A DNA stretch of 64,000 bases from Escherichia coli (GTDB lineage: Bacteria; Pseudomonadota; Gammaproteobacteria; Enterobacterales; Enterobacteriaceae): assembly GCF_050920415.1 (NCBI RefSeq), contig NZ_CP169309.1. The stretch is one strand, 5' to 3'. The number at the start of each line of letters is the position of its first letter. Positions within the stretch are counted from its first letter, which is position 1. Below are positions 1 through 64,000 of this stretch, in pieces. A program made the translations under genes and the position numbers. Below the pieces are notes generated by a model. That model was not told the origin of the DNA. It made no database searches and worked only from the letters and a program-made list of their open reading frames with translations.

Positions 1-21
1 ATTACCCGCTACGCCAGCAGA

Positions 22-684
22 TTAAGTATTTTCCAGATAATGCTTCAGTGTTAAACGCAGTTCCGGGCTCATGCTGTCCAGGTTATTAAATAACCAGCGC
101 AGATAGCCCGGATCGCGTTCGGCAACGTCGGAAACCGCTTTGCCACGGTATTTGCCAAAGGTGAAGGTCGTCATCAACGATGGACGTCCGGTGATATCGG
201 CCATCTGTTCTGCCGTCCAGCCGGAGGTGTTCATAATATCGATAAGCAACGCAGCGGTGATATAACAGTCATACAACGCGCGGTGATGATGCAGGCCCGG
301 CGGCGTCTGTACATTGAGCTTCCGTGTTTTATATAACGCCATATTGCTGTACTTGATCCCTGGCCACAGACGACGGGCCAGTTTCATAGTGCAAATCCAC
401 TCACCGGGCATCTCAGGCAGTACGCGGCGGTCAAAGCTGGCGTTGTGCGCGACATACCATTCACTACCGTAATAGTGCGGGATCACATCTTCAATCCACG
501 GTTTATCGGCGACCATGGCTTCGGTGATGCGATGAATCGCCATCGCCTGTGGACTAATAGGACGATCGGGGCGCACCAGGTGGCTCATGGGGTTGACGAT
601 TTTTCCGTCAATGACATCAACAGAGGCAATCTCAACGATCCCTCCCTGCAAACCGCAGGTTTCTGTATCGATAATGCGCAACAT
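22..684 (-). CDS. exoX: exodeoxyribonuclease X (DnaQ-like 3'-5' exonuclease)
   Basis: ORF 22..738 (-); translation from internal Met MLRIIDTETCGLQGG... matches E. coli ExoX (220 aa) as recalled; start placed at that Met. Confidence 0.9.
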   Translation of the reverse strand: MLRIIDTETCGLQGGIVEIASVDVIDGKIVNPMSHLVRPDRPISPQAMAIHRITEAMVADKPWIEDVIPHYYGSEWYVAHNASFDRRVLPEMPGEWICTMKLARRLWPGIKYSNMALYKTRKLNVQTPPGLHHHRALYDCYITAALLIDIMNTSGWTAEQMADITGRPSLMTTFTFGKYRGKAVSDVAERDPGYLRWLFNNLDSMSPELRLTLKHYLENT

Positions 685-707
685 GGCATGCTCCAGGCCG
701 AAAAAGC

Positions 708-1364
708 CTAGCGTAATGGAATGATATCGCCTTGCCAACCCTGTGATGAACGCTGACCGACTAACAATAATGAACCACGATCGGCGCGAACGATGAGACG
801 ACCATGTTCATCCCATAGTGCACTGTTACCACGGGCATTTGCCATCAGCACGGCAATTGAGTACTGATGTGAAAAAAATTGTAAGCGGCGGGTCGACGCC
901 AGCAGGTCGGGTTCCCCCAGACATTGCCCTGTCGTAAATAGTGAACAGGTCGGATCCATATCCATACCTTGCGGTTGTTCATCGACCACCGTGATGGTTC
1001 TGGAACGACGGCCCAGACATGCACCATGACTCTGATGGTAGATCCCTGGCGTTTTTCGCCACGGTGCGAACACCGCAATTCCACGAATAAAGCGATCGTT
1101 ATATTCAACGGGAAGGCCGGCAATGATGGTCATTCGCCAGGTCGTTGCAGCATAACAAAGCGGGTCTAACAGCGAGAGATCGGGTGGGGCAGGAAGGGCA
1201 CGTCGCGAATAATCACACCCCAGTAAAGAAAGCGATGGAAAAACTAACAGCTGACATTGTTGCCTGGCGGCGGCCCTCACAAACTCCAGATGATGAGCTA
1301 CCTGTTCAGTCAGTGAGGTTGTACGAGGCTCATATTGCGCTGCTGCGACTTTCCAGAACGACAT
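708..1364 (-). CDS. yobB: carbon-nitrogen hydrolase (nitrilase superfamily) protein
   Basis: ORF track 218 aa; position between exoX and holE as in K-12; identity recalled, not searched. Confidence 0.85.
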   Translation of the reverse strand: MSFWKVAAAQYEPRTTSLTEQVAHHLEFVRAAARQQCQLLVFPSLSLLGCDYSRRALPAPPDLSLLDPLCYAATTWRMTIIAGLPVEYNDRFIRGIAVFAPWRKTPGIYHQSHGACLGRRSRTITVVDEQPQGMDMDPTCSLFTTGQCLGEPDLLASTRRLQFFSHQYSIAVLMANARGNSALWDEHGRLIVRADRGSLLLVGQRSSQGWQGDIIPLR

Positions 1365-1465
1365 AATGACTTCCTTTTCAAAATGACTGTAAATTATGGG
1401 TGCGGTTTAGAAAATACTCATAATTTAGCAGGCGTTATGTAAGAAAGTGTAACTCTGTATAAGTT

Positions 1466-1696
1466 TTATTTAAGTTTGGGCTCGTAAGGTAAACGTGACA
1501 GATTGACCGAAGCCAAACGGTGGGCGATAAGCCGCTCGCGAAACCAGCTGCGCAAATGTTCAGGCTGTTCACGTTCAACCGCTTCAGCGATCACCGGCAT
1601 ATTGTAGCGTTCTTTAAATGCCACCCCGGCTGCCGCCAAATCGACATTCACTTTATCCATTTCTGTTTGATCCAGTTTAGCCAGATTCTTCAGCAT
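1466..1696 (-). CDS. holE: DNA polymerase III theta subunit
   Basis: ORF 1466..1783 (-); internal Met [35 protein letters not shown]... gives 76 aa matching HolE. Confidence 0.9.
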
Positions 1697-1834
1697 TCTT
1701 AATCTCCTCATCATTCGCGGGCAAAAGTTACTAAGAGTGAGCCTGGATGGCAAGCCGGAATTGATGATCCTCGACTCAGACATTAGACAAGGTTATGCTC
1801 TGTAAAAAAGTTATTACAAAAAGGAATAGATAAT

Positions 1835-2209
1835 ATGACTTCAACTGCACGCTCCTTTCGCTACGCGCTGGCAATCCTGACCACTACGTTGGTGACACCT
1901 TCCGTCTGGGCACATGCGCATTTAACGCATCAGTATCCTGCGGCAAACGCGCAAGTGACAGCTGCCCCGCAGGCAATCACTTTAAACTTCTCGGAAGGCG
2001 TTGAAACAGGATTCAGTGGTGCAAAAATCACGGGGCCAAAAAACGAAAATATTAAAACATTACCGGCGAAGCGGAATGAGCAGGACCAAAAGCAACTGAT
2101 TGTTCCACTGGCCGATTCGCTGAAACCCGGAACCTACACCGTTGACTGGCATGTTGTTTCGGTGGACGGGCATAAAACGAAAGGGCACTACACCTTTAGC
2201 GTGAAATAA
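1835..2209 (+). CDS. yobA: CopC-family periplasmic copper-binding protein
   Basis: ORF 124 aa with N-terminal signal peptide then HAHL... (mature N-terminal His typical of CopC Cu site). Confidence 0.9.
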   Translation: MTSTARSFRYALAILTTTLVTPSVWAHAHLTHQYPAANAQVTAAPQAITLNFSEGVETGFSGAKITGPKNENIKTLPAKRNEQDQKQLIVPLADSLKPGTYTVDWHVVSVDGHKTKGHYTFSVK

Positions 2210-2212
2210 ATC

Positions 2213-3085
2213 ATGCTGGCGTTTACCTGGATCGCGCTGCGATTTATCCATTTCACCTCGCTGATGCTGGTTTTTGGCTTCGCAATGTACGGTGCCTGGC
2301 TGGCCCCCTTAACGATTCGTCGCTTGCTGACGAAGCGTTTTCTGCGTTTACAACAGCACGCTGCCGTCTGGAGTTTGATCAGTGCCACTGCAATGCTCGC
2401 CGTTCAGGGCGGGTTGATGGGAACGGGATGGTCAGATGTATTTTCGCCAAACATTTGGCAGGCTGTTTTGCAAACGCAGTTTGGTGGCGTCTGGTTATGG
2501 CAAATTGTTCTCGCCCTCGTAACGTTGATCGTCGCCCTTATGCAACCGCGGAATATGCCACGTTTGCTGTTTATGCTCACTACCGCGCAATTTATTCTGC
2601 TGGCGGGAGTCGGGCATGCGACGCTGAATGAAGGGGTAACGGCGAAAATCCATCAGACTAATCACGCGATTCACCTGATCTGTGCGGCGGCGTGGTTTGG
2701 AGGATTACTTCCGGTGCTCTGGTGTATGCAACTCATCAAAGGCCGTTGGCGACACCAGGCTATTCAGGCGCTGATGCGTTTTTCCTGGTGCGGGCATTTT
2801 GCGGTGATCGGCGTACTGGCAAGCGGCGTGCTTAATGCATTGTTGATTACCAGATTTCCCCCCACGCTTACGACTTACTGGGGCCAACTCTTATTGCTCA
2901 AAGCCATCCTGGTGATGATTATGGTGGTCATCGCGCTGGCTAATCGTTATGTTCTTGTACCGCGCATGAGGCAGGATGAAAATCGTGCGGCTCCCTGGTT
3001 TGTGTGGATGACTAAACTCGAATGGGCGATAGGTGCGGTAGTGCTGGTGATCATCAGCCTGCTTGCGACTCTCGAACCTTTTTGA
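2213..3085 (+). CDS. copD: CopD-family inner membrane copper resistance protein
   Basis: ORF 290 aa, polytopic membrane protein, 3 nt after yobA stop (operon); matches YebZ/CopD. Confidence 0.9.
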   Translation: MLAFTWIALRFIHFTSLMLVFGFAMYGAWLAPLTIRRLLTKRFLRLQQHAAVWSLISATAMLAVQGGLMGTGWSDVFSPNIWQAVLQTQFGGVWLWQIVLALVTLIVALMQPRNMPRLLFMLTTAQFILLAGVGHATLNEGVTAKIHQTNHAIHLICAAAWFGGLLPVLWCMQLIKGRWRHQAIQALMRFSWCGHFAVIGVLASGVLNALLITRFPPTLTTYWGQLLLLKAILVMIMVVIALANRYVLVPRMRQDENRAAPWFVWMTKLEWAIGAVVLVIISLLATLEPF

Positions 3086-3097
3086 TGGATTACGAAA

Positions 3098-3439
3098 ATG
3101 ATGAAAAAAAGTATTCTGGCGTTTCTGTTACTCACCAGTTCTGCAGCGGCGCTGGCGGCACCGCAGGTGATTACCGTCAGTCGTTTTGAAGTGGGTAAAG
3201 ACAAATGGGCATTTAACCGCGAAGAGGTGATGCTGACATGCCGACCGGGCCATGCGTTGTATGTTATTAATCCGAGTACCCTCGTGCAGTATCCTTTGAA
3301 CGATATCGCACAAAAGGAAGTCGCCAGCGGGAAGACCAATGCCCAGCCCATTTCGGTGATTCAGATTGATGATCCTAACAATCCAGGTGAAAAAATGAGT
3401 CTGGCACCGTTTATAGAGCGAGCTGAAAAACTCTGTTAA
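3098..3439 (+). CDS. yebY: DUF2511 family secreted protein
   Basis: ORF 113 aa with signal peptide; third gene of yobA-copD-yebY operon. Confidence 0.85.
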
Positions 3440-3470
3440 TTACCTAAAATAGCCTTTTGATTTCCAATAA

Positions 3471-3509
3471 AAAACCGCCTCAGTTCTTTCACCAGAACAG
3501 GCGGTTTTT
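3471..3509. terminator. bidirectional intrinsic terminator hairpin (yebY / RyeA)
   Basis: 10-bp perfect stem AAAACCGCCT...AGGCGGTTTT flanked by A/T runs on both sides. Confidence 0.6.
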
Positions 3510-3596
3510 AACATTTAAGCTGATGACCACCACGCTTTTTATTGACCATTTTGCACGCAAACTGGAAAACCTGGCGTCGTCATCTATTCTTAAAGG

Positions 3597-3699
3597 GCAA
3601 GGCAACTAAGCCTGCATTAATGCCAACTTTTAGCGCACGGCTCTCTCCCAAGAGCCATTTCCCTGGACCGAATACAGGAATCGTGTTCGGTCTCTTTTT
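3597..3699 (+). ncRNA. sdsR: SdsR (RyeB) RpoS-dependent sRNA
   Basis: Sequence GCAAGGCAACTAAGCCTGCATTAATGCC...CCGAATACAGGAATCGTGTTCGGTCTCTTTTT matches SdsR as recalled; sigmaS-like -10 TCTATTCTT at 3582..3590; 3' terminator hairpin plus T-run. Confidence 0.7.
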
Positions 3700-3833
3700 A
3701 TCTGTTAAAAGCCAGAAGCATTCCCTTCGCTGACTTTATAGTCAACCATAACACACACTCTACTGTCTGAGTCCAGCGTTTTTTAACATTCTTGTTAAGA
3801 TTATGTGATCTTTAGCGCGGGAGGAAAATATTG

Positions 3834-4490
3834 ATGAAACAGCCTGCGCCCGTTTATCAGAGAATTGCGGGTCATCAATGGCGACATATCTGGCTTTCAG
3901 GTGATATACACGGATGTCTTGAGCAGTTGCGCCGCAAATTATGGCATTGTCGTTTTGATCCGTGGCGAGATTTACTTATCTCAGTGGGAGACGTTATCGA
4001 TCGTGGGCCGCAAAGTTTACGCTGTCTGCAGTTACTGGATCAACGTTGGGTTCGTGCGGTAAGAGGCAATCATGAACAGATGGCGATGGATGCGCTGGCA
4101 TCCCAGCAGATGTCTTTGTGGTTGATGAATGGCGGCGACTGGTTTATTGCGCTGGCAGATAATCAACAGAAACAAGCGAAAACGGCGCTGGAAAAATGTC
4201 AGTATTTGCCCTTTATTCTTGAAGTACACAGTCGCACCGGCAAACATGTTATTGCCCATGCCGATTATCCGGATGATGTTTATGAATGGCAAAAGGACGT
4301 CGATTTGCATCAGGTCTTGTGGAGCCGCTCACGATTACGTGAAGGCCAAAAAGGGCAGGGAATTACAGGTGCTGATCATTTCTGGTTTGGTCATACACCG
4401 TTGCGCCATCGCGTGGATATTGGCAACCTACATTATATTGATACCGGTGCTGTCTTTGGGGGAGAACTGACTCTTGTGCAATTGCAATAA
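3834..4490 (+). CDS. pphA: serine/threonine protein phosphatase 1 (PrpA)
   Basis: ORF 3831..4490; metallophosphatase motifs GDIHG, GDVIDRG, GNHE visible; 218 aa from second Met. Confidence 0.9.
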   Translation: MKQPAPVYQRIAGHQWRHIWLSGDIHGCLEQLRRKLWHCRFDPWRDLLISVGDVIDRGPQSLRCLQLLDQRWVRAVRGNHEQMAMDALASQQMSLWLMNGGDWFIALADNQQKQAKTALEKCQYLPFILEVHSRTGKHVIAHADYPDDVYEWQKDVDLHQVLWSRSRLREGQKGQGITGADHFWFGHTPLRHRVDIGNLHYIDTGAVFGGELTLVQLQ

Positions 4491-4682
4491 TTAAAAATCA
4501 CCGTACTCCTGTGCAGGTCGCCAGAAACCATCTATAAAATCCTCAATCGGAAAACAACCGCCATGGCGGATCCGTTGATCGCTCATAGAATAAAGACACT
4601 GTTGTTCCGTGTTGTAGACATCCACAACAATATCTTCACAACCGCCATCCAGGTAGCAAACAAAAAGTACCAGCGCGAACAT
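4491..4682 (-). CDS. yebW: uncharacterized small protein YebW
   Basis: ORF 4491..4766 (-); internal Met MFALVLFVCYLDGG... gives 63 aa as in K-12; abuts pphA stop. Confidence 0.7.
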   Translation of the reverse strand: MFALVLFVCYLDGGCEDIVVDVYNTEQQCLYSMSDQRIRHGGCFPIEDFIDGFWRPAQEYGDF

Positions 4683-4786
4683 TTCATCCCCGAAGTGTGG
4701 TGCCGTACCGTTAAGTTTAGGAGAGATTTTACAACGGGGGAATAACCAGGACAAATAACCCGCCATGCCGACGGGTTCTTTTTGGA

Positions 4787-5023
4787 TCAGGCAAGACGCA
4801 TAATCCAGGCATCAGATTGTTGATCGTAACGGGTACGGTAAAGGACAGAGTGTTCGCCATTTAGCAGGGCAGGGATACTGGTTTCAGCATCCCAGGCATC
4901 CAGTTGCATACATAAATCGGGGTCTGATTTACAAGGAATGGTTAACGTTCGATCACCCGGCGATTCGCCGTGTAATTCGCCGTCGTCGATTTCAAAAGCG
5001 CCTATGCGCACACTGGTTTTCAT
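4787..5023 (-). CDS. yebV: uncharacterized protein YebV
   Basis: ORF 4787..5038 (-); start at MKTSVRIGAFEIDDG... gives 78 aa. Confidence 0.8.
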   Translation of the reverse strand: MKTSVRIGAFEIDDGELHGESPGDRTLTIPCKSDPDLCMQLDAWDAETSIPALLNGEHSVLYRTRYDQQSDAWIMRLA

Positions 5024-5140
5024 CTTCGTGCTCTCCATTTAGCTGCCGGTTGTGGTACGACCAGTCCGATCGCACCATTTTTCAGCCTAGTTGAGGCAGC
5101 CGAATGTGCCAGTCAAAAAGTGCGCTTTTTTTGTGCGCTG

Positions 5141-6586
5141 TCAGGCGTTACCTGTAAAAAGTTTCCCGTCCCGCACCAGTTCACGCGGGTAGCTGTTTTT
5201 CAGTCGCGAACCAATCCGTTTGGCTAAACCAATCGGCTGATGCTGGAAAGTAACCAATACATCATCCGCTACTGGCGCGGCTTGCGGGTAAACATCGCGC
5301 CCGCGATACCATTCTTCCGCTTCCTGCGGTGTCAGTTCAAAAGCGTTCACATTGTCGGGGGAGGCAAGGGCAATAACCGCTTCATGCTGCCAGCGATAAC
5401 CTTTATTATGTGTTTCGGCAAGTTTAATCCCCAACCGAGAAAATCGGACTTTACCGATCAAGGCTTCAATGCCCACCGGGAACAACCACAGTTCTTTGTC
5501 GCGTTGCCAGAGTCGCAGGTTTCCATCCCAGTTTAAGCCAACACTTGCAGCCGCCTGACGAATTTGACCGGCTTCGCGATCTTTCACCGGGCTAAACGGA
5601 AAATTGCCCACTTTGTATTTTGGGGCGGGTAAGACGGGGATCGCCTGAGTTTTACGCAGACGAGCAACGAAGAAGCCTTCGCAGTCGTAAATTTGTGGGA
5701 AAACATGCAAAAAGCCTTCTTCGGTCAGCGCCTTATTTGCACCAGGGAAGAGATCGCCAAGCGGTAAAAACTCTACTGCGTCGGGGTAAGTCTCTTTCAG
5801 CCACCGGCAGACGGCTTCATTTTCTTCCTGGTTTAAGGTACAGGTCGAGTAAACCAGCGTACCGCCAAGGCGTAATGCATGAAAGGCGCTGTCGATCAGT
5901 TCCCGTTGGGTAGCTGCGATTTCCTGATTGCTTTCTGGTGACCAGTTTTTTAGCGCATCGGGATCTTTACGCACCACGCCTTCACCGGAGCAGGGAGCGT
6001 CCAGCAAAATGGCATCGAACATTTCTGGCACTGCCGCACCAAATACACGGCCATCAAAATGCGTGAGCGCAACATTACGGATGCCACAGCGGCTGATATT
6101 GGCATGTAACACTTTTACCCGACTGGCGGAAAACTCATTGGCAAGGATCGCCCCTTCGTTATTCATCCGCGCGGCAATTTGCGTCGTTTTGGAGCCGGGC
6201 GCGGCAGCGACATCCATCACCCGCTGTGGTGCATTACCGTCAGCAAACAAGGCGGCGACGGGCAACATTGAACTGGCTTCCTGAATATAAAACAGGCCAC
6301 TTAAATGCTCGGCGGTACTACCCAATGGCAAGGCATCTTCATCGTTGCGTTCAATCCAGAAACCTTCTTCACACCACGGAATTGGCGTAAGCGTCCAGCC
6401 ATAAGGGGCGGTTAATTGCAGGAAATCAGCAACGGAGATTTTCAGCGTATTAACGCGAATACTACGGCGCAACGGGCGCTGACAGGCGGCAAGAAAATCA
6501 TCAAATGAGAGCGTCGAAGGCATTGCTTCGCGCATTTGTGTCAGAAAGGCGTCCGGGAAATAAACGGTGTGTTGGGCCACGAGCAT
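5141..6586 (-). CDS. rsmF: 16S rRNA m5C1407 methyltransferase
   Basis: ORF 481 aa; SAM-dependent MTase with PUA-like C-terminus; K-12 annotation 479 aa may use GTG at codon 3. Confidence 0.9.
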
Positions 6587-6659
6587 GTACCACTGGCAAA
6601 AAAACAGGCGCGCAGTTTAGCATAAACGCTCCGGCGCAGGCACGCCGGAGCAGTGGGCA

Positions 6660-9293
6660 TTATTTGGGAAGCGCTGTTCCCCATTCACGCCACTCTTTCG
6701 GTTCACTTTCCTGCAACAGGAAGTGCTTGCCTTCCTGGGCTTTCGGTGCCAGCGGCGTACCCGGAGGCGTAGCGAAGGCGATGCCGCCACGGATAAACTG
6801 GTTAAAGGTGCCGGTTTTCACGACGCCGCCCGTCAGACCAAAGTCCAGACTGTAACCCGATGCCAACCAGAAGACGGAATTGTTACGCACCAGGTGTTGA
6901 TAGCGTTTACTGATGCGCATCGCAATCATCACGCGATCTGACAATGTCCCCAGCGTCATTCCGGTAACCGTACCGACTTCCAGACCACGGAACAGCACAG
7001 GCGTACCGATGCCTAACGAACCGGCTTCCGGCGCTTCAACAATAATGCTTAAGCCATCCAGGTAACGCGAATCAGTTATGGTGGCCTCTTGTAATTCAAA
7101 GTCGCGGCGAGGATTGCCCCGGCCTGGTTCGACGTTGATATACGGCTGGAGGATAGTATCAAGATGCTCAACGCCAGCTGCCGAAATTTGCGGTGTGACC
7201 ACTGAGAAGCGTGTACCACCGCGTGCAAAGGTCTGGACATATTCCGGATAGAGTACCGCCTTTGCCTGTACTTCATTGCGCGCGGTAATCAGATCCAGCG
7301 TCTGGATTTGCCCGATATCAATACCGAGATAGCGAATTGGCATCCCGACCGCCAGTTTTCCGGCATCGAAAGCGTGAAGCGTAATTTGCCCGCCAACCGC
7401 ACGGGCCGCTGTTTCGGAAGCATACAGAATACGCTTGTCGCCTTTACGCTGACTGGCGCTGGCACCGCTGAGGTTATCGAAGCTAATAGCTCCCTTTAAT
7501 GCTCTGGAGAGCGGGGATGCCTGTACAGTCAGACCACTACCATTTAGCTGAACTTTCGCCCCACCTTCTGCCCAGAACACGCTGTTGCTGGTCAGAAGGT
7601 TGCGATACTCCGGCTTAATATGCAGATCGATATCAAACGCGTTAGCTCGCGGACGCACAGTAATAACTTCACCAACTTCAAATTTACGGTACAGTACTAC
7701 CGATCCTGCCTGCACATCTGGCAATGTCTCTGCACTCAAACTCACGGTTGTGGTGGGCAAATCGCTAAGGCTGTTCTCCAGTGCTTTTTCCAGATTGGCA
7801 TACAGTGGATAGCTGGCTTTCATCTCGCCTTTATCGCCTGGCAGAATACGTATCCCGCCGTTAATCCATTCTGAGGCGCTGGCACCGAGAAATTCAACGC
7901 CATCCAGCCCCACCTTCACGTCGACACGGCTGTTGACGACAAATTTGCTATCGCCTTTTACCAGTTCGCGATGCTGAGGCTCGATGGCGACGGTAAAGGT
8001 GACGCCTTTGCTGGTGAGTTTACGATCAATAACCTGGCCTACCTGCACGCCGTGAAGAATGAGCGGCTGACCAGCATCAATGCCGTAACTTTCTGGTGCT
8101 GTCAGGGTCAGCGTCAGAACATCTGGCTCATGGAGTAGGGCTTTTTCGCCAGGAACAACAATAAACTCTTTACGTGGCTCACCGTCGCCCGGCACCAACT
8201 CGAAGGTTTTGCCGGTCAGCAAGGCACTGAGATTAGCATCGCTAAGGGATAATTTTGGATTACGTAATTCGATGCGGGTATTTTCCCGTAACAGCGTGAC
8301 GACGCTGGGATCAACGGTCATTTCCCCAGTGACTTTACCACCAGGATTTAAATCCAGTTTAGTCAGCTGTCCGACTTCCAGCCCCTGATACATTAACGGC
8401 GTCGAGTCGGCGGTTAATCCGGCCCCACTCGGCAGTTCCAGTTTTATTATTACGCCACGCTGGCTGTGGGCGAGATCTTCATACAGACCAAAGGTATCTT
8501 CCGCCTCGGCAGGTTTCGACTCTTCAGGTGAATCGAAGGCAATCGCACCGTTAACCAGTGCCGCCAGACTTTCCAGTTTCACCTTCGCGCCACTGATACT
8601 GACGTTGGCATCAACGCCGGAAACGTTCCAGAAACGGCTACCTTTTTTCACCAGATCGGTAAAACGCCGCTCGATCAGGACATCAATCACCACGCCTTGC
8701 TTATTGGGATTGATGGCATAGTCGTAGACTTTACCCACCGGGATCTTACGGAAATATACCAATGAACCACTGTTCAGTGAACCGAGATCGGGGGCTTGCA
8801 GGTGGATCATCAGATCGCCATTATCCAGCCGATACTTCGGTTGGGTATCGAGTGCGACAAAGTGATCCTGCTCTTTACCTTTACCCGGCATCATGCCGAT
8901 ATAGTTACCCCCGACGAGGGCGTCCAGCCCGGAGACACCTGCCAACGAGGCTTTTGGCGTCACCAGCCAGAACTGTGTCTCCTCGCGCAGCGCATCTTTC
9001 ATATCGGACTTGATGCTGACTTTGACTTCAATCTTACGAAGATCGTCGCTCAGGCTGATATCCTGCACTGTTCCGACCTCAACGCCCTGATAACGAACAG
9101 GTGTGCGGCCCGGGACGATACCGTCCGCCGACATAAAGTCGATGGTGACGGTATTACCCCGATCCTGATAACTGTCCCAAATCAGCCAACCGGCAATCAT
9201 AAGCGCGATGAACGGCAGCAGCCAGAAAGGTGAGATACGGCGTTTATTTTTAATCTGCGCTTCAGTCGTCGAAGCGGGCGTTTCCTGACTCAT
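6660..9293 (-). CDS. letB: lipophilic envelope-spanning tunnel protein LetB (multi-MCE domain)
   Basis: ORF 6660..9335; start at MSQETPAST... gives 877 aa; N-terminal TM helix then repeated MCE domains. Confidence 0.9.
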
Positions 9294-10545
9294 GTGCATC
9301 CCAAAGTAAGCGGCTGTCCAGCCATTCCACAGCAAGAATAGTCAAAATTACCGCTGCGCCGAAATAAAACGCAGCCGGTCCCATAGTAAAAGCGAGGATC
9401 TGATCGCGATTAATTAGCGACATGGTTAAAGATATGACAAACAGGTCGAGCATCGACCAGCGACCGATCCAGGTCACCATCCGCAGTAACAGAATCCGTG
9501 TGCGTAAACCTTGCTGGCATTTAAAATGAATGCTCAACAGTAAAGTGAACATGACGATCACTTTGGTAAATGGCACCAGAATACTGGCGATAAACACGAT
9601 TCCGGCGACCGCAATGTTGCTACTTGCCAGCGACATAATCCCGGAAAGAATCGTATCTTCCTGCCGGCCACCATTCAGATAAATGATAGAAATAGGTAAC
9701 AGGTTGGCAGGTAACAACAACACGATTGATGCTAACAGCGCCGCCCAGCACTTTTGCAGACTATGACGGCGACGCAGGCGTAGCGGGATATGGCAACGCG
9801 GGCAGCGACCACGCTGATCGGGATAGCCGGTAAAATGGCATCCCAGGCAGACACGAAGTTTCTCGTCCCTACGCGTAGCGGGGCGCTGTGGATAAAATCG
9901 CGCCCACAGTTCCTCGACATTAAGATGTGACAACGTCACCGTGGTCAATATCACTAATGCAACAAAAGAGAACAGACCAATACCCGCCTGAATGTGCGCA
10001 TAATCCTGCACCTTTATAGAAGCAACGCCAATACCGACCAGATAGATGTCCAGCATCACCCACTCTTTCAATCGCTCAAGCATCAGCAGTACCGGGCGTA
10101 GATTCATTCCCAGTCGGTTACCAAACCATAAATAAGCTATGGAGGTCACCAGAATAAGGGGGGCACCAATAACGCAAAAAAAGACCATCGCCCCCGTTAT
10201 TGCATCGCCCTGTTTGGTCATTTGCCAGATGCCTTGCATGACATTGGCGTCAATACGAATACCTAACAGCCAGATATGCAACAGCGGTTCGCCCCAGGCA
10301 AACGGCATCAGCAACAGCATGGTGAATGCCATTGCTGCCAGGCGCGTTAGCGACCAGTCGCGCCCGTCACGAATTTTTGCCTGACAGCGCGGACAATAGG
10401 CACTTTGATGAGAGTTTATCTCGGGTAGGCTAAACAGCATGTCACATTGCGGGCAACGTTGGTAATCACCACGCGGCAGTTCCTCGCCAATTGCCCTCAC
10501 TGTTATCTTTTTTGTCGGCGTAATTTGTGGTGTGTTAAGAGCCAT
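9262..10545 (-). CDS. letA: inner membrane protein LetA (PqiA family)
   Basis: ORF 427 aa; Cys-rich zinc-ribbon-like motifs (CPQC...CPRC) and TM segments; 3' end overlaps letB start by 32 nt. Confidence 0.9.
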
Positions 10546-10674
10546 GACGTGCCAAATGTAATAAGAATTAACATTAATCTTAACCCATGATGGGAATGAT
10601 CTTGAGCATTAACGCATTTAATGCTTATTTTAATAGGCTGGCAGTTCCAGGTAAGACAACCAAGTGATTATATA

Positions 10675-11172
10675 ATGAACAAAACAGAATTTTACGCGGA
10701 TTTAAACCGTGACTTTAACGCGCTGATGGCGGGAGAAACCAGTTTTCTGGCAACGCTTGCTAACACCAGTGCGTTGTTATATGAGCGTCTCACTGACGTA
10801 AACTGGGCAGGTTTTTATTTACTTGAGGACGAGACGTTGGTTCTCGGACCGTTTCAGGGCAAAATTGCTTGTGTACGCATCCCCGTCGGGCGCGGTGTGT
10901 GTGGCACTGCAGTTGCCCGTAATGAAGTGCAGCGAATCGAGGATGTTCACGCTTTTGACGGACATATTGCCTGTGATGCAGCAAGTAATTCTGAAATTGT
11001 CCTGCCGCTGGTGGTGAAAAATCAGATTATTGGTGTTCTCGATATCGACAGTACCGTCTTCGGTCGCTTTACAGACGAGGACGAGCAGGGCTTACGTCAG
11101 CTTGTGGCACAGCTTGAAAAGGTGCTTGCAATGACGGATTACAAAAAATTCTTTGCGAGCGTCGCAGGATAA
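10675..11172 (+). CDS. msrC: free methionine-(R)-sulfoxide reductase (GAF domain)
   Basis: ORF 10621..11172; start at MNKTEFYADL... gives 165 aa. Confidence 0.85.
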   Translation: MNKTEFYADLNRDFNALMAGETSFLATLANTSALLYERLTDVNWAGFYLLEDETLVLGPFQGKIACVRIPVGRGVCGTAVARNEVQRIEDVHAFDGHIACDAASNSEIVLPLVVKNQIIGVLDIDSTVFGRFTDEDEQGLRQLVAQLEKVLAMTDYKKFFASVAG

Positions 11173-11268
11173 TCAACGGATAACGTAGCATTTACTGATG
11201 GCGTCATTATAATGACGCCTGTTCATGCCTGCGCTTGTTGGCTACGTCCGTTGTAATCAGGAAATTTC

Positions 11269-11967
11269 ATGGAAAATCAACCTAAGTTGAATAGCAGTAA
11301 AGAAGTAATCGCGTTTCTGGCCGAACGTTTTCCCCACTGTTTCAGTGCGGAAGGTGAAGCGCGTCCGCTGAAAATCGGTATTTTTCAGGATTTGGTCGAT
11401 CGTGTTGCCGGGGAAATGAACCTGAGCAAAACGCAATTGCGATCCGCTTTACGTCTCTATACCTCGAGCTGGCGTTACCTTTACGGTGTTAAACCCGGCG
11501 CAACGCGTGTCGATCTTGACGGCAACCCATGCGGTGAGCTGGACGAGCAACATGTAGAGCATGCTCGCAAGCAGCTTGAAGAAGCGAAAGCACGTGTTCA
11601 AGCACAGCGTGCTGAGCAGCAAGCGAAAAAACGCGAAGCTGCCACAGCTGCTGGTGAGAAAGAAGACGCACCGCGCCGTGAACGCAAGCCACGTTCGACC
11701 ACGCCACGCCGCAAAGAAGGCGCTGAGCGTAAACCACGTGCGCAAAAGCCGGTAGAGAAAGCGCCAAAAACAGCAAAAGCACCTCGCGAAGAACAGCACA
11801 CCCCAGTTTCCGACATTTCAGCTCTGACTGTCGGACAAGCCCTGAAGGTGAAAGCGGGTCAAAACGCGATGGATGCCACCGTATTAGAAATCACCAAAGA
11901 CGGCGTCCGCGTCCAACTGAATTCGGGTATGTCTTTGATTGTGCGCGCAGAACACCTGGTGTTCTGA
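11269..11967 (+). CDS. proQ: RNA chaperone ProQ
   Basis: ORF 232 aa; FinO-like N-domain, Lys/Arg/Ala-rich linker, Hfq-like C-domain. Confidence 0.95.
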
Positions 11968-11986
11968 AACGGAGGCCGGGCCAGGC

Positions 11987-14035
11987 ATGAACATGTTTTT
12001 TAGGCTTACCGCGTTAGCTGGCCTGCTTGCAATAGCAGGCCAGACCTTCGCTGTAGAAGATATCACGCGTGCTGATCAAATTCCGGTGTTAAAGGAAGAG
12101 ACGCAGCATGCGACGGTGAGTGAGCGCGTAACGTCGCGCTTCACCCGTTCTCATTATCGCCAGTTCGACCTCGATCAGGCATTTTCGGCTAAAATCTTTG
12201 ACCGCTACCTTAATCTGCTCGATTACAGCCACAACGTGCTGCTGGCAAGCGATGTTGAACAGTTCGCAAAAAAGAAAACCGAGTTGGGTGATGAACTGCG
12301 TTCAGGCAAACTCGACGTTTTCTACGATCTCTACAATTTGGCGCAAAAGCGCCGTTTTGAACGTTACCAGTACGCTTTGTCGGTACTGGAAAAGCCGATG
12401 GATTTTACCGGCAACGACACTTATAACCTTGACCGCAGCAAAGCTCCATGGCCGAAAAACGAGGCTGAGTTGAACGCGCTGTGGGACAGTAAAGTCAAAT
12501 TCGACGAGTTAAGCCTGAAGCTGACAGGAAAAACGGATAAAGAAATTCGTGAAACCCTGACTCGCCGCTACAAATTTGCCATTCGTCGTCTGGCGCAAAC
12601 CAACAGCGAAGATGTTTTCTCGCTGGCAATGACGGCGTTTGCTCGTGAAATAGACCCGCATACCAACTATCTTTCCCCGCGTAATACCGAACAGTTCAAC
12701 ACTGAAATGAGTTTGTCGCTGGAAGGTATTGGCGCAGTGCTGCAAATGGATGATGACTACACCGTTATCAATTCGATGGTGGCAGGTGGCCCGGCAGCGA
12801 AGAGTAAAGCTATCAGCGTTGGTGACAAAATTGTCGGTGTTGGTCAAACAGGCAAGCCGATGGTTGACGTGATTGGCTGGCGTCTTGATGACGTGGTTGC
12901 CTTAATTAAAGGGCCGAAGGGCAGTAAAGTTCGTCTGGAAATTTTACCTGCCGGTAAAGGGACCAAGACCCGTACTGTAACGTTGACCCGTGAACGTATT
13001 CGCCTCGAAGACCGCGCGGTTAAAATGTCGGTGAAGACCGTCGGTAAAGAGAAAGTTGGCGTGCTGGATATTCCTGGCTTCTATGTGGGTTTGACAGATG
13101 ATGTCAAAGTACAACTGCAGAAACTGGAAAAACAGAATGTCAGCAGTGTGATCATCGACCTGCGTAGCAATGGCGGTGGGGCGTTGACCGAGGCAGTATC
13201 GCTTTCAGGCCTGTTTATTCCTGCAGGTCCGATTGTTCAGGTTCGTGATAACAACGGTAAAGTTCGTGAAGACAGCGATACCGACGGTCAGGTCTTCTAT
13301 AAAGGCCCGCTGGTGGTGCTGGTTGACCGCTTTAGTGCTTCGGCTTCAGAAATCTTTGCTGCGGCAATGCAGGATTACGGTCGTGCGCTGGTTGTGGGTG
13401 AACCGACATTTGGTAAAGGCACTGTCCAGCAGTACCGTTCATTGAACCGTATTTACGATCAGATGTTACGTCCTGAATGGCCAGCTTTGGGTTCTGTTCA
13501 ATACACGATCCAGAAATTCTATCGCGTTAACGGCGGCAGTACGCAACGTAAGGGCGTAACGCCAGACATCATCATGCCGACAGGTAATGAAGAAACGGAA
13601 ACGGGAGAGAAATTTGAAGATAACGCGCTGCCGTGGGATAGCATTGATGCTGCAACCTATGTGAAATCAGGCGATTTAACGGCCTTTGAACCGGAGTTGC
13701 TGAAGGCGCATAATGCGCGTATCGCGAAAGATCCTGAGTTCCAGAACATCATGAAGGATATCGCGCGCTTCAACGCCATGAAGGACAAGCGCAATATCGT
13801 TTCTCTGAATTACGCGGTGCGTGAGAAAGAGAATAATGAAGATGATGCGACGCGTCTGGCGCGTTTGAACGAACGCTTTAAACGCGAAGGTAAACCGGAG
13901 TTGAAGAAGCTGGATGATCTACCGAAAGATTACCAGGAACCGGATCCTTATCTGGATGAGACGGTGAATATCGCACTCGATTTGGCGAAGCTTGAAAAAG
14001 CCAGACCCGCGGAACAACCCGCTCCCGTCAAGTAA
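11987..14035 (+). CDS. prc: tail-specific periplasmic protease Prc
   Basis: ORF 11939..14035; start at MNMFFRLTALAGLLAIAG... (signal peptide) gives 682 aa; GGAGG RBS at 11971..11975. Confidence 0.95.
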   Translation: MNMFFRLTALAGLLAIAGQTFAVEDITRADQIPVLKEETQHATVSERVTSRFTRSHYRQFDLDQAFSAKIFDRYLNLLDYSHNVLLASDVEQFAKKKTELGDELRSGKLDVFYDLYNLAQKRRFERYQYALSVLEKPMDFTGNDTYNLDRSKAPWPKNEAELNALWDSKVKFDELSLKLTGKTDKEIRETLTRRYKFAIRRLAQTNSEDVFSLAMTAFAREIDPHTNYLSPRNTEQFNTEMSLSLEGIGAVLQMDDDYTVINSMVAGGPAAKSKAISVGDKIVGVGQTGKPMVDVIGWRLDDVVALIKGPKGSKVRLEILPAGKGTKTRTVTLTRERIRLEDRAVKMSVKTVGKEKVGVLDIPGFYVGLTDDVKVQLQKLEKQNVSSVIIDLRSNGGGALTEAVSLSGLFIPAGPIVQVRDNNGKVREDSDTDGQVFYKGPLVVLVDRFSASASEIFAAAMQDYGRALVVGEPTFGKGTVQQYRSLNRIYDQMLRPEWPALGSVQYTIQKFYRVNGGSTQRKGVTPDIIMPTGNEETETGEKFEDNALPWDSIDAATYVKSGDLTAFEPELLKAHNARIAKDPEFQNIMKDIARFNAMKDKRNIVSLNYAVREKENNEDDATRLARLNERFKREGKPELKKLDDLPKDYQEPDPYLDETVNIALDLAKLEKARPAEQPAPVK

Positions 14036-14040
14036 CATCA

Positions 14041-14072
14041 ATCAGGCACAAGAAATTGTGCCTGATTTTTTA
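14041..14072 (+). terminator. intrinsic terminator of prc
   Basis: stem ATCAGGCACAA / TTGTGCCTGAT with GAAA loop followed by TTTTTT. Confidence 0.8.
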
Positions 14073-14226
14073 ACAGCGGCAAGATGCCGTAAATCAGATG
14101 CTACAAAATGTAAAGTTGTGTCTTTCTGGTGACTTACGCACTATCCAGACTTGAAAATAGTCGCGTAACCCATACGATGTGGGTATCGCATATTGCGTTT
14201 TGTTAAACTGAGGTAAAAAGAAAATT

Positions 14227-15108
14227 ATGATGCGAATCGCGCTCTTCCTGCTAACGAACCTGGCCGTAATGGTCGTTTTCGGGCTGGTACTGAGCCTGAC
14301 AGGGATACAGTCGAGCAGCGTTCAGGGGCTGATGATCATGGCCTTGCTGTTCGGTTTTGGTGGTTCCTTCGTTTCGCTTCTGATGTCCAAATGGATGGCA
14401 TTACGATCTGTTGGCGGGGAAGTGATCGAGCAACCGCGTAACGAAAGGGAACGTTGGCTGGTCAATACTGTAGCAACCCAGGCTCGTCAGGCGGGGATCG
14501 CTATGCCGCAAGTGGCTATCTACCATGCGCCGGACATCAACGCTTTTGCAACCGGTGCGCGCCGTGATGCCTCTCTGGTTGCTGTCAGCACCGGTTTGCT
14601 GCAGAACATGAGCCCGGATGAAGCTGAGGCGGTAATTGCTCACGAAATCAGTCACATCGCCAATGGTGATATGGTCACCATGACGCTGATTCAGGGCGTG
14701 GTGAACACCTTCGTTATCTTTATTTCACGTATTCTGGCGCAGTTGGCTGCTGGCTTCATGGGCGGTAACCGTGACGAAGGTGAAGAGAGCAACGGCAACC
14801 CACTGATCTACTTTGCCGTCGCGACGGTGCTGGAACTGGTGTTTGGTATTCTGGCGAGCATTATCACCATGTGGTTCTCGCGTCACCGTGAATTCCACGC
14901 CGATGCGGGTTCAGCAAAACTGGTTGGTCGTGAGAAAATGATTGCCGCGCTGCAACGCCTGAAAACCAGCTATGAACCACAAGAAGCAACCAGCATGATG
15001 GCTTTCTGTATTAACGGGAAGTCGAAATCGCTCAGTGAGTTGTTCATGACTCACCCGCCGCTGGATAAACGTATTGAAGCTCTGCGTACGGGTGAATACC
15101 TGAAGTAA
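14227..15108 (+). CDS. htpX: membrane zinc metalloprotease HtpX
   Basis: ORF 293 aa; HEISH zinc-binding motif visible. Confidence 0.95.
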
Positions 15109-15123
15109 TATGAAGTAAATACT

Positions 15124-15153
15124 AAAAAGCGCGTCCTGATCGACGCGCTTTTT
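15124..15153. terminator. bidirectional intrinsic terminator (htpX / yebQ)
   Basis: stem AAGCGCGTC / GACGCGCTT, A-run upstream and T-run downstream. Confidence 0.8.
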
Positions 15154-16527
15154 TTATGCCCTGGATCGTGGCTGGGTAATACGTAAGCCACTGACACAGG
15201 CAGCAATCACTGCCAGAATAGCCGCAGCCATCAGCGAGACGTGTGTACCATTATCACCAAACTGATTTAGCATCAGCGCCACCAGCGCCGCGCCACTACT
15301 CTGACCCAATAGACGAGCCGTCCCTAACATGCCACTGGCCCCACCGCTACGTTCGCGCGGAGCGGAGGTAATAATGGTGTGGTTATTGGGTGACTGGAAT
15401 AAGCCAAATCCAGCGCCACATAAGATCATCGGCCAGATAATATTGATATCCGCAGGTGACGCGGGCAGCAGAACCAGGGAAAAAAGCCCCGCAGCCATGA
15501 TGAACAACCCTAAAGCACCCAGCAATCCTGCATGTACGCGTTCAATCAAATAGCCTGCCAGCGGAGCCATCACCATTGTTGCTAACGGCCACGGTGTCAG
15601 AAGTAAACCTGTTTCGACTTCACTACGCCCGAGCACGGTTTGCAGGTAAAAGGGCAGGGAAACCATTGCCAGCATTTGTGCGCAGAAAGAGCAAACAGAT
15701 GTGCAAATAGAAAGTGAAAACAGCGGGATACGCAGTAAATCCACCGGTAGCAGCGGTACGGGAAGAGAAAGCTGGCGGCGAATAAAGAAAATACCAACGA
15801 CAACCATTACCACCAGTTCCGCGCCAATTAACGTCAGCGATTGCCCCTGAGCGAAACCACTCAATGCAGTAATAAGCAGGCCGAAGGTTAACGCGTTCAT
15901 CACGGCGCTGGGCAGGTCGAAACGGGGTTTACTGGCACGAGAGCCATTGGGTGGCAGAAAACGCATGGCCAGAAGCAGGGCGATAATACCCAACGGTACG
16001 TTGATTAAAAATAACCATTTCCAGGATGCGATGGAGAGGATTGCTGCAGCAATTGTCGGCCCGGCAGCAGAAGAGACGGCAACAATAAACGAGTTTATGC
16101 CCATCCCTCTACCCAGAAAACGTTGTGGATAGATCAGGCGGATAAGTGCGGTATTAACGCTCATCAACGCTGCACCGCCGAAACCTTGTATGACACGCGC
16201 AAGGGTGAGCATTTGTAGCGAATCAGAAAGGGCACAGAACAGTGAAGACAACAGAAAAACGACCAGACCGCATTTATAAATACGTCGATAGCCAAACATA
16301 TCGCCCAGAAACGAAAACGAGAGCAGGGAGATGACAATGGCGATTTGATAGGCGTTCACTACCCAGATGGAACTGGCCGGTGTGGCATGAAGGTCTGTGG
16401 CGATTGTTGGCAAGGCGACGTTGGCGATTGCGCCGTCAAGCACAGCCATCGAAATACCAATCACAATGGTTAATATCGCACCGTATCGCTGGGGCAACGG
16501 CAGGCCGTCGGCCTGAACTTTTGGCAT
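15154..16527 (-). CDS. yebQ: MFS transporter
   Basis: ORF 15154..16638; start at MPKVQADGLPLPQRYG... gives 457 aa; 14-TM MFS-like hydropathy. Confidence 0.85.
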   Translation of the reverse strand: MPKVQADGLPLPQRYGAILTIVIGISMAVLDGAIANVALPTIATDLHATPASSIWVVNAYQIAIVISLLSFSFLGDMFGYRRIYKCGLVVFLLSSLFCALSDSLQMLTLARVIQGFGGAALMSVNTALIRLIYPQRFLGRGMGINSFIVAVSSAAGPTIAAAILSIASWKWLFLINVPLGIIALLLAMRFLPPNGSRASKPRFDLPSAVMNALTFGLLITALSGFAQGQSLTLIGAELVVMVVVGIFFIRRQLSLPVPLLPVDLLRIPLFSLSICTSVCSFCAQMLAMVSLPFYLQTVLGRSEVETGLLLTPWPLATMVMAPLAGYLIERVHAGLLGALGLFIMAAGLFSLVLLPASPADINIIWPMILCGAGFGLFQSPNNHTIITSAPRERSGGASGMLGTARLLGQSSGAALVALMLNQFGDNGTHVSLMAAAILAVIAACVSGLRITQPRSRA

Positions 16528-16703
16528 AGGAATTTTATATCTTTGGTGAATAATCAACAGGGGTAAGATTCTAGCACTGATATTCACGGTGGATGTCGCA
16601 GAATTGTAACTAACCGGCAAAAGATGGATTGCGACCACCCAGGTGCGAAATTATAATAAAAAGCAGTTCTGATTTTTATAAAACACTCGCAATGAGGTGA
16701 TAA

Positions 16704-17495
16704 ATGGCTAACGCAGATCTGGATAAACAGCCTGATTCTGTATCTTCCGTGCTGAAAGTTTTTGGCATTTTGCAGGCGCTGGGTGAAGAGCGCGAAATAG
16801 GGATAACCGAGCTGTCGCAGCGCGTCATGATGTCAAAAAGCACCGTTTATCGCTTTTTACAGACCATGAAAACCTTGGGTTATGTGGCGCAGGAAGGGGA
16901 GTCGGAGAAATATTCGCTGACCCTGAAATTGTTTGAACTGGGCGCTCGTGCGTTACAAAACGTCGATTTAATTCGTAGTGCAGATATCCAGATGCGTGAG
17001 ATCTCCCGCCTGACCAAAGAAACGATCCACCTCGGTGCTCTGGACGAAGACAGTATTGTTTACATCCACAAAATTGACTCTATGTACAATTTGCGCATGT
17101 ATTCACGGATTGGGCGTCGTAATCCGCTGTACAGCACCGCGATTGGTAAGGTACTGCTGGCATGGCGCGATCGCGATGAAGTGAAGCAAATTCTTGAGGG
17201 CGTGGAGTATAAACGCAGTACCGAACGGACCATCACCAGTACAGAAGCGTTATTACCCGTTCTGGACCAGGTGCGCGAGCAGGGGTATGGCGAAGATAAC
17301 GAAGAGCAGGAAGAAGGACTGCGTTGCATTGCGGTTCCGGTATTTGATCGCTTTGGCGTGGTCATTGCCGGTCTGAGCATCTCCTTCCCGACGTTGCGTT
17401 TCTCTGAAGAGCGTTTACAGGAATATGTCGCAATGTTGCATACCGCGGCGCGCAAAATTTCTGCACAAATGGGTTATCACGACTATCCGTTCTGA
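16704..17495 (+). CDS. kdgR: IclR-family transcriptional repressor KdgR
   Basis: ORF 263 aa; HTH N-domain plus IclR effector domain. Confidence 0.95.
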   Translation: MANADLDKQPDSVSSVLKVFGILQALGEEREIGITELSQRVMMSKSTVYRFLQTMKTLGYVAQEGESEKYSLTLKLFELGARALQNVDLIRSADIQMREISRLTKETIHLGALDEDSIVYIHKIDSMYNLRMYSRIGRRNPLYSTAIGKVLLAWRDRDEVKQILEGVEYKRSTERTITSTEALLPVLDQVREQGYGEDNEEQEEGLRCIAVPVFDRFGVVIAGLSISFPTLRFSEERLQEYVAMLHTAARKISAQMGYHDYPF

Positions 17496-17513
17496 TGAGA
17501 GTAAGAACCTGTC

Positions 17514-17550
17514 TGAATATCAAACAGACAGGTTCTTTATTTAGCATGAG
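17514..17550 (+). terminator. intrinsic terminator of kdgR
   Basis: 12-bp stem AGAACCTGTCTG / CAGACAGGTTCT followed by T-rich tract. Confidence 0.75.
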
Positions 17551-17638
17551 AAAAATAAAGTTGAAGGTGGCGTTATATTAAACGCACTTGCGATAAGAAT
17601 ATTTTACTTATGAGTGAGAATCTGGTTATTTATTACCC

Positions 17639-17878
17639 TTAACCATTATCGACCACAATATTGCTTTTACGTAACAACGGGCAATCTGTTATCCCCAGAA
17701 AACCACTTTTAGTGTGCAGGTATTGTACCGTGCTGGTGCCTCTGGCGGTCAGATAGGTACATTGCAAACCTAATCCCGCGGCATTCTCTTTGCTTCCAAT
17801 CAAAACGCCATATCCGCTGAGTAATAATCCTATCCATACCAGTGCTATCAGCATAGCTGTGCGAATGATGAATCGCAT
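17639..17878 (-). CDS. yobH: uncharacterized secreted protein YobH
   Basis: ORF 79 aa with N-terminal hydrophobic signal sequence. Confidence 0.8.
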   Translation of the reverse strand: MRFIIRTAMLIALVWIGLLLSGYGVLIGSKENAAGLGLQCTYLTARGTSTVQYLHTKSGFLGITDCPLLRKSNIVVDNG

Positions 17879-17980
17879 TACAACCTCTTCTCTTTTTATG
17901 TTCGCTTAATCGTAGCGGCAATATGCGCTGAAGCAAGCGACTCATTCTGAAAAAGCACGAATATCGACATAGTTAGGCGC

Positions 17981-17997
17981 TGTTTAACTAACACATG
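17981..17997 (+). promoter_or_regulatory. candidate PhoP box of the mgrB promoter
   Basis: TGTTTA-actaa-CACATG (half-sites 5 nt apart) followed by TTTAAT -10-like hexamer at 18003..18008, about 40 nt upstream of mgrB. Confidence 0.45.
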
Positions 17998-18036
17998 CTA
18001 GTTTAATGACATAAGGTAGGTGAAACGGAGATTGGA

Positions 18037-18180
18037 GTGAAAAAGTTTCGATGGGTCGTTCTGGTTGTCGTGGTGTTGGCTTGCTTGCTGCTTTGGGCGC
18101 AGGTATTCAACATGATGTGCGATCAGGATGTACAATTTTTCAGCGGAATTTGTGCCATTAACCAGTTTATCCCGTGGTGA
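18037..18180 (+). CDS. mgrB: PhoQ-inhibitory small membrane protein MgrB
   Basis: 47-codon GTG-initiated [50 protein letters not shown] read by eye; absent from ORF track (<60 aa). Confidence 0.9.
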
Positions 18181-18254
18181 TATCATTTTTTCAGCACTAG
18201 ATTTTCTTCCTCTCCAGCAGTGGTAGAATAGCGCCTCTACTCAGAGGTGGTGAA

Positions 18255-18542
18255 ATGAACGAAGTTGTAAATTCAGGCGTGATGAACATTGCGTCTTTGG
18301 TTGTATCGGTGGTGGTTCTTCTTATCGGGCTCATCTTGTGGTTTTTTATCAATCGTGCCAGTTCACGAACTAACGAACAGATTGAACTGCTTGAGGCGTT
18401 GCTGGATCAGCAAAAACGTCAAAATGCACTGTTACGTCGTTTGTGCGAAGCAAACGAACCTGAGAAAGAAGATAAAAAGACCGTTGAGAGTCAAAAATCG
18501 GTTGAAGACGAAGATATTATTCGTCTGGTCGCCGAACGGTAA
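18255..18542 (+). CDS. yebO: uncharacterized membrane protein YebO
   Basis: ORF 95 aa; one TM helix then charged coiled C-terminus. Confidence 0.8.
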   Translation: MNEVVNSGVMNIASLVVSVVVLLIGLILWFFINRASSRTNEQIELLEALLDQQKRQNALLRRLCEANEPEKEDKKTVESQKSVEDEDIIRLVAER

Positions 18543-19211
18543 TCCTTCCTCAATCTTGAGTAACCCCGTCGTTGAAGGGTTACTCAATTCATCCTGATTA
18601 TACGCACTGTCATGGTGCAACTGCTTCAAATTAAAACTCTGGTCTGACTTCAAATAATTATCATATTATTTATTTGCGTAACGGGATATCAGAAAAAGAT
18701 ATTTAGCCCATTAATTTATTAGGATGTTTACATCGGATTTGTGATTAAGCGTGTTATTATTTATTAGCGAAACGTTTCTCTCTTGATTTTTTTGCGCATT
18801 CATCAATTTTTCTTATTTTAAATTTACAATACCTTTGGCGATTGACTTCTCTTTGGGGTGATTGATAGCCGTTAACTGACTGTTTTATGAGAAAAAGTGA
18901 TATAACTTTTTATTCATTGCATAGCAGAAAATGTGATATTGCACGCACTATGTAATAACTTCTCCCATTGGCCTGGAACAACTGAACTTATTGAACTATG
19001 TTAGAAAATACGTCAGTTTAAGTATCTGCCTGAACTGGCAAGGTTAAGCACAATGATATATCGGCGCGTATTCCGTTGCATAAGTGTGCAAAAAAAGTGG
19101 AAGACGTATCGAGATTTGTGCGTCTGATCGAGACATGTTTAAAAATGGCTTGCCATAATTAACGTTGTATGTGATAACAGATTTCGGGTTAAACGAGGTA
19201 CAGTTCTGTTT

Positions 19212-19355
19212 ATGTGTGGCATTTTCAGTAAAGAAGTCCTGAGTAAACACGTTGACGTTGAATACCGCTTCTCTGCCGAGCCTTATATTGGTGCCTCATG
19301 CAGTAATGTGTCAGTTTTATCTATGTTATGCCTGCGGGCGAAGAAAACAATCTAA
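19212..19355 (+). CDS. yobF: small protein YobF
   Basis: 47-codon [50 protein letters not shown] read by eye, 12 nt upstream of cspC; absent from ORF track. Confidence 0.8.
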
Positions 19356-19367
19356 GGAATTTTTCAA

Positions 19368-19577
19368 ATGGCAAAGATTAAAGGTCAGGTTAAGTGGTTC
19401 AACGAGTCTAAAGGTTTTGGCTTCATTACTCCGGCTGATGGCAGCAAAGACGTGTTCGTACACTTCTCCGCTATCCAGGGTAATGGCTTCAAAACTCTGG
19501 CTGAAGGTCAGAACGTTGAGTTCGAAATTCAGGACGGCCAGAAAGGTCCGGCAGCTGTTAACGTAACAGCTATCTGA
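19368..19577 (+). CDS. cspC: cold-shock-domain protein CspC
   Basis: ORF 69 aa [20 protein letters not shown]... with RNP motifs. Confidence 0.97.
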
Positions 19578-19622
19578 TCGAATCCACTGATCTGAAGTGT
19601 GAATACGCTTCAATCTCGCTAT

Positions 19623-19649
19623 AAAGCCTCGTCGAATGCGAGGCTTTTT
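19623..19649 (+). terminator. intrinsic terminator of cspC
   Basis: stem AAAGCCTCG / CGAGGCTTT followed by TT. Confidence 0.8.
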
Positions 19650-19742
19650 ACTTTGCTTTATCTTCGCTCCTGGCATTCGGATATTTGCCCGCCGCGTGAT
19701 TCGCGTTACACTTGCGGCCTTTAGTATCCTGCCGGAGTTGTC

Positions 19743-20552
19743 ATGTCGTTTTCCTGTCCACTTTGCCATCAGCCTCTTTCGCGTGAAAAAAACAGCTATA
19801 TCTGTCCCCAGCGACATCAGTTTGATATGGCGAAAGAAGGGTATGTCAATCTGCTGCCCGTTCAGCATAAACGGTCTCGTGATCCGGGCGACAGCGCGGA
19901 AATGATGCAAGCACGACGCGCATTCTTAGATGCCGGACATTATCAGCCGCTGCGTGATGCAATTGTTGCCCAACTGCGGGAACAGCTTGATGAAACGGCC
20001 ACGGCGGTGCTGGATATCGGCTGTGGTGAAGGGTATTACACACACGCATTTGCCGATGCGTTGCCCGAAATCACCACGTTTGGTCTGGATGTCTCGAAGG
20101 TGGCGATCAAAGCTGCGGCAAAACGCTATCCGCAGGTCACTTTTTGTGTCGCTTCCAGTCACCGTTTGCCGTTTGCCGATGCCAGCATGAACGCCATTAT
20201 TCGCATCTATGCGCCGTGTAAAGCAGAAGAATTAGCGCGCGTAGTGAAGCCCGGCGGTTGGATCATTACAGCTACGCCGGGACCGCGACATTTGATGGAG
20301 CTGAAGGGGCTGATTTACAATGAAGTACATCTTCATGCACCTCATGCAGAACAGCTGGAAGGTTTTACATTACAGCAGAGTGATGAATTGTGTTATCTGA
20401 TGCGTCTTCGCGGTGATGAGGCCGTCGCGTTATTGCAGATGACGCCGTTTGCCTGGCGTGCGAAGCCAGAAGTCTGGCAAACGCTGGCAGCAAAAGAAGT
20501 GTTTGACTGCCAGACGGACTTTAATATTCACCTCTGGCAGCGCTCTTATTAA
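19743..20552 (+). CDS. rlmA: 23S rRNA m1G745 methyltransferase
   Basis: ORF 269 aa; N-terminal Cys4 zinc motif (CPLC...CPQRH) and SAM-binding DIGCGEGYY. Confidence 0.9.
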
Positions 20553-21115
20553 CCGTGGTAGTGCGTCCAGAGGATCTGGACGCCGATGCCGATCAGCACC
20601 AACCCGCCGAGAATTTCTGCTTTTTTCCCAATAATTGAGCCGATAAAGCGGCCAACCATCATCCCTAATGTCGACATAATCAAGGTTGCACAACCAATGG
20701 CCAATGCGGTCGCGATAATGTTGACCTGCAGGAAGGCCAGACCAACCCCCACAGCCATCGCATCCAGGCTGGTGGCAATCGCGGTGGTTACCAGTAGCCA
20801 GAAACCGTGTCGACGGCGCGGTTCTTCATCTTCATCATCTGCGCCACGAAAACCCTCAATAATCATTCGCCCGCCGAGGAATATCAGCAGCACAAACGCA
20901 ATCCAGTGGTTCCATTCAAGGACAAACCGGCTGGCTAACATGCCCATTCCCCAGCCGATCAGCGGTGTCAGGGTTTCGACGGCACCAAAAATAAGGCCGG
21001 TTCGCAACGCTTCAGAAAATTTCGGTTTATGGAGGGTGGCACCTTTACCGATTGATGCAGCAAATGCATCCATCGACATACCAAACGCAAGAAGAACAGT
21101 AGCAGTGATATTCAT
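20549..21115 (-). CDS. mntP: manganese efflux pump MntP
   Basis: ORF 20549..21169; start at [21 protein letters not shown]... gives 188 aa. Confidence 0.9.
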
Positions 21116-21124
21116 GACAACGTC

Positions 21125-21345
21125 CTGACCGGGGTATCCATAAAACACACCATCGCCCCCAGCAAACATGCATACATGAACAACAAACCGCGATGATTTT
21201 CGCGTTCATGCAGGCATAGCGATTGATGTGCATATGGTCTCGCCTGACTGAAAGTGTTCAGTCCGTACGTGCCACGTTTTGCAACGAGTATGTTGACACG
21301 TACATTTCCGGAATCTGGAAATCGGCTACTCCCCAAATGAGGGCG
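21125..21345 (-). ncRNA. yybP-ykoY manganese riboswitch in mntP 5' leader (approximate bounds)
   Basis: Minus-strand motif GGGGAGTAGCC (complement of 21324..21334) typical of the yybP-ykoY class; long untranslated leader upstream of mntP. Confidence 0.5.
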
Positions 21346-21543
21346 CAACATTAACATATTTTTAGAATATAAAACAACTGTTGGGATATATTATTTCAGC
21401 AGTTAATTGATAACGATTTTCATTTAGATTTATATATCAATGAAACGTTAAAATAAATAACAAATAAGGGATGGGATAATATAGCCTAAGCTATGTCTGA
21501 TTATTTAAAATACAGCAAACATAGCTTTGGCTAAATTCATAAC

Positions 21544-22002
21544 TTATTGAGTGGAAACAAGAAGTTTATAAATTTTCTCCAGGTCGTCGATATTTCGAAC
21601 GCGGATTAACAGCCGGCGCTGTTCTAATTGCATCACCAACACGCCATCTTCAGACAAGTTCATCGCTTTAATTCGACTATATTCAATCCAGACATTGGCG
21701 AAGAAAAAACCTTTTTGTTTAAAGATGATCTTCGGAACGCGGATCCAGAATATATAAAAACCCATCAGAGCCAGTGCACTTAATAACCATGTCGTTATTT
21801 GCGCGCCATGATTCGTGACGTTGTTATAGATAAGAATGACAATCAATCCGACGAAGATAACGCTATCGATGCGACCACGCCGGAGCAAAGGAATTGCCAG
21901 CAGAGTGGGGCCGTTGCGGCGGGGCATGATGAACTGATCGTAGATCGCGAAGGTCAGGAGTGCGGCGATAAAAAGAATCAGTACCAGGTCCGTGATTGTC
22001 AT
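21544..22002 (-). CDS. yobD: UPF0266 inner membrane protein YobD
   Basis: ORF 152 aa, hydrophobic. Confidence 0.85.
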
Positions 22003-22013
22003 TAATCCTCCAG

Positions 22014-22040
22014 ATAAAAAAACGGGGCCAAAAGGCCCCG
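22014..22040 (-). terminator. intrinsic terminator after manZ
   Basis: minus-strand hairpin CGGGGCC-TTTT-GGCCCCG followed by TTTTTTT. Confidence 0.8.
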
Positions 22041-22056
22041 GTAGTGTACAACAGTC

Positions 22057-22917
22057 TTACAGTCCCAGTAGGCCGCAAGCATAACCCGCGATACCGATGA
22101 CGAAGAAGCCAACGATGATCCACAGCGGATTAACTTTTTTGCGCAGCAGCCACATACAAGCAAAGGTCAGCAGTAGCGGTACCAGGCCCGGCATTAACTG
22201 GTCAAGAATAGTCTGGACAGTGGTAACGTGTTCTTTGCCCGTCTGGTCAGTAATGCGAGAGACAACCAGCGGGATGTTGACATGTGTCCACTTGTTAACC
22301 AATGCCCCCATGACAAACAGGCCGAGAATAGACGCCCCTTCCGTCAGTTTTTGCAGGAAGCCGCCACCCATATCTTTAACGATATCGATACCTTTGGAGT
22401 AACCATACGCTACGCCGTAATAACGGGTTGCCAGACGCACCAGGTTAAACAGGATGAAGAACAGAAGCGGACCTAACAGGCTGCCGCTCATCGCGATACC
22501 GGCACCCAGCGCTGCAAATACCGGACGTACCGTTCCCCAGAAGATCGGGTCGCCCACACCAGCCAGCGGGCCCATCAAACCAACTTTGATACCGTTGATA
22601 GCACCGTCGTCGATCTCTGCGCCATTAGCACGCTGTTCTTCCAGCGCCAGGGTTACGCCGAGAATCGGCGCAGCCACGAACGGCTGGGTGTTAAAGAACT
22701 CCAGGTGACGGCGAATAGCTTGTTTACGAGCTTCGTTGTTCTCAGGGTAGAGGCGACGAATTGCCGGTACCATAGAGAAGCAGAAACCCAGTGCCTGCAT
22801 ACGTTCGAAGTTCCATGAACCCTGGAAGAGGTTAGAACGCAGGAAGACGCCACGAATATCACTTTGAGTGAGTTTTTTCTCGGTGGTAGTTTGAGTTGTA
22901 TCAACCATTTCGCTCAC
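22057..22917 (-). CDS. manZ: mannose PTS EIID component
   Basis: ORF 286 aa (K-12 annotation may start at Met4, 283 aa). Confidence 0.95.
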   Translation of the reverse strand: MSEMVDTTQTTTEKKLTQSDIRGVFLRSNLFQGSWNFERMQALGFCFSMVPAIRRLYPENNEARKQAIRRHLEFFNTQPFVAAPILGVTLALEEQRANGAEIDDGAINGIKVGLMGPLAGVGDPIFWGTVRPVFAALGAGIAMSGSLLGPLLFFILFNLVRLATRYYGVAYGYSKGIDIVKDMGGGFLQKLTEGASILGLFVMGALVNKWTHVNIPLVVSRITDQTGKEHVTTVQTILDQLMPGLVPLLLTFACMWLLRKKVNPLWIIVGFFVIGIAGYACGLLGL

Positions 22918-22920
22918 CTG

Positions 22921-23721
22921 TTAGTCCAGTTCGTTATCGAGATCGTTGTTACCAGCTGCCTGAGCAGGCGCACCGGCTACGCGGTTGTATTTCGGGCTAA
23001 GTTGGATGTAGAGCACTGCCATAACAGTACCAATCACACCCAGAGCAACCAGGTTAAAGTTGGTGAATGCTGCGGTTACGAAGCCGAGGTAGAAGAACGG
23101 CATCAGGTAGCCAGCACGCATCATGTTGATAACCATCGCATAACCAACCACCACGATCATGCCACCGGCGATATTCAGACCATTGGTTACCACTTCCGGA
23201 ATCGCATTCAGCATGTTCTGTACTTCGCTGGTACCAACAGACAGCGCAACGATGACGGCTGGAATAGCCACACGCATTGCTTGCAGGAACAGAGAAGAAA
23301 CGTGGATCCAGGAAATCGCTGTCAGGTTGCCGTTATCTGCAGCCTTATCCGCAGCGTGCTGGAAAGCAACGGTAATAGTACGAACGATGATGGTCAGTAC
23401 CTGGCCCGCAGCGGCCAGAGGGATTGCCAGTGCGATACCCGCACCAATGCTCTGATGACCTGCAATAACCAGAATGGTAGAAATGATAGAAGCCAGAGCG
23501 GCGTCAGGCGCAACGGCAGCACCGATGTTCATCCAGCCCAGCGCGATCATTTCCAGCGTACCACCGATAATAATACCGGTTTTCATATCCCCAAGAACGA
23601 TACCCACCAGGGTACACGCGATTAGCGGACGGTGAAACTGAAATTCATCGAGGATTGATCCCATACCTGCGATACAGGCTACGATAAATACCAGCACAAT
23701 TTGAAGAGTGGTAATCTCCAT
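22921..23721 (-). CDS. manY: mannose PTS EIIC component
   Basis: ORF 266 aa; 3 nt upstream of manZ. Confidence 0.95.
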   Translation of the reverse strand: MEITTLQIVLVFIVACIAGMGSILDEFQFHRPLIACTLVGIVLGDMKTGIIIGGTLEMIALGWMNIGAAVAPDAALASIISTILVIAGHQSIGAGIALAIPLAAAGQVLTIIVRTITVAFQHAADKAADNGNLTAISWIHVSSLFLQAMRVAIPAVIVALSVGTSEVQNMLNAIPEVVTNGLNIAGGMIVVVGYAMVINMMRAGYLMPFFYLGFVTAAFTNFNLVALGVIGTVMAVLYIQLSPKYNRVAGAPAQAAGNNDLDNELD

Positions 23722-23783
23722 TGTACTTCTCCTGTTTACGTAAGACTTAAGTGTGAAAACTGAGTGATAATCAACACAATACG

Positions 23784-24755
23784 TTACTTATCGATTTTGC
23801 TGATCAGATCCATCATTTTCAGTTTCGGATCGGTGGAAACCTTACGGACTTCCAGCTCAATACCGCGCGCATTCAGTTTCTTGAACGCCTCGATATCTTT
23901 TTCATCAACCGAAACCGCGTTATTCACCTGGGTTTTACCCTGACGGAATGCCATACCACCGACGTTAACAGAGGTGATTTTCACGCCGCCTTCAACGAGA
24001 CGCTCAACATCTGTAGGGTTGGTAAATAACAGCATTACGCGTTCGCCAGCATATTTCGGGTTGTTGTAGACGCGAATCATTTTGGCGACATCAACCACGT
24101 GCGCTGTTACGCCCGGAGGTGCAACCTGGGTGAGCAGTGTCTTACGAACGGTATCCGCAGCCACTTCATCACTAACAACAATAATACGGGAGACATTGGT
24201 TTCTTTAGTCCAGCGGGTAGCGACTTGACCGTGAATCAGACGGTCGTCGATACGCGCAAGACCGATGACCATGTAGTCGTTTGGTCCCATTGGTTTTGCC
24301 GGAGTTGGAGCCGTTTTTGGGGCAGCGGCAGCGGGGGCTGGCGCGGCTTTTTCAACCGGTTTGGCTTTCAGTGCTTTCACGCCTTCACGGCCTGTTTCTA
24401 CTGCCAGTGCCACCAGTTCATCAAAGCTTGGGTCATCATCACGGGCCATTAACGTTTCCACGAGCATTGGAATGTTAACGCCTGCAATGACTTCATAATG
24501 CTCTTTGTCGACGACAATGCGGCTGGCAGCATTGAACGGGCTGCCTCCCCATGTATCAACGAGAAACAGCACGCCTTTAGTGGTGTCGAGTTTTGCCAAC
24601 TGAGCGTTATACTTTTCAATCAGCGTTTCGGCATTTTCACCTGGAACGAAATCGATCCAGCCGACGTTTTCCTGCTCGCCTAACAGCATTTCTGCCGTTT
24701 TAAGCAACTGCTCTGCAGCCCAACCATGTGTGCCTATAACAATAGCAATGGTCAC
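23784..24755 (-). CDS. manX: mannose PTS EIIAB component
   Basis: ORF 323 aa; Ala/Pro-rich linker (PVEKAAPAPAAAAPK) between IIA and IIB domains. Confidence 0.95.
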   Translation of the reverse strand: MTIAIVIGTHGWAAEQLLKTAEMLLGEQENVGWIDFVPGENAETLIEKYNAQLAKLDTTKGVLFLVDTWGGSPFNAASRIVVDKEHYEVIAGVNIPMLVETLMARDDDPSFDELVALAVETGREGVKALKAKPVEKAAPAPAAAAPKTAPTPAKPMGPNDYMVIGLARIDDRLIHGQVATRWTKETNVSRIIVVSDEVAADTVRKTLLTQVAPPGVTAHVVDVAKMIRVYNNPKYAGERVMLLFTNPTDVERLVEGGVKITSVNVGGMAFRQGKTQVNNAVSVDEKDIEAFKKLNARGIELEVRKVSTDPKLKMMDLISKIDK

Positions 24756-24872
24756 TTGCTACCTCCTTTATTATCGTTAACACCTCAACGTGCCAGATGT
24801 ATTTTTGAATCGTCGTCCACAATCGAATCGATTCAGATAAGGGCTACAACCAAAAACCCCTGCGTTTCGCGA

Positions 24873-24896
24873 TTTATTTTAGATATCGAAAAAATT
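24873..24896. promoter_or_regulatory. candidate Mlc/NagC-type operator in manX promoter
   Basis: Imperfect palindrome TTTTAGATATCGAAAA in the manX-yoaE divergent region; Mlc control of manXYZ is established, exact site not verified. Confidence 0.35.
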
Positions 24897-25217
24897 ATTT
24901 TATGTGATGAAGATCCGTAATTTAACTTTCGATTAGCAGAAATTTCGAAAGGTAAAATATCCTTGTCACATTCGTTTGCAAAGGAAGGTAAATCTTTGCC
25001 AAATCAGATGTGTCTCTGATATGTTTAACTCCCGTTTAACAACCATGGAGTATAGGGCAGTAGCCCGCAGTATGGATCGTCACCGACGTCATTTCAGCAT
25101 CAGGCCTTTTAACGCCTGCTTTTCTGGCACTTTATGCCGCACCTTTCGTTTGCCTTTTGTCGTTACGCCTGCATTATTTCTGGCGCCGAATAGCTATTCC
25201 TTAAGCAGGAGCTTGTC

Positions 25218-26774
25218 ATGGAATTCTTAATGGACCCCTCAATTTGGGCGGGGCTACTCACGCTTGTTGTTCTCGAAATTGTGCTGGGTATCGATAACCT
25301 GGTCTTCATCGCCATTCTTGCTGACAAACTGCCGCCAAAACAACGCGATAAAGCGCGTTTGCTGGGATTATCACTGGCGCTGATTATGCGTCTGGGGCTG
25401 CTGTCGCTGATTTCATGGATGGTCACGCTGACCAAACCGCTCTTTACCGTCATGGATTTCTCCTTCTCCGGACGCGACCTGATTATGTTGTTCGGGGGGA
25501 TATTCTTGCTGTTCAAAGCAACAACCGAACTGCATGAACGGCTGGAAAACCGCGATCATGATTCCGGCCACGGTAAAGGCTACGCCAGTTTCTGGGTGGT
25601 CGTCACACAGATCGTCATCCTTGACGCCGTCTTCTCGTTGGATGCGGTAATTACGGCAGTAGGGATGGTTAACCATCTACCGGTGATGATGGCGGCGGTG
25701 GTGATTGCGATGGCGGTCATGTTGCTGGCATCGAAACCGCTGACGCGATTTGTTAATCAGCATCCAACGGTGGTGGTGCTCTGTCTGAGCTTCCTGTTAA
25801 TGATTGGTCTGAGTCTGGTGGCAGAAGGTTTCGGTTTCCACATTCCGAAAGGTTACCTGTATGCCGCGATTGGCTTCTCGATCATCATCGAAGTGTTTAA
25901 CCAGATTGCGCGTCGCAACTTTATTCGTCACCAGTCGACTTTGCCGCTGCGTGCGCGTACTGCCGATGCCATCCTGCGTTTGATGGGGGGGAAACGTCAG
26001 GCCAATGTTCAGCACGATGCCGATAACCCGATGCCTATCCCGGTACCGGAAGGTGCGTTTGCCGAAGAAGAACGTTACATGATTAACGGCGTACTGACGC
26101 TGGCGTCGCGTTCTCTGCGCGGGATCATGACGCCGCGCGGTGAAATAAGTTGGGTTGACGCTAATCTCGGGGTGGATGAAATCCGTGAGCAGCTGCTCTC
26201 CTCACCGCACAGTCTGTTCCCGGTATGTCGCGGTGAACTGGATGAAATCATCGGTATCGTACGTGCTAAAGAACTGCTGGTGGCGCTCGAAGAAGGTGTT
26301 GATGTGGCGGCGATTGCTTCGGCGTCTCCGGCGATTATCGTCCCTGAAACCCTTGACCCGATCAACCTACTGGGCGTGCTGCGTCGTGCTCGCGGGAGCT
26401 TCGTTATCGTGACCAACGAGTTTGGTGTGGTACAAGGCCTGGTCACGCCGCTGGATGTGCTGGAAGCCATTGCGGGTGAATTCCCGGACGCTGACGAAAC
26501 GCCGGAAATCATTACCGATGGTGACGGCTGGCTGGTAAAAGGCGGTACAGATTTGCATGCCTTGCAGCAGGCGCTTGATGTTGAGCACCTTGCCGATGAC
26601 GATGATATCGCGACGGTCGCGGGCCTCGTGATCTCGGCAAATGGTCACATTCCCCGTGTGGGCGATGTGATTGATGTAGGGCCACTGCATATCACCATCA
26701 TTGAAGCCAATGATTATCGTGTTGATCTGGTTCGCATTGTTAAAGAGCAACCGGCGCACGATGAAGATGAGTAA
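25218..26774 (+). CDS. yoaE: TerC-family membrane protein with CBS/CorC domains
   Basis: ORF 518 aa. Confidence 0.9.
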
Positions 26775-26777
26775 GCG

Positions 26778-28376
26778 TTAACGTAACGGCATAACGGGCG
26801 TGATATGTCCATTATGCCGGGCGGGCGGCGGTTGGCTGCCCGCCAGCCATTTGGGAAAATCACGTAGCGGCATCGGCTGTGCGTACAAATACCCTTGCAA
26901 AATATGCACGCCATGACGGCGCAAATACTTCGCCTGTTCTTGTGTTTCCACACCCTCCGCCACCAGTTCAATATTCAGTCTTTGCCCCAGTGCGATGATG
27001 ATATCGGTCACCGTCGAGTTAACCGCGTCAGAACCTATAGCTGCGGTAAATGACTTATCAATTTTCAGCACGTCAGGACGTAATGTTTCAAGCCAGGAAA
27101 ATGAACTGTTGCCGGTGCCGAAGTCATCAATCGCCAGTTTGACGTTTTTACGATGCAGCTCGCGGGCAATCCGATAATCAACATCCAGTAAGGCATCGCG
27201 TTCGGTGATTTCGAGGATTAGTTGCTGAATCGGGTGAGCGCTAAACCAGTACTGATTGAGATCTTTTATCAGCACACCACGGCGAAAATGGCTGGGTGCG
27301 ACGTTAATGCCAATATGAAACTGACTACTCATTGGGAAAACATGCCGCTGACGGATGGTTTCTGCCATCACATAGCGGGTCAGTGGCACAATTAAATGAT
27401 GTTCTTCCGCGATAGGAATAAACACATCCGGTGAAATCCAGCCCTGACGTGGATTGTTCCAGCGCAGCAAAATCTCTACACCAATACATTGCTGGCTGCG
27501 CGCATTAAGCAAAGGCTGGCAGAACAATTCGAACTCATGTTGCGCCAGGCCCAGATTGATTTCACGGGAAAAACTCATCCGGTAAGCGGTCGCCAGCCAG
27601 GCGATATAGCTCACAAGTAAACTTAGCAGCACCGCCAGCGGTAATTGTGTTGGAAGATAGTGCCATGCCAGCGCCGTAGCCCCCGGACCATTAACGTTAA
27701 TGGTAAAAGGAAAGCGTTGCGAAGAAACATGATAGTTTTCATTGTCTTCAGGTTGCGGAAGGGAATCTACCAGCCCATTACCATAGAGCAAATGCCGATC
27801 GTCCACCGTCAGGCTGGCGCTACTGATTTGCGGCAGTTGTGGCTCAAGCAGCATTGCCGCCAGTAAGTCGATGTTGATCATCTCCATGACCCCAGCATTG
27901 CTGCTGCCCGCTGCAGGCGTCCATTGAATCAAAACCGGACTGCCTTTAATCAGGGCATGGTCGGTCGTCAGTCGTAAAAGTGGTTGCGGTGCAGGAAGTT
28001 CAGCCAGAATGTCCACGACGGGCACATTGCGATAACCAAAAATGCTGGAGCAATAAAGTGTGCCGTCTTGCACCAGGCCAATGGATCGCACAGTTTGGAG
28101 TTTTGCCGCCTGTTTACGTAATGGCAAATGGGCGACAGAGCAGGGCAGACCAATTAGCGGAAGTAAGACTTCGCTACCTGCCTGTAGGGGAAGCAGTACT
28201 TTATCTAATTCCTCTACAGCGTGATTGGCGAATTGTACTACCCGTTGTTGATTTAAGTTACGCTGTGAAATAAATCGCACGCTCAGGGTCGAAGCGAGCG
28301 TAACGAGTGCGCAAATCGTACAAACAATCATTCGATTACGGCGATAGGTTTTAATGATCCGTTGTGCTTTTTGCAT
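26778..28376 (-). CDS. pdeD: c-di-GMP phosphodiesterase PdeD (CSS-domain EAL protein)
   Basis: ORF 26778..28406; EAL-domain signature IGVEILLRW visible; 532 aa from MQKAQRII...; start uncertain. Confidence 0.85.
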   Translation of the reverse strand: MQKAQRIIKTYRRNRMIVCTICALVTLASTLSVRFISQRNLNQQRVVQFANHAVEELDKVLLPLQAGSEVLLPLIGLPCSVAHLPLRKQAAKLQTVRSIGLVQDGTLYCSSIFGYRNVPVVDILAELPAPQPLLRLTTDHALIKGSPVLIQWTPAAGSSNAGVMEMINIDLLAAMLLEPQLPQISSASLTVDDRHLLYGNGLVDSLPQPEDNENYHVSSQRFPFTINVNGPGATALAWHYLPTQLPLAVLLSLLVSYIAWLATAYRMSFSREINLGLAQHEFELFCQPLLNARSQQCIGVEILLRWNNPRQGWISPDVFIPIAEEHHLIVPLTRYVMAETIRQRHVFPMSSQFHIGINVAPSHFRRGVLIKDLNQYWFSAHPIQQLILEITERDALLDVDYRIARELHRKNVKLAIDDFGTGNSSFSWLETLRPDVLKIDKSFTAAIGSDAVNSTVTDIIIALGQRLNIELVAEGVETQEQAKYLRRHGVHILQGYLYAQPMPLRDFPKWLAGSQPPPARHNGHITPVMPLR

Positions 28377-28472
28377 GCGGGCCACCCTGTAAGCGTATGG
28401 CGACAAACGCCTGAAGCAACAGTGGAAGTGTAGTGGGGAAAATTACAGCAGACGAGAAAGCAGGGATAAATT

Positions 28473-28495
28473 CGCCCATCCGTTGCAGATGGGCG
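28473..28495 (-). terminator. candidate terminator hairpin after sdaA
   Basis: stem CGCCCATC / GATGGGCG; weak T-tract. Confidence 0.4.
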
Positions 28496-28506
28496 AGGAT
28501 AAAGTA

Positions 28507-29871
28507 TTAGTCACACTGGACTTTAATTGCCAGACCACCACGAGACGTTTCGCGGTACTTGGCGTTCATGTCTTTACCGGTTTCGTACATCGTTTCGATG
28601 ACTTTATCCAGCGAGACGCGCGGCGCACTGGTGCGACGCAGGGCCATCCGCGCGGCGTTAATCGCCTTGACTGACGCAATGGCGTTACGTTCAATGCACG
28701 GCACCTGAACTTGCCCTGCAACAGGGTCACAGGTCAGACCGAGGTTGTGCTCCATGCCAATTTCCGCTGCCACACAAACCTGTTCCGGGCTACCGCCCAA
28801 CAGCTCGGCAAGGCCCGCAGCAGCCATTGAACAGGCAACACCCACTTCGCCCTGGCAACCGACTTCCGCACCGGAAATAGAGGCGTTCATTTTATACAGT
28901 GCACCAATCGCGCCCGCAGCCATAAAGTAACGGGTATAGATGTCCGGGCTAACCGATTCAATAAAGTGGTCATAATAAGCCAGCACTGCCGGAACAATGC
29001 CACAAGCACCGTTGGTTGGCGCAGTTACCACACGACCACCGGCGGCGTTTTCTTCGTTAACTGCCAGCGCAAACATGTTTACCCAGTCAATGACATTCAT
29101 CGGATCGTTAGACAGTTTATCGCTGGAAACCAGCATCCGGCGCAGGGCCGACGCACGACGCGGCACGCGCAGCGGGCCTGGCAGTACGCCTTCGGTGTTC
29201 ATCCCGCGATCGATACATGCCTGCATGGTTTGCCAGACATGCGCGAAATACTCGTCGATCTCTTTCTTGCTGTGCAGCGCCAGTTCGTTCTGCATAGCGA
29301 GACCAGACAGCGAATAGCCGGTTTCATTACAGTACGCGAGCAGTTCGGTGGCAGATTTGAACGGATACGGCACGCTCACTTCGTTGGCTGCATCCTGACC
29401 AAAGTGTTCTTCATCGACGATAAAACCGCCGCCGATGGAATAATAAGTTTTGCTGTAGACGACTTCATCGCCGTTATAGGCGTGGATTTGCATACCGTTT
29501 TCATGCAGCGGCAGGTTGCCGTTATGAAAACGCATCCCGTTGTCGCGCGGGAAATCCACTTCATGCCGTCCCTGTGCCAGCAGCAGACGTTCGCGCTCTT
29601 CTACGTCGCGAATAAAACCGGGAATACTGTCGATATCCACGGTGGCAGGTTCGTTACCTGCAAGACCCATAATAATGGCGATATCGGTGTGGTGGCCTTT
29701 ACCCGTCAGCGACAGTGAACCATAAACGTCCACGGCAACGCGAGTAACGCTATCCAGTAAGCCTTTTTCGACCAGATCATCGACGAACTGTTTACCCGCC
29801 TTCATAGGCCCTACGGTATGGGAAGATGAGGGACCAATCCCCACCTTAAACATGTCGAATAGACTAATCAC
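28507..29871 (-). CDS. sdaA: L-serine deaminase I
   Basis: ORF 454 aa; Fe-S L-serine dehydratase. Confidence 0.95.
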
Positions 29872-30054
29872 GATAATACTCCTGACAAGGTGACTGGACT
29901 TCCAGTAACGAACGAATAACAGCGCATAGTGTAAGAGGGAACGCGGCGACTGGCTTAACTATTCACATGAATTAAACTAATCAAAAACCGCGATTTAACT
30001 AATATTGCGATGATTGTCTCAAGTAGTGTTTTGTAGATGTAAAGATAAGTATAG

Positions 30055-30633
30055 TCAGGGTTTCACACCAATTTGCAGCGCCAGCTCACGAATTATGCCT
30101 GCGGTCATTCCCCATACAAAATACTGTTCATACCAGGACAGCCATACCCGATGTGAATCGCCACGGCGGTAGATATCTAAAGGGTGATAACGACCCAGAT
30201 GTAATGCCTGGGCGAGCGGCATTTCAAACACAGCGGAGACTTCATCTTCACTGGCGCGATACGGCAGATCGGGCGGGATAATGCCGACCACTGGCGTTAC
30301 CTGGTAGCCAGTGACGCTATCGACGGGCGGCAGCACGCCGATAACTTCGACGGCGGAAGGTGGTATAGCAACCTCTTCTTCAGCTTCGCGCAGCGCAGCG
30401 GCGATAACTGACGCGTCCGTATCATCCACTGCGCCGCCTGGAAACGCCACTTGTCCGGCGTGTTTACGCAGATGAATCGAACGCTGAGTCAGCAACAACC
30501 CCGGTTGCGGTCGACGGACGATGGGGATTAACACGGCAGCCTGACGATGATTTAGGGTTTCCCGGTTAATTTGCGGGCGCAAAAGTTGAAAACGCGATAA
30601 AAAATCATCAAGCGTCAGGCTACGGTATTCCAC
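30055..30633 (-). CDS. nudL: Nudix hydrolase NudL (CoA pyrophosphatase-like)
   Basis: ORF 192 aa; Nudix box [22 protein letters not shown]; 3 nt after pabB stop. Confidence 0.9.
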
Positions 30634-30636
30634 GTC

Positions 30637-31998
30637 TTACTTCTCCAGTTGGCGTAATATCTTATTAACTTTATCAAAAGTTTCCTGATATTCCGCTTCT
30701 TCCTGGCTATCGGCGACAATTCCACCGCCCGCAGAGCAGTATATTTGTCCGTTAATGGCAGTCAGCGTGCGGATAGTAATGCTGGTATCCATGTTGCCGC
30801 AAAAGCTCAAATAGCCAATGCTGCCGCACCAGGCATTGCGTCGCTGCGGTTCCAGTTCGTCGATAATTTCCATAGCCCGTACTTTCGGTGCTCCAGTTAT
30901 TGAGCCACCAGGAAAAGCTGCGCGCAGCAGATCGCTGGTGTGTAACTGTTCTGGTAGTTGCGCCGTTATGGTGCTGACCAGATGATGCACGGCAGGGAAG
31001 GGTTCCACCACGAACAGCTCTGGTACTTTTACCGAACCTGCTACGGCAACACGACCGATATCATTACGCATTAAATCGACAATCATCAGATTTTCGGCAC
31101 GATCTTTCGCTGAGTTCGCCAGTTTTTCTGCTTGTTTGCTATCTTCCTGAGGATCGGGCAGGCGTGGTAGCGTGCCTTTAATCGGGCGGGTCTGGATTTC
31201 ACTATTATCACAAAGAATAAACCGCTCTGGCGAAAGGCTTAAAATCGCGCCCTGTTCAAGACGTAAAAAAGCGCTAAATGGCGCGCGGTTGGCCTGATTA
31301 AGCTGAAGGAATGCCTGCCATTCATCGCCAGAATAGGTCGCATGGAAACGCTGGGCGAGATTCACCTGATAGCAATCACCGCTGTGCAGATATTCCTGTA
31401 CCTGGCGAAATTTTTCGCCGTACAGCTCGCGGGTCATATTGGATTGCCAGTCGGAAGTGAGCGTGAAATCTTCCTGCGGCGAGAATTGCTGGCTTTCCAG
31501 CCAGGCCCGACGGGCATTGACATCATTATGACTCAGCAAAGAAACTGTTTGACGCTGGTGGTCGACAATGAGCGCCCAGTCGTAGATACCCACAGCCATA
31601 TCCGGCAGAACGATATCTTGCTGCGCAATTTCTGGCAGTGACTCAAAACGGCGGCCCAGATCGTAGCCAAACAACCCCAGCGCGCCGCCCTGAAATGGCA
31701 AATCTTCGTTATGCGCTGGGCGAATGTCTGCGCGATCCAGCACCTGCTGGAGCACCTGTAGCGGGTCATCAGTGGTCGTTGTGCATTTTTCGCTTTCACT
31801 AACAACGGTTTCTTTACCGAAAGTGGTTAAAGTGCAAATCGGCTCGGCGACCACAATATCAAAGCGGCTATATGGATGATCGGCATAGCCGGAGTGTAAA
31901 AGCATCGCCCACGGCAGGTGACTTAAGCGGGAGAAATAAAATTCAGCGGCGTCCTGACGCCAGGGTAAAGTAATCACAGCGGGAGATAACGTCTTCAT
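30637..31998 (-). CDS. pabB: aminodeoxychorismate synthase component I
   Basis: ORF 453 aa. Confidence 0.95.
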   Translation of the reverse strand: MKTLSPAVITLPWRQDAAEFYFSRLSHLPWAMLLHSGYADHPYSRFDIVVAEPICTLTTFGKETVVSESEKCTTTTDDPLQVLQQVLDRADIRPAHNEDLPFQGGALGLFGYDLGRRFESLPEIAQQDIVLPDMAVGIYDWALIVDHQRQTVSLLSHNDVNARRAWLESQQFSPQEDFTLTSDWQSNMTRELYGEKFRQVQEYLHSGDCYQVNLAQRFHATYSGDEWQAFLQLNQANRAPFSAFLRLEQGAILSLSPERFILCDNSEIQTRPIKGTLPRLPDPQEDSKQAEKLANSAKDRAENLMIVDLMRNDIGRVAVAGSVKVPELFVVEPFPAVHHLVSTITAQLPEQLHTSDLLRAAFPGGSITGAPKVRAMEIIDELEPQRRNAWCGSIGYLSFCGNMDTSITIRTLTAINGQIYCSAGGGIVADSQEEAEYQETFDKVNKILRQLEK

Positions 31999-32071
31999 CA
32001 GTCCTGACTCTACTGGCTATGTGCCGGGTAGCATGAAATAATTAGCGCCAACAATTTAGCAGGAGTTAACA

Positions 32072-32251
32072 ATGTTTGCAGGTTTACCTTCACTCACCCA
32101 TGAACAGCAGCAAAAAGCCGTCGAGCGGATCCAGGAACTGATGGCACAAGGGATGAGCAGCGGCCAGGCAATCGCGTTGGTGGCAGAAGAGCTGCGTGCC
32201 AACCATTCCGGCGAGCGAATCGTGGCGCGTTTTGAGGATGAAGACGAGTAA
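32072..32251 (+). CDS. yoaH: UPF0181 small protein YoaH
   Basis: 59-codon [62 protein letters not shown] read by eye; AGGAG RBS; not in ORF track. Confidence 0.8.
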
Positions 32252-32309
32252 CACACTAATCCGTATCGCTTTCGTTATAGAAGCCGATGGTTATTTGATT
32301 GTGAGAAAA

Positions 32310-32342
32310 AGGACGCTTTTCATATGTGATTAAAAGCGTCCT
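32310..32342. terminator. bidirectional terminator hairpin (yoaH / yoaC)
   Basis: stem AGGACGCTTTT / AAAAGCGTCCT with 11-nt loop, A/T tracts on both sides. Confidence 0.65.
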
Positions 32343-32370
32343 GACCCATTTATGCTGATGTAAATTTAAC

Positions 32371-32670
32371 TTAGACCAGTGCTTTTAGTTCTTCCTGCAT
32401 ATATGTTGAAAAGTATTCAGGATTTTTAATCACAATGCGTTCACCAGACTCCATTTTTTTTGCCCATCCAACCATTTTTTCCGTGAACCCCGGGTTCCAG
32501 CCTTCCTGGTCAGCTCGCGCCGTAATATCAGCGGCACTCGCGGGTACTCCCAGTTCTTTCAAATATTTAAAGATTCCCTTCGCCGTGCTTTCATTCATCG
32601 AACTTGGTGTTGGCGCTGATACATCCATGGCACCAATGAAATCCAGGGCTTTATCTATTACAGCAGGCAT
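32371..32670 (-). CDS. yoaC: DUF1889 protein YoaC
   Basis: ORF 32371..32730; start at MPAVIDKALDF... gives 99 aa; start uncertain. Confidence 0.75.
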   Translation of the reverse strand: MPAVIDKALDFIGAMDVSAPTPSSMNESTAKGIFKYLKELGVPASAADITARADQEGWNPGFTEKMVGWAKKMESGERIVIKNPEYFSTYMQEELKALV

Positions 32671-33091
32671 ATTCTTATCCTTAAAATTAACCATGTTATC
32701 GATAAGGCTATATATGACCTTAATTTGCATCTAATATCAAAGGGATTATAACGATATGGCACGAGTTAACCTGTTGACATTCAGGTGTTTTAAAGGTAGC
32801 AGCTCATGGTGTGTTATCCAGTAAGAGGGAGAAAATTAACGGTCAGTTCTCACGCTATAACCAGATTGTTCAGCTAAGAAAGAAAACCAGAGATGCTAAT
32901 CGAAGGGCGAACACAACGGCATTGTTATGTTTATTTATATAGTTAGTTTTATAGCTAAAATTGAAATTATAAAAATAAATAATGAATTAGCAGGAGCATC
33001 AACAGTAATATCTTAATCTCTGGTCGATTTATGTAAAACCGACCAGTATTATCGATAAATTATCGTCTGACTTATTTTGCTTCGATAAAGC

Positions 33092-33436
33092 TTACACCGC
33101 AGCCACAATCTTAATTTCAACTTTATACTTCGGGTTCATCAAACCCGCTTGTACCGTGCAGCGCACCGGCGCATGACCCGCGACAACCCAGGCATCCCAC
33201 GCTTTATTCATCGCCGCGAAGTCGTTTTTATCAGCCAGGAAAATGGTGGCATCCAGAATGCTCGATTTATTGCTGCCCTGTTTTTCCAGCACGGCGTCAA
33301 TCTGCGCCAGCGTGTTGGCGGTTTGCTCAAAGGCATTGGCGTCAAGGTTTTCCGGCACACCCGTATAGTAGAGAGTGTTGTTGTGGATCACGACATCAGA
33401 CCAGCGGGCTTCGGCGTCGATACGAACGATAGTCAT
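33092..33436 (-). CDS. yoaB: RidA/YjgF-family protein YoaB
   Basis: ORF 33092..33484; start at MTIVRIDAEARW... gives 114 aa; GAGGA RBS. Confidence 0.85.
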   Translation of the reverse strand: MTIVRIDAEARWSDVVIHNNTLYYTGVPENLDANAFEQTANTLAQIDAVLEKQGSNKSSILDATIFLADKNDFAAMNKAWDAWVVAGHAPVRCTVQAGLMNPKYKVEIKIVAAV

Positions 33437-33567
33437 CATTTTGTCCTCATTATACTTCCATTTTCGTGCTGCAAAGACTGCCACAATGTGAGGTCGCCGT
33501 CACCACTTCAACTGGCGAAAGCGCCCTCATCCTGACATAATCCCTGTTCAAATCAACAGGGGGTAGT

Positions 33568-35478
33568 GTGACGGACGATTTTGCACCAGATGGTCAGCTG
33601 GCGAAAGCAATACCAGGCTTTAAGCCGCGAGAACCACAGCGACAGATGGCGGTAGCCGTCACCCAGGCGATAGAAAAAAGCCAGCCGCTGGTGGTGGAAG
33701 CCGGAACCGGTACGGGCAAAACCTACGCTTACCTGGCCCCTGCGCTGCGGGCGAAAAAGAAAGTCATTATCTCGACCGGCTCAAAAGCGTTGCAGGATCA
33801 GCTCTACAGCCGCGATTTGCCAACGGTCTCAAAGGCGTTGAAATACACGGGCAACGTGGCGTTGCTGAAAGGGCGCTCAAACTATCTCTGCCTCGAACGA
33901 CTGGAACAGCAGGCGCTGGCGGGCGGCGATTTGCCGGTACAAATCTTAAGCGATGTGATCCTGCTGCGCTCCTGGTCCAATCAGACGGTAGATGGCGATA
34001 TCAGCACCTGCGTCAGCGTGGCGGAAGATTCGCAGGCGTGGCCGTTGGTCACCAGCACCAACGACAACTGTCTTGGCAGCGATTGCCCGATGTATAAAGA
34101 TTGCTTTGTGGTTAAAGCACGCAAAAAAGCGATGGACGCCGATGTGGTGGTGGTAAACCATCATCTGTTTCTGGCGGATATGGTGGTGAAAGAGAGTGGA
34201 TTTGGCGAACTGATCCCGGAAGCTGACGTGATGATCTTCGACGAAGCCCACCAACTGCCTGACATTGCCAGCCAGTATTTTGGTCAGTCATTCTCCAGTC
34301 GACAACTGCTCGACCTGGCAAAAGACATCACCATCGCCTACCGCACCGAATTAAAAGACACCCAGCAGTTACAAAAGTGCGCCGACCGCCTTGCCCAGAG
34401 CGCGCAGGATTTTCGCCTTCAATTAGGTGAGCCAGGTTATCGTGGCAACCTGCGCGAACTGTTAGCTAATCCGCAAATTCAGCGAGCATTTTTACTGCTC
34501 GATGACACCCTGGAACTTTGTTATGACGTGGCGAAACTGTCGCTGGGGCGTTCCGCCTTGCTGGATGCGGCATTTGAGCGCGCCACGTTGTATCGTACGC
34601 GGCTGAAACGGCTAAAAGAGATCAATCAGCCGGGCTACAGCTACTGGTACGAATGCACTTCGCGCCATTTTACTCTGGCACTCACGCCGCTCAGCGTGGC
34701 GGATAAATTCAAAGAATTAATGGCGCTAAAACCAGGTAGCTGGATCTTTACCTCAGCAACGCTGTCGGTGAATGACGATCTGCATCATTTTACCTCGCGG
34801 CTTGGCATTGAACAGGCAGAGTCGTTGCTGTTACCCAGCCCGTTTGATTACAGCCGCCAGGCGTTACTCTGTGTGCCGCGCAACCTGCCGCAAACCAATC
34901 AACCGGGCTCCGCACGGCAACTGGCGGCAATGTTGCGACCGATCATCGAAGCTAACAACGGTCGTTGTTTTATGCTTTGTACCTCGCACGCCATGATGCG
35001 CGATCTGGCCGAGCAGTTCCGCGCTACCATGACGCTTCCCGTTTTGTTGCAGGGGGAAACCAGCAAAGGGCAACTGTTGCAGCAATTTGTCAGCGCCGGT
35101 AACGCGCTGCTTGTGGCAACCAGCAGCTTCTGGGAAGGGGTGGATGTGCGTGGCGATACATTGTCATTGGTGATTATCGACAAGTTGCCGTTTACCTCAC
35201 CGGATGATCCACTATTAAAAGCGCGCATGGAAGATTGCCGTTTGCGCGGAGGCGACCCGTTCGATGAAGTACAGCTGCCGGATGCGGTCATTACTCTCAA
35301 GCAGGGGGTAGGGCGACTGATTCGCGACGCCGACGATCGAGGGGTTTTGGTGATTTGCGACAATCGGCTGGTGATGCGCCCTTACGGCGCGACGTTTCTC
35401 GCCAGTCTGCCGCCAGCGCCGCGCACCCGTGACATTGCCCGTGCGGTTCGTTTCCTTGCGATACCATCCTCCAGGTAA
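33568..35478 (+). CDS. yoaA: DinG-family ATP-dependent DNA helicase YoaA
   Basis: ORF 636 aa; Walker A AGTGTGKT, DEAH box (FDEAHQL), Fe-S cysteine cluster (CLGSDCPMYKDC). Confidence 0.9.
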   Translation: MTDDFAPDGQLAKAIPGFKPREPQRQMAVAVTQAIEKSQPLVVEAGTGTGKTYAYLAPALRAKKKVIISTGSKALQDQLYSRDLPTVSKALKYTGNVALLKGRSNYLCLERLEQQALAGGDLPVQILSDVILLRSWSNQTVDGDISTCVSVAEDSQAWPLVTSTNDNCLGSDCPMYKDCFVVKARKKAMDADVVVVNHHLFLADMVVKESGFGELIPEADVMIFDEAHQLPDIASQYFGQSFSSRQLLDLAKDITIAYRTELKDTQQLQKCADRLAQSAQDFRLQLGEPGYRGNLRELLANPQIQRAFLLLDDTLELCYDVAKLSLGRSALLDAAFERATLYRTRLKRLKEINQPGYSYWYECTSRHFTLALTPLSVADKFKELMALKPGSWIFTSATLSVNDDLHHFTSRLGIEQAESLLLPSPFDYSRQALLCVPRNLPQTNQPGSARQLAAMLRPIIEANNGRCFMLCTSHAMMRDLAEQFRATMTLPVLLQGETSKGQLLQQFVSAGNALLVATSSFWEGVDVRGDTLSLVIIDKLPFTSPDDPLLKARMEDCRLRGGDPFDEVQLPDAVITLKQGVGRLIRDADDRGVLVICDNRLVMRPYGATFLASLPPAPRTRDIARAVRFLAIPSSR

Positions 35479-35535
35479 TTTGTGATGGAGTATGGTATGA
35501 TGCGCGCCTTTTTATTGATCTAAGCACGAAGACCC

Positions 35536-36231
35536 ATGCGAATTCTGGCTATCGATACCGCGACAGAGGCCTGCTCTGTCGCCCTGTGGAACGACGGTAC
35601 TGTCAACGCTCATTTTGAGCTTTGCCCTCGTGAACATACTCAACGAATCTTACCGATGGTGCAGGATATCCTGACCACCAGCGGAACTTCCCTGACGGAC
35701 ATAAATGCTCTGGCTTACGGGCGCGGCCCCGGTAGCTTTACCGGCGTGCGCATTGGTATTGGCATTGCGCAAGGGCTGGCGCTTGGCGCGGAATTACCGA
35801 TGATTGGCGTCTCCACGCTAATGACGATGGCGCAAGGGGCGTGGCGCAAAAACGGCGCAACCCGCGTGCTGGCAGCCATTGACGCGCGAATGGGCGAAGT
35901 TTACTGGGCCGAATATCAGCGTGATGAAAATGGTATCTGGCACGGTGAAGAAACCGAAGCCGTACTCAAACCTGAACTCGTTCATGAACGGATGCAACAG
36001 CTTTCCGGCGAATGGGTGACGGTAGGGACGGGCTGGCAAGCCTGGCCGGATCTCGGTAAAGAGAACGGTTTGGCCCTGCGCGATGGCGAAGTGTTACTGC
36101 CCGCTGCAGAAGATATGCTGCCGATTGCTTGTCAGATGTTTGCCGAGGGTAAAACGGTGGCGGTGGAACATGCCGAACCGGTTTATTTACGTAACAACGT
36201 CGCATGGAAGAAACTTCCGGGCAAAGAATGA
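35536..36231 (+). CDS. tsaB: tRNA t6A37 biosynthesis protein TsaB
   Basis: ORF 231 aa [17 protein letters not shown]... Confidence 0.95.
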
Positions 36232-36269
36232 ATCTTAAGAGTATGCCCTGAGAAAAAAGGAGTCGCATC

Positions 36270-36851
36270 ATGGCGGTTCAAAAGAATGTTATCAAAGGCA
36301 TACTGGCAGGTACGTTTGCGCTAATGCTGAGCGGTTGTGTTACTGTGCCGGATGCCATTAAAGGCAGCAGTCCCACGCCGCAACAAGATTTAGTTCGGGT
36401 GATGAGTGCGCCGCAGCTGTACGTTGGTCAGGAGGCACGCTTTGGCGGCAAAGTGGTTGCGGTACAAAACCAGCAAGGGAAAACCCGCCTGGAAATTGCT
36501 ACCGTACCGCTCGACAGCGGAGCCAGACCAACTTTGGGAGAACCTTCTCGCGGTCGCATTTATGCCGATGTGAACGGTTTTCTGGATCCGGTAGATTTTC
36601 GTGGACAATTGGTCACGGTAGTTGGACCAATCACCGGTGCGGTTGACGGCAAAATCGGCAACACGCCCTATAAATTTATGGTGATGCAGGTAACGGGTTA
36701 CAAACGTTGGCATTTAACCCAGCAGGTGATTATGCCGCCTCAGCCGATTGATCCATGGTTTTATGGCGGTCGTGGCTGGCCCTATGGCTACGGTGGATGG
36801 GGCTGGTATAATCCCGGCCCCGCGAGAGTACAAACTGTTGTAACTGAATAA
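36270..36851 (+). CDS. yeaY: Slp-family outer membrane lipoprotein YeaY
   Basis: ORF 193 aa with lipobox LSGC. Confidence 0.85.
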
Positions 36852-36872
36852 TTGCTTGTTTTTAAAGAAAAA

Positions 36873-36897
36873 GAAACAGCGGCTGGTCCGCTGTTTC
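36873..36897 (+). terminator. candidate terminator of yeaY
   Basis: stem GAAACAGCGG / CCGCTGTTTC; weak T-tract. Confidence 0.5.
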
Positions 36898-36966
36898 TGC
36901 ATTCTTACGGTAAAGATAAAAATAAATAGTGACGCGCTTCGCAACCTTTTCGTTGGGTAATCATCA

Positions 36967-36983
36967 AGCTGGTATGATGAGTT
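36967..36983. promoter_or_regulatory. candidate FadR operator upstream of fadD
   Basis: AGCTGGTATGATGAGTT resembles FadR consensus (ANCTGGTCNGACCTGTT), ~75 nt upstream of fadD start. Confidence 0.5.
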
Positions 36984-37055
36984 AATATTATGTTAACGGC
37001 ATGTATATCATTTGGGGTTGCGATGACGACGAACACGCATTTTAGAGGTGAAGAA

Positions 37056-38741
37056 TTGAAGAAGGTTTGGCTTAACCGTTATCCCGCGGACGTTCCGACG
37101 GAGATCAACCCTGACCGTTATCAATCTCTGGTAGATATGTTTGAGCAGTCGGTCGCGCGCTACGCCGATCAACCCGCGTTTGTGAATATGGGGGAGGTGA
37201 TGACCTTCCGCAAACTGGAAGAACGCAGTCGCGCGTTTGCCGCTTATTTGCAACAAGGGTTGGGACTGAAGAAAGGCGATCGCGTTGCGTTGATGATGCC
37301 TAATTTATTGCAATATCCGGTGGCGCTGTTTGGCATTTTGCGTGCCGGGATGATTGTCGTAAACGTTAACCCGTTGTATACCCCGCGTGAACTTGAGCAT
37401 CAGCTTAACGATAGCGGCGCATCGGCGATTGTTATCGTGTCTAACTTTGCCCACACTCTGGAAAAAGTGGTTGATAAAACCGCCGTTCAGCACGTAATTC
37501 TGACCCGTATGGGCGATCAGCTATCTACGGCAAAAGGCACGGTAGTCAATTTCGTTGTTAAATACATCAAGCGTCTGGTGCCGAAATACCATCTGCCAGA
37601 TGCCATCTCATTTCGTAGCGCCCTGCACAACGGCTACCGGATGCAGTACGTCAAACCCGAACTGGTGCCGGAAGATTTAGCTTTCCTGCAATACACCGGC
37701 GGTACCACTGGTGTGGCGAAAGGCGCGATGCTGACTCACCGCAATATGCTGGCGAACCTGGAACAGGTTAACGCGACTTATGGGCCGCTGTTGCATCCGG
37801 GCAAAGAGCTGGTGGTGACGGCGCTGCCGCTGTATCACATTTTTGCACTGACCATTAACTGCCTGCTGTTTATTGAACTGGGTGGGCAGAACTTGCTTAT
37901 CACTAACCCGCGCGATATTCCGGGGTTGGTAAAAGAGTTAGCGAAATATCCGTTTACCGCGATAACCGGCGTTAACACCTTGTTCAATGCGTTGCTGAAC
38001 AATAAAGAGTTCCAGCAGCTGGATTTCTCCAGTCTGCATCTTTCTGCAGGCGGTGGTATGCCTGTTCAACAAGTGGTGGCTGAACGTTGGGTGAAACTGA
38101 CCGGACAGTATCTGCTGGAAGGTTATGGCCTGACCGAGTGTGCGCCGCTGGTCAGCGTTAACCCGTATGATATTGATTATCATAGTGGTAGCATCGGTTT
38201 GCCGGTGCCGTCGACGGAAGCCAAACTGGTGGATGATGATGATAACGAAGTACCACCGGGTCAACCGGGTGAGCTTTGTGTCAAAGGACCGCAGGTGATG
38301 CTGGGCTACTGGCAGCGTCCGGATGCCACTGATGAAATCATCAAAAACGGTTGGCTACACACTGGCGACATTGCCGTAATGGACGAAGAAGGTTTCTTAC
38401 GCATCGTTGATCGCAAAAAAGACATGATTCTGGTTTCCGGTTTTAACGTCTATCCCAACGAGATTGAAGATGTCGTCATGCAGCATCCTGGCGTACAGGA
38501 AGTCGCGGCTGTTGGCGTACCTTCCGGCTCAAGTGGTGAAGCGGTGAAAATCTTCGTTGTGAAAAAAGATCCATCGCTTACCGAAGAGTCACTGGTGACT
38601 TTTTGCCGCCGTCAGCTCACGGGCTACAAAGTACCGAAGCTGGTGGAGTTTCGTGATGAGTTACCGAAATCTAACGTCGGAAAAATTTTGCGACGAGAAT
38701 TACGTGACGAAGCGCGCGGCAAAGTGGACAATAAAGCCTGA
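37056..38741 (+). CDS. fadD: long-chain fatty acid-CoA ligase
   Basis: ORF 36990..38741; known TTG start at 37056 giving (M)[15 protein letters not shown]..., 561 aa; AMP-binding motif [16 protein letters not shown]. Confidence 0.95.
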
Positions 38742-38760
38742 GCGTTAAGTCAGTCGTCAG

Positions 38761-38787
38761 ACGCCGGTTAATCCGGCGTTTTTTTTG
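38761..38787 (+). terminator. intrinsic terminator of fadD
   Basis: stem ACGCCGG / CCGGCGT, loop TTAAT, followed by TTTTTTTT. Confidence 0.85.
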
Positions 38788-38810
38788 ACGCCCACTAAAG
38801 AGAATACAAT

Positions 38811-39938
38811 TTGAATTACCAAATGATTACCACGGACGATGCGCTGGCTTCTTTGTGTGAAGCTGTCCGTGCCTTTCCGGCGATAGCCCTGGATACTGAA
38901 TTTGTTCGTACGCGCACCTATTACCCGCAGCTGGGTCTAATTCAACTTTTCGATGGCGAGCATCTGGCGCTAATTGATCCTCTCGTGATCACCGACTGGT
39001 CACCGCTGAAAGCGATCCTGCGCGATCCGTCCATCACAAAATTTCTCCATGCAGGCAGTGAAGATCTGGAAGTGTTCCTCAATGTCTTTGGCGAATTACC
39101 ACAACCCCTGATTGACACGCAAATCCTTGCTGCCTTCTGCGGACGCCCGATGTCATGGGGTTTTGCTTCCATGGTGGAAGAGTATTCCGGCGTTACGCTG
39201 GACAAGAGTGAATCGCGCACCGACTGGCTGGCCAGACCGCTGACTGAACGTCAGTGTGAATACGCAGCGGCGGATGTCTGGTATCTGTTACCGATCACCG
39301 CAAAGCTTATGGTAGAAACGGAGGCCTCCGGCTGGCTACCTGCGGCGCTGGATGAATGCCGCCTGATGCAAATGCGTCGTCAGGAAGTCGTTGCGCCGGA
39401 AGATGCCTGGCGTGATATCACCAATGCCTGGCAGTTACGCACACGCCAACTGGCCTGTCTGCAACTGTTAGCCGATTGGCGACTGCGTAAGGCGCGGGAG
39501 CGCGATCTGGCGGTGAACTTTGTCGTGCGTGAAGAGCATTTGTGGTCGGTAGCGCGTTATATGCCGGGAAGTTTAGGCGAACTGGACAGCCTGGGCTTAT
39601 CCGGTAGCGAAATCCGCTTTCACGGTAAAACGCTGCTGGCGCTGGTGGAAAAAGCGCAGACATTGCCGGAAGAGGCCTTACCGCAGCCGATGCTTAACCT
39701 GATGGACATGCCGGGTTATCGTAAAGCGTTTAAAGCGATTAAGTCGCTGATTACTGACGTGAGCGAAACACACAAGATCAGCGTCGAATTGCTGGCATCG
39801 CGTCGGCAAATCAACCAGCTGCTGAACTGGCACTGGAAACTGAAACCGCAGAACAATTTGCCGGAGCTGATTTCCGGCTGGCGTGGTGAGCTGATGGCGG
39901 AAGCATTACACAATTTATTGCAGGAATATCCACAGTAA
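38811..39938 (+). CDS. rnd: ribonuclease D
   Basis: ORF 375 aa; codon at 38811 is TTG (known UUG start of RNase D); DEDDy exonuclease plus HRDC domains. Confidence 0.95.
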   Translation: MNYQMITTDDALASLCEAVRAFPAIALDTEFVRTRTYYPQLGLIQLFDGEHLALIDPLVITDWSPLKAILRDPSITKFLHAGSEDLEVFLNVFGELPQPLIDTQILAAFCGRPMSWGFASMVEEYSGVTLDKSESRTDWLARPLTERQCEYAAADVWYLLPITAKLMVETEASGWLPAALDECRLMQMRRQEVVAPEDAWRDITNAWQLRTRQLACLQLLADWRLRKARERDLAVNFVVREEHLWSVARYMPGSLGELDSLGLSGSEIRFHGKTLLALVEKAQTLPEEALPQPMLNLMDMPGYRKAFKAIKSLITDVSETHKISVELLASRRQINQLLNWHWKLKPQNNLPELISGWRGELMAEALHNLLQEYPQ

Positions 39939-39944
39939 AATCTT

Positions 39945-39987
39945 CCGAAGCCGGACTGGGCGCGCTCAGCGCCACATCCGGCTTCGG
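39945..39987. repeat. REP-like palindromic hairpin between rnd and yeaX
   Basis: 11-bp perfect inverted repeat CCGAAGCCGGA...TCCGGCTTCGG with GC-rich 21-nt loop; no clear T-run. Confidence 0.5.
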
Positions 39988-39991
39988 CAAA

Positions 39992-40957
39992 CTACAAATC
40001 CAACACCAGGCGTTTACCCTTCGCGCGTGAACAACAGATCAACATACTTTGCTGGCTGGCACGCTCTTCATCGCTAAAATACTGATCCCGATGGTCAGCT
40101 TCACCTTCCAGTATTGCCGTTTCGCAGGTTCCGCATACCCCTTCACGACATAAACATTCCACTTTCGCTGCTTTATTATTTTCAATAACCTGCAAAATAG
40201 TCATCTCTTCCGGCACCACAAACTCTTTACCGGAACGGGCAAGCACCAGCGTAAATGCATCGCCGGTTTTGTCTTCGATAGCAAATTGCTCAAAGTGCAG
40301 CGTATCGGTGACGATGTCCAGACGCCCAGCTTCACTTCTTACCGCCTCATTTAGCGCCTCGGGGCCACAGGTATAAACATGTGTGCCAGGTTCGATATCC
40401 GCCAATAATCGCGCTAATTCCAGTCGTGTTCCGGTTGATGAATGATGCAAATGGACTTTCTCGGCCTGCGGATGCTGGACTAGCTCATCACGAAATGCGC
40501 AACTTTCTGGATTTCGCGAGCAGTAATGTAACTGCCAGTCGACGTCGCTGTATTGCAACTCTGCCATGTGCGACAGGAAAGGGGTGATACCAATACCGCC
40601 CGCGATAAACAGATGCTTTCTGGCCGAGGGAATTAGCGCAAACAGGTTATTCGGCGTTGAAATCGTTAACCGATCGCCAGCCTTCACTTTCTGATGTAAA
40701 AAACGCGAACCACCGCGCGAATTTTCTTCCAGTCGAACGGCAATCTGATAACGAGACGTATCGAGTGGCGAACTCAGCAGTGAGTACGCATTGCTGTACT
40801 GGTTATCACCATCGGCCATCTGCACAATGATGTGACTTCCGCCGTTGAACGCAGGCAGCGGTTTGCCCTCAGTTGCCACCAGCGTGAAGCGTTTCACCTG
40901 TTCGGTAAGCGGTTCAACCTGGCTCACCTGTACTTCAAACATTTGGTAGTTTGACAT
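39992..40957 (-). CDS. yeaX: carnitine monooxygenase reductase subunit (FMN/2Fe-2S oxidoreductase)
   Basis: ORF 321 aa; plant-type ferredoxin Cys motif CREGVCGTCE near C-terminus. Confidence 0.9.
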   Translation of the reverse strand: MSNYQMFEVQVSQVEPLTEQVKRFTLVATEGKPLPAFNGGSHIIVQMADGDNQYSNAYSLLSSPLDTSRYQIAVRLEENSRGGSRFLHQKVKAGDRLTISTPNNLFALIPSARKHLFIAGGIGITPFLSHMAELQYSDVDWQLHYCSRNPESCAFRDELVQHPQAEKVHLHHSSTGTRLELARLLADIEPGTHVYTCGPEALNEAVRSEAGRLDIVTDTLHFEQFAIEDKTGDAFTLVLARSGKEFVVPEEMTILQVIENNKAAKVECLCREGVCGTCETAILEGEADHRDQYFSDEERASQQSMLICCSRAKGKRLVLDL

Positions 40958-41012
40958 TGCTGTACTCCATCAAAAATCAGCCCGGCGGCGGAAAATACCG
41001 CCGCCGATGTCA

Positions 41013-42137
41013 TTAGTCCTTAAACACCTGCGCCAGCAGATTATGGAAATGGGCGATACCGTGTTCGGAAATTCCGCTACCGCTACTGTCGGCCATGATG
41101 CGCCCCTGACCACGATAGCCACGCGATTTCAGCCCTTTCTGTACGCTTTCAACCAGACGTAAATCTTCCGGACGGAACACGTCGCGATACCACTCAATCA
41201 GTGATTTTTGCTCGTCGGTTAACTCTTCATTGGTGAAGTAAATATCGTAGTTTTGCAGGGTAGTTTCAGAATCCACCGGGAATTCATAAATGACCGTCAT
41301 CATCCCTTTGATAGGCGTAACGTTCAGCATTGTGCACGGCCACAGCCAGAAACCGTGGAATGCCGCATCCGTACCCTCTTCAAATTTGAAAGACTGTTCG
41401 GACGGTTTGGCGAAACCGTATTGCAGCGTCCAGTTACCGTGCATGGTGTGCCAGTAACGATCAACCTGAACGGAGTCGGAGAAACCTGGATGCACCGGAC
41501 CACAGTGATAGCACTCGAGATAGTTATCGACAATGTTCTTCCAGTTGGCAGGCGTGCGGGTGGTAAAACGGGCCGCCAGTTTCAGGTCATGGACTTCCGG
41601 GCAGGCTTCCAGCACTTTCTCTCCCAGACCGGGTAACTGATCTTCTACGCTGGTGGCGTTGGGGTCCATGTTGATGAAGACGAATCCGGCATATTCTTCC
41701 AGACGCACCGGAACCAGTTGCGCTTTGTCACTATCGAAATTGGCGACGTTTTCGCAGTTACGCGCATGGGCCAGGTTGCCATCGAGTTTGAATGCCCAGG
41801 CGTGATACGGACAGGTAATTACATTTTTCGCTTTCCCTTCGCCGCTCAATAACTGATGACCACGGTGTGGACAAACGTTATAGAACGCGCGCAAAACCTT
41901 ATCACGACCGCGTACCAGCACGATGCTTTCACCAATGATCTCACGGGTCACGTAATCATTGGCATTCGCCAGTTCGCTGCTGTGAGCGACACAAATCCAG
42001 CTTTTGGCGAAGACGTTCTCTTTTTCGTGTTCAAAGGCATTCTGATCAGTATAAAAACGGGCAGGAATGGTCCACGCCTCTTGCGGGTTAGCGCAAAAAT
42101 TTTCGGGTAGTACAAAGTCAGGGCTCAGATTGCTCAT
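41013..42137 (-). CDS. yeaW: carnitine monooxygenase oxygenase subunit (Rieske)
   Basis: ORF 41013..42257; start at MSNLSPDFVLPENF... gives 374 aa; Rieske motif CPHRGH...CPYHAW. Confidence 0.9.
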   Translation of the reverse strand: MSNLSPDFVLPENFCANPQEAWTIPARFYTDQNAFEHEKENVFAKSWICVAHSSELANANDYVTREIIGESIVLVRGRDKVLRAFYNVCPHRGHQLLSGEGKAKNVITCPYHAWAFKLDGNLAHARNCENVANFDSDKAQLVPVRLEEYAGFVFINMDPNATSVEDQLPGLGEKVLEACPEVHDLKLAARFTTRTPANWKNIVDNYLECYHCGPVHPGFSDSVQVDRYWHTMHGNWTLQYGFAKPSEQSFKFEEGTDAAFHGFWLWPCTMLNVTPIKGMMTVIYEFPVDSETTLQNYDIYFTNEELTDEQKSLIEWYRDVFRPEDLRLVESVQKGLKSRGYRGQGRIMADSSGSGISEHGIAHFHNLLAQVFKD

Positions 42138-42168
42138 AGGGATACCTTTATCGTTAGGATGATGGCGT

Positions 42169-43779
42169 TCAGTTGTCGCCTTTGAATACGGTTCCAGCAG
42201 GAAGCACTGGCGCTTTTCCCGGGGCTTCAACCGGTGTCTGCGGGAGATAATGTTCAACTTGATGAGCTGGAATGTCGGCGTAATCCTGTTTCAGCCAGCG
42301 AATAAATCCGCCGACTTTCACCAGTAAAATGGCGAGGAAGGGAAGGGCAGTGAGGACGACGGTAGTTTTCATTGTTTCCAGCGAAGCACCGGTAAACAAG
42401 ATGGAAAGCGGGATCAGAGTGATCACTACGCACCAGAACAGACGCAGCCCACGGTCAGGATCGTCACCTTCCTGGAGATTACGCGTGCTGGTCGCCGCCA
42501 TGGTGTAAGCCACCGCATCCATATGCGAGGCGAGGAAGATAATCATCACGCCCAGGTATGCGGCGAGGAACAATTTACCGGCTGGCAACGACATCAGAAC
42601 TTGCTGCACAGCTGTTTCGCCGCCCAGTGTTTCCAGCACCTGTGGGACGTTGATTACGCCATTGATAAACTGATGAATGGCATAGCTTTCCATTACACCG
42701 AAGAAGAACCAGCAACCGACAGTGCTGCCGAGGATCAGTCCCCAGATAACTTCTTTAATCTTTCGACCGCGCGAAACGCGGGTGACAAACATTGCTACGC
42801 CAGGGGTGTATGAGATCCACCACAGCCAGTAGAAAACGGTCCAGTTGCGGGTAAATGAACCATCGCCAAGCGGATCGGTGAATAAGCTCATTTGCAGGAA
42901 GTTTTGCGTGGTCAGGCCGATGGCATTGATGATGCTGTTGGTAATAAATTCGGTTGGACCGACAATCAGCACCAGTAATGGCAGCAGGAATGCGCCCCAG
43001 CCAACCATTTTGCTTAGACGTTGCAAACCGTTGTTGATACCAATCCACGAGCTTAGGCAAAAAATGCCGCCGGAAAGCAGGATCACAAATGCCTGTACGG
43101 TAAAGTTATCGGGTAAACCGGTCAGCGCGGAAAGCCCACGGGTAAAGGTTGCTGCGGTGACAACAAGGGAAATGGTCAGTGCGCCGACAGTGGCGATCAG
43201 GAACATCAAATCGACCAGTTTCCCCCACGGGCCTTGCGGGCGAACGCCGGTAATAGCAGCAATAATGCCGGAAAGGCTCAGCCCTTTATTTTTCCGCACA
43301 TGAAAGTGATAAGCCATGATTAATGAGGCCAGCGTATAAGTTGCCCAGGCGCTGATGCCCCAGTGGAAGAAGGAGTAGGGAACGCTAAATTCGAGTGCCT
43401 GTTGTGAACGCGGTGCGATATTTAATCCAGGCGTTTGATAATAATAGGCCCATTCAGCAACCCCCCAATAAAGCGTAGAAGAACCTAAACCTGCACAAAT
43501 AAACATAAACAGCCAGGAGAGCGTGCTGTATTCCGGTTTTCCTTCGCCAAGACGAATATTGCCGTATTTACTGGTGGCTAAATAAATCACCAGTCCCATT
43601 GCCAGCAAAACCAATACCTGTACGGCGGAACCTAACGTACGCGTGACAAAAGTGTATATAGCGTTTGCCGCGTCGGCCGATTGTTGTGGGAAAAGGCTTA
43701 ATGCAGCTGCGATGAAAAGAATGGCCACCAGGCTGATGCTTATCAACGGCACATCTTTTTTCTTAACATTGCTCATCAT
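42169..43779 (-). CDS. yeaV: BCCT-family transporter
   Basis: ORF 536 aa with AGGAG RBS 7 nt upstream of ATG at 43779; K-12 annotation as recalled is shorter, so start uncertain. Confidence 0.85.
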
Positions 43780-43982
43780 GAGTCATCTCCTGGGCATAAA
43801 AGCCCGCCTCTGGCTTTTGCCAGTTGTAATTATTTGCAGGGTATGAGTTGTATGTTGTGTTTAACAAATTGATTATTTACATGTTACATAAATTAAACAA
43901 TTAAGAATACGGAAAGCCATAAAACACGAAACGGAAACAATAAAAGGTGAAATGACGCAGGTTATTTACTGCAAAGAACGAA

Positions 43983-44010
43983 TAAAAAAACCGCGTCAGT
44001 GACGCGGTTC
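43983..44010 (-). terminator. intrinsic terminator after dmlA
   Basis: minus-strand hairpin ACCGCGTC-ACT-GACGCGGT followed by TTTTTTT. Confidence 0.8.
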
Positions 44011-44028
44011 AAATAAACTGGTTTGACC

Positions 44029-45114
44029 TTAACGCAAAATAATTTTGCAAATCGCGTCGGCAACCTGTGGCGTGGTGGCATTGCCTTTCATATCAGGTGT
44101 TTTCGGCCCGTGAGCAATCACTTCTTCAATCGCGGCCAGAATACCGTTATGCGCTTGCTGGAAACGCTCATCGCCATTGCCGAGAAAATCGAGCATCATT
44201 GCACCGGCCCAAATCGTGGCGATAGGGTTAGCAATATTTTTCCCGTAGATATCCGGCGCGGAACCGTGGACTGGCTCGAAGAGCGACGGGAAAGTGCGTT
44301 CCGGATTCAGGTTGGCGGATGGGGCAATGCCAATGGTGCCGGTGCAGGCCGGGCCAAGATCGGAAAGGATATCGCCAAACAAATTGGACGCCACTACCAC
44401 ATCGAAGCGTTCCGGCTGCATCACAAAACGTGCGCAGAGAATGTCAATATGCTGCTTGTCCCAGCGGATCTCCGGGTAATTCTCAGCCATTGCTTCCACT
44501 CGCTCATCCCAATACGGCATGCTGATGGCTAAACCGTTCGATTTAGTGGCAGAAGTTAGCGTCTTACGTGGGCGGCTTTGCGCAAGTTCAAAGGCATAGC
44601 GCAAAATACGATCGACACCACGACGAGTAAATACCGATTCCTGAATGACGACTTCATGCTCTGTACCTTCATTCACTCTACCGCCGAGCGAGGAATATTC
44701 GCCTTCGGTGTTTTCCCTGACCACGTAAAAATCGATGTCGCCAGGCTGTTTTCCCGCCAGCGGGCAGGGAACGCCAGGAAAGAGACGAACCGGGCGCAGG
44801 TTGACGTACTGGTCGAACTCACGACGAAATTTCAGCAGCGAACCCCACAACGAAATATGGTCCGGAACGGTATCCGGCCAGCCGGCGGCACCAAAATAGA
44901 TGGCGTCGAAACGGCTAAGTTGCTCATGCCAGTCGTCCGGCATCATTTTACCGTGATGGCTGTAATACTCGCAGCTCGCCCACTCCATTTGCTCAAAACT
45001 CAAGGCGAAGCCCCAGCGCTCAGCGGCAGCCTGTAACACGCGAATCCCTTCAGGAAGGACTTCTTTGCCAATCCCGTCTCCCGGGATCGCAGCAATACGC
45101 ATCGTTTTCATCAT
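44029..45114 (-). CDS. dmlA: D-malate dehydrogenase (decarboxylating)
   Basis: ORF 361 aa MMKTMRIAAIPGDGIGKEV...; isocitrate/isopropylmalate dehydrogenase family. Confidence 0.9.
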   Translation of the reverse strand: MMKTMRIAAIPGDGIGKEVLPEGIRVLQAAAERWGFALSFEQMEWASCEYYSHHGKMMPDDWHEQLSRFDAIYFGAAGWPDTVPDHISLWGSLLKFRREFDQYVNLRPVRLFPGVPCPLAGKQPGDIDFYVVRENTEGEYSSLGGRVNEGTEHEVVIQESVFTRRGVDRILRYAFELAQSRPRKTLTSATKSNGLAISMPYWDERVEAMAENYPEIRWDKQHIDILCARFVMQPERFDVVVASNLFGDILSDLGPACTGTIGIAPSANLNPERTFPSLFEPVHGSAPDIYGKNIANPIATIWAGAMMLDFLGNGDERFQQAHNGILAAIEEVIAHGPKTPDMKGNATTPQVADAICKIILR

Positions 45115-45216
45115 TGGGTTCTCACTTCCTGACCATCAAAATTGACAACCTCACCATCCTATAATTGACTGAAAAGGAATTAATCCCCGCAACTGGTGAA
45201 ACATAAAACACGAATC

Positions 45217-46140
45217 ATGAATAATTTACCGCTGCTGAACGATTTGCGCGTCTTTATGCTGGTGGCTCGCCGGGCTGGTTTTGCCGCTGTGGCGGAAGAA
45301 TTGGGTGTTTCACCGGCTTTTGTCAGCAAACGCATTGCCTTGCTGGAACAAACGCTAAATGTGGTGTTGTTACACCGTACCACCCGCCGCGTCACCATTA
45401 CCGAAGAAGGAGAGCGGATTTATGAATGGGCGCAGCGGATTTTGCAGGATGTCGGCCAGATGATGGACGAACTTTCTGACGTGCGTCAGGTGCCGCAGGG
45501 GATGCTGCGTATTATCAGCAGCTTTGGTTTTGGACGACAGGTAGTGGCTCCGGCGTTATCAGCGCTGGCGAAAGCGTATCCGCAACTGGAATTACGTTTT
45601 GATGTGGAAGACCGGTTGGTCGATTTGGTCAATGAAGGTGTCGATCTCGACATTCGCATTGGCGATGACATCGCCCCTAATTTAATCGCCCGCAAACTGG
45701 CGACCAATTACCGTATTCTCTGCGCATCGCCGGAATTTATTGCGCAATATGGCACGCCGAAACATTTAACCGACCTTTCTGCATTGCCGTGCCTGGTCAT
45801 TAAAGAGCGCGATCATCCTTTTGGTATCTGGCAATTACGCAATAAAGAAGGCCACCATGCGATTAAAGTCACCGGCCCGCTGTCGTCTAATCATGGAGAA
45901 ATTGTTCATCAGTGGTGTCTTGATGGTCAGGGGATTGCGCTACGCTCCTGGTGGGATGTCAGCGAAAATATTGCCAGTGGTCATTTAGTGCAAGTGCTAC
46001 CGGAGTATTACCAGCCAGCAAATGTCTGGGCCGTTTATGTTTCAAGGCTGGCGACGTCAGCGAAAGTGCGGATAACGGTAGAATTTTTACGCCAGTATTT
46101 TGCCGAGCACTACCCGAATTTTTCACTGGAGCATGCCTGA
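45217..46140 (+). CDS. dmlR: LysR-family regulator DmlR
   Basis: ORF 45196..46140; start at MNNLPLLNDLRVF... gives 307 aa; divergent from dmlA. Confidence 0.9.
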   Translation: MNNLPLLNDLRVFMLVARRAGFAAVAEELGVSPAFVSKRIALLEQTLNVVLLHRTTRRVTITEEGERIYEWAQRILQDVGQMMDELSDVRQVPQGMLRIISSFGFGRQVVAPALSALAKAYPQLELRFDVEDRLVDLVNEGVDLDIRIGDDIAPNLIARKLATNYRILCASPEFIAQYGTPKHLTDLSALPCLVIKERDHPFGIWQLRNKEGHHAIKVTGPLSSNHGEIVHQWCLDGQGIALRSWWDVSENIASGHLVQVLPEYYQPANVWAVYVSRLATSAKVRITVEFLRQYFAEHYPNFSLEHA

Positions 46141-46197
46141 TTAATGATTCAATTATCGGGTTGATATCGGGTTAAAACCTGATTTTCTCCTTTCTAA

Positions 46198-46905
<708 letters not shown>

Positions 46906-46912
46906 TGCTTTC

Positions 46913-46932
46913 AGCCCGCGTTATCGCGGGCT
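46913..46932 (+). terminator. candidate terminator of leuE
   Basis: stem AGCCCGCG / CGCGGGCT, loop TTAT; weak T-tract. Confidence 0.5.
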
Positions 46933-46988
46933 TCCTGCCTGTAATCTTTCCTTATTCATCGCTGATACGGTGCTAAAAAGTAACCAAT

Positions 46989-47011
46989 AAATGGTATTTA
47001 AAATGCAAATT
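46989..47011. promoter_or_regulatory. candidate NsrR operator upstream of yeaR
   Basis: AAATGGTATTT-A-AAATGCAAATT resembles the 11-1-11 NsrR inverted repeat (AAGATGCATTT-N-AAATGCATCTT); ~70 nt upstream of yeaR. Confidence 0.45.
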
Positions 47012-47077
47012 ATCAGGCGTACCCTGAAACGGCTGAAATAAACTGTTTTCAGCACATTCATCGAAGGAGGGAAAAGG

Positions 47078-47437
47078 ATGCTGCAAATCCCACAGAATTA
47101 TATTCATACGCGCTCAACGCCTTTCTGGAATAAACAAACTGCGCCTGCCGGAATATTCGAACGTCATCTTGATAAAGGAACGCGCCCGGGGGTATACCCA
47201 CGCCTTTCCGTTATGCATGGGGCGGTCAAATATCTCGGCTACGCTGATGAACACAGTGCAGAACCTGATCAGGTGATCCTTATCGAAGCGGGGCAGTTTG
47301 CGGTGTTTCCGCCAGAAAAGTGGCACAACATTGAAACCATGACTGACGATACTTATTTCAACATTGACTTCTTCGTTGCTCCTGAAGTCCTGATGGAAGG
47401 CGCGCAACAACGGAAAGTCATTCATAACGGGAAATGA
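47078..47437 (+). CDS. yeaR: DUF1971 protein YeaR
   Basis: ORF 119 aa. Confidence 0.9.
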   Translation: MLQIPQNYIHTRSTPFWNKQTAPAGIFERHLDKGTRPGVYPRLSVMHGAVKYLGYADEHSAEPDQVILIEAGQFAVFPPEKWHNIETMTDDTYFNIDFFVAPEVLMEGAQQRKVIHNGK

Positions 47438-47440
47438 ATC

Positions 47441-47623
47441 ATGGGCAAAGCAACGTATACCGTGACCGTTACCAATAACAGCAATGGTGTTTCTGTCGAT
47501 TATGAAACAGAGACGCCGATGACTTTGCTGGTGCCAGAAGTGGCGGCTGAAGTGATAAAAGATCTGGTGAATACCGTGCGTTCTTATGACACGGAAAACG
47601 AACATGATGTTTGTGGTTGGTAA
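47441..47623 (+). CDS. yoaG: DUF1869 protein YoaG
   Basis: ORF 60 aa, 3 nt downstream of yeaR. Confidence 0.85.
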   Translation: MGKATYTVTVTNNSNGVSVDYETETPMTLLVPEVAAEVIKDLVNTVRSYDTENEHDVCGW

Positions 47624-47770
47624 TTATCACTGATCGTAGATGGCGCAATTTCTGCGCCATCGCAAAAAAATCCTCCGTGATGCTTGTCACAAATCTTGCC
47701 CTCCTGATGTTGTGCTATGCTTTTTATCAGCGACTAACCCGCTAATGCAAAACAGATAAGTGAGGAAACA

Positions 47771-48019
47771 ATGGGCATTCTGTCATGGATTATTTTTGGG
47801 CTTATTGCCGGTATTCTGGCGAAGTGGATCATGCCAGGTAAAGATGGTGGTGGATTCTTTATGACTATCCTGCTGGGAATAGTCGGTGCCGTAGTCGGCG
47901 GATGGATCAGCACGCTGTTTGGCTTTGGTAAAGTCGATGGCTTCAATTTTGGCAGCTTCGTGGTTGCCGTTATTGGTGCGATTGTCGTGCTGTTTATCTA
48001 CAGAAAGATCAAAAGTTAA
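47771..48019 (+). CDS. yeaQ: GlsB/YeaQ/YmgE-family small membrane protein
   Basis: ORF 82 aa, Gly-rich TM helices. Confidence 0.85.
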   Translation: MGILSWIIFGLIAGILAKWIMPGKDGGGFFMTILLGIVGAVVGGWISTLFGFGKVDGFNFGSFVVAVIGAIVVLFIYRKIKS

Positions 48020-48032
48020 CGCGTAAATTGCA

Positions 48033-48067
48033 CAAAGGCTGCACACAGGCAGCCTTTGCTATTTTTT
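48033..48067 (+). terminator. intrinsic terminator of yeaQ
   Basis: stem CAAAGGCTGC / GCAGCCTTTG followed by CTATTTTTT. Confidence 0.8.
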
Positions 48068-48077
48068 AGATGTGACG

Positions 48078-48152
48078 TTACCACCATCCCAACTCAGTGC
48101 CGAGAACGACAATAATCGCTACGCCCATCATAATAATCGTTGTTTTTTTCAT
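48078..48152 (-). CDS. yoaJ: small membrane protein YoaJ
   Basis: 24-codon ORF MKKTTIIMMGVAIIVVLGTELGWW read by eye on minus strand; not in ORF track. Confidence 0.7.
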   Translation of the reverse strand: MKKTTIIMMGVAIIVVLGTELGWW

Positions 48153-48154
48153 CT

Positions 48155-48253
48155 TTATGCTCCCGGGGCAGCATAGCCGCCAATAAAAAACCATGCTAAA
48201 AATACGACCGCTGTAATAAAGATTACAACCGGAAAAATAATACCGATTCGCAT
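48155..48253 (-). CDS. yoaK: small membrane protein YoaK
   Basis: 32-codon ORF MRIGIIFPVVIFITAVVFLAWFFIGGYAAPGA read by eye; stop 2 nt before the yoaJ ATG. Confidence 0.7.
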   Translation of the reverse strand: MRIGIIFPVVIFITAVVFLAWFFIGGYAAPGA

Positions 48254-48285
48254 GTTATCACCAATCAAAAGGATGTGAATACGCC

Positions 48286-49311
48286 TCAGGAATGTAGCAC
48301 TGAATGCGCGACAAAAGGTGTTTTCTGTTTGTGTTTTTTCTCCTGATACATCGCGATATCGGCAGCATGCAGGGCGCTGTCTGCATCGGTCGTTTCAGGA
48401 TCGACTTCTACTATGCCAAGACTGGCACCAGGATAATACAAATCAACATCACCTAAGTGATATTCTCCGCGTATTTGCTGTTGAATACGTTCTCGCAGCG
48501 ATGGAATATCCGCATTCTCATTGTTCAGTGAAACAACCAAAAACTCATCACCGCCGAGACGACCAATAACTTCGCCATTTTGCTGGAGCGTATTAAGGCG
48601 CTCGCCAACCTGAATAAGAAACAGATCGCCACTATTATGACCAAAACGATCATTGATTAATTTGAAGTTATCCAGATCGATAAATGCGATCATTATCTTA
48701 TGGTTAAGATGCCGGGCGAGGGAAAACAGCGTCGTCAGATTTTCAAAAATCGCCCGCCGATTTGGTAACCCGGTTAACGAGTCGGTATACGATTGCGCAA
48801 TCAGCGCGGCATTGGCTTCGCGCAGCTGTTCTACCAGCGCCTCTTTTTGAATATATTGTGCAATCAGTCCGGCGAATAACTGCAAAACCTGTTCCGCGCG
48901 TTCACTCCACTGGCGCTTCTCACTGCTGGCGGCGCAAAGCGTGCCATAGAATGATCCATCCGGTAAGTGAATTGGCGTGCTCAGAAATGTGGTGATGCCA
49001 AGATTGCGTGCCGCAATACAGTCGCCCCAACGGTCGGGGACTTCATCGCTGAAAAAGCAGTTTTCATCAATGGCGCGTTTGCATAACGAGTAATCCCACG
49101 AGACGGTAAAATTCTCCGGGATGTGCATTTTCTGGCTGTTACGGGCAAACATTATATGCTGCAGGCGCGCTTCGACATCCACTTTGGTCAGGTAGGTTGA
49201 TTCCATATCAGTGACCATTTCCAGCATCTCCAGAAGCTGTCGGACCAGACTTTCCAGTGACTGTTCTTTGGCAAGGGATTGCGAGACGCGGGCGATAATC
49301 TGATCTGACAC
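48286..49311 (-). CDS. dgcP: diguanylate cyclase DgcP
   Basis: ORF 48286..49440; GTG start giving (M)SDQIIARVSQ..., 341 aa; GAF-like N-domain and GGDEF motif RLGGDEFLVV. Confidence 0.9.
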   Translation of the reverse strand: MSDQIIARVSQSLAKEQSLESLVRQLLEMLEMVTDMESTYLTKVDVEARLQHIMFARNSQKMHIPENFTVSWDYSLCKRAIDENCFFSDEVPDRWGDCIAARNLGITTFLSTPIHLPDGSFYGTLCAASSEKRQWSERAEQVLQLFAGLIAQYIQKEALVEQLREANAALIAQSYTDSLTGLPNRRAIFENLTTLFSLARHLNHKIMIAFIDLDNFKLINDRFGHNSGDLFLIQVGERLNTLQQNGEVIGRLGGDEFLVVSLNNENADIPSLRERIQQQIRGEYHLGDVDLYYPGASLGIVEVDPETTDADSALHAADIAMYQEKKHKQKTPFVAHSVLHS

Positions 49312-49493
49312 GAAACAACTCCAGGATACGGCGGGTAAATGCTGATTATTTAATCTTTGCAGGCATGATAAAACATCATCAACAAAGATGAAACAAGGCG
49401 TAATATGATTTGAGTGAATGTAATAAAAATAGTGCTGCAAAACAAAACGATACCGCGATACTCTAAGCCTGGATAAATATGTGAGATCAATAA

Positions 49494-49748
49494 ATGAAAA
49501 TTATCAGTTTTGTTCTGCCTTGCTTGCTGGTCCTGGCTGGTTGTTCAACCCCTTCTCAGCCAGAAGCACCTAAACCGCCGCAGATTGGTATGGCAAATCC
49601 GGCGTCGGTCTATTGCCAGCAGAAGGGCGGGACGCTCATTCCTGTGCAGACAGCGCAAGGGGTCAGCAACAATTGCAAATTACCGGGCGGTGAAACGATT
49701 GATGAATGGGCATTGTGGCGACGGGACCATCCGGCTGGTGAAAAATAA
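49494..49748 (+). CDS. yoaF: DUF333 lipoprotein YoaF
   Basis: ORF 84 aa with lipobox LAGC. Confidence 0.85.
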   Translation: MKIISFVLPCLLVLAGCSTPSQPEAPKPPQIGMANPASVYCQQKGGTLIPVQTAQGVSNNCKLPGGETIDEWALWRRDHPAGEK

Positions 49749-49769
49749 CCGCCGGATGCTGCACTAAAA

Positions 49770-50117
49770 TCACAAGCTACGTAGCCAGTCGGCCAGCACC
49801 AGCGCATGGTTCTGCGTGGTGTTTTTTGCTGAGTAGAGCAGGGTCAGCGGCTGTTTTTTGGCGATGTCTGCCAGCCGCTTTCCTTCTTGCTCGTGTTGCG
49901 TCAGTTCTGCAAGATATTGCTCGCGAAAGGTTGCAAAATCGACGACTTCGCCGTGAAAGGCTTTGCGCAGTTCCGTTGACGGCGTGATTTCTTTATCCCA
50001 CTCATCAAGGGCTAAATCGGTTTTTTTGATACCGCGTGGCCAGAGGCGGTCGACCAGTACGCGATAACCATCGCTCTGTTCAGCCGGATCATAAACGCGT
50101 TTGCACTGAATATTCAT
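49770..50117 (-). CDS. yeaO: DUF488 protein YeaO
   Basis: ORF 49770..50138; start at MNIQCKRVYD... gives 115 aa. Confidence 0.85.
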   Translation of the reverse strand: MNIQCKRVYDPAEQSDGYRVLVDRLWPRGIKKTDLALDEWDKEITPSTELRKAFHGEVVDFATFREQYLAELTQHEQEGKRLADIAKKQPLTLLYSAKNTTQNHALVLADWLRSL

Positions 50118-50171
50118 CGTATTTGTTCTCCCTTTCACGCATGATTTGTCACGTCACTATAGCACCGGATA

Positions 50172-51353
50172 TTAGCGAATTTCTTTGTCTCTCCCGGCGC
50201 AAAGTCCGAAAATCGCCATCAGTAGTGAAAGTATTGCAACACCCATCAGTGGTACGGACCAGTCACCGTTAGCATCGTGTATTTTACCCATCAGTGGCGG
50301 CCCACAGGCTGCCAGCAAATACCCGACGGATTGTGCCATCCCCGAGAGTGCCGCCGCCTGATGCGCAGAACTTGCCCGCAGACCAATGAACGTCAACCCC
50401 AGTATCATTGTTGCGCCGGAACCAAAACCGAAAAGCAGAGTCCAGGTGATCGCGTGTGCTGGCATAAAGCAGAGCCCAACCGCGCCCACTGCGCACATCA
50501 AGGCAACGAACGCTGCAATACCACGCTGATCTTTCACATGATGTAAGAAAAGTGGGATCAGCAAGCCGGGAGCTGCTGTGGCTAGTTGCAGCAAACCATG
50601 CAGTGAACCCGCCTGTGCTTCGCTATAGCCGTGACTGATGAGGATCGCCGGAAGCCAGCCAATAATCACGTAATAGACCAGTGAGTTGATCCCAAGAAAC
50701 AATGTCACCTGCCAGGCAAGCGGCGAACGCCAGATACCCCGAGTATGTAAGGCGCGTGAGGTACTCAAATTTGCATGTTGTTGACTTCGCCACTGTGGCA
50801 GCCATAAAAAAAGAGCCAGCAGAGGAAAACACATCAGCATGAGCAACGCGCCTTGCCAGCCAAAACCGTTCAAAGCCAGCGGCACTACCATAGCCGATCC
50901 CAGTGCCGCCGCAGCTCCCATTGTCAGGGAATATGCGCCGGTAAGTCTGGCGACGGAATGAGGGAAATCGCGTTTAATTAATCCTGGCAGTAAGACATTG
51001 CCTAATGCAATCCCACCGCCAATGACCGCTGTACCGCCAAATAATAAGTAAGGCGAAGGGAGAGAGCGAATTGCAATACCAGCACAGATCAAAAGTAACG
51101 CGGCAAACAGGCTACGTTCCATACCAAAACGTCGCGCCACCGGGGCGGCCAGCGGTGAGATTAGCGCAAAGGCTAATAATGGCAGGGTGGTCAATAAGCC
51201 GGTTTGCGCCGTCGTTAGCGAGTAAGCGGAACGAATCGTATCCAGTAACGGTGCTGCGCCGGTAAAGGTGACGCGTAATGTTGTGGCAATCATCAGAATG
51301 CCAGCGATAAGGACAATCCTGTTTTTACCGCTTAATGAAGTTGAACAGGTCAT
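50172..51353 (-). CDS. nimT: MFS exporter NimT
   Basis: ORF 393 aa, 12-TM MFS. Confidence 0.9.
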   Translation of the reverse strand: MTCSTSLSGKNRIVLIAGILMIATTLRVTFTGAAPLLDTIRSAYSLTTAQTGLLTTLPLLAFALISPLAAPVARRFGMERSLFAALLLICAGIAIRSLPSPYLLFGGTAVIGGGIALGNVLLPGLIKRDFPHSVARLTGAYSLTMGAAAALGSAMVVPLALNGFGWQGALLMLMCFPLLALFLWLPQWRSQQHANLSTSRALHTRGIWRSPLAWQVTLFLGINSLVYYVIIGWLPAILISHGYSEAQAGSLHGLLQLATAAPGLLIPLFLHHVKDQRGIAAFVALMCAVGAVGLCFMPAHAITWTLLFGFGSGATMILGLTFIGLRASSAHQAAALSGMAQSVGYLLAACGPPLMGKIHDANGDWSVPLMGVAILSLLMAIFGLCAGRDKEIR

Positions 51354-51449
51354 ATGCTTCTCATTGTCACAAACGAGGCTGTACCTTACCGTTTTTATTG
51401 TTATGTTGAATCAAGCTAAAATGACAAAATATCGCTAAATTCTGACAAA

Positions 51450-52271
51450 ATGATGCACAGGTTGAATCTCAATGGCTATGAACCCGACCGACACCATGAA
51501 GCCGCGGTCGCATTTTGTATTCACGCCGGAACGGATGAGTTAACCAGTCCTGTACATCAGCACCGCAAAGGGCAGCTGATACTGGCGCTACATGGTGCAA
51601 TTACCTGTACGGTGGAAAATGCGTTGTGGATGGTGCCGCCGCAATATGCGGTTTGGATACCGGGAGGGGTGGAACATAGCAATCAAGTGACAGCTAACGC
51701 TGAACTCTGTTTTTTGTTTATAGAGCCCAGCGCAGTGACAATGCCGACAACATGTTGCACATTGAAAATATCGCCCTTATGCCGGGAATTAATTTTAACC
51801 CTGGCAAACAGGACGACGACTCAGCGTGCTGAGCCGATGACCCGCAGATTAATTCAGGTCCTGTTTGATGAACTCCCTCAGCAGCCACAACAACAGCTGC
51901 ACCTGCCCGTTTCTTCTCATCCTAAAATCCGCACGATGGTGGAGATGATGGCGAAAGAGCCCGTTGAGTGGGGCTCATTGGGGCAATGGGCTGGCTTTTT
52001 TGCGATGAGTGAACGCAATCTTGCCCGGCTGATAGTGAAAGAGACGGGGTTGAGTTTTCGCCAGTGGCGTCAGCAGTTACAGCTGATTATGGCGCTTCAG
52101 GGATTAGTGAAAGGCGATACTGTACAGAAAGTTGCTCATACGCTGGGGTATGATTCAACAACGGCCTTTATTACTATGTTTAAGAAAGGCCTGGGGCAAA
52201 CGCCAGGCCGATATATTGCGGGATTAACTACTGTTTCCCCACAATCAGCGAAACCAGACCCGCGGCAATAA
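51450..52271 (+). CDS. nimR: AraC-family regulator NimR
   Basis: ORF 273 aa; cupin-like N-domain and AraC HTH C-domain. Confidence 0.9.
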
Positions 52272-52674
52272 GCGGGCCAACCGGTACGCCGCGAAACAGC
52301 GCCACGCCCAAAACAGTGCCCACCAGCAGCCCGGCGACCAGTTGCGGCTGGCTGCCCATTAACGTCACGCCGCGCCCACCTAGCCAGGAGACAATAACGC
52401 CTACTGCAATTGCCACCAGCGATTTCCAGTTCAGAAACGAGTGAATCAGGGTTGAGGGCGGTAGCGTCCCGCTGGCGATGGGGGCCATAACGCCAATCGT
52501 CAGAATGATTATCCCGATACTTAGCCCCTGTTTTTCAATCCACGGGAAAAAGGTGCTTAACGGTGTGACGCGGACAATGATTAACACCAGAATTGAAACG
52601 GCCACAGTGGTGTTATGACTGATAAAGCCCAGCGCAGCTAACCCGAGCAGGATCAGCAAAGTGACATCAAACAT
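52228..52674 (-). CDS. yeaL: UPF0756 membrane protein YeaL
   Basis: ORF 148 aa; 3' end overlaps nimR 3' end by 44 nt. Confidence 0.85.
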
Positions 52675-52842
52675 CGTGGTTTCCTTGCCAAAAAATAATA
52701 AGCCTGCTTACTTTACGCTTGCTGCAGGAAGGAAGTAGAAAATCTTTACGTTTTTTGCATAAAAAATCAGGCGAACTGTCATCAAACTGCCATTTGTACA
52801 CGCTATCAATAACGTGAAAACAGTTATCTCCCGGGGCATACC

Positions 52843-52947
52843 ATGAACGATCAAATGTTCGTTGAGACACTGATTATCACGTCATCGTTTTTTGTTATTG
52901 CTGTTGTGCTGGTTTTGTCCGTTCTGCTTATTGAACGGACAGGCTAG
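52843..52947 (+). CDS. yoaI: small membrane protein YoaI
   Basis: 34-codon [37 protein letters not shown] read by eye; not in ORF track. Confidence 0.7.
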
Positions 52948-53451
52948 TTACGCAGTGCGGCGGAAATTGACCAGTTCTGGTTGCGCAATGCGCAAATAAT
53001 CCGCAGTTTTCAAAATAACGGATTTATTCAGCATGCCTGCATTAAAGGCGATTTCATCGAATCGCTCGAAGAGCAATGGGTCGGCGACCAGTTTGAGTTT
53101 TGGATGGAAGCTGAAAGGGGGGATCGCGCCGAAGACACAGCCTGTGAGTTCATCGACTTCCGCCGGGCTGGCCAACGAAGCGCGTAATCCGCCTATATGG
53201 CTGGCGAGTTGGCTCAGATCGGCCTGTTGATCGGCCGCGAGGATCGCCAGAACATGTTGATTTACACCATTGCCTTTGACTTTACATACCAGTGCCTTAG
53301 CCCCCTGGCCTAAAGCGGTGCCACGAATTTCTGACACCGCTTCACATTTACCTACCGCTTCATGGGTAACGACGCGGAAGTCAGCACCTTCTTGTGATAA
53401 TAAAGCGATTAACCGCTGATGCGTCACGCTTCCTTTAGCCATTTCAGTCAT
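52948..53451 (-). CDS. yeaK: YbaK/ProX-family aminoacyl-tRNA deacylase
   Basis: ORF 167 aa. Confidence 0.9.
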   Translation of the reverse strand: MTEMAKGSVTHQRLIALLSQEGADFRVVTHEAVGKCEAVSEIRGTALGQGAKALVCKVKGNGVNQHVLAILAADQQADLSQLASHIGGLRASLASPAEVDELTGCVFGAIPPFSFHPKLKLVADPLLFERFDEIAFNAGMLNKSVILKTADYLRIAQPELVNFRRTA

Positions 53452-53493
53452 TTCATGCTCCTGAGATTACAAGCAAACAACCACAGAAGGTTA

Positions 53494-54984
53494 TCATGAA
53501 CGGCTGTTTTTGTTCTGCTTATTGACATATAAACGCTCATCGGAAGCTTTATATGCATCATGTAACGTATCGTTTTCTTTCATCGCGTAAATACCGGAAG
53601 AGAAGCCGATCTCTTTCTGAGGCGCGATATGTTGCAGACGTTTTTCGATACGTTCAGGCAGTTGTGCTGCAATTTGCGGCGTCGAATCGACAAGAATGAT
53701 GCAGAATTCATCGCCACCGAGTCGGATGGCATAATCACTTTTACGAATCGACTGTTTAATCGCCTGAGCTAATAACGTAATCGCTAAATCCCCCTCCTGA
53801 TGACCGAGGGTGTCATTTATTTGCTTTAACTTGTCCATGTCAATTGCAATAAACATCACCGAAGAACCGGATTGCACCAGTTTCTGCAACCGCTGCTCCA
53901 GTTCAGGGGTTAAAATTTTGCGATTATACAGTCCAGTCATCGCATCACTAATATTTTCTCGCGACACGTTTTGGTATAAACGGAAGTGCATCCGGACCAT
54001 ATTCAGCAAAATTAACGCCGTCAAAATCCAGAACAGAACGCTTTTCCACGAAGACGTGATAAAGTAAAGAATATCAATGGATAACGAGACACGAATACCG
54101 CCCGGTAAGTCATGGACGTAACTGACATACTGGAACAGATTATCTTCGCTCTGGTTGATGATAATGTCGCGCCCTGAATCTGTATCAGTTAGCGTGACAT
54201 TGAGAAAACGCCAGAGGAGAGGGCGGTCATGAGTGTAAAAGATATTCCGCAGATTGTTTTTGTTAATATCCAGCAGCACAATCCCTTTTAGCTGCCCTGC
54301 GACATATACCGGCGTCAGCAAACTCATCACGTTCTGTTTAGTACGCTGATCCTGGTAAATGCTCGATAATACGGTACGCCCGGTAAATACCTTTTCAATA
54401 TCTTTGCGATCGATGCCAATACTTCCTGACTGCAGGAAGGACCAGTTATTCATCGCAAAGTACTCAACATTAACCGGCTCATAAAAATAGACATAGCGGT
54501 CATTGAGATCGAGATAATAGTGAAATTTCTCTTCGGCCATTCCAAGACCTGAACCGTAATCATCCTGGTGGCGGTTGCCTTCCACTGCCTGATCAAAAGC
54601 GGGTAATAGTGCTGCAGCTTCCACAATTGTGTCGCAGTCAGTGGATGCGGTTTGTAGTGTGCCGCGTAAGCCCGGGTATTTATGGGCAGTCAGGTTTAAG
54701 CCATGGGTATTATTGGCAGACTCAAAAGCCTCGCAGATGGCGCGCCGCTGTTCTGGCGACACTTCCGACTGCTCAGCAGCGAGAGCGCGCATCACATGCG
54801 CGGCAATACTCTGATTCTGATACTTATCATAAAGAAAGGAGGAATCTGCTCTCTGCACGATATAGCGCAGATAGGCACTCATTGCTCTGTCGCTGGCGAC
54901 AAGTTCAAAAATAAGGAAGGAAGATGTCAGCACAATGACACTTGCGGCGATAAAATGCCGGAGCATTCTATGGTGCAATTTCAT
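53494..54984 (-). CDS. dgcJ: membrane-anchored diguanylate cyclase DgcJ
   Basis: ORF 53494..55164; start at MKLHHRMLRHF... gives 496 aa; canonical GGDEF (RLGGDEFCII). Confidence 0.9.
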   Translation of the reverse strand: MKLHHRMLRHFIAASVIVLTSSFLIFELVASDRAMSAYLRYIVQRADSSFLYDKYQNQSIAAHVMRALAAEQSEVSPEQRRAICEAFESANNTHGLNLTAHKYPGLRGTLQTASTDCDTIVEAAALLPAFDQAVEGNRHQDDYGSGLGMAEEKFHYYLDLNDRYVYFYEPVNVEYFAMNNWSFLQSGSIGIDRKDIEKVFTGRTVLSSIYQDQRTKQNVMSLLTPVYVAGQLKGIVLLDINKNNLRNIFYTHDRPLLWRFLNVTLTDTDSGRDIIINQSEDNLFQYVSYVHDLPGGIRVSLSIDILYFITSSWKSVLFWILTALILLNMVRMHFRLYQNVSRENISDAMTGLYNRKILTPELEQRLQKLVQSGSSVMFIAIDMDKLKQINDTLGHQEGDLAITLLAQAIKQSIRKSDYAIRLGGDEFCIILVDSTPQIAAQLPERIEKRLQHIAPQKEIGFSSGIYAMKENDTLHDAYKASDERLYVNKQNKNSRS

Positions 54985-55164
54985 GATAAATGGCACTCCT
55001 TCGGTTAGTGAAACGAGAAAACCAGATAAAGTTCGATTGCGGCCTGGCACAGGGGCGCTAATTATACTCATCTCTGCGCCGCTGGGGAGGGGAAATTTAG
55101 GGGTAATAGTAATAAATTGTATGCAAAAGCCACGCAAAAAGCATGGCTCTGAATATTTTTGCAC

Positions 55165-56640
55165 TTAAATATGATGAATAATCACTTTGTTGCCCCCCTC
55201 GCTTTTCGCTTCGCGTAAGGCTTTATCTGCTTCCGTCATGACAAGCGAGATATTACGCGTGTCACCCGTTGAAAAAACCGTGCCAATACTGATGGTCATT
55301 TGTTCAGGAACATCATATCTGTTACTAAAACCGGTCAGGAGTTCGACATTTTTACGCATACGTTCCGCAATGATTTTTGCCTGGGCACTATTGAGTTCGG
55401 TAAATAGCAAGCCAAACACCTCACCCTCCAGTCGCGCTAAAATATCATCGGGGCGGATGCTTTGCTGGATAATATCGACAATTGAAACCAGCACTTTATC
55501 ACCCACACGATGTCCCCATTGGGCATTGATGCGCTTGAACTGATTAATATCAACCAGCATGACACAAAAGTCCTTAACAACAGGTCGCGACAATAATGAC
55601 TCTACGCTGTTGAAAAAGTAGCGCCGATTATAAATATTGGTCAGTACATCATGAACTGCCAGTTTGCTGGAGAGTTGCAGTTCCTGAAAAATGTTATAAA
55701 TCAGAAAAGACACAACAAACAGTTTACTGGAAACTTCAATCCCGCGACTGATATACCAGATGGTGTAATTATACTCATCCAGAGTCAGTAGAAGTAAGTT
55801 GCAGCATAGCGATGCCAGACATAATAATGCTATTAACGGCCATAGTTCGCTGGCTAATCGTGTACGCATGATAATAAAGAACAGTAAAAATGCCCACAGA
55901 CAAACCAATATTTTTGTATAGTTGATTCCCCAGGTCGCAGTATGGTTGTCCGGACAGTAATCGACGACATACAAAGAATAGTCAGCGTTATAACTGCTCA
56001 GATTGTGTGCCAGAAGGGGAAAAAATAAAAAAGGAATCAGCGCCAGCAACAGAATGCCAGTTTTTTTCTTATTGTTGTCAAGGATGTTGTCTTTCCCATA
56101 ACAAAAGAGCGCCAGCGAGGTTAAACAAATGAAACTGAGTTGGCGGAAAATATAGAAAATAGAAACATCATTCGACTTTGTCTGGATCAGTGTACTGCCG
56201 TTGATTGGTTTATGGATAATTACAATGGTTTCAACTAAATAGATAAGGCCACTTAAAAATGCAAGGCTTAAAATGAGTGTTGGTAAAATTTGTTTGTTAG
56301 TGAAATACTTCATTAACATGAAAAGAAAAATGACGGCGTTAAGGAAAAACAAAGCCACAACAACCATCAGGTAATTCATCTGTGGGATGAGTTTTACATT
56401 CGTGTTTTCGTTATATAAGGTAGTAATGCAAAATAAAATTAACGTCAGCAATAAGCTGAAAATAAAAAAGCCTTGAGCTTTTAATTTTTGTGTACCCATA
56501 GAAGCCATAAAAAGGAGAGCAATGTGAGTGCTGGATTTTATTGATGGCAGAGATATATGGTTTTGACCAGGATCAATTTTCGTTGACGATAAAAAATAAT
56601 TAAAGAATAACCCCAGGGAAATACGTGTTGACCGAATCAT
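55165..56640 (-). CDS. yeaI: degenerate GGDEF-domain membrane protein YeaI (CdgI)
   Basis: ORF 491 aa; multi-TM N-terminus; GGDEF position reads EGEVF (RLEGEVFGLL); AT-rich coding sequence. Confidence 0.9.
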   Translation of the reverse strand: MIRSTRISLGLFFNYFLSSTKIDPGQNHISLPSIKSSTHIALLFMASMGTQKLKAQGFFIFSLLLTLILFCITTLYNENTNVKLIPQMNYLMVVVALFFLNAVIFLFMLMKYFTNKQILPTLILSLAFLSGLIYLVETIVIIHKPINGSTLIQTKSNDVSIFYIFRQLSFICLTSLALFCYGKDNILDNNKKKTGILLLALIPFLFFPLLAHNLSSYNADYSLYVVDYCPDNHTATWGINYTKILVCLWAFLLFFIIMRTRLASELWPLIALLCLASLCCNLLLLTLDEYNYTIWYISRGIEVSSKLFVVSFLIYNIFQELQLSSKLAVHDVLTNIYNRRYFFNSVESLLSRPVVKDFCVMLVDINQFKRINAQWGHRVGDKVLVSIVDIIQQSIRPDDILARLEGEVFGLLFTELNSAQAKIIAERMRKNVELLTGFSNRYDVPEQMTISIGTVFSTGDTRNISLVMTEADKALREAKSEGGNKVIIHHI

Positions 56641-56786
56641 TTTTCCGAATGATTGTTTTCTGAAACTAAATTGTGTAAAGGTTATGCTGTCATATTTAAA
56701 GCGATTGTAAGCTAATGTATGTAATAAATGAGATAATTTACAGTGAGCTAAAAATCAGCCAGGCGATAATGACCCGGCTGACAGTT

Positions 56787-58082
<1,296 letters not shown>

Positions 58083-58182
58083 CTACATTTGCCAACTGTT
58101 TGCTACGCCTGTGTTGCCGCTTCTCTGGCCCACGGTTCGCTGTCGTTGTAGGCCCGGTAGCATGCGTACCGGGCCATGGTTG

Positions 58183-60117
58183 TTAAGACGATTTACGTAC
58201 GCGCAAATACCATTCGCACAGTAAACGCACCTGTTTACGGGTGTAGCCTTTTTCCATCATACGGTCGACAAAATCGTCGTGTTTCTTCTGCTCGTCGGTT
58301 GACGTTTTGGCGTTAAACGAAATAACTGGCAACAGCTCCTCGGTATTAGAGAACATTTTCTTCTCAATAACCGTGCGCAGTTTTTCATAGCTGGTCCAGT
58401 TCGGATTGCGTCCGCTGTTATTCGCTCTGGCGCGCAGTACGAAGTTGACAATCTCGTTGCGGAAATCTTTTGGATTACTGATCCCCGCCGGTTTCTCAAT
58501 TTTCTCCAGCTCAGCGTTGAGAGATTCGCGGTCAAATAGCTGCCCGGTATCCGGGTCGCGATACTCCTGATCCTGAATCCAGAAATCTGCATACGTGACA
58601 TAACGGTCAAAAATGTTTTGTCCATATTCAGAATAGGATTCAAGATACGCAGTCTGAATCTCTTTACCGATAAACTCAGCATATTTCGGAATCAAGTAAC
58701 CTTTCAGGAACTCGAGATAACGCTCAGCCTGCTCCTGAGGGAACTGCTCGCGCTCGATCTGCTGTTCCAGGACGTAGAACAGATGGACCGGGTTTGCCGC
58801 CACTTCTACATGATCGAAGTTGAACACGCGAGAGAGGATCTTAAACGCAAAACGCGTGGACAGACCGTTCATCCCTTCATCAACGCCTGCGTAGTCACGA
58901 TATTCCTGATACGACTTGGCTTTCGGATCGGTGTCTTTCAGACTTTCGCCATCATAAACCCGCATCTTCGAATAAATGCTGGAGTTTTCCGGCTCTTTCA
59001 GACGCGAAAGAATGGAAAAACGAGACAGCGTTTCCAGCGTGCCAGGTGCGCAGGGGGCGTGAGTCAGTTCACTGTGATTAAGCAATTTCTCGTAGATTTT
59101 GATCTCTTCGGAAATACGCAAGCAATATGGCACCTTCACGATATAAACACGATCGAGGAAGGCTTCGTTGTTCTTGTTATTACGGAAAGTGACCCATTCG
59201 GATTCGTTCGAATGGGCGAGAATAATCCCGTTAAACGGCAAGGCGGAGATACCTTCCGTCCCGTTGTAGTTACCTTCCTGAGTGGCGGTTAACAGGGGAT
59301 GCAGCACTTTAATCGGTGCTTTAAACATCTCGACAAACTCCATGATCCCCTGGTTGGCGCGGCATAGTGCACCGGAATATCCGTAGGCGTCTGGATCGTT
59401 CTGCGCGTAGTGTTCGAGTTTACGGATATCGACTTTCCCTACCAGCGCTGAGATGTCCTGGTTGTTCTCATCGCCAGGTTCCGTTTTGGCGATAGCAATT
59501 TGTTGCAGAATTGACGGCCAGACCTTTACCACCCGGAACTTAGTAATATCGCCACCAAATTCATGCAGGCGTTTTGCTGCCCACGGCGACATGATGGTGC
59601 CAAGATAGCGTCGAGGAATGCCATACTCTTTTTCCAGAATCTGCGCATCTTCTTGCGGATTGAAAAGACAGAACGGATGATCGTTGACCGGGCTCCGCTC
59701 ACCGTTAGCGCTTAATACATAGATCGGCACGAGCTGCATTAATGATTTCAGTCGCTCAGCAAGCGATGATTTACCCCCACCCACAGGCCCCAGCAGATAC
59801 AGGATTTGTTTCTTCTCCTCCAGCCCCTGAGCCGCGTGTTTCAGATAAGAGACAATCTGTTCAATCGCGTCTTCCATGCCGTAAAACTCTTCAAAGGCCG
59901 GGTAACGTGCAATGACCCGGTTAGAAAAGAGTCGAGAAAGTCTGGGTTCCTGGGCTGTATCGACCATGACAGGCTCACCGATAGCCATCAATAGCCGCTC
60001 AGCCGCGTTGGCATAAGCACTGCGATCTTGCCGACAAGTGGTAAGAAACTCCTGCAGTGTGAACTCTTCGTCCTTGGCAGCTTCATATCGCTGGCGATAG
60101 TGATCGAATATATTCAT
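58183..60117 (-). CDS. yeaG: PrkA-family serine protein kinase YeaG
   Basis: ORF 644 aa; Walker A GPVGGGKSS visible. Confidence 0.95.
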   Translation of the reverse strand: MNIFDHYRQRYEAAKDEEFTLQEFLTTCRQDRSAYANAAERLLMAIGEPVMVDTAQEPRLSRLFSNRVIARYPAFEEFYGMEDAIEQIVSYLKHAAQGLEEKKQILYLLGPVGGGKSSLAERLKSLMQLVPIYVLSANGERSPVNDHPFCLFNPQEDAQILEKEYGIPRRYLGTIMSPWAAKRLHEFGGDITKFRVVKVWPSILQQIAIAKTEPGDENNQDISALVGKVDIRKLEHYAQNDPDAYGYSGALCRANQGIMEFVEMFKAPIKVLHPLLTATQEGNYNGTEGISALPFNGIILAHSNESEWVTFRNNKNNEAFLDRVYIVKVPYCLRISEEIKIYEKLLNHSELTHAPCAPGTLETLSRFSILSRLKEPENSSIYSKMRVYDGESLKDTDPKAKSYQEYRDYAGVDEGMNGLSTRFAFKILSRVFNFDHVEVAANPVHLFYVLEQQIEREQFPQEQAERYLEFLKGYLIPKYAEFIGKEIQTAYLESYSEYGQNIFDRYVTYADFWIQDQEYRDPDTGQLFDRESLNAELEKIEKPAGISNPKDFRNEIVNFVLRARANNSGRNPNWTSYEKLRTVIEKKMFSNTEELLPVISFNAKTSTDEQKKHDDFVDRMMEKGYTRKQVRLLCEWYLRVRKSS

Positions 60118-60220
60118 GGTATGCCGTCCTTTCGTTTTTTAGCACAGGTTAAGAGCCGTTCATATGAATAGTAGAGGCTCCCGGAAGAGGTAAACTGAAC
60201 GACGTCTCTTGCTAAAACAC

Positions 60221-60236
60221 AGCAACTCTCATGCCA
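60221..60236 (-). promoter_or_regulatory. candidate sigma54 (-24/-12) promoter of yeaG-yeaH
   Basis: minus strand reads TGGCAT-GAGAG-TTGCT versus consensus TGGCAC-N5-TTGCW; ~100 nt upstream of yeaG ATG. Confidence 0.55.
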
Positions 60237-60552
60237 TTTTATCGACGATGAGAACAACGTGCCCGGTGATACACCTTCAAAATTAAGCGTAGATGGCAAA
60301 TGGAAAACTTGCCTGCACGGCTTTCTTAATTTCAATGGCATATCAACAACTCATCCATAAAATTTGCATAATTAATGTAAAGACCAGGGTCGCCAGTAAC
60401 GCGTAATTCATTTGGCTGTAAGCGTGGTGTCATCTGCGTCAGGAAAATTAAACAGTTACTTTAAAAAATGAAAACGTAAAAAGGTTGGGTTTCGATGTAT
60501 TGACGGGTAAACTTTGTCGCCCGCTAAACATTTGTTTAAGGAATGATTAATT

Positions 60553-61299
60553 GTGACCAAACTCAAACTTCTGGCACTTGGAGTGCTTATCGCAACGTCT
60601 GCAGGCGTAGCGCACGCTGAAGGTAAATTTTCCCTGGGCGCAGGCGTAGGTGTCGTTGAACACCCATATAAAGATTACGATACCGATGTTTACCCAGTAC
60701 CGGTAATCAACTATGAAGGCGATAACTTCTGGTTCCGTGGCTTAGGTGGTGGTTACTACCTGTGGAATGACGCAACGGATAAACTTTCAATTACCGCTTA
60801 CTGGTCGCCGCTTTACTTCAAAGCTAAAGACAGTGGCGATCACCAAATGCGTCACCTGGATGACCGTAAGAGCACCATGATGGCTGGTCTGTCTTATGCT
60901 CACTTTACCCAGTACGGTTACCTGCGTACCACCCTGGCTGGCGATACCCTGGATAACAGCAACGGCATCGTCTGGGATATGGCCTGGTTGTATCGTTACA
61001 CCAACGGTGGCCTGACCGTGACTCCGGGTATTGGTGTGCAGTGGAACAGCGAAAACCAGAACGAATACTATTATGGCGTATCGCGCAAAGAGTCTGCGCG
61101 CAGCGGTCTGCGTGGCTATAACCCGAACGACAGCTGGAGCCCTTACCTGGAGCTAAGTGCCAGCTACAACTTCCTCGGTGACTGGAGTGTTTACGGTACC
61201 GCGCGCTACACCCGTCTGTCTGATGAAGTTACTGACAGCCCAATGGTGGATAAATCCTGGACTGGCCTGATTTCTACCGGGATCACCTACAAATTCTGA
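60553..61299 (+). CDS. mipA: MltA-interacting outer membrane protein
   Basis: ORF 248 aa with signal peptide; beta-barrel-like ending in aromatic residue. Confidence 0.95.
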   Translation: MTKLKLLALGVLIATSAGVAHAEGKFSLGAGVGVVEHPYKDYDTDVYPVPVINYEGDNFWFRGLGGGYYLWNDATDKLSITAYWSPLYFKAKDSGDHQMRHLDDRKSTMMAGLSYAHFTQYGYLRTTLAGDTLDNSNGIVWDMAWLYRYTNGGLTVTPGIGVQWNSENQNEYYYGVSRKESARSGLRGYNPNDSWSPYLELSASYNFLGDWSVYGTARYTRLSDEVTDSPMVDKSWTGLISTGITYKF

Positions 61300-61388
61300 T
61301 AATGCATCTTTCCAGGGCATTTTGTGCATAAAAACAGGGCGTAACGCCCTGTTTTGCATTACGGTGGTGCAATACCTGGGAGGAAACA

Positions 61389-62243
61389 ATGCAACAAAAA
61401 ATGATTCAATTTAGTGGCGATGTCGCACTGCCAGCCATAGGGCAGGGAACATGGTATATGGGCGAAGATGCCAGTCAGCGTAAAACAGAAGTTGCTGCAC
61501 TACGCGCGGGCATTGAACTCGGTTTAACCCTCATTGATACCGCCGAAATGTATGCCGATGGCGGTGCCGAAAAAGTGGTTGGGGAAGCATTAATCGGTCT
61601 GCGTGAGAACGTCTTTCTCGTCTCTAAAGTCTATCCGTGGAATGCTGGCGGGCAAAAAGCGATAAATGCATGCGAAGCCAGTTTACGCCGTCTCAATACT
61701 GATTATCTCGATCTCTACTTATTACACTGGTCTGGCAGTTTCGCTCTCGAAGAGACTGTCGCAGCGATGGAAAAATTGATCGCCCAGGGAAAAATCCGCC
61801 GCTGGGGCGTTTCTAACCTTGATTATGTCGATATGCAGGAACTCTGGCAGCTGCCGGGGGGAAATCAGTGTGCCACTAATCAGGTGCTTTACCATCTCGG
61901 TTCACGAGGGATTGAGTACGATTTACTTCCCTGGTGCCAGAAACAGCAGATGCCGGTGATGGCTTACAGTCCATTAGCCCAGGCCGGGCGGTTGCGCAAT
62001 GGACTGTTAAAAAATGCGGTAGTCAACGAAATTGCACATGCTCACAATATCAGTGCGGCACAAGTATTGTTGGCGTGGGTAATCAGCCATCAGGGTGTGA
62101 TGGCGATTCCAAAAGCGGCAACTGTCGCACATGTCCAACAAAATGCGGCTGTGCTTGAGGTTGAACTTTCGTCAGCGGAATTAGTTATGCTGGATAAAGC
62201 GTATCCGGCACCAAAAGGAAAAACTGCGCTGGATATGGTGTGA
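61389..62243 (+). CDS. yeaE: aldo-keto reductase (methylglyoxal reductase-like)
   Basis: ORF 284 aa. Confidence 0.9.
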   Translation: MQQKMIQFSGDVALPAIGQGTWYMGEDASQRKTEVAALRAGIELGLTLIDTAEMYADGGAEKVVGEALIGLRENVFLVSKVYPWNAGGQKAINACEASLRRLNTDYLDLYLLHWSGSFALEETVAAMEKLIAQGKIRRWGVSNLDYVDMQELWQLPGGNQCATNQVLYHLGSRGIEYDLLPWCQKQQMPVMAYSPLAQAGRLRNGLLKNAVVNEIAHAHNISAAQVLLAWVISHQGVMAIPKAATVAHVQQNAAVLEVELSSAELVMLDKAYPAPKGKTALDMV

Positions 62244-62252
62244 TGTTGATAC

Positions 62253-62277
62253 GTGCCGGATGCATCGCACCCGGCAC
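62253..62277. repeat. palindromic hairpin (possible bidirectional terminator or degenerate REP) between yeaE and yeaD
   Basis: GTGCCGG...CCGGCAC inverted repeat with 11-nt loop; left arm resembles GCCGGATGC of REP consensus. Confidence 0.4.
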
Positions 62278-62293
62278 ACAATATTAACGCAAA

Positions 62294-63178
62294 TTAACGT
62301 TTCGCAACGCGAATGGATTGCGCCAGATGTGCAGGTTTCTCTTTGGTGACTTTTTGCGTTTCTGAAGCGTATGCCGTTTCTACACAAACAAAGGTCTTGT
62401 AGCCATCATCCGGCATATCGCCCATGCTAACTGAAAGCGCCGGTCCTGGGTTCCAGCCTACAACGTTCAGATGATGCTGGTGGCCTACGGCGATAATACG
62501 ATTCAGCGCTTCGTCATTAATTACGCTGCAATCTTGCGGATTCAGATACACGCGATCGGTACGGTCAGGGAAGGTCTGAATACCGTCGGTCAGTACATCT
62601 TCTTTCGCGTCATTTACTTTATCAATGAAGCGATCGCCTAGTCCACTGACGCTTACCTTAGCGATATCACCCACGTTAAAGTAGGTATGCAGAGCAGAGG
62701 TAGTTTCAAATTCGCCGTGTGCTTCAAGATCGATTTCACAGGTTTTACCCACGTGGAAATGCGCTAACAGCGTAAAGTCGTGCGGCCAGAATTTTTTCGT
62801 CTCTTCGCTTTGTGTCAATTCAAAAGTCAGCGCTACACCATCAGCATCTTCACGATGTGATTTCAGCGTCCACGGCAGGTTGCGGGCAAAACCGTGCGCA
62901 GGCAGACCTTGTTGTGCAGCCGGACCAAACCACGGCCAGCAAACCGGTATGCCACCGCGAATGGCGACGCCATTTTTGAACGGTGTGTTGTTACTCAACC
63001 ACAGAACTTCTTCTTCACCCGCAGGTTTCCACGAGAGAAGGTGTGCGCCCTGTAATGCAAAAGAGGCTTTTACCTGGGGATGATCGACCACAATGAGGTC
63101 CAGTTCATCCAGTTTACGACGGGAGAGGACAGGGGAGATTTGTTCGATGACCGGAAGGGCAAAAATTTTCTTAATCAT
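62294..63178 (-). CDS. yeaD: putative glucose-6-phosphate 1-epimerase (aldose epimerase family)
   Basis: ORF 62294..63199; start at MIKKIFALPVIEQ... gives 294 aa. Confidence 0.9.
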   Translation of the reverse strand: MIKKIFALPVIEQISPVLSRRKLDELDLIVVDHPQVKASFALQGAHLLSWKPAGEEEVLWLSNNTPFKNGVAIRGGIPVCWPWFGPAAQQGLPAHGFARNLPWTLKSHREDADGVALTFELTQSEETKKFWPHDFTLLAHFHVGKTCEIDLEAHGEFETTSALHTYFNVGDIAKVSVSGLGDRFIDKVNDAKEDVLTDGIQTFPDRTDRVYLNPQDCSVINDEALNRIIAVGHQHHLNVVGWNPGPALSVSMGDMPDDGYKTFVCVETAYASETQKVTKEKPAHLAQSIRVAKR

Positions 63179-63210
63179 GACGCAGTCCTTTAACTTCATT
63201 TTATCAGGTA

Positions 63211-63240
63211 AAAAAAAGAGCGACCGAAGTCGCTCTTTTT
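63211..63240 (-). terminator. intrinsic terminator of gapA (bidirectional with yeaD)
   Basis: stem GAGCGAC / GTCGCTC, loop CGAA, flanked by A7 and T5 runs. Confidence 0.85.
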
Positions 63241-63261
63241 AGATCACAGAGTCATCTCAAC

Positions 63262-64000
<739 letters not shown>

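Follow-up and report, generated by a model that had tools for sequence, protein, structure and literature searches.

The closest described system is the yobA-yebZ-yebY (AZY) operon of Escherichia coli K-12 (PMC8689200, PMC11923076), and what is said below of metal binding, import and phenotypes comes from the literature on that strain. K-12 YobA holds one Cu2+ ion, with a KD of about 3 nM, and no binding of Cu+ was seen (Hadley et al. 2021, PMC8689200). Overexpression of YebZ leads to higher cellular copper in a copper-specific and energy-requiring manner (Palmer et al. 2025, PMC11923076), and this uptake is raised by YobA and lowered by YebY (PMC11923076). PMC8689200 describes YebY as a periplasmic, disulfide-bonded protein that binds copper weakly, and only after reduction. 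Among other bacteria, Bacillus subtilis YcnJ couples a CopC to a CopD for copper acquisition, in a manner resembling YobA and YebZ, and both protein families are common to AZY, the plasmid-borne pcoABCDRSE cluster and copABCD of Pseudomonas syringae.

We analysed a stretch of 64,000 nucleotides from an E. coli genome (contig NZ_CP169309.1, assembly GCF_050920415.1), hereafter the window, which carries three consecutive genes of these families close to its first letter (Table 1). An earlier note made from the sequence alone had described a three-gene module with gaps of 3 and 12 nt encoding CopC-, CopD- and DUF2511-type proteins. The open reading frame list and the sequence give the same coordinates and the same gaps (2210-2212 between yobA and yebZ, 3086-3097 between yebZ and yebY), and Pfam, NCBIfam, RefSeq and the K-12 annotation agree on the three identities, far beyond what chance would give. 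We hold with high confidence that this locus is the chromosomal AZY operon of E. coli, a dedicated system for taking up and delivering copper at low levels and not a resistance determinant. The copper-handling role given in the note is thereby upheld and narrowed, and its description of the physiological role as only partly defined is outdated given PMC8689200 and PMC11923076: K-12 work published in 2021 and 2025 has already described and characterised this feature. The gene and domain identities, key residues, synteny and conserved promoter and leader motifs reported here were observed in the present analysis.

Table 1. Features of the AZY locus and its surroundings (positions are those of the window).
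Feature	Position	Strand	Length	Description
holE	1466-1696	-		Divergent neighbour upstream of yobA; DNA polymerase III theta (Pfam 1e-38)
Predicted -35 element TCGACT	1771-1776	+		CTCGAC (1770-1775) at least 95% conserved in the 55-sequence alignment
Predicted -10 element TATGCT	1794-1799	+		TATNCT in 55/55 sequences; TATTCT or TATCCT in other genera
Leader, Shine-Dalgarno and start codon	1819-1838	+		Predicted complementarity to FnrS, AAAAAGGAA + AGATAATATG
yobA	1835-2209	+	124 aa	Periplasmic CopC-type Cu2+-binding protein; signal peptide 1835-1912, mature from 1913
yebZ (copD)	2213-3085	+	290 aa	Predicted inner-membrane copper importer of the CopD family
yebY	3098-3439	+	113 aa	Periplasmic DUF2511 protein; signal peptide 3098-3157
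GC-rich hairpin	3470-3509	both		Flanked by an A-run and a T-run; -19.8 kcal/mol (+), -20.7 kcal/mol (-)
SraC/RyeA	3559-3703	-		Rfam match, 175 bits
SdsR/RyeB	3600-3699	+		Rfam match, 114 bits

The genes correspond to b1841 (yobA), b1840 (yebZ) and b1839 (yebY) of K-12 MG1655, with the same lengths and gaps as in the window, and the four genes from holE onwards are named holE, yobA, copD and yebY by RefSeq in the closest genome. They are flanked by holE, yobB and exoX on one side, and by the ryeA/sdsR small RNA pair followed by pphA on the other. Nucleotide identity to K-12 is 98.1% for yobA, 98.5% for yebZ and 95.9% for yebY, and the 138-nt holE-yobA spacer differs at a single nucleotide. A 2.1-kb query (1600-3700) had matches at 95-100% identity in all but one of 5426 complete E. 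coli genomes. At least 99% identity over 1600-3700 was reached in only 18 of these 5425 genomes, K-12 itself standing at about 98%, and the source lineage of the window is therefore relatively sparsely sampled within E. coli.

YobA matches the Pfam CopC profile over residues 27-123 (1.2e-27; score 97.1 bits, threshold 23.3) and the NCBIfam equivalog NF007636 ("CopC domain-containing protein YobA"; score 262.6 bits, threshold 129), and a PDB sequence search with it returned solved CopC and PcoC structures. The signal peptide is predicted to be cut between VWA and HAHL, in accordance with the mature N-terminus proposed in the earlier note, so that His27 (codon 1913-1915) is the first mature residue; alanine followed by HAHL is invariant in the Enterobacterales homologues whose N-terminus is readable. 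The protein carries H27, H29, D111 and H113, the latter two in a D111-G-H113 motif near the C-terminus, and no Met is present in its mature part, which is thus devoid of a Met-rich Cu+ site. With the profile match, the N-terminal His, the Asp-x-His motif and no Met-rich site, YobA belongs to the Cu2+-only class of the CopC family (PF04234). It differs from K-12 YobA at 3 positions, all of them in the signal peptide, and the mature sequences are identical.

YebZ matches the Pfam CopD profile (PF05425; 7.6e-26, 91 bits against a cut-off of 32.1) and, over residues 4-290, the NCBIfam equivalog NF033808 ("copper homeostasis membrane protein CopD"; score 296 bits, threshold 195). Topology was assessed from crude hydropathy: the profile has 7 strong peaks, a weaker eighth segment at about residues 49-70 was placed by eye, and basic residues are clustered in alternate loops. 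This pattern is consistent with about 8 transmembrane helices and with His135 and His154, both present in the window protein, lying on the periplasmic side. None of the 5 substitutions relative to K-12 (A40T, T74S, I93V, G214R and D257N) falls on either histidine. A PDB sequence search with YebZ found no solved CopD-family structure, even at E-values up to 1, and the geometry of a copper hand-off from YobA therefore rests on the published AlphaFold model (PMC11923076).

YebY matches the Pfam DUF2511 profile (PF10709; 7.9e-45, 151.6 bits against a cut-off of 21). The structural prediction that had been suggested for this protein is superseded by crystallography: 7N0J, the sole match of a PDB sequence search with YebY, is a solved YebY sharing 92 of 93 residues with ours, and its start, APQV, coincides with the predicted cleavage product. 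This match of the mature part, together with the signal peptide, bears out the view of yebY as encoding a small secreted protein. Cys48 and Cys113 are present. A single residue separates the protein from K-12 YebY (N52H). Position 52, His in the window and Asn in K-12, is freely variable among homologues, with G, N, H, K, Q and others found there.

To examine the locus across species, one genome per species was scanned with a degenerate DNA pattern encoding SVDGHKTKG, yielding 120 Enterobacterales loci. Among those with enough sequence, yobA, yebZ and yebY are colinear in 87 of 91 other Enterobacterales species, with median gaps of about 5 nt between yobA and yebZ and about 43 nt between yebZ and yebY. 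YobA H27 and H29, YebZ His135 and His154 (89 homologues) and the two YebY cysteines (86 homologues) are invariant in sets of 86-113 Enterobacterales homologues; the invariance of D111 and H113 in the species set is circular, as their codons formed part of the search pattern. Among the 83 species that have the complete set of three genes, mature YebY has a median identity to its window counterpart of 59%, mature YobA one of 55% and YebZ one of 42%, and YebY ranks above YobA in 68 of them. This was unexpected, and such a rank fits poorly with an accessory "safety valve" role. We consider it possible, though rather doubtful, that AZY is not transcriptionally copper-responsive. The cis-elements kept across the 55 species of the upstream alignment described below are a promoter of sigma-70 type, constitutive in appearance, and a leader complementary to FnrS. 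On this reading, the higher conservation of YebY relative to the CopC/CopD pair would hint that its real role has yet to be found and may be unrelated to copper, in keeping with its MlbQ-like fold.

The same conservation enters a reading in which the main role of the operon is periplasmic, YobA and YebY acting as chaperones that metallate cuproenzymes such as NDH-2, with import by YebZ as a secondary or overexpression effect. YebY surpasses YebZ in conservation in 83 of 83 species, NDH-2-dependent NADH oxidation is lower in yobA and yebY deletions and not in a yebZ deletion (PMC8689200), and the evidence for import leans mainly on overexpression of YebZ (PMC11923076). However, a triple deletion studied at native expression lowers the copper response of a CueR reporter (copA-lux) 3-4-fold and the activity of a mar reporter (mar-lux) by 80-90% (PMC11923076). 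Moreover, the YebZ variant H135A lowers uptake and H154A abolishes it (PMC11923076), both histidines are invariant, and the yobA/yebZ spacing stays at about 3-5 nt in nearly all species, which speaks for yobA and yebZ as a fixed functional pair. We regard a mainly periplasmic role as very unlikely, and favour copper uptake and delivery through YobA and YebZ. The three proteins nonetheless do not split the work cleanly. The reporter phenotype is seen in the triple deletion and absent in single-gene deletions (PMC11923076). Beyond the reporters, activation of mar requires AZY, as does tolerance to norfloxacin, ciprofloxacin and ampicillin, and this requirement is copper-dependent (PMC11923076).

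A second reading takes the operon for a resistance module like plasmid pcoCD or Pseudomonas copCD: copper in the periplasm would be bound or rendered harmless, and copper would switch on expression by way of a CusR/PcoR- or CueR-type operator. YobA/YebZ and PcoC/PcoD do have their CopC and CopD folds in common, and PMC8689200 mentions sequences resembling a "copper box" at -34 and -22 upstream of yobA, whose counterparts in the window are TGTAAAA (1801) and the perfect half-site ATTACAA (1813-1819). Yet pcoA, pcoB, pcoR and pcoS are not among the neighbours, YebZ shares only some 24% identity with plasmid PcoD, and AZY makes no contribution to copper tolerance or antioxidant defence (PMC8689200). 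The copper sensitivity of deletion mutants, raised in the earlier note as a check, is already published: tolerance is unchanged by deletion or overexpression of AZY (PMC8689200). The same note had named a missing copper phenotype together with missing metal binding by YobA as the outcome that would speak against its reading; metal binding is published, and a tolerance phenotype is absent, yet an uptake phenotype exists.

The sequence upstream of yobA bears on this question as well. We searched 1697-1834 for operators of the types ATGACAA-NN-TTGTCAT and CCTTCC-N7-GGAAGG, and found no match with 3 or fewer mismatches to the CusR box, a relaxed CusR/HprR/PcoR box or the CueR dyad, so that the CueR/CusR-type operator which the note had proposed to look for upstream of 1835 is not found there. 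Window-wide counts of matches to the three boxes were at chance level, and no inverted repeat with a 6-nt seed was found in the holE-yobA spacer. To place the published half-sites, we aligned this spacer from 55 loci with an adjacent divergent holE, from species of Enterobacteriaceae and Erwiniaceae. Only 4 of the 55 sequences contain TGTAAAA, and these have an upstream region of the E. coli type; ATTACA is likewise found in 4. Both are half-sites, and in the window their relative orientation does not suit a CusR-type palindrome. Since they are poorly conserved and lie downstream of the conserved -10 element, within the leader, a copper-responsive activator site at TGTAAAA/ATTACAA is not supported. 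Altogether we judge a resistance module to be exceedingly improbable, and retain uptake and delivery as the function of AZY.

In the same alignment, the pattern TCGACN-17-TATNCT keeps its 17-nt spacing in 54 of the 55 sequences, and in 39 of the 55 the end of TATNCT and the start codon are 35 nt apart. We infer from this arrangement that TCGACT/TATGCT is the sigma-70 promoter of yobA, with an expected start near 1806 and a leader of about 28 nt. A generic promoter scan reported nothing in the holE-yobA spacer, having missed the TATNCT hexamer. The promoter spacer and the bases near the -10 element (1777-1810) are semi-conserved, CATTATACAGGGTTATNCTCTGT being found in many genera, and a weak ACAG...CTGT dyad that matches no known regulator consensus flanks the -10 element in this interval. 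On the minus strand, the conserved blocks AAGTTAC and GGCAAG (1726-1754) read TTGCCA-17-TAACTT, a candidate holE promoter standing back-to-back with that of yobA. Genomic SELEX gave a weak peak for RpoE holoenzyme in the yobA/holE spacer (PMC5493296). The best sigma-E-like motif there, GGAATT (1757-1762) with TCAGA (1776-1780), was considered and rejected: the two elements are 13 nt apart, fewer than the roughly 16 nt usual in sigma-E promoters, and GGAATT is not conserved.

The regulator on record for the operon is the anaerobic small RNA FnrS: PMC8689200 and a table in PMC3688515 give yobA-yebZY as repressed in an FnrS-dependent manner. A conserved leader block, (C)ATAAC-AAAAAGGAAT, includes the Shine-Dalgarno sequence. 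As the likely pairing region of FnrS we chose its core between stem-loops (nt 38-78 of K-12 fnrS), which was hybridised in silico to 1800-1838 at -23.5 kcal/mol; none of 1000 shuffled sequences did as well, but this region ranks 4th of 77 open reading frame starts in the window. In the predicted duplex, two contiguous pairing blocks, AAAAAGGAA and AGAUAAUAUG, span the Shine-Dalgarno sequence and the start codon, the segments on the FnrS side being UUCCUUUUU and CAUAUUGUCU, which are predicted to pair with the yobA leader at 1819-1837. AAAAAGGAA is found exactly in 33 of 55 species. Pairing of FnrS with the yobA leader is plausible, and not proven, because other open reading frame start regions in the window score as well. 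Full-length FnrS against a 90-nt leader (RNAduplex) gave a long, uninformative duplex, 12% of random window tiles being as good, and this comparison was discarded.

The hairpin downstream of yebY (Table 1) is probably a bidirectional terminator common to yebY on the plus strand and to the convergent small RNA RyeA on the minus strand; in the K-12 annotation, ryeA ends 28 nt from the yebY stop. It was overlooked by a generic terminator scan, possibly owing to a bulge inside the stem. As in K-12, the overlapping antisense pair RyeA/SdsR separates yebY from pphA. In the most similar genome (NZ_CP169399.1, 4732-7101), a prophage with integrase, excisionase, RalR and RecT genes begins about 390 nt after yebY and takes the place of the pphA of the window (3831-4490). 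From the prophage found there in NZ_CP169399.1, the ryeA/sdsR region appears to be an insertion site, which may account for the contexts with yebY next to XerD or a CI repressor mentioned in PMC8689200.

We propose the following working model, in which the docking and hand-off between YobA and YebZ, the mechanism of YebY, the promoter assignment and the geometry of FnrS pairing are our own deductions. Transcription would be driven by the conserved sigma-70-type promoter at 1771-1799. YobA would be exported to the periplasm, its signal peptide being removed before His27, and would hold one Cu2+ with nanomolar affinity through the new N-terminal amine, the His27 imidazole, Asp111 and His113. It would then dock on the periplasmic face of YebZ, near His135 and His154, and pass the copper over, and YebZ, as an inner-membrane protein of 8 helices, would carry it into the cytoplasm in an energy-dependent manner. 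Disulfide-bonded YebY would damp this import from the periplasm. Imported copper would lead to oxidation of MarR and hence to derepression of mar, and NDH-2 activity may additionally be supported by YobA and YebY. Under anaerobiosis, FnrS would pair over the Shine-Dalgarno sequence and the start codon and shut down yobA.

AZY is one of few bacterial routes for copper into the cytoplasm, and is linked to mar-mediated multidrug tolerance. The biological case for it is already in print for exactly this locus. To it the present analysis makes small additions, namely the position of the promoter with phylogenetic support, the negative result for a CueR/CusR operator, the finding that the "copper box" half-sites are not conserved, and the identification of YebY as the most conserved component.

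Set against the described systems, AZY has neither the multicopper oxidase nor the outer-membrane and two-component genes of the Pco and Cop clusters. YobA has no Met-rich Cu+ site, and AZY confers no resistance phenotype (PMC8689200). The likeness to Bacillus YcnJ extends to sequence, its CopC domain matching YobA (PDB 9c14, E = 2.3e-10). In Bacillus, however, CopC and CopD are fused and the partner is YcnI (DUF1775), whereas E. coli has separate genes and a DUF2511 partner; the ycn genes are regulated by YcnK and CsoR, as cited in PMC8689200, and the known regulator of AZY is FnrS. The fold of YebY resembles that of MlbQ, a lantibiotic self-resistance protein, according to the paper describing 7N0J (PMC8689200), but the two proteins have no detectable sequence similarity and their genomic contexts differ. 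With the K-12 operon (PMC8689200, PMC11923076), finally, the window has in common the locus and its flanks, and the differences are allelic only.

Follow-up and report, generated by a model that had tools for sequence, protein, structure and literature searches.

The spacer between yebY and pphA in Escherichia coli contains promoters and terminators on both strands, as well as several open reading frames. This raises the question of which transcripts the spacer encodes and which of them has been maintained by selection. The spacer was explored in a stretch of 64,000 nucleotides from contig NZ_CP169309.1, which is referred to here as the window. The region from 3471 to 3760 is almost certainly the sdsR/ryeA locus, which encodes a mutually antisense pair of sRNAs, and no feature of the sequence speaks against this reading. 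This locus is already known and belongs to the textbook biology of E. coli sRNAs.

Genomic Context

The ORF listing of the window has yobA, copD/yebZ, and yebY (3098..3439, +) to the left of the locus and pphA to the right. In K-12 (NC_000913.3), the annotated genes between pphA and yebY are ryeA (b4432, 272 nt) and sdsR (b4433, 104 nt). A first-pass annotation of the window had placed an SdsR/RyeA pair between yebY and pphA, and both the ORFs and the mapping from K-12 show this context to be correct. Its interval, 3471..3760, holds the features to within 0-4 nt, and it leaves out the last few nucleotides of RyeA and anything upstream of the ryeA -10. That description did not include pphA read-through, transcriptional interference, or the prophage attachment site in the 3′ end of sdsR.

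Window coordinates (Table 1) were obtained from alignment to the K-12 annotation and from published end-mapping (Choi 2019, PMC6610125). Exact positions are now fixed for both RNAs, their promoters, and their terminators, and these can be useful for annotation. Rfam covariance models were run on the window at their gathering thresholds. This search, which had been proposed as a check on the pair, matched both Rfam families at full length. Orthologous loci were collected from GTDB species representatives with an exact-pattern scan for the SdsR core. A total of 120 loci were found, and the 109 with full flanks represent Enterobacterales.

A megablast search of 5426 complete E. coli genomes found segment 3300-3900 in all but one of them (5425), with 100% identity to E. 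coli strain 2013C-4282. Between 3440 and 3830, the window differs from K-12 by three SNPs and one 1-nt indel, and none of these is in SdsR or in either -10. Given the Rfam E-values, the folding z-score of SdsR (-4.43), and the presence of the segment in 5425 of 5426 genomes, a chance origin of the sequence features is excluded.

Table 1. Features of the sdsR/ryeA locus, in window positions.
Feature	Position	Strand	Remarks
Bidirectional Rho-independent terminator hairpin	3470..3509	both	serves yebY on + (U-run 3505-3509) and RyeA on - (U-run 3474-3469)
sdsR -35, TGGAAA	3563..3568	+	16-bp spacer to -10
sdsR sigma-S-type -10, TATTCT	3585..3590	+	C(-13) at 3584; discriminator TAA at 3591-3593
SdsR (RyeB) sRNA	3597..3699	+	about 100-103 nt; RF00111 match and K-12 b4433 mapping
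SdsR 5′ hairpin	3597-3615	+	MFE structure
SdsR single-stranded conserved pairing region	about 3616-3638	+	
SdsR RNase E processing site	near 3627-3630	+	published processed 5′ ends
SdsR stem-loop 2	3639-3656	+	MFE structure
SdsR terminator	3665-3693 and U-run	+	
Prophage attachment core, unoccupied	3674..3699		sdsR 3′ end; comparison with E. coli 2014C-3050, analogy with PhiW104
sdsR-pphA spacer	3700..3833	+	crossed by read-through from the sdsR promoter; pphA ATG at 3834
RyeA (SraC) antisense sRNA	3467..3737	-	271 nt; covers all of SdsR and the sdsR promoter; K-12 b4432 mapped
ryeA start sites	3739-3737	-	mature 5′ end 3737
ryeA promoter, extended -10 TGTTATGGT	3753..3745	-	hexamer TATGGT at 3750..3745, TG one base upstream
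63-aa ORF, TTG start	3542..3733	+	spans sdsR promoter, start site, whole sRNA, and terminator
Small ORF	3457..3609	+	
Small ORF	3605..3489	-	
K-12 difference	A-run near 3469		window one base fewer
K-12 difference	3499		window A, K-12 G
K-12 difference	3517		window A, K-12 C; upstream of sdsR -35
K-12 difference	3723		window C, K-12 T; downstream of SdsR terminator

SdsR and Its Promoter

The RF00111 (SdsR_RyeB) model aligned over its positions 1-100 of 100 to 3600..3699 on the plus strand and scored 114.4 bits against a gathering score of 38 (E = 1.8e-21). Annotated K-12 sdsR corresponds to 3596..3699. End-mapping has since moved the K-12 start by 1 nt in the downstream direction, to the position of G3597 here, and the primer 3RACE_SdsRF begins GCAAGGCAAC (Choi 2019, PMC6610125). 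The start of the sRNA claimed at 3597..3699 equals this revised position. The 3′ ends in K-12 are at +100..+102, or 3696..3698 in the window (Choi 2019, PMC6610125). The hairpin and T-run that had been described at the end of the sRNA were found by both the terminator scan and folding, as a stem at 3665..3693 followed by CTTTTT.

The MFE fold of SdsR has three hairpins and an energy of -34.8 kcal/mol (z = -4.43 against dinucleotide shuffles). Three stem-loops and a Rho-independent terminator with a U-run are the structure of an RF00111 member, and the gene is also in the expected place, downstream of yebY on the same strand, with yebY 157 nt upstream. Processed 5′ ends of SdsR have been mapped to +31/+32/+34 (Choi 2019, PMC6610125), and a form named SdsR+32 has also been published.

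The structure was explored in orthologous SdsR sequences, 70 of which are distinct. The terminator helix (3665-3675 with 3683-3693) has standard pairs in 100% of cells, and three of its pairs show compensatory double changes. Each 5′ segment was also folded on its own, and the 5′ hairpin, with 3 bp or more, formed in all 69. Its stems vary widely (GGCU/AGCC, GGUU/AACC, AGGUUC/GAACCU) and the pairing is kept. This per-sequence folding replaced a fixed-length alignment, which mis-registers the 5′ hairpin and gave only 74% paired. Stem-loop 2 is invariant, which is partly forced by the search pattern and says nothing on covariation.

The SdsR sequence, promoter, and terminator are identical to those of K-12 sdsR (b4433, RF00111), which occupies the same place downstream of yebY. 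There are no differences inside the gene, and the nearest are the SNPs at 3517 and 3723. Salmonella SdsR shares its sRNA core and its linkage to yebY with the window, and its promoter also has the sigma-S signature with C(-13) (Frohlich 2012). It differs in the sequence of its 5′ hairpin, which puts a stop codon in the frame of the 63-aa ORF of the window.

Conserved -35 and -10 boxes with a 16-bp spacer have been described for sdsR, together with sigma-S criteria of C(-13), C(-8), G/T(-14), and an A/T-rich discriminator (Frohlich 2012). The role of C(-13) in the sdsR promoter was tested in Salmonella in the same study. All of these sigma-S selectivity features are present in the window. Relative to G3597, C(-13) is at 3584, T(-14) at 3583, and C(-8) at 3589, and the A/T-rich discriminator and the 16-bp spacer are also found. 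All 110 sequences (the 109 orthologous loci and the window) have C3584, T3585, A3586, and T3590. In the -35 box, TGG (3563-3565) is invariant, and AAAA (3566-3569) is kept in at least 90 of the 110. The RpoS-type promoter proposed upstream of SdsR is thus borne out by the invariant C(-13) and CTA core and by the full set of published features. Its -10 string, TCTATTCTT, is present as reported, at 3583..3591 and not at 3582..3590. Replacement of TATTCT by CTCGAG abolished SdsR in K-12 (primer PM_SdsRR; Choi 2019, PMC6610125).

A consensus promoter and terminator scan found the SdsR terminator and missed both real promoters and the bidirectional hairpin. The promoters were missed because the sigma-S and extended -10 types fall below the sigma-70 thresholds of the scan. 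The hairpin was missed because the gap between its arms exceeds the limit of 8. The scan is blind to these types and therefore its null result is uninformative here.

The only sigma-70-like consensus match in the region is CTGAAA-16-TAAAAT at 3423-3450, in the 3′ end of yebY and just downstream of it. This match is close to a once-reported heat-shock promoter of pphA, about 180 bp upstream of the sdsR promoter. The reported heat-shock promoter was found to be inactive (Choi 2019, PMC6610125).

Conservation and the Link to pphA

Across the 109 loci with full flanks, identity to the window is 0.64-1.00 over 3560-3699 and 0.2-0.5 on both sides, with 0.73 in the terminator stem arms. The conserved block is exactly the sdsR promoter and SdsR. 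Conservation is confined to this block and therefore selection follows SdsR and its promoter, in agreement with Frohlich 2012. In 107 of the 120 loci, yebY precedes sdsR in the same orientation, a linkage that was also reported by Frohlich 2012.

The downstream side is related to a different possible role for the plus-strand unit. It could be mainly the promoter and leader of pphA, a stationary-phase sdsR-pphA operon with a leaky terminator, where attenuation yields SdsR as a by-product. Annotated pphA corresponds to 3834..4490 and begins 135 nt past the end of SdsR. Most pphA transcription in K-12 comes from the sdsR promoter, its main promoter, through terminator read-through (Choi 2019, PMC6610125). 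However, pphA is downstream of sdsR in only 27 of the 120 loci, and SdsR is nearly invariant in all of them. In most loci outside E. coli, the immediate downstream gene is not pphA. In addition, SdsR reaches about 300 copies in each cell, and numerous trans targets have been validated for it (literature including Frohlich 2012). A mere by-product of pphA expression is therefore improbable. The pphA link is a lineage-specific addition and not the cause of SdsR conservation.

Two of the contigs that carry the exact SdsR core have unexpected labels, with names from the Bacteroidota. One (L085) is labelled Chryseobacterium sp. 18061 and is 96% identical to a Citrobacter locus. The other (L086) is labelled as a Flavobacterium psychrophilum MAG and is 90% identical to a Phytobacter locus. 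Both are probably mislabelled or mis-binned Enterobacteriaceae DNA in public records.

RyeA

The opposite strand had been expected to encode RyeA, with full overlap of SdsR, and K-12 ryeA does map to 3737..3467 (-). The RF00101 (SraC_RyeA) model aligned over its positions 1-145 of 145 to 3703..3559 (-) and scored 175.1 bits against a gathering score of 37 (E = 2.9e-40). RF00101 and RF00111 are in one Rfam clan, and the RF00101 model reaches no further than the complement of SdsR plus about 40 nt of the sdsR promoter. Such a match would appear wherever SdsR is conserved and is therefore not independent evidence for RyeA. Annotators should be warned that the Rfam RyeA match depends on the SdsR match. 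The real evidence for a putative RyeA in this strain is a promoter, start-site region, and terminator identical to those of K-12, where RyeA was mapped and genetically removed (Choi 2019, PMC6610125).

There are three ryeA start sites in K-12, and the mature 5′ end is the most downstream of these, A3737 here, as covered by primer 3RACE_RyeAF, AAAGTCAGCG... (Choi 2019, PMC6610125). The 5′ end in the window, AAAGTCAGCGAAGG, matches this primer apart from one SNP. The promoter region is identical to that of K-12. Its hexamer, TATGGT, is the one that was mutated experimentally with primer PM_RyeAF (Choi 2019, PMC6610125). An RNA of the RF00101 type has its own sigma-70 promoter on the opposite strand downstream of sdsR, full overlap with sdsR, and a Rho-independent terminator beside yebY. 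All of these are found here, with TGTTATGGT, the same as the mutated K-12 -10, as the promoter. The MFE of RyeA has a z-score of -3.87.

The terminator is a hairpin with 11-nt arms (3470-3480 and 3499-3509) that an inverted-repeat search found to be 100% complementary. It folds on both strands (-19.8 and -20.7 kcal/mol; z = -7.1 and -4.9) with a U-run each way. The arms are about 73% identical across the 109 orthologous loci, and the loop varies. Published 3′ RACE ends of K-12 RyeA at +261..+270 (Choi 2019, PMC6610125) map to the stem base (about 3475) and to the end of the U-run (about 3469), and the annotated end maps to 3467. Both SdsR and RyeA end by Rho-independent termination in vitro (Choi 2019, PMC6610125). 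The first-pass annotation had put the 3′ end of RyeA at this bidirectional hairpin, and the K-12 RACE and in vitro data agree. The hairpin itself occupies 3470..3509, and the U-tail extends to about 3467, past the boundary of 3471 given there.

K-12 ryeA (b4432, RF00101) shares with the window the TATGGT -10, the start-site region, the complete overlap with sdsR, and a hairpin in common with yebY. It is 272 nt in K-12 and 271 nt here, with one U fewer in the terminator tail of the window. RyeA +15 (window 3723) is G here and A in K-12. At window 3499, RyeA has U here and C in K-12, so that the terminator stem has a U-A pair at its base where K-12 has a C.A mismatch. In Salmonella, the sraC -10 is about 24-35 nt further from the SdsR end, which gives a longer SraC.

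It could be argued that only SdsR is functional, with the minus-strand Rfam match a mirror image and RyeA either absent or antisense noise that has no regulatory role here. The limits of the RF00101 model are consistent with this, as is the low conservation outside 3560-3699 in the global alignment. Frohlich 2012 also described sraC as poorly conserved and not essential for control of SdsR. Against this, the ryeA -10, start-site region, and terminator match K-12, where RyeA was not only mapped but also transcribed by sigma-70 polymerase in vitro and removed by mutation of the -10, with effects on SdsR timing and on pphA. A homologous extended -10 is also found downstream of sdsR in other species, as described below. 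A locus with SdsR as its only functional RNA is thus very improbable.

A global MAFFT alignment of the 401-nt regions suggested that the ryeA promoter is unconserved. This low conservation is partly an indel artefact. The raw sequences have a recurring AACCATAACA or GTTATACCACA on the plus strand, equivalent to TGnTAT on the opposite one. Of 115 distinct orthologous downstream regions, 76 contain this motif, and 23 would be expected by shuffling. It is usually 64-86 nt after the SdsR end, compared with 46 nt in E. coli. This spacing matches the published shift in Salmonella and Shigella, where the sraC -10 is about 35 nt further upstream and SraC is longer (Frohlich 2012).

Phage Attachment and Insertion Sites

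In about 238 complete E. coli genomes, the two parts of the sdsR/ryeA locus are at separate places. Strain 2014C-3050 has a lambdoid prophage (tail fibre, Lom, NleG7) directly next to pphA (L123, 5990-6050), and identity to the window resumes at about 3674. In Salmonella, the last 23 bp of ryeB have been published as the attachment site of PhiW104. The prophage junction at about 3674 therefore indicates that phages use the sdsR 3′ end as an attachment core, as PhiW104 does. This core is unoccupied in the window.

A tentative account of the ryeA promoter, which we consider possible and somewhat less probable than its negation, can be proposed for these loci. The promoter may be an extended -10 (TGnTAT) that was inherited across much of the Enterobacteriaceae. 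Mobile elements that repeatedly integrated and excised at the sdsR attachment core would have changed the distance between the promoter and the SdsR 3′ end and left partial SdsR 3′ copies behind, and the E. coli spacer would have been shortened (46 versus 64-86 nt). If this is true, antisense control of the RyeA type has an earlier origin and a wider distribution than the view of a poorly conserved SraC suggests.

Many species other than E. coli possess a partial second copy of the SdsR 3′ end (..TATTCGGTCTTTT..) located 30-80 nt downstream of SdsR. It is preceded by CCGAAA repeats about 11 nt apart (e.g., L005, L116, L015, and L063). E. coli does not have this stretch. The partial copy may be a relic of attachment-site duplication or a second terminator, and it would explain a longer RyeA outside E. 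coli.

An insertion was also seen in E. coli 17MR471, where ISApl1 (IS30-family) is just after the SdsR terminator (L124, 6146-7346), which corresponds to about 3704 in the window. The element is between sdsR and the ryeA promoter and pphA, and both RyeA and pphA of strain 17MR471 are thus expected to be disconnected from the locus.

Small Open Reading Frames

Three small ORFs overlap the locus (Table 1). The 63-aa ORF had been considered almost certainly not coding, and this judgment holds. Of 110 sequences, 88 have a stop in its frame no more than 33 nt from 3599, only three keep the stop position of the window, and its start positions scatter. For the minus-strand ORF (3605..3489), a TTG or ATG start remains in 6 of the 110, and the lengths of all of the ORFs scatter. 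None of the three has a Pfam match or is annotated in K-12 or by PGAP. All three, 3542..3733 (+), 3457..3609 (+), and 3605..3489 (-), were rejected as coding by the frame test, Pfam, and annotation, and the 63-aa ORF should stay uncalled as a gene. The ORFs do exist mechanically, and the core of the 63-aa ORF is strongly conserved at the DNA level. However, that frame runs across a promoter, a start site, and a terminator, and conservation ends exactly at the boundaries of the RNA. It is hardly credible that any of the three encodes a real small protein to which the RNA signals are secondary.

Expression and Function

Expression, sigma-factor dependence, targets, and mutual degradation are known from experiments in K-12 and Salmonella. 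We infer that they hold for this strain from its identity or near-identity to K-12 in SdsR and in the promoters and terminators of the two RNAs. Accumulation of SdsR in stationary phase, its dependence on RpoS, and its binding of Hfq were shown in both K-12 and Salmonella, and RpoS dependence and Hfq binding are inferred for this strain as well. RyeA is known from K-12, Shigella, and Salmonella as an exponential-phase RNA that is reciprocal to SdsR. It was transcribed in vitro by sigma-70 polymerase in K-12 (Choi 2019, PMC6610125).

In stationary phase, sigma-S RNA polymerase would start at G3597 and produce the Hfq-binding SdsR of roughly 100 nt. In growing cells, sigma-70 polymerase would start at 3737-3739 on the minus strand and produce a RyeA of roughly 271 nt that ends at the hairpin in common with yebY. 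The two RNAs would pair over the whole length of SdsR, leading to mutual degradation in which RNase III would be involved. Convergent transcription of ryeA would also interfere with the sdsR promoter. SdsR would repress many mRNAs by base pairing, including tolC, mutS, yhcB, fepA, and yeaG, and ompD in Salmonella. The pairing would occur through the conserved single-stranded stretch at about 3616-3638, and for fepA through the terminator loop also. SdsR would be cut near +31/+32 to give a shorter form. Some sdsR transcripts would pass the SdsR terminator and provide most of the pphA mRNA.

SdsR and RyeA have been called an RNA-RNA toxin-antitoxin pair by Choi et al., in which overexpression of SdsR is toxic through repression of yhcB and is neutralized by RyeA. 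The label is a literature claim that rests on overexpression phenotypes from one laboratory. SdsR changed only about 1.5-fold in the absence of SraC (Frohlich 2012). As in type I toxin-antitoxin systems and other cis-antisense pairs (GadY/gadX; an RNase III-processed sRNA pair, PMC8687705), an antisense RNA neutralizes its partner by an extended duplex and RNase III-dependent decay. Unlike in type I systems, the "toxin" here is a non-coding, Hfq-dependent, trans-acting sRNA with no conserved ORF, and not the mRNA of a toxic peptide.

Other RNA Matches in the Window

Two other Rfam matches were seen in the window. At 19192-19652 (+), the cspA thermoregulator was matched with 135.7 bits, and the 5′ part is poorly aligned. 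Because the model includes coding sequence, the match may represent a paralogue of cspA and not the gene itself. At 38700-38785 (+), a full-length match to the sroD sRNA (115.2 bits) ends in a hairpin and a U-run.

Follow-up and report, generated by a model that had tools for sequence, protein, structure and literature searches.

Introduction

The closest described system to the locus analysed here is the LetA-LetB pair of Escherichia coli K-12 (PDB 9n8w/9n8x; PMC13017536). LetA, a protein of the inner membrane, carries two PqiA repeats and two zinc ribbons. A single LetA lies below a hexamer of LetB, i.e. the stoichiometry of the complex is 1 LetA to 6 LetB, and the MCE rings of LetB, seven in number, are stacked into a hydrophobic tunnel of about 225 Å across the periplasm. 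In vivo crosslinking shows that the entry of phospholipid into this tunnel depends on LetA, and the LetAB complex, when purified, is enriched in PE. The same work (Santarossa et al., Nature 2026) already states that the two genes overlap by 32 bp, and the authors' selection assay took a refactored letAB without the overlap as its wild-type reference (PMC13017536). The operon, the structures of both proteins, the phospholipid cargo and the 32-bp overlap are thus already published.

A paralogous system is PqiA-PqiB-PqiC, which is paraquat-inducible and likewise pairs a PqiA-family membrane protein with a multi-MCE protein. The gene neighbourhood of type IV multi-MCE proteins has also been described (PMC5561183).

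In its geometry the overlap resembles the coat and lysis genes of the phages fr and MS2 (-38 and -50 nt), where, as in letAB, two co-directional genes overlap out of frame and the downstream start lies within the upstream ORF. For the phages, experiments have shown that translation of the lysis gene depends on that of the coat gene; for letAB, the required ratio of six downstream to one upstream product argues against such a dependence. According to a 2025 review, translational coupling is most efficient at a spacing of -4 to +3 nt and drops faster as the overlap grows, and in one systematic study no coupling was found at -25 nt (PMC12548453).

Here, we analysed a window of 64,000 nucleotides from E. 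coli (RefSeq assembly GCF_050920415.1, contig NZ_CP169309.1). The window is colinear with 1.863-1.927 Mb of the K-12 chromosome.

Results

The letAB operon and its surroundings

The region 6660-10545, on the minus strand, is the known and well-studied E. coli letA-letB (yebS-yebT) operon, and its ends are exactly the outer limits of letA and letB. The genes and their flanks are:

9262..10545, minus strand: letA (yebS) coding sequence, 427 aa, with the stop TGA at 9264-9262 (ORF, RefSeq)
6660..9293, minus strand: letB (yebT) coding sequence, 877 aa, with the start ATG at 9293-9291 and the stop at 6662-6660 (ORF, RefSeq)
10546..10674, strand not applicable: divergent letA-msrC intergenic region, presumed to bear the promoters (RefSeq boundaries)
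6627..6652, minus strand: GC-rich, terminator-like hairpin of 11 pairs with an imperfect T tract (consensus scan)

The gene context in RefSeq is rsmF-yebT-yebS on one side and msrC-proQ-prc on the other. The RefSeq boundaries, including the 32-nt overlap, are identical in a 100%-identical strain and in K-12 MG1655, and the segment is found in 5424 of the 5426 complete E. coli genomes. The window shares with K-12 LetA-LetB the genes, their chromosomal context, the protein lengths (427 and 877 aa) and the overlap. The nucleotide differences from K-12, 4.9% in letA and 3.6% in letB, are almost all synonymous.

The letA-msrC intergenic region has a single difference from K-12 in 129 nt, and letA itself shows the 4.9% divergence given above. 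A sigma-70 consensus scan gave no match at threshold in this region, and the three matches in the whole scan did not exceed the expectation from shuffled sequence. At the other end of the operon, the terminator-like hairpin starts 8 nt past the letB stop and has the same sequence in K-12.

LetA and LetB are orthologous to the proteins of the solved complex

LetA contains two PqiA domains (PF04403, E=1.9e-81, 271.9 bits) and scores 701.7 bits against TIGR00155, the PqiA/YebS family, where the cutoff is 260.35. Residues 1-427 match PDB 9n8w_A (E=5.8e-290), and there are three amino acid differences from K-12 LetA. The score against the PqiA equivalog NF011683, 210.5, is under the cutoff of 562. 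LetB contains seven MlaD/MCE domains (PF02470, E=1.6e-84), its residues 1-877 match PDB 9n8w_B with 1953 bits, and it differs from K-12 LetB at two positions. Against the PqiB equivalog NF008070 it scores 474.3, under the cutoff of 525. By these matches, we identify LetA as the orthologue of the structurally characterised LetA and not of its paralogue PqiA, and LetB as the orthologue of the solved LetB and not of PqiB. Pfam, NCBIfam, the matches to the LetAB complex and RefSeq all agree with the names that a preliminary description of this DNA had given to the two genes.

Four regions of the proteins can be placed on the sequence:

10384..10455, minus strand: N-terminal zinc-ribbon tetracysteine of LetA, C31-P-Q-C34...C51-P-R-C54, n=16 (translation)
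9793..9849, minus strand: C-terminal zinc-ribbon tetracysteine of LetA, C233-L-G-C236...C248-P-R-C251, n=11 (translation)
9159..9254, minus strand: N-terminal TM anchor region of LetB, residues 14-45 (sequence, with the helix range from PMC13017536)
6663..9161, minus strand: periplasmic region of LetB with seven tandem MCE domains (seven PF02470 matches)

The preliminary description had noticed a PqiA-like LetA with paired CPQC...CPRC cysteines, which are indeed found at residues 31-54; a second motif, CLGC...CPRC, is present at 233-251. A zinc ribbon has been defined as CXXC-Xn-CXXC with n=11-18, and LetA binds about two zinc atoms (PMC13017536). Both motifs have this form, and all their cysteines are invariant in the homologue alignment. 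The description of LetB as an 877-aa protein with one TM anchor and multiple tandem MCE domains was also correct, the Pfam count being seven. The periplasmic region matches the structures 6v0c, 6kz3 and 6kz4. The LetB structures 6v0c-6v0j are those of Isom et al.

The preliminary description had further called the transported substrate unresolved. This is partly out of date, given the crosslinking of phospholipid and the enrichment of PE in the published work.

Comparison with pqiABC

The pqiABC paralogue is absent from the window, and the K-12 copy was used for comparison. LetA shares 29% identity with PqiA; for LetB and PqiB the figure is about 33% over the first domains. LetA and PqiA have the DxRLxWD tail motif and the zinc-ribbon cysteines in common, whereas the MCE proteins differ: PqiB has three MCE domains and a C-terminal needle, and LetB has seven domains. 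In agreement with the assignment above, LetA and LetB of the window score under the PqiA and PqiB equivalog cutoffs. The gene orders differ too. The pqi operon includes a gene for an outer-membrane lipoprotein, pqiC, but letB, which lies directly 3' of the gene with two PqiA domains, is followed by rsmF and has no DUF330/PqiC lipoprotein gene next to it, which is the arrangement of a type IV multi-MCE protein (PMC5561183). Finally, pqiA and pqiB do not overlap but are separated by a 4-nt gap, and pqiB has a strong GAGGAG Shine-Dalgarno (SD) sequence, in contrast to the weak GGGA of letB. The overlap between pqiB and pqiC is 4 nt.

The overlap and the start codon of letB

The two coding sequences share the following stretch:

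9262..9293, minus strand: 32-nt letA/letB overlap, covering LetA residues 418-427 with the stop, and LetB residues 1-11 (ORFs)

It had been reported from the sequence that letA ends 32 nt inside letB, and both the coordinates and RefSeq confirm this length; the strand, left unstated there, is minus. The frame had been given as -1, however, while letB is in frame +1 relative to letA at every locus compared. The letB ATG begins at the second base of the letA codon His418.

We compared 80 junctions from Enterobacteriaceae, i.e. 79 loci and the window. The overlap is 32 nt long in 76 of them and 44 nt in the other four, and across lineages it measures 56, 44, 38, 32, 8 or 0 nt. In spite of this varying length, the letB ATG stays just past the conserved LetA motif RL(L/I)W(D/K). 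LetA 419-427 and LetB 1-13 are unresolved in the cryo-EM structures (PMC13017536), and the doubly coded stretch comprises only these cytoplasmic tails of the two proteins. The overlap is tolerated, and its length drifts, because nothing but such tails is coded twice.

The longest ORF in the letB frame is 9335..6660. Before the TM helix this frame contains only three ATG, GTG or TTG codons, namely TTG 9335, ATG 9299 and ATG 9293. ATG 9293 is kept in 80 of the 80 junctions and is the sole candidate start with this conservation; in the same set, the codon of His418 is CAT and that of Glu419 is GAG without exception. Three other starts were considered and rejected. About 20 of the 80 junctions lack ATG 9299, among them that of the E. 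coli species representative. Three loci have no TTG 9335, and the extra peptide encoded from this codon is not conserved, as the variable third positions of letA are second positions in the letB frame. The next in-frame methionine downstream is Met46 (ATG 9200), within the TM helix or at its end; a start there would remove the TM anchor, and the codon is absent in many species. A letB start beyond the letA stop, which the preliminary description had named as the finding that would overturn its reading, is therefore not what we see. This conservation identifies ATG 9293 as the true, conserved start of letB.

A conserved island of synonymous sites at the junction

Synonymous variation is low around the letB start:

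9225..9346, minus strand: island of low synonymous variation, from about -53 to +68 nt relative to the letB start (third-position entropy)

In this island of about 120 nt, the mean third-position entropy is 0.16-0.33 bits, compared with a mean of 1.21 for letA and 0.91 for the lowest window of equal size elsewhere in letA. The junction is the minimum of synonymous entropy for the whole operon, and the minimum already begins about 50 nt before the ATG, where the sequence codes for LetA only. In this upstream block, 6 of 16 degenerate third positions do not vary at all, compared with 1 of 372 elsewhere. The same pattern is found within the species, where a 106-nt junction segment that contains the block has at least 99% identity in 5423 of the 5424 E. 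coli genomes, and a control segment from the middle of letA reaches this in 15 genomes. An 80-nt segment of the junction is identical to K-12. The frozen synonymous sites could also have a cause other than a generic initiation region, such as a regulator-binding site.

The predicted accessibility of positions -15 to +10 of the letB start is at the 91st percentile, and that of the letA start at the 93rd. Folding the junction as a single sequence gave an energy no better than that of shuffled sequences (z = -0.55). RNAalifold on 72 sequences predicted 28 pairs, and its count of compensatory changes (0/28; covariation term -0.23) carries no information as the region is nearly invariant. We propose that the island is a putative internal translation-initiation region within the 3' end of letA.

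Initiation of letB translation

A candidate ribosome-binding site lies inside letA:

9299..9302, minus strand: weak Shine-Dalgarno-like GGGA, 5 nt upstream of the letB ATG, in the letA codons Trp415-Asp416 (anti-SD duplex energy)

The duplex of GGGA with the anti-SD has an energy of -4.0 kcal/mol, a value also reached by 29% of the 20-nt windows taken at random from letAB. The search for a strong ribosome-binding site for letB inside letA found just this motif, which is within the background. The two genes overlap co-directionally on the same strand with a spacing of -32 nt, outside the efficient range of -4 to +3. The preliminary description had held that the overlap implies translational coupling; this is not the default expectation and is not established.

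Discussion

Taken together, the locus is very probably best read as the letAB operon with a 32-nt overlap, with letB starting at ATG 9293 and being translated mainly by de novo initiation. According to this reading, fresh initiation would take place at a conserved, SD-poor and relatively unstructured region within the final ~50 nt of letA. Independent initiation would permit a LetB output higher than that of LetA, as the 6:1 complex needs, and coupling to letA, by unwinding or by a 29-nt back-scan from the UGA, would make a minor contribution if any. The LetB:LetA synthesis ratio used here is taken from the stoichiometry of a purified, over-expressed complex.

The alternatives differ in what they make of the overlap. 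That it is an annotation artefact, with LetB starting at TTG 9335, ATG 9299 or Met46 (9200), is extremely improbable: although TTG 9335 opens the longest ORF in the letB frame and ATG 9299 is found in the window just two codons upstream of 9293, conservation and the loss of the TM helix argue against the three starts, and any candidate that retains the helix overlaps letA anyway. If the overlap is real, letB could be tightly coupled to letA by termination-reinitiation, with a back-scan of 29 nt from the UGA at 9264-9262 to the AUG at 9293. The genes are co-directional and overlapping, with an SD so weak that de novo initiation might be poor, and in phage fr the coat and lysis genes, at -38 nt, are coupled by a scan that ends at the nearest start (PMC12548453). 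The universal one of the two neighbouring ATGs is the closer to the letA stop, which fits this rule. We nevertheless regard tight coupling as unlikely, since the output of LetB by reinitiation cannot exceed that of LetA, whereas the complex contains six LetB per LetA, and since reporter studies show the steep loss with growing overlap described above, one of them finding no coupling at -25 nt (PMC12548453). Moreover, the letA stop shifts in some lineages (44, 38 or 56 nt) while the start is fixed, and the published selection used the refactored operon, which has no overlap, as its wild-type reference (PMC13017536).

A further alternative concerns the invariant stretch of ~50 nt that precedes the letB ATG. 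Instead of just a generic initiation region, it could be a specific cis-regulatory RNA site that tunes LetB synthesis, for example one for CsrA (at GGA motifs) or for an sRNA or ProQ. The frozen third positions (6/16 vs 1/372) would fit such a site. GGA motifs are found at -35, -26, -8 and +8, three of them 100% conserved, where 1.8 per 120 nt are expected, but two are forced by amino-acid or dual coding. One of the motifs overlaps the SD-like GGGAUG, and another would form the loop of a possible hairpin, GGCU-GGAC-AGCC; this hairpin is not conserved in an orthologue of 44% identity (L088). The variable sites sit in predicted loops, but none of the 28 pairs is compensatory, the fold z-score is -0.55, and none of the papers in the library searched connects yebT with CsrA. 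We consider such a specific site doubtful. The broader idea that the block at about 9294-9346, whose synonymous sites hardly vary across Enterobacteriaceae, is a dedicated cis-acting RNA element of some kind, either an SD-independent translational enhancer or a regulator site (e.g. CsrA at GGA), is a little less doubtful, though still tentative. If it is true, this element would set the 6:1 ratio of LetB to LetA synthesis or regulate LetB independently of LetA.

For an operon this well studied, the value added is modest. The comparison confirms the annotated start of letB and the overlap, and a downstream start is excluded. The overlap is cheap, as it codes only for disordered tails, and it is plastic in length while the position of the start is fixed. 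The sharply bounded island, which would mark the internal initiation region, is part of what is added. When letAB is recoded or refactored, or when letA is mutated near codons 400-427, effects on the expression of LetB should be expected.

Identity and genomic context of letAB

The identification of the genes as letA (yebS) and letB (yebT) is correct according to Pfam, NCBIfam, the comparison with K-12 and the solved LetAB complex (9n8w/9n8x), which both proteins match over their full length. As the preliminary description had it, LetA is PqiA-like and LetB contains multiple tandem MCE domains: Pfam finds two PqiA repeats and seven MlaD/MCE stretches, respectively, and the translation of letA contains CPQC…CPRC and a second motif, CLGC…CPRC. 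In NCBIfam, LetA is above the cutoff for the PqiA/YebS family, while the PqiA and PqiB equivalog models each stay below cutoff, as expected of the paralogous Let system.

10545..9262, minus strand: letA, 427 aa, MALNTPQ…ARFDD*
9335..6660, minus strand: longest open reading frame in the letB frame, from ORF reading
32 nt, minus strand: letA-letB overlap, with letB from ATG 9293, 877 aa

The 32-nt overlap agrees with the ORF reading and with RefSeq, which uses the 877-aa letB start both in a 100%-identical E. coli strain and in K-12 MG1655. The frame had been given as -1, but relative to letA, letB is read in the +1 frame.

The letAB segment, annotated yebS/yebT, is found in 5424 out of 5426 complete E. 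coli genomes, with rsmF on one side and msrC-proQ-prc on the other. Identity is 100% to one strain only (MFDS1022581) and at least 99% to five genomes only. Over its full length, the window aligns colinearly with K-12 1,926,803-1,863,028 at ~97% identity (97.1-97.4% over 64 kb). The differences from K-12 are 63 nucleotides and 3 amino acids in letA, and 94 and 2 in letB, so the divergence is almost wholly synonymous (157 nucleotide vs 5 amino-acid differences). Judged by its sequence, the window comes from an E. coli lineage that is comparatively divergent.

The identity of letAB, including the overlap length, is already known. The complex has a LetA:LetB stoichiometry of 1:6, with seven MCE rings forming a ~225 Å long tunnel; LetA has tetraspanin-like TM domains and two zinc-ribbon domains (CXXC-Xn-CXXC) binding approximately two Zn atoms (PMC13017536, Nature 2026). 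The purified complex is enriched in PE, phospholipid crosslinking within the LetB tunnel in vivo depends on LetA, and the deep mutational scan took its wild-type reference from a refactored plasmid with non-overlapping letA and letB ORFs (PMC13017536). With operon, tunnel and 32-bp overlap all published there, the headline of the preliminary description is wholly known. The substrate, which it had left open, is phospholipid (PMC13017536); its caution still applies to specificity, direction and energy coupling.

Eight nt past the letB stop there is a GC-rich hairpin:

6652..6627, minus strand: hairpin of 11 pairs with an imperfect T tract

The rsmF gene lies 79 nt downstream of letB. On the other side, letA and msrC diverge from an intergenic region (10546-10674) that has a single change from K-12 in its 129 nt, compared with 4.9% divergence in letA, and a consensus scan of it gave no sigma-70 match. 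Genomic SELEX placed a sigma-28 (FliA) RNA polymerase holoenzyme peak of the type "inside gene" in yebS (Shimada et al. 2017, PMC5493296), which might be an internal promoter driving letB separately.

Elsewhere in the window, Rfam gathering-score matches were obtained for the RyeA/SdsR overlapping antisense pair, the cspA-thermoregulator model (covering the yobF-cspC region) and sroD, at positions (together 3559-3703, 19192-19652 and 38700-38785) expected from K-12 synteny. The 64 kb yielded no tRNA genes. A 223-bp segment (43652-43874), missing from K-12 MG1655 at 1,883,151 between dmlA and yeaV, supplies the 5' end of an extended yeaV ORF (BCCT transporter, minus strand). Of 5426 complete E. 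coli genomes, 2930 have this segment; a deletion truncating the yeaV N-terminus and upstream region is thus carried by K-12 and roughly half of the strains.

The letB start codon

From 80 fetched letAB loci of Enterobacteriaceae (LetA identity 76-98%), we compared the candidate starts in 80 junctions, 79 of them from these loci and one from the window.

TTG 9335, minus strand: 74-nt overlap, absent from 3 of 80 junctions
ATG 9299, minus strand: 38-nt overlap, 6 nt upstream of ATG 9293, absent from ~20 of 80
ATG 9293, minus strand: 32-nt overlap, 877 aa, kept in 80 of 80
ATG 9200 (Met46), minus strand: absent from many of the 80

The E. coli species representative is among the junctions without ATG 9299. 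For TTG 9335, varying letA third positions would radically alter any N-terminal extension, and this start was rejected. The first three of these starts precede the TM helix, and there is no ATG, GTG or TTG in the letB frame between ATG 9293 and ATG 9200. At letA codons 418 and 419, every junction has CAT for His and GAG for Glu, the synonymous choice required for preserving the letB ATG. The preliminary description named as an alternative a true start at a later Met, past the letA stop; this is excluded because ATG 9293 is always kept while Met46 is often absent and sits where the TM helix region ends (residues 14-45, PMC13017536). The start therefore lies upstream of the letA stop, and it is very improbable that the overlap is a misannotation with letB beginning elsewhere.

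The doubly coded stretch comprises LetA residues 418-427 and LetB residues 1-11. The cryo-EM maps do not resolve LetA 419-427 or LetB 1-13 (PMC13017536), therefore dual coding constrains these tails only. The letA end is variable: in four loci (L013, L031, L032 and L063, from Citrobacter spp. and Superficieibacter electus) its TGA has become GGA, adding four residues (GSAD or GSAN) and extending the overlap to 44 nt with letB start unchanged. Distant orthologues were taken by synteny with proQ-prc or rsmF:

L086: LetA identity 50%, overlap 56 nt
L088: LetA identity 44%, overlap 38 nt
L089: LetA identity 38%, overlap 8 nt
L090: LetA identity 39%, no overlap

The letB ATG is located just past the conserved LetA motif RL(L/I)W(D/K) in E. 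coli, L086 and L088 alike, and it is the letA stop that shifts. The paralogous pqiA and pqiB do not overlap but are separated by 4 nt, with a strong GAGGAG Shine-Dalgarno (SD) sequence within the pqiA end; pqiB-pqiC overlap by 4 nt.

Three fetched loci are unusual. Frameshifts split letB near codon 62-70 in Kluyvera ascorbata ATCC 33433 (L062) and near codon 690 in Citrobacter amalonaticus AUH_CA_2023_1 (L008), either pseudogenes or assembly errors. Contig NODE_3 of a record named Chryseobacterium sp. 18061 (L064) carries a typical enterobacterial letAB (LetA identity 79%, 32-nt overlap), and this assembly is probably contaminated or mislabelled.

Synonymous constraint at the junction

Third-codon-position entropy was calculated over the 63 junctions that are intact and colinear, 62 from orthologous loci and one from the window. 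The mean is 1.21 bits in letA and 1.23 bits in letB, and the last ~25 letA codons form the operon-wide minimum, at 0.16-0.33 bits. The drop starts ~50 nt ahead of the letB ATG, before the dual-coded part. In this pre-overlap block, the 16 degenerate codons average 0.32 bits, compared with a minimum of 0.91 for equal-sized letA windows elsewhere, and 6 of 16 third positions are invariant vs 1 of 372 elsewhere. Within E. coli, the 106-nt junction segment is at least 99% identical in 5423 out of 5424 genomes, a level that a mid-letA control of equal length reaches in 15 only.

Initiation of letB translation

Of a ribosome-binding site inside letA, which the preliminary description suggested looking for, only a weak SD-like GGGA is present (-4.0 kcal/mol), within the operon background, as it is matched by 29% of random 20-nt operon windows. 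Predicted accessibility of positions -15 to +10 is at the 91st percentile for the letB start and the 93rd for letA. No special fold is evident at the junction (single-sequence z-score -0.55); in the alignment fold the predicted pairs are invariant, with no compensatory changes, and the few variable junction sites lie in predicted loops.

GGA motifs occur at -35, -26, -8 and +8 relative to the letB ATG and could possibly form a CsrA-type site. One falls in the loop of a candidate hairpin, whose architecture resembles a CsrA site:

9311-9324, minus strand: UGGCU-GGAC-AGCCG, 18-31 nt before the letB ATG

The hairpin is invariant in Enterobacteriaceae except for a GAC/GAT wobble, is kept in L086 and is absent from L088. 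Two of the four GGA motifs are coding-forced, and no CsrA link to letB was found in the literature searched. That the block is a dedicated regulator-binding element seems unlikely.

The preliminary description took the overlap to imply translational coupling; this inference is insecure, and the present evidence makes independent initiation the likelier of the two. According to a 2025 review, coupling works best at spacings of -4 to +3 nt, is lost faster with growing overlap than with growing separation, and was absent at -25 nt in one systematic study; long overlaps are bridged in phage fr (-38 nt, by back-scanning) and MS2 (-50 nt, by unfolding) (PMC12548453). Strict termination-reinitiation from letA into letB is improbable, since such losses apply to long overlaps and since the downstream protein cannot then exceed the upstream one, yet LetB:LetA is 6:1 in the complex. 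Because coupling decays at long overlap and six LetB are required for each LetA in the complex, we favour mainly independent initiation of letB, which would occur at a conserved, SD-poor, accessible region inside letA, with any coupling to letA translation being secondary. The sole new element here is the sharply bounded island of synonymous constraint, which would mark this internal letB initiation region.

Follow-up and report, generated by a model that had tools for sequence, protein, structure and literature searches.

The mgrB gene in the Escherichia coli DNA analysed here (a stretch of 64,000 nucleotides, referred to as the window) very probably forms a PhoP-activated unit, in which a PhoP box at positions 17970-17986 replaces the -35 element and an extended -10 element, TGc-TAGTTT, lies 12 nt downstream of the box. 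A preliminary description of this DNA had likewise proposed a PhoP-activated promoter with the box in place of the -35 element. That much of the proposal stands, as no -35 element is present and PhoP dependence is documented in the literature, but the register of both the box and the -10 hexamer had to be revised. The analysis establishes which gene this is, where and in which register the box, the TG and the -10 hexamer lie and how well they are conserved, as well as the 12-nt geometry and the lack of a -35 element. The revised features of the promoter, preceded by the counterpart of an upstream site known from Salmonella, are as follows.

17937..17955, minus strand: orthologue of the second box of yobG, decayed as a PhoP box, with 14/19 identities with Salmonella; its PhoP function here is uncertain
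17970..17986, plus strand: direct PhoP box, TAGTTA-GGCGC-TGTTTA, at about -41 to -25, where a -35 element would sit
17970..17975, plus strand: 5' half-site TAGTTA, divergent and of the "S2 submotif" type; CAGTTA in most other genera
17981..17986, plus strand: 3' half-site TGTTTA, a perfect match to the consensus
17987..17998, plus strand: 12-nt spacer from the box to the -10 hexamer, ACTAACACATGC, containing the spacer and second half-site supposed in the preliminary description
17996..17997, plus strand: TG of the extended -10 element (TGn), overlapping the end of the spacer; IC 2.0, present in 82/82 sequences
17999..18004, plus strand: -10 hexamer TAGTTT (TAnnnT), aligned with the Salmonella -10 hexamer TAATTT (S1 mapping)
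C18010/A18011, plus strand: inferred transcription start, placed by alignment from the +1 of Salmonella yobG; leader of 26-27 nt
18027..18030, plus strand: Shine-Dalgarno sequence GGAG, 6 nt before the GTG; mean IC 1.83 over 82 sequences
18037, plus strand: start codon GTG of mgrB

The mgrB gene and its product

The open reading frame at 18037..18180 on the plus strand, read from the sequence itself, begins with GTG and comprises 47 codons and a TGA stop. Its coordinates are exactly those of the RefSeq coding sequence "PhoP/PhoQ regulator MgrB". The product scores 66.3 bits against the Pfam family PF13998 (MgrB; curated cut-off 27) and 89.9 bits against the NCBIfam equivalog NF007635 (cut-off 40), over residues 1-47 of a 47-position model, and it is 100% identical to MgrB of K-12 (b1826). 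The earlier assignment of a 47-codon frame with GTG at 18037 to MgrB is thus borne out by Pfam, NCBIfam, RefSeq and K-12 alike, and the frame is mgrB, far beyond chance. That it should have been invisible among the listed open reading frames, as was also remarked, is plausible, since 47 aa is below the 60-aa default of the program that lists them.

A 1-kb region around mgrB was found in 5423 of 5426 complete E. coli genomes. The gene is flanked by the divergent yobH and by yebO downstream, and the order yobH-mgrB-yebO is the same in the window, in K-12 and in Salmonella (L082). The GTG start is kept in all 81 related loci from other Enterobacteriaceae. An upstream ATG in the same frame, at 17995, runs into the stops TAA (18004) and TGA (18007), and therefore GTG at 18037 is the first possible start of mgrB. 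Several public MgrB entries of 58-64 aa (P0001, P0004, P0007, P0023 and P0026) are N-terminal over-extensions for which upstream starts were chosen; in the entries from Klebsiella aerogenes and Lelliottia, the GTG that truly starts the gene is translated as a valine within the protein.

The protein displays the hallmarks of its family, namely a length of about 47 aa, an N-terminal KK, a hydrophobic segment and a conserved C-terminal periplasmic part that includes C39, W47 and the pattern ..N..IPW. In an alignment of 13 homologues the following residues are invariant: K2, K3, R5, W6, W20, Q22, D29, D31 and V32, followed by F34, F35, S36, G37, I38, C39, N42 and I45. The 47-aa MgrB peptide resides in the inner membrane, interacting with PhoQ and repressing it, and its membrane topology is taken from the same work (PMC2789325). 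Inhibition of PhoQ, and with it negative feedback on PhoQ/PhoP, was shown by Lippa and Goulian in 2009 for the K-12 protein, which is identical to the one encoded here (PMC2789325).

Conservation of the promoter among Enterobacteriaceae

For a phylogenetic footprint we used 82 distinct Enterobacteriaceae promoters, which come from Escherichia, Citrobacter, Salmonella, Klebsiella, Enterobacter, Kluyvera, Kosakonia, Buttiauxella and Cedecea, among others. Invariant in all 82 are G17972, T17973 and A17975 of the first half-site, GTTTA at 17982-86 of the second, T17996 and G17997 of the TG, and A18000 and T18004 of the -10 hexamer. The whole GTTA stretch at 17972-75 is conserved at 96-100% and T17999 at 95%. 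Between these blocks, positions 17989-17995 of the spacer, which take in the CACA at 17992-95, are poorly conserved (IC 0.1-1.0). The hexamer TTTAAT at 18002-18007 is not conserved, the orthologous consensus at this place being CCTGGT.

In all 76 orthologues that fit the strict arrangement of N6-N5-[GT]GTTTA, a gap and TGnTAnnnT, the gap between box and -10 hexamer is 12 nt, and the remaining 6 of the 82 promoters have the same geometry with one variant base. Variation is found within the half-sites and the hexamer. Across the orthologues the 5' half-site is CAGTTA in 58 cases, CGGTTA in 8 and TAGTTA in 3; the 3' half-site, counted over the 76, is GGTTTA in 50 and TGTTTA in 26. The -10 hexamers include TAACCT, TAATTT and TATCCT.

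Register of the PhoP box and the -10 element

In Salmonella the mgrB orthologue yobG has a direct, DNase-footprinted PhoP box, ACAGTTACTCCTGGTTTAA, located 12 nt upstream of the -10 hexamer TAATTT (Zwir et al. 2012; PMC3335776). This box aligns to E. coli 17969-17987, ATAGTTAGGCGCTGTTTAA, and hence TGTTTA at 17981-86 is the 3' rather than the 5' half-site of the E. coli box. Between 17986 and 17999 there are 12 nt, within the 11-13 nt of class II PhoP promoters. The hexamer TAGTTT agrees with TATAAT at only 3/6 positions. It is preceded by T17996 and G17997 and then by C, which is the arrangement of an extended -10 element, and the TG may contribute to promoter function. Upstream of mgrB, candidates for a -35 element at 16-18 nt spacing match TTGACA at no more than 1/6 positions. 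A generic sigma-70 scan did not call any promoter in front of mgrB, which is what one would expect where transcription depends on an activator and a -35 element is lacking.

To score the box we used a PhoP weight matrix made from 36 footprinted boxes of Salmonella that did not include yobG. The sequence at 17969-17987 reaches +8.9 to +10.0 bits and ranks 42-59 among 127,964 window positions. This score is only moderate, as about 40-60 window positions score higher, and sequence alone would therefore not single out the mgrB box. With no more than 2 mismatches allowed, the consensus KGTTTA-N5-KGTTTA recovers 17970-17986, which has 2, whereas the 17-mer of the preliminary description has 5. The window has 83 single KGTTTA hexamers, as against about 66 in shuffles. 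The combination of a box (at most 2 mismatches), a 12-nt gap and TGnTAnnnT is found once in the 64-kb window, at 17970, where 0.03 occurrences are expected; at least one such composite was seen in 9 of 300 shuffles. The composite implied by the preliminary description, a perfect half-site followed at its offset by a hexamer with at least 5/6 matches to TATAAT, also occurs once, as against 0.34 expected. We also considered AGTTTA at 18000-18005 as a second half-site and rejected it: it lies 19 bp, not 11, from the first GTTTA and scores -1.9 to -6.9 bits.

The start of yobG transcription in Salmonella has been S1-mapped to a +1 located 5 nt after the -10 hexamer, which gives a leader of 26 nt (PMC3335776). 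By alignment, E. coli mgrB transcription probably starts at C18010 or A18011, which correspond to K-12 coordinates 1908792-1908793: the Salmonella +1 aligns to C18010, while A18011, located 7 nt after the -10 hexamer, is conserved at 91%. Kato et al., in 1999, reportedly put +1 25 bp downstream of the repeat, in which case it would fit the distance from 17986 to 18011. In the genome-wide TSS data searched, no entry or coordinate was found for mgrB, and a full-text literature search for the mgrB promoter sequence returned nothing relevant. The mgrB leader RNA has a predicted fold of -5.3 kcal/mol with a z-score of -0.6, and no significant structure was detected in it.

Alternative readings of the promoter

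The preliminary description had PhoP bind TGTTTA-N5-CACATG (17981-17997), with TTTAAT (18002-18007) as the -10 hexamer and a start near 18014. The sequences that it named are all present where it placed them (TGTTTA at 17981-17986, ACTAA at 17987-17991, CACATG at 17992-17997 and TTTAAT at 18002-18007), TGTTTA is a perfect half-site and TTTAAT matches TATAAT at 5/6 positions, yet we consider this arrangement highly improbable. On the PhoP matrix, which the description had itself suggested as a check, its register (17980-17998) scores -1.5 to -7.6 bits, corresponding to the top 2.7-10.8% of positions and thus to background, against the positive values obtained for 17969-17987. CACATG agrees with the half-site consensus (T/G)GTTTA at 1/6 positions. 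Its only conserved bases are the last two, T17996 and G17997, which constitute the TG of the extended -10 element, whereas the CACA before them is unconserved and position 17993 is G in K-12. The hexamer TTTAAT lacks the critical A at position 2, is equally unconserved and lies 3 nt too far downstream. The description expected the start about 7 nt after TTTAAT; the start that we place at C18010/A18011 by alignment would lie 3-4 nt after it. The gap between box and -10 hexamer would be 4 nt, whereas functional direct boxes are found 12 nt (or 21-23 nt) from the -10 hexamer and a distance of 7 nt is inactive (PMC3335776). Finally, an IS5 insertion at -46 in E. coli K-12 was described as lying downstream of the PhoP site (PMC8483737). 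Position -46 corresponds to 17991 in the window, at a CTAA target of IS5; it is indeed downstream of 17970-17986 but would fall inside the box of the earlier arrangement.

Extended -10 promoters can function without a -35 element. One could accordingly regard TGcTAGTTT as an essentially PhoP-independent promoter, with the GTTTA repeat being incidental or modulatory only, and the invariance of the TG in 82/82 sequences would agree with such a reading. We give it hardly any credence, because the half-sites match the TG in invariance, the 12-nt spacing does not vary and the hexamer by itself is weak. Experimental data point the same way: the yobG transcript is absent in a phoP mutant of Salmonella (PMC3335776), the E. 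coli mgrB promoter is bound by PhoP in vitro in a gel-shift assay (PMC8355897), and PmgrB is PhoP-regulated in E. coli and serves as a standard reporter of PhoP activity (PMC2789325). PmgrB is also Mg2+-responsive (PMC1964800), and its activity has been reported to drop almost to zero when phoP is deleted. PhoP-independent expression had been named in the preliminary description as an outcome that would speak against it, and on this point the description holds, as the PhoP dependence of mgrB is documented (PMC2789325, PMC8355897). A different matter is whether the activated promoter contains one PhoP box or two. Salmonella yobG has a second footprinted box, in reverse orientation and further upstream (PMC3335776), and E. 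coli might have kept this two-box "architecture II", with the reverse site at 17937-17955 contributing to activation. The two sites align with 14/19 identities, and the block around 17937-17955 is well conserved in other genera, although it could be the divergent yobH promoter that is conserved there. On the PhoP matrix, however, the reverse box falls from +6.8 bits in Salmonella (GTTTTTAGGAATGATTCAC) to -5.6 bits in E. coli (CTTTTTCAGAATGAGTCGC), and position 17948 is polymorphic within E. coli. We regard a contribution of the reverse site as rather unlikely. The E. coli mgrB promoter may thus have only one functional PhoP box, and, with the second box unrecognisable, its architecture class may differ from that of Salmonella.

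Proposed mechanism of mgrB activation

With a single box at 17970-17986 as the preferred reading, we propose that activation of PhoQ by low Mg2+, cationic peptides or acid pH would lead to phosphorylated PhoP, which would bind TAGTTA-N5-TGTTTA as a head-to-tail dimer. PhoP would then recruit RNA polymerase in a class II manner, through a contact that we infer, to the weak extended -10 element TGc-TAGTTT at 17996-18004. Transcription would proceed from about C18010/A18011 and yield an unstructured leader of 26-27 nt that carries GGAG and the GTG start. The resulting MgrB, a 47-aa inner-membrane peptide, binds and represses PhoQ and so closes the negative feedback loop on PhoQ/PhoP.

As a tentative extension, which we hold to be possible but somewhat doubtful, the invariant TG may be an essential design feature of mgrB that could offset the weak -10 hexamer and the weak first half-site and so set both basal level and gain of the feedback; in parallel, the second, upstream PhoP site used by Salmonella may have been lost in E. 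coli. If this loss were real, the feedback gene would be wired differently in E. coli and Salmonella. Neither the invariant TG nor the loss of the second site is mentioned in any of the papers searched, a set to which the primary E. coli promoter papers did not belong.

Other PhoP-like sites in the window

The window contains a further PhoP box at 25021-25039, aTGTTTAactccCGTTTAa, with 1 mismatch and a score of 11.5-13.7 bits, which lies 12 nt upstream of TATAGG. Within the region 25021-25056 the box is positioned 34 nt before the ATG (25072) of the leader peptide yoaL, which belongs to the CNNM/CorC-type transporter gene yoaE (mgpA). A sequence identical to this box is footprinted by PhoP in Shigella flexneri (PMC5775216), and the yoaL-yoaE site is thus real and already published.

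A match closer to mgrB, CTTTTTATGTTCGCTTAAT at 17892-17910 on the plus strand, is located just upstream of the start of yobH (17878, minus strand) and scores 10-11 bits, slightly above the mgrB box. Its conservation is patchy, and it is either a candidate PhoP site for yobH or a T-rich stretch that matches by chance. We discarded two additional matches. The 1-mismatch consensus at 60533-60549, TGTTTAaggaaTGATTA, overlaps the ribosome-binding site and the GTG start (60553) of mipA and is probably due to chance; the near-identical reference strain carries a mipA annotated as frameshifted. The highest-scoring position of the entire window on the PhoP matrix, 1455-1473 (CTGTATAAGTTTTATTTAA, 15.1 bits, with TAnnnT 12 nt downstream), overlaps the 3' end of holE, a gene of the opposite strand, and has no plus-strand gene nearby. 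Probably this AT-rich match is due to chance, and it shows how unspecific the PhoP matrix is when used alone.

Downstream region and remainder of the window

Between the mgrB stop and the ATG of yebO (18255) there is a second extended -10 motif, TGgTAGAAT at 18221-18229, which is strongly conserved across genera (GTGGTAAAAT, GTGCTAAAAT and GGTGTAGAAT). It is probably yebO's own promoter. No convincing terminator was found directly after mgrB, the first good hairpin being located after yebO at 18556-18587, and mgrB transcripts may therefore read into yebO. A hairpin is predicted at 18232-18252, with a 7-bp inner stem (CCUCUAC / GAGGUGG) and a 4-nt loop (UCAG), and it includes the Shine-Dalgarno sequence GAGGTGG of yebO; the fold of this region is no better than that of shuffles (z = -1.0).

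Strain MFDS1022581 differs from the window by 5 mismatches over 46 kb, apart from a prophage. This prophage of about 43 kb, with baseplate, tail-fibre and recombinase genes, is inserted between yebY and pphA in MFDS1022581; the window is without it. We could rule out prophage genes at 1-3400 of the window, as the prophage is present in the reference strain only. The insertion point (about 3500-4000 in the window) adjoins the SraC/RyeA and SdsR/RyeB sRNA pair (3559-3703). The only Rfam matches in the window at the gathering threshold are SraC/RyeA, SdsR/RyeB, a cspA-type 5' UTR at yobF-cspC (19192-19652) and sroD (38700-38785). Upstream of mntP (21116-21540, minus strand), where a yybP-ykoY Mn2+ riboswitch has been described in E. 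coli, none was reported by Rfam at this threshold.

Significance

As regards the gene, its start codon, its regulation and its function, nothing new emerges: this is the K-12 mgrB gene with its already known PhoP-activated promoter, and the role of MgrB as a feedback brake on PhoQ/PhoP is established. Loss of mgrB leads to colistin resistance in Klebsiella and to trimethoprim tolerance in E. coli, and often results from IS insertions in this promoter or leader (PMC8483737). What our analysis adds is the corrected anatomy of the promoter and, from the 82-genome footprint, the knowledge of which bases are constrained. The only mildly new points are that the TG of the extended -10 element is conserved without exception and that the second box seems to have decayed in E. 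coli, and no new question of consequence is opened.

Comparison with known PhoP-activated promoters

Among the closest known systems is the K-12 gene itself (mgrB, also yobG, b1826; promoter mgrBp), in which the protein, box, TG, -10 hexamer, leader and GTG start are identical and the neighbours yobH and yebO are the same. K-12 differs from the window at two sites of the 158-bp yobH-mgrB intergenic region, 17948 (T in the window, C in K-12) and 17993 (A in the window, G in K-12). Neither of these is part of a conserved element, and through the second the CACATG of the window becomes CGCATG in K-12.

Salmonella enterica yobG, the "architecture II" promoter, shares with mgrB the direct box, the 12 nt to a weak TAnnnT hexamer, the TGn and the GTG start. 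Its box, CAGTTA-N5-GGTTTA, likewise has a divergent first half-site, and TGn stands before its weak -10 hexamer TAATTT. In E. coli the leader is longer than that of yobG by 1 nt.

The "architecture I" promoters mgtA, phoP, slyB and yrbL resemble mgrB in having a direct box over the -35 position, 12 nt upstream of the -10 hexamer, in a class II arrangement. They differ in the quality of the box, as they contain two good (T/G)GTTTA half-sites, with values of 0.88-0.98 in the scheme of Zwir, whereas the first half-site of mgrB is of the form xAGTTA and yobG has a value of 0.66. This divergent first half-site explains why PhoP scans that rely on the strict consensus miss the mgrB site or place it in the wrong register, and mgrB is absent from a 38-site PhoP scan in Shigella (PMC5775216). 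The yoaL-yoaE (mgpA) promoter of the same window has the geometry of mgrB, with a direct box and a 12-nt gap to the -10-like TATAGG, but its box is near-perfect, unlike that of mgrB.

Follow-up and report, generated by a model that had tools for sequence, protein, structure and literature searches.

Among described systems, the leader of cspA comes close to the RNA that precedes Escherichia coli cspC, in that both lie before a cold-shock-domain gene over some 160-200 nt and carry a GCC-N4-GGC hairpin shortly before an A-rich Shine-Dalgarno sequence. Unlike the cspA leader, that of cspC contains a translated small ORF, yobF; cspC is not known to be induced by cold, and what has been reported at yobF is, unlike the thermal effect at cspA, heat induction of YobF. 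CspC is a global RNA chaperone whose loss is a recurrent outcome of selection, seen on succinate, during long-term stationary phase and in ageing colonies, so the setting of its level matters. Pairing of OxyS with yobF is said to go back to Tjaden in 2006. The DNA further upstream invites comparison with the H-NS-bound AT-rich regions that precede enterobacterial stress genes: it too is low in GC (0.34) and evolves fast, RNA polymerase binds it at several peaks, and it was flagged for HNS by genomic SELEX. It differs from them in that we know of no silencing phenotype for the yobF-cspC locus and in that cspC is abundantly expressed, so any role of H-NS would be modulatory. Within this DNA is a palindrome that shares with the operator of rbsD (RbsR, LacI/PurR family) its symmetry around a central CG and a perfect left half-site, AGCGAAAC; unlike the rbsD operator, it is about 440 nt upstream of yobF and over no known promoter.

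The locus, present in 5412 of 5426 complete E. coli genomes, is largely known already. A first-pass annotation of the window (the whole 64,000-nt stretch of E. coli DNA that was analysed, 100% identical to NZ_CP169399) took the gap between yebO and yobF for a 5′ leader of about 670 nt. With a probability of roughly 0.7, that gap is instead mostly upstream regulatory DNA, and the true long leader of the locus is the one that belongs to cspC and contains yobF. The genes and the major divisions of the region are as follows.

18255..18542, + strand: yebO coding sequence, 95 aa, Pfam YebO, the upstream neighbour
18555..18587, + strand: yebO 3′ hairpin, 11-bp stem, -21.4 kcal/mol, z -2.65
18601..19112, either strand: AT-rich, fast-evolving upstream spacer, GC 0.34, H-NS-bound flag and several RpoD peaks in vitro (PMC3946193)
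19113..19185, + strand: core promoter region, ultra-conserved, where two sigma-70 promoters overlap
19186..19211, + strand: yobF 5′ UTR, 26 nt from the validated start (48 nt from 19164)
19212..19355, + strand: yobF ORF, 47 aa, Pfam DUF2527 over residues 1-38, doubling as the body of the cspC leader
19330..19339, + strand: small hairpin GCC-UGCG-GGC, followed some 15 nt on by the Shine-Dalgarno of cspC
19354..19359, + strand: cspC Shine-Dalgarno AAGGAA, overlapping the yobF stop TAA (19353-55), predicted to be open
19368..19577, + strand: cspC coding sequence, 69 aa, cold-shock domain
19623..19655, + strand: yobF-cspC intrinsic terminator, 10-bp stem then T-run, -26.6 kcal/mol, z -3.6

The gap is 669 nt (18543-19211), and RefSeq has no annotated feature in it, either in K-12 or in the identical strain NZ_CP169399. 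Much of what was first said of its composition holds: its GC of 0.353 (window, 0.494) is among the lowest 0.8% for 669-nt stretches, and the judgement that it contains no credible ORF stands, as the ORFs of 20-31 aa that do occur include none conserved outside Escherichia, except one that overlaps conserved promoter DNA. The poly-A/T tracts come down to just two homopolymer runs of at least 6, T7 at 18787 and A7 at 19090, and though consensus promoter-hexamer sites are indeed present, their number (3) is at chance level (3.2 +/- 1.6 in shuffles). An antisense ORF of 68 aa (19044-19250) was set aside, its conservation tracking the promoter DNA and its per-position conservation string, inspected by eye, having no obvious codon periodicity. 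An Rfam search of the gap gave no family at E up to 10, and a scan for intrinsic terminators found none there. That yobF and cspC constitute one unit was correct, as they form one operon, and the yobF stop is 12 nt before the cspC ATG, the spacing originally given.

Conservation divides the gap sharply. In comparison with 22 genera other than Escherichia, most of 18543-19110 has an identity of 0.15-0.55, with a few islands reaching 0.74 and with 19010-19110 itself poorly conserved (0.25-0.57); from 19123 on, identity climbs to 0.81-0.99. The step at about 19113 marks the promoter and not the far, yebO, end of the gap, where a leader of the length first proposed would have placed it. Within the species, 11 of the 19 SNPs relative to K-12 are in 18706-19013 and none in 19014-19450. 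The spacer 18601-19112 thus appears to be regulatory DNA rather than leader, with its putative role at the DNA level.

Transcription starts agree with this division. The conserved segment contains two core promoters, with an A/T-rich block, TTTAAAAAT, upstream of both.

19130..19159, + strand: first sigma-70 promoter, GAGACA (19130-35), 18-nt spacing, tgCATAAT (19154-59), start near 19164
19150..19178, + strand: second sigma-70 promoter, TTGCCA (19150-55), 17-nt spacing, tgtGATAAC (19173-78), start at 19186

An experimentally validated E. coli start at U00096.2 1905641 corresponds by coordinates to 19186, which is 26 nt upstream of the yobF ATG, and falls within the span 19043-19280 covered by a ChIP peak of E-sigmaS in vivo. 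The second promoter is the one given for the locus, as TTGCCA-17-GATAAC, in the RpoD SELEX study, which also has several RpoD holoenzyme peaks in vitro in the 670-bp spacer together with the HNS flag (PMC3946193). A peak of RpoN holoenzyme in SELEX maps to about 19175, i.e. to the proximal promoter. In Salmonella the primer for a yobF::sfgfp fusion begins at GTTGTATGTGATAACAG, equivalent to window position 19164 and 48 nt before yobF (PMC10965054), a start that fits the GAGACA-18-CATAAT promoter. The proposal of a leader of about 670 nt had named a start immediately upstream of yobF as the result to set against it, and starts at 26 nt (19186) and, for Salmonella, 48 nt (19164) are what the available data show. 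The functionally long leader is that of cspC: 182-204 nt from the transcription start to the cspC AUG, containing yobF, and conserved as nucleotides.

The nature of this conservation sets yobF apart from its neighbours. YobF matches Pfam PF10736 (DUF2527; E 1.7e-30, residues 1-38 of the 38-position model), but relaxed third positions and an intact frame, as expected of protein-type evolution, were not seen for yobF. Identity at the three codon positions is 0.94/0.97/0.94 for yobF, against 1.0/1.0/0.83 for cspC, 0.75/0.92/0.58 for mgrB and 0.75/0.92/0.48 for yebO, and the variable sites of yobF are spread 16/16/15 over these positions. Its pS of 0.089 (pN/pS 0.44) compares with 0.26 for cspC, 0.66 for mgrB and 0.74 for yebO, which amounts to synonymous-site conservation some 8-fold higher than in the neighbouring genes (0.089 vs 0.66-0.74). 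Across loci the ORF is 24, 38, 43, 47 or 56 aa long, and its frame is broken in Kosakonia and in 9 loci altogether, while the distance from the yobF ATG to the cspC ATG is steady at 155-159 nt. Low pS together with a variable or broken ORF suggests that it is the nucleotide sequence as such that is constrained; expression of YobF protein and a phenotype have nevertheless been reported (PMC11429745).

The transcript is controlled post-transcriptionally by an sRNA, OxyS. The sequence GGGTTAAACGAGG at 19186-19198, which covers the yobF Shine-Dalgarno GAGG (19195-19198), was found by direct seed-complement search to be complementary at 12 of 13 positions to OxyS nt 15-27 (CCUCUUUUAACCC); a duplexfold of full-length OxyS with the target was uninformative, its score being at the median of random windows. 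OxyS represses yobF in Salmonella and an oxyS-GG mutation relieves the repression (PMC10965054); relative to the pairing described there (Wenner 2024), the site is unchanged here, and it belongs to the short UTR next to yobF and not to the 570-nt spacer. Heat raises YobF post-transcriptionally (Hemm 2010, as cited in PMC11429745). The early expectation of sRNA-binding or thermosensor elements in a long leader was therefore right in kind, with an OxyS site and a post-transcriptional heat effect, and wrong in place, the sRNA-binding and candidate thermosensing elements being in the 26-48-nt UTR and the yobF ORF instead of the 570 nt upstream.

Folding of the leader was predicted at several temperatures, as had been suggested for a check. 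The folds are nearly constant from 15 to 50 °C, the predicted unpaired probability of the yobF Shine-Dalgarno rising only from 0.03 at 37 °C to 0.06 at 45 °C, and in single-sequence folding the leader is no more stable than shuffles (MFE z +1.0). Consensus folding of 69 leaders gave 2 pairs with compensatory change, the near-invariant alignment carrying too little variation to support structure; the hairpin at 19330-19339 is the only helix of the consensus fold with such changes. Across the predicted folds the yobF Shine-Dalgarno is unpaired with a probability of 0.02-0.2, that of cspC with 0.76-0.79. A paired yobF and an open cspC Shine-Dalgarno agree with the span of more than 100-fold in translation efficiency that a ribosome profiling study illustrated with the yobF-cspC operon.

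The hairpin at 19330-19339 also aligns, with high posterior, to the cspA 5′ UTR hairpin GCCGAAAGGC. The Rfam cspA thermoregulator model RF01766 matches 19192-19652 (135.7 bits against a gathering threshold of 78, E 6e-36), with the caveat that its high-posterior columns, from which the score stems, are those of the coding sequence and the terminator. The leader alone (19100-19367) had no match in Rfam to cspA, ROSE or fourU at E up to 10, nhmmer with a profile of 76 leader sequences found nothing in the cspA locus, and local alignments of the leader with the cspA 5′ UTR are weak (z 1.6-3.0, with 11-169 of 500 shuffles reaching the observed score). The leader thus shows no significant homology with the 5′ UTR of cspA, pairwise or by profile.

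The few conserved islands of the spacer have the look of protein-binding sites.

18764..18783, either strand: LacI-family operator-like palindrome TTAGCGAAACGTTTCTCTCT, by sequence match to the rbsD operator
18797..18830, + strand: family-wide module, degenerate copy, TGTCAT-N5-TTTCAT...TTTTGGTGCA
18929..18949, either strand: CRP site aaaTGTGAtattgcACGCAct, equal to K-12 1907854-1907874, in the in vitro Footprint-seq table (PMC12871828)
18973..19008, + strand: footprint CTGGAA..GAAcTTATTGAgCTATGgTAgAAA, from conservation
19078..19090, either strand: footprint GCATAAnnGTGCA, from conservation

The palindrome matches the K-12 rbsD operator TCAGCGAAACGTTTCGCTGA at 16 of 20 positions, and at 15 of 16 in the core. 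Of 77 loci, 70 have that core, CGAAACGTTT, once in the spacer, between -382 and -585 relative to the yobF ATG; it occurs nowhere else on the + strand of the 77 loci. The palindrome is invariant in Escherichia, Salmonella and Citrobacter, and outside these its right half degenerates to GTTTTTAT. Half-sites were also compared with the consensus sequences for PurR, Cra and KdgR, readings that were rejected, and RbsR fits best, which suggests an RbsR-type operator with RbsR as the putative binding protein; no paper linking RbsR with yebO or yobF was found in the searchable literature. In Salmonella, loss of RbsR and loss of CspC both give fast growth on succinate, the RbsR effect being ascribed to RpoS, with RpoS levels unchanged in the cspC mutant (PMC10965054).

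The module that follows was scored as a Pho box for PhoB, taken as two CTGTCAT repeats 11 bp apart and about 10 bp before a -10 element. The E. coli copy is degenerate (12/18) and was rejected as such; at the same position 50 other loci score 14-16/18, and all 13 hits of at least 15/18 fall there. In E. coli it is followed by TACAAT at 18825-18830, and module and TACAAT together would make a hypothetical distal promoter. An NtrC or sigma-54 reading of TTTTGGTGCA was abandoned, the RpoN SELEX peak being at the proximal promoter instead. Neither strand of the module is predicted to fold stably (z +0.8 and +1.45). The CRP site, TGTGA-tattgc-ACGCA, has half-sites of 5/5 and 3/5 relative to TGTGA-N6-TCACA and is kept in full within Escherichia only; genomic SELEX targets of CRP include yobF. 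Being 225-250 nt from the proximal starts, it is too far for classical activation of them. The footprint at 18973-19008 contains a weak candidate promoter, TGGAAC-17-TATGTT, at 18974-19002.

Such elements raise the possibility, which we consider on the unlikely side, of a second promoter in the spacer, from which some transcripts would start near 18837, 18947 or 19009 and have a UTR of about 180-390 nt before yobF; in that case the long leader first proposed would be correct in part, for an mRNA isoform made under particular conditions and controlled by CRP or by the RbsR-like and OmpR-type sites. The several RpoD holoenzyme peaks in the spacer (PMC3946193), a CRP site too remote to serve the proximal starts, the conserved palindrome and direct-repeat module with TACAAT beyond it in E. 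coli, and the conservation of TGGAAC-17-TATGTT would all be accommodated, as would Table 1 of the Salmonella study (PMC10965054), whose positions for the SalComMac start (1893683), the Tn5 insertions "in the 5′-UTR" (1893511 and 1893502) and that "in cspC" (1893137) are mutually consistent only with a start 181-390 nt before the yobF ATG. However, the 5′ UTR fusion in that same study was built from the 48-nt start, so something in the table may be mistyped; the validated start, like the E-sigmaS ChIP peak, is proximal, and a 200-500-bp upstream fragment had no transcriptional reporter activity under low Mg2+ (PMC11429745). Further, conservation is poor over 19010-19110, which would be part of such a UTR, and promoter-like matches in this AT-rich spacer are at chance level.

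That the whole gap could instead be transcribed as leader by read-through from mgrB-yebO, coupling yobF-cspC to PhoPQ, is very unlikely. The yebO 3′ hairpin, present at the same position in Salmonella and Citrobacter with a different sequence, is followed by UUCAUCC without a U-run and probably acts as a weak terminator or stabilises the 3′ end, which with the lack of an intrinsic terminator in the gap scan would permit read-through, and YobF ribosome footprints go up in low Mg2+; yobF mRNA, however, is unchanged under that condition (both PMC11429745), and the spacer is not conserved in the manner of an RNA. Moreover, 34 of the 80 loci compared have a gene for a 330-aa hydrolase between yebO and the spacer, and yet spacer and proximal promoter are retained (no remnant of it was found in the E. 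coli gap), and Rho would be expected to halt an untranslated AT-rich transcript of 670 nt. Even less is to be expected of an unannotated gene, sRNA or small protein hidden on either strand. A sigma-S run-off array signal in vitro from yobF-yebO intergenic probes on the K-12 forward strand, i.e. antisense to yobF, and the several conserved islands without assigned function would speak for one; against it are the absence from the gap of any Rfam family at E up to 10, of a terminator-like site and of a small ORF conserved beyond Escherichia, the lack of a stable fold in the conserved module, and the form of the islands, short palindromes or direct repeats that are typical of protein-binding DNA.

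On the preferred reading, the spacer of about 570 bp would act at the DNA level, as a place where nucleoid and transcription factors bind, with H-NS (flagged in vitro), the CRP site, the RbsR-type operator-like palindrome and the other footprints as candidate inputs. The right-hand 100 bp or so (19113-19211) holds the two overlapping sigma-70 promoters, with sigma-S RNA polymerase also present, and transcripts begin 48 nt (19164) or 26 nt (19186) before yobF. Predicted base-pairing of the yobF Shine-Dalgarno and AUG would keep yobF translation low, OxyS pairing over that Shine-Dalgarno represses it, and heat raises YobF post-transcriptionally, with the cspC Shine-Dalgarno remaining open and probably initiating independently.

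For the annotation of genomes by scanning, a long AT-rich gap beside a cold-shock gene is not to be called a leader without 5′-end data. The control elements of CspC are in the 100-bp ultra-conserved promoter and the leader of about 200 nt that contains yobF, and a testable lead is that synonymous changes in yobF should affect cspC. A bolder joint reading, which we regard as doubtful, is that yobF functions foremost as RNA in cis and is for cspC what the long leaders are for other csp genes, with selection on its nucleotides and not on its peptide, and that the RbsR-type operator and OmpR/PhoB-type direct-repeat module about 400-450 bp upstream mark, across Enterobacteriaceae, a condition-specific distal promoter. 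If that were true, yobF RNA would set cspC output via Shine-Dalgarno occlusion, OxyS and temperature, and the distal promoter would make CspC responsive to ribose or phosphate status; the RbsR-like operator, conserved across the family, may add a sugar-sensing input, which is a second testable lead.

The gap between yebO and yobF (18543-19211) does exist and its AT content is unusually high, but it holds no 670-nt leader. Its yobF end comprises an ultra-conserved proximal promoter and the short yobF UTR, which bears an OxyS site; the remainder is a long upstream spacer that appears to be regulatory. The locus is already largely characterised. The segment 18200-19700 is 100% identical with Escherichia coli strain MFDS1022581, and the locus is found in 5412 of 5426 complete genomes. 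In K-12 the gap is NC_000913.3 1907592-1908260, minus strand, an interval in which the RefSeq annotation has no feature. The genes are ordered as follows.

kdgR, then yobH (- strand): left end of the gene order
18037-18180: mgrB
18255-18542: yebO
19212-19355: yobF
19368-19577: cspC
from 19743: rlmA, the gene after cspC

In many E. coli genomes the gene at 19368-19577 carries the RefSeq/PGAP label 'cspE'; position and K-12 annotation make it cspC. A Salmonella enterica locus (L087) has a penicillin-binding-protein (transpeptidase) gene, at 2086-3144 of its contig, next after cspC where E. coli has rlmA. Between the convergent kdgR and yobH lies a long perfect inverted repeat (17461-17546; AGGAACCTGTCTG...CAGACAGGTTCTT), probably a bidirectional terminator, that matches Rfam at chance level only.

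The first-pass annotation had recorded about 670 nt of AT-rich DNA without a credible ORF, and rightly so: the gap is 669 nt long with 35.3% GC (window 49.4%), within the lowest 0.8% of the window's 669-nt windows, and has one T7 and one A7 run. Mechanical ORFs of 20-31 aa are present in it, none of them kept beyond Escherichia bar one that merely overlaps conserved promoter DNA, and an Rfam search of the gap gave no family match even at E up to 10. The promoter-like hexamers that had also been pointed out do exist, but their number, 3 against 3.2 +/- 1.6 expected, is that of chance and they are without evidential weight. Other AT-rich segments of the window are 21300-21600 (GC 0.275-0.31 in 200-nt windows) and, in 669-nt windows, the regions near 32300-32700 (about 0.38) and 55900-56300 (0.33, at least as extreme as the yebO-yobF gap).

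Transcription starts near yobF on three independent lines: a validated TSS, a promoter from RpoD genomic SELEX and a Salmonella fusion. Because the two K-12 coordinate versions differ here by 1976 bp (from the label IG1905616_1906284 and the NC_000913.3 coordinates), the validated E. coli TSS, U00096.2 1905641, is at window position 19186, 26 nt before the yobF ATG; it lies inside an E-sigmaS ChIP peak (1905547-1905784, window 19043-19280). The yobF promoter of the RpoD paper is TTGCCA-17-GATAAC (PMC3946193), and the forward primer of a Salmonella yobF::sfgfp translational fusion made from the "5'-UTR of yobF" (PMC10965054) starts the insert at GTTGTATGTGATAACAG, which corresponds to window 19164 and lies 48 nt upstream of the ATG. 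A peak of RpoN holoenzyme SELEX (U00096.2 1905652, about 19175) coincides with this known, ultra-conserved proximal promoter.

19130-19159, + strand: GAGACA-18-tgCATAAT, second consensus promoter, compatible with a start at 19164
19150-19155 and 19173-19178, + strand: TTGCCA and GATAAC, promoter compatible with the TSS at 19186

The whole gap had been taken for a leader of yobF-cspC; the refuting result named beforehand was a start right next to yobF, and the data give just this, with the validated TSS 26 nt and the Salmonella fusion start 48 nt ahead of yobF. A distal promoter further upstream is a serious, if less likely, alternative. It is raised by Table 1 of the Salmonella 4/74 study, which gives a TSS at 1893683 and Tn5 insertions labelled "in the 5'-UTR" (1893511, 1893502) and "in cspC" (1893137; PMC10965054): set on a Salmonella contig with yobF at 1501-1644 and cspC at 1657-1866, these agree mutually only with a TSS 181-390 nt ahead of yobF, which conflicts with the 48-nt yobF::sfgfp primer of the same paper. 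Either the distal TSS is real or one coordinate was mistyped. In sigma-S in vitro run-off arrays, a yobF-yebO intergenic probe for the K-12 forward strand gave signal, as did a CFT073 ORF that lies antisense to cspC; this hints at antisense transcription over 18543-19577 on the minus strand.

Conservation likewise has the profile of a proximal promoter and its transcribed region, unlike that of a 670-nt RNA. Throughout the 80 loci fetched across Enterobacteriaceae with YebO as query, the order mgrB-yebO-gap-yobF-cspC is preserved. In the comparison with 22 non-Escherichia genera, identity stays at 0.15-0.55 for most of 18543-19110 and reaches 0.81-0.99 from 19123 across yobF up to the cspC start; 19113-19211, with both promoters, is near-invariant among Escherichia, Salmonella and Citrobacter. 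The 19 differences from K-12 in 1.76 kb include 11 in 18706-19013 and none in 19014-19450. Directly after yebO and before the spacer, 34 of the 80 loci have a gene for a 330-aa metallo-beta-lactamase-fold hydrolase (Pfam Lactamase_B_2; for example L012 2808-3803 and L028 2809-3798), and keep some 520 non-coding nt ahead of yobF; a search of the E. coli gap for a remnant of this gene found none.

The upstream 570 nt contain the following.

18555-18587: hairpin just 3' of yebO, no U-run
18764-18783: RbsR-like palindrome TTAGCGAAACGTTTCTCTCT
18909-18940, 18973-19008 and 19078-19090: conserved footprints in an alignment of the closer set
18929-18949: CRP site, among the in vitro footprinted sites (PMC12871828), coordinates checked

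The palindrome agrees with the K-12 rbsD operator (TCAGCGAAACGTTTCGCTGA) at 16 of 20 positions, the left half-site being perfect. In 70 of 77 loci the spacer has exactly one copy of the 10-mer CGAAACGTTT, 382-585 nt upstream of yobF, and the + strand of these loci has no other; the right half is degenerate in more distant genera. A literature search found no paper linking RbsR with the yebO-yobF gap; a Salmonella succinate study obtained rbsR and cspC mutants from one selection (PMC10965054). Judged by its sequence, this putative RbsR-like operator module, conserved as it is, offers a new lead.

About 25 nt beyond the palindrome is a family-wide direct repeat, TGTCAT-N5-TTTCAT, and then TTTTGGTGCA. 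The repeat agrees with the Pho-box consensus at 14-16 of 18 positions in 50 loci, and all 13 matches of at least 15/18 in the data set sit at this position. Such Pho-box-like repeats (e.g. CTGTCATTAAACTTTCAT), in about 50 non-Escherichia loci (L010-L082), lie about 410-430 nt before yobF beside the RbsR-like palindrome and are degenerate in E. coli and Salmonella; the E. coli copy (18797-18814) has decayed to 12/18 and is followed by TACAAT (18825-18830). Two copies of a 20-nt direct repeat, differing at 2 positions, lie 91 nt apart: the one at 18664-18683 (TATTATTTATTTGCGTAACG) is not kept beyond E. coli, and the one at 18755-18774 (TATTATTTATTAGCGAAACG) runs into the palindrome. yobF is a CRP SELEX target, and the complete CRP site is retained only in Escherichia. 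The palindrome of 18909-18940 has clade-dependent forms: TTATGCAT-N6-GCATAA in Salmonella and Citrobacter, with AAAAGTGATAT after it, and TGCATA-NN-TATGCA in 21 other loci. An H-NS flag and several RNA polymerase peaks are reported in the "670 bp spacer" (PMC3946193). Short palindromes and direct repeats within fast-evolving AT-rich DNA look like protein-binding regulatory DNA.

An sRNA-binding element had been thought possible in the long leader. One exists, and is known, but in the short yobF UTR: the segment 19186-19198, spanning the yobF Shine-Dalgarno, is a 12/13 complement of the OxyS loop (nt 15-27, CCUCUUUUAACCC), and a yobF fusion is repressed about 3-fold by OxyS, less so with a loop mutation (PMC10965054). 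Folding predictions give low unpaired probabilities (0.02-0.2, mostly paired) for the Shine-Dalgarno and AUG of yobF and high ones (0.76-0.79, open) for the cspC Shine-Dalgarno, which overlaps the yobF stop codon; this is consistent with the translation-efficiency range of more than 100-fold that a ribosome-profiling study illustrated with the yobF-cspC operon. Heat induction of YobF is post-transcriptional according to Hemm 2010, as cited in PMC11429745; a temperature series of folding gave slight opening only. The predicted stability of the leader does not exceed that of its shuffles (z +1.0) and, the sequence being near-invariant, covariation is confined to a small GCC-N4-GGC hairpin (19330-19339), so the structural model is a predicted one. 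RF01766, the cspA thermoregulator, matches 19192-19652 with 135.7 bits, but the leader by itself yields no match and comparing its sequence with the cspA 5' UTR gave no significant result. We therefore do not file the leader in that family, although the layouts are similar: the small hairpin, and its distance from the Shine-Dalgarno, correspond to the cspA element.

A long leader of the kind usual for csp genes does exist here, but it belongs to cspC and includes yobF: 182-204 nt from TSS to cspC AUG. Its evolution is unlike that of a protein-coding gene. Over yobF codons 1-37 the identity at the three codon positions is 0.94/0.97/0.94, against 1.0/1.0/0.83 in cspC, 0.75/0.92/0.58 in mgrB and 0.75/0.92/0.48 in yebO, and variable sites per codon position number 16/16/15 in yobF against 0/1/41 in cspC. 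Synonymous divergence (pS) is 0.089 for yobF (pN/pS 0.44); cspC has 0.26, and the flanking mgrB and yebO have 0.66 and 0.74. The ATG-to-ATG spacing of yobF and cspC is constant at 155-159 nt. The DUF2527 Pfam model spans YobF residues 1-38 only, the frame is broken in 9 of the loci L003-L082 (Kosakonia-type), and ORF length by genus is 24, 38, 43, 47, 48 or 56 aa, the 56-aa form overlapping the cspC start, so translational coupling by way of the E. coli stop/Shine-Dalgarno overlap is not conserved. YobF is nonetheless a real product, epitope-tagged and membrane-associated, and its growth phenotype in low Mg2+ is not complemented by a start-codon mutant (PMC11429745). With a real product and non-coding-like evolution together, this stretch seems to serve two functions, and the nucleotide-level constraint on yobF is a new lead.

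Follow-up and report, generated by a model that had tools for sequence, protein, structure and literature searches.

The window analysed here is a stretch of 64,000 nucleotides from the core Escherichia coli chromosome that runs from pphA to gapA, in reversed orientation relative to K-12. Five of its convergent gene pairs end tail to tail with a gap of at most 3 nt or with an overlap. The relevant features, whose coordinates were checked against the raw sequence, mechanically made ORF lists and the RefSeq annotation, are as follows.

19743..20552, + strand: rlmA, 23S rRNA (G745-N1) methyltransferase, from the annotation and the ORF list
20549..21115, - strand: mntP, manganese efflux pump, with a Pfam Mntp domain at residues 31-182 of 188
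20549..20552, both strands: the shared-stop tetranucleotide TTAA, with the rlmA TAA at 20550..20552 (+) and the mntP TAA at 20549..20551 (-), a 4-nt tail-to-tail overlap
26772..26780, both strands: yoaE/pdeD stops, with the yoaE TAA at 26772..26774 (+), a GCG spacer and the pdeD TAA at 26778..26780 (-, reading TTA)
52945..52950, both strands: abutting yoaI/yeaK stops, with the yoaI TAG at 52945..52947 (+) and the yeaK TAA at 52948..52950 (-, reading TTA)
4488..4493, both strands: abutting pphA/yebW stops, with the pphA TAA at 4488..4490 (+) and the yebW TAA at 4491..4493 (-, reading TTA)
52228..52271, both strands: a 44-nt tail-to-tail overlap of nimR (51450..52271, +) and yeaL (52228..52674, -)

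The original prediction named four of these junctions: rlmA and mntP both terminating on the TTAA, yoaE and pdeD with stops 3 nt apart, and the yoaI/yeaK and pphA/yebW pairs closing at the six-nucleotide sites listed above. The first is borne out by the raw sequence and the annotation alike, the second has exactly the spacing claimed, and the stops of both remaining pairs do abut. The nimR/yeaL pair is a fifth case beyond these four, and its overlap exceeds that of any of them. The rlmA/mntP arrangement is an exact instance of the 4-nt [TC]TA[AG] overlap, with both stop codons contained in one tetranucleotide. Both partners are real genes, as judged from the Mntp domain and from orthologues in 80 species that are 70-92% (RlmA) and 76-98% (MntP) identical.

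The annotation was taken from NZ_CP169399.1 (E. coli MFDS1022581, 2226062..2290061), which is 100% identical to the 64-kb window; most other complete E. coli genomes are about 98% identical to it. Spacing at all five junctions is the same in K-12 MG1655, and of 5426 complete E. coli genomes at least 5410 contain any given one of the four named junction regions. Two stretches, 20300..20800 and 52848..53048, are unusually divergent in this strain, with only 1-2 of about 5400 genomes at least 99% identical, and in the yoaI/yeaK region 1157 genomes are only 90-95% identical to it. For the yoaE/pdeD junction, on the other hand, 4471 genomes reach 99% identity or more.

Several other features of the window are worth recording. 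Positions 1..3369 hold a prophage remnant (baseplate J, a DUF2612 protein, a truncated tail protein, a tail-fibre assembly protein and a truncated recombinase) that adjoins the sdsR/ryeA-pphA region, at a place where in K-12 the sdsR/ryeA small RNA genes are followed by yebY. Upstream of pphA, at 3559..3703, Rfam places the overlapping antisense small RNAs RyeA/SraC (- strand, 175 bits) and SdsR/RyeB (+ strand, 114 bits). The mntP leader at 21246..21342 (- strand) matches the yybP-ykoY Mn2+ riboswitch (RF00080) at 41.9 bits, just below the gathering score of 45, so that a default Rfam scan misses it; a published Rho region (K-12 1905535+) also falls in this leader. The yobF-cspC transcript matches the Rfam cspA thermoregulator at 135.7 bits (19192..19652; 19368..19577), and the gene in this transcript that PGAP labels cspE is by position the cspC orthologue. 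The small RNA sroD (38700..38785, + strand, 115 bits in Rfam) lies at the 3' end of fadD and coincides with a terminator hairpin at 38759..38781. In this strain mipA (60583..61298) is annotated as a frameshifted pseudogene.

Junctions of this kind are common. The window contains 12 convergent pairs of coding sequences with gaps of 0, 45, 143, -4, 3, 119, 53, 58, 21, -44, 0 and 50 nt (negative values are overlaps), so that 5 of the 12 are separated by 3 nt or less. The annotation of six evenly chosen 50-kb regions of K-12 (300 kb in total) served as a control, and there 9 of 51 convergent pairs (18%) are equally tight. Five of these control pairs are 4-nt overlaps (zapC/ycbX, yccX/tusE, yfeH/ypeB, yqfG/yqfH and yjfP/ulaR). 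The difference between 5/12 and 9/51 gives p = 0.083 in a one-sided Fisher test and p = 0.046 in a Poisson test by length, both of them post hoc. A significant local cluster of tight pairs was rejected because these values (p ~0.05-0.09) are marginal as well as post hoc. The clustering in the window exceeds chance at most marginally, and there is no meaningful enrichment.

Short tail-to-tail overlaps of prokaryotic genes were reportedly described by Fukuda in 2003 and by Johnson and Chisholm in 2004. For E. coli, which has 704 convergent pairs according to a 2026 preprint, Lillo and Krakauer (2007, PMC2174442) counted 58 convergent overlaps. They traced the peak at length 4 to the four-base sequences CTAA, TTAA, CTAG and TTAG, attributed convergent overlaps to stop-codon mutation, and found a Rho-independent terminator in only 20% of the E. 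coli genes that have them. The rlmA/mntP junction belongs exactly to this class, having a TTAA that holds both stops, and orthologues of the window junctions display the same origin in stop turnover. Three of the four named pairs differ from the published class in being near-overlaps: the stops touch in two of them and leave a gap of 3 nt in the other. The layout of the four pairs is thus a common, already described and ordinary kind of junction.

The history of the rlmA/mntP junction can be read in other species. We fetched the rlmA locus from 80 Enterobacteriaceae species and located both stops in each. The two genes are convergent in all 80, and in 65 they share the 4-nt overlap, for which TTAA is the usual form, TTAG an occasional one and CTAG a single case. 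In another 9, all of them Klebsiella/Raoultella-type genomes, the stops are 3 nt apart (gap +3). The remaining values (0, 9, -13 and -48) are single or double cases, and one gap value among the 80 species is an assembly artefact caused by an N.

A stop codon on the opposite strand reads TTA or CTA, so with an A or G as the next base the converging gene, in one of its three frames, encounters TAA or TAG there. By this logic the stop of a neighbour provides a ready-made barrier, and no convergent overlap is commoner than [TC]TA[AG]. The barrier can be observed directly in variants of the last glycine codon of MntP. With GGT or GGC as this codon (window position 20553; alignment A1, column 19), RlmA ends at the shared tetranucleotide. 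With GGG or GGA, as at loci L023, L040 and L043, RlmA reads TAC or TAT instead of a stop and extends 13-48 nt into mntP. A synonymous change in the last codon of MntP can therefore lengthen RlmA by up to 15 residues.

The other junctions behave likewise between genera. Between yoaE and pdeD the gap is 3 nt in E. coli, 21 in Salmonella, 6 in Enterobacter and -22 in Trabulsiella, while for yeaK/yoaI it is 0 in E. coli, -4 in Salmonella (on TTAG), +4 in C. koseri and +23 in Lelliottia. The yebW/pphA stops abut in E. coli, Kosakonia and Citrobacter and are 18 nt apart in Salmonella. The yeaL/nimR overlap is 44 nt in E. coli and 17-21 nt in C. koseri, Salmonella and Lelliottia. The comparison of orthologues that the original prediction had called for thus supports conservation of the 4-nt overlap at rlmA/mntP and of tightness at the other junctions across genera, but the exact stops at the latter drift. 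On this comparative evidence the junctions are old neighbourhoods that have stayed tight even though their stops have moved.

With gaps of -4 to +3 nt there is no room for a terminator between the genes of the four named pairs. A consensus scan found no canonical hairpin followed by a U tract just 3' of the eight named gene ends, and an Rfam scan gave no match at any tight junction. Hairpins are nevertheless present at most of these junctions, inside the coding sequence of the partner gene.

20563..20583, + strand: rlmA 3' UTR stem-loop of nine pairs, GCGTCCAGA-GGA-TCTGGACGC, within the last 11 codons of mntP (-20.7 kcal/mol, z -3.9)
26787..26819 and 26820..26844, + strand: two consecutive stem-loops beginning 12 nt past the yoaE stop (-44.4 kcal/mol, z -4.0, 0 of 200 shuffles)
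52916..52941, - strand: yeaK stem-loop of nine pairs starting 6 nt beyond the yeaK stop within the final codons of yoaI, followed by AAAACC (z -3.7 to -6.0)
20506..20541, - strand: putative long-loop hairpin downstream of mntP, beginning 7 nt past its stop, in the last codons of rlmA (-17.3 kcal/mol, z -2.0)
52188..52209, - strand: candidate embedded intrinsic terminator of yeaL, GGCCTGG-CGTTTGCC-CCAGGCC followed by TTTCTT, 19 nt past the yeaL stop in the nimR coding sequence

The structures downstream of rlmA, yoaE and yeaK begin 6-12 nt past the respective stops, and sequence comparison shows that they are kept in K-12. The rlmA element has the G+C-rich stem-loop of an intrinsic terminator and lacks its U tract: the stem is followed by CGAUGCCGAUCAGC, and the element is absent from the list produced by the consensus scan. 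The yoaE and yeaK hairpins have no U tract either. The yoaE stem-loops occupy the last ~25 codons of pdeD, beyond the EAL domain, whose last residue is 501 of 532, and they are retained with different sequence in Salmonella, Enterobacter and Trabulsiella while the spacing of the stops drifts from -22 to +21. A reading of the yoaE/pdeD hairpins as REP elements was set aside on a judgement by eye. The hairpin downstream of mntP yielded no informative covariation because its paired columns scarcely vary. No notable structure was found by folding the RNA downstream of pphA or yebW (z -0.7 and +1.7). The candidate yeaL terminator is weak (z -0.24 for a 78-nt fold), and no yeaL 3' end is reported at this position in the published data.

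Elsewhere in the window, the spacers of htpX/yebQ, rnd/yeaX, yeaQ/yoaJ and yeaE/yeaD, which are 45-58 nt long, contain clear hairpins according to the consensus scan. In those intergenic bidirectional terminators, as at the tight pairs, one palindromic stem-loop can serve both 3' ends. They differ in that their hairpins have a spacer to sit in, some with flanking runs of A and U, whereas the hairpins of the tight pairs are displaced into coding sequence and have no U tract behind them.

Published 3' ends place the rlmA transcript in this picture. We consulted the Term-seq and bicyclomycin tables of Adams et al. (PMC7815308), which describe K-12 rather than the present strain. A 3' end at K-12 1906214(-), classified as "primary rlmA, antisense mntP", appears in two growth-condition tables (PMC7815308). 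By coordinate arithmetic it corresponds to window position 20589, which lies 6 nt beyond the stem and 37 nt beyond the end of rlmA, and the mapped transcript is consequently antisense to 41 nt of mntP (20549..20589). A Rho score of 10.2 (p = 1e-31) is reported at K-12 1906268(-) for the rlmA end, where bicyclomycin raises read-through about 10-fold. Lower scores are listed antisense to pdeD at K-12 1899777(-) (5.5), which is 252 nt beyond the yoaE stop, and antisense to yoaI at K-12 1874225(+) (2.8), which is 148 nt beyond the yeaK stop. As each score is computed over 800 nt, all of these positions are coarse (PMC7815308). Among the ten tight-pair genes rlmA is the only one with a mapped end; the Term-seq tables contain no 3' end for the other nine, and pphA and yebW give no signal in any of the published K-12 tables (PMC7815308).

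The RNA downstream of these genes is rich in C, as expected of the antisense of coding sequence, with C/G ratios of 1.76 after rlmA, 1.52 after yoaE and only 1.04 after yeaK, against 0.96 for the window. The features found here, namely a mapped 3' end just past a U-less stem (for rlmA only, in published data), read-through on Rho inhibition and C-rich downstream RNA, are those of the Rho-dependent transcripts of Dar and Sorek (2018, PMC6061677), which have precise 3' ends just past stable U-less stem-loops and rut sites downstream. The rlmA mRNA resembles that class in ending a few nucleotides past its stem. It differs in that the stem-loop lies in the coding sequence of a converging gene and also encodes the C-terminus of MntP.

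The original prediction has to be qualified in this light. That these pairs have no intergenic terminator is literally true, there being neither a spacer nor a canonical terminator, but 3'-end signals in the form of stems and Rho regions are embedded in the partner. Term-seq, the check that it proposed, places the K-12 rlmA 3' end inside mntP in the published data, and this end is Rho-dependent and lies past a stem. Nor is this confined to tight pairs. In the K-12 data several pairs with roomier gaps of 50-140 nt have a Rho region within the converging partner, as is the case downstream of yeaD (in yeaE), rnd (in yeaX), yoaH (in yoaC) and yobH (in kdgR), so an intergenic terminator is not the norm, and ending inside a neighbour is not special to the tight pairs.

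The rlmA stem may be under selection at the RNA level. In a gap-free alignment of the 80 species (A1), 80.7% of cells are paired, compared with 16-48% when the partner column is slid. Both sides of a pair have changed in 37 cells versus 7.2 in shuffles, with none of 500 shuffles as high, under a control that ignores phylogeny. Among the variants are GCGTC/GACGC in Escherichia, GTGCC/GGCAC in Citrobacter and Enterobacter, and GCGCGTAG/CTGCGCGC in Kluyvera. Wobble pairs are more frequent on the rlmA-sense RNA than on the mntP strand (58 versus 17). Codons for Q-I-L-W dictate the inner five pairs, and roughly half of the species do not form the outer ones. This covariation is suggestive of selection rather than proof of it, and shared ancestry and protein constraint could explain it in part.

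Three other explanations for the tight junctions were weighed. It is extremely improbable that a mis-called 3' end or a spurious gene in each pair creates them. The smallest reading frames, yebW (63 aa) and yoaI (34 aa), might invite that suspicion, but both are conserved across genera and belong to Pfam families (DUF1482 and YldA, PF23689), the large genes have full-length domain matches, and the K-12 annotation agrees. A stop codon, moreover, is fixed by its reading frame and cannot be mis-called as a start can. An annotation artefact was excluded because orthologues keep their frames to the same or nearby stops. The junctions could alternatively be a selected regulatory device in which convergent antisense RNA or interference brings about mutual repression in the manner of an excludon, for example with Mn-induced mntP expression lowering rlmA. 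Reciprocal antisense regulation has been suggested for convergent overlaps (PMC2174442), and the rlmA transcript does reach 41 nt into mntP on the antisense side. It is conservation, with adjacency in 80/80 species and the 4-nt overlap in 65/80, that speaks for such cross-regulation. We nonetheless judge it very unlikely: no functional connection is evident between the partners (one pair joins an rRNA methyltransferase to a Mn exporter, another a phosphatase to a DUF1482 protein), the stops move freely from genus to genus, and the frequency of tight pairs matches the genome background.

Collision-driven bidirectional termination, in which head-on RNA polymerases stop each other at a stem-loop without Rho, is the third alternative. 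This model extends to hundreds of convergent genes in E. coli and needs a stem-loop in the nascent RNA (bioRxiv 10.1101/2022.10.23.513370), and a palindromic stem-loop that could form on both strands does lie near the stops at every tight junction except pphA/yebW. The overlapping bidirectional terminators of Ju et al. (2019), as they are described in that preprint, likewise combine a convergent pair and a stem-loop with the lack of a canonical intrinsic terminator. There they are reported to be Rho-independent, whereas published data show a strong dependence on Rho for the rlmA end, with the score of 10.2 (p = 1e-31) given above. The Term-seq tables, in addition, have no 3' end for mntP, pdeD or yoaI, which suggests low expression, and if one partner is expressed at a low level, then collisions should be rare. 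For these reasons we consider the collision model unlikely here.

We think it quite likely that the junctions are ordinary ones, kept by neutral stop turnover and served by Rho termination in the neighbouring gene together with an embedded stem-loop. Neutral stop-codon turnover would both create and maintain such tail-to-tail junctions of the core Enterobacteriaceae chromosome. As no spacer intervenes, each transcript would continue into its neighbour as untranslated, C-rich antisense RNA, and Rho would terminate this extension inside the neighbouring gene. We infer that 3'-5' exonucleases then trim the RNA back to the stable stem-loop in the last codons of the neighbour, where the embedded structure would stand in for the hairpin of an intergenic terminator. 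For rlmA, termination by Rho inside mntP is well supported, and trimming to the stem would be its probable sequel. The same mechanism is plausible for yoaE and yeaK, given their hairpins and Rho scores, while any mechanism for mntP, pdeD, yoaI, pphA and yebW is one that we infer.

More tentatively, at somewhat less than even odds, the stems in codons 178-188 of mntP, in the tail of pdeD and in the C-terminus of yoaI may be separately selected as dual-coding RNA elements, each specifying the C-terminus of one protein and at the same time shielding the 3' end of the converging mRNA that Rho terminates.

Lack of an intergenic terminator is no anomaly in E. coli, where about 1 in 6 convergent pairs has no usable spacer. 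If the last codons of mntP, pdeD or yoaI are deleted or recoded, the rlmA, yoaE or yeaK mRNA, respectively, may lose its 3'-end structure. If the dual-coding role were general, then tight junctions would be sites where mRNA 3'-end structure visibly constrains the protein sequence of a neighbour, and examples of such constraint would be MntP's paired changes from V/T to A/A and the choice of third base in its last glycine codon.
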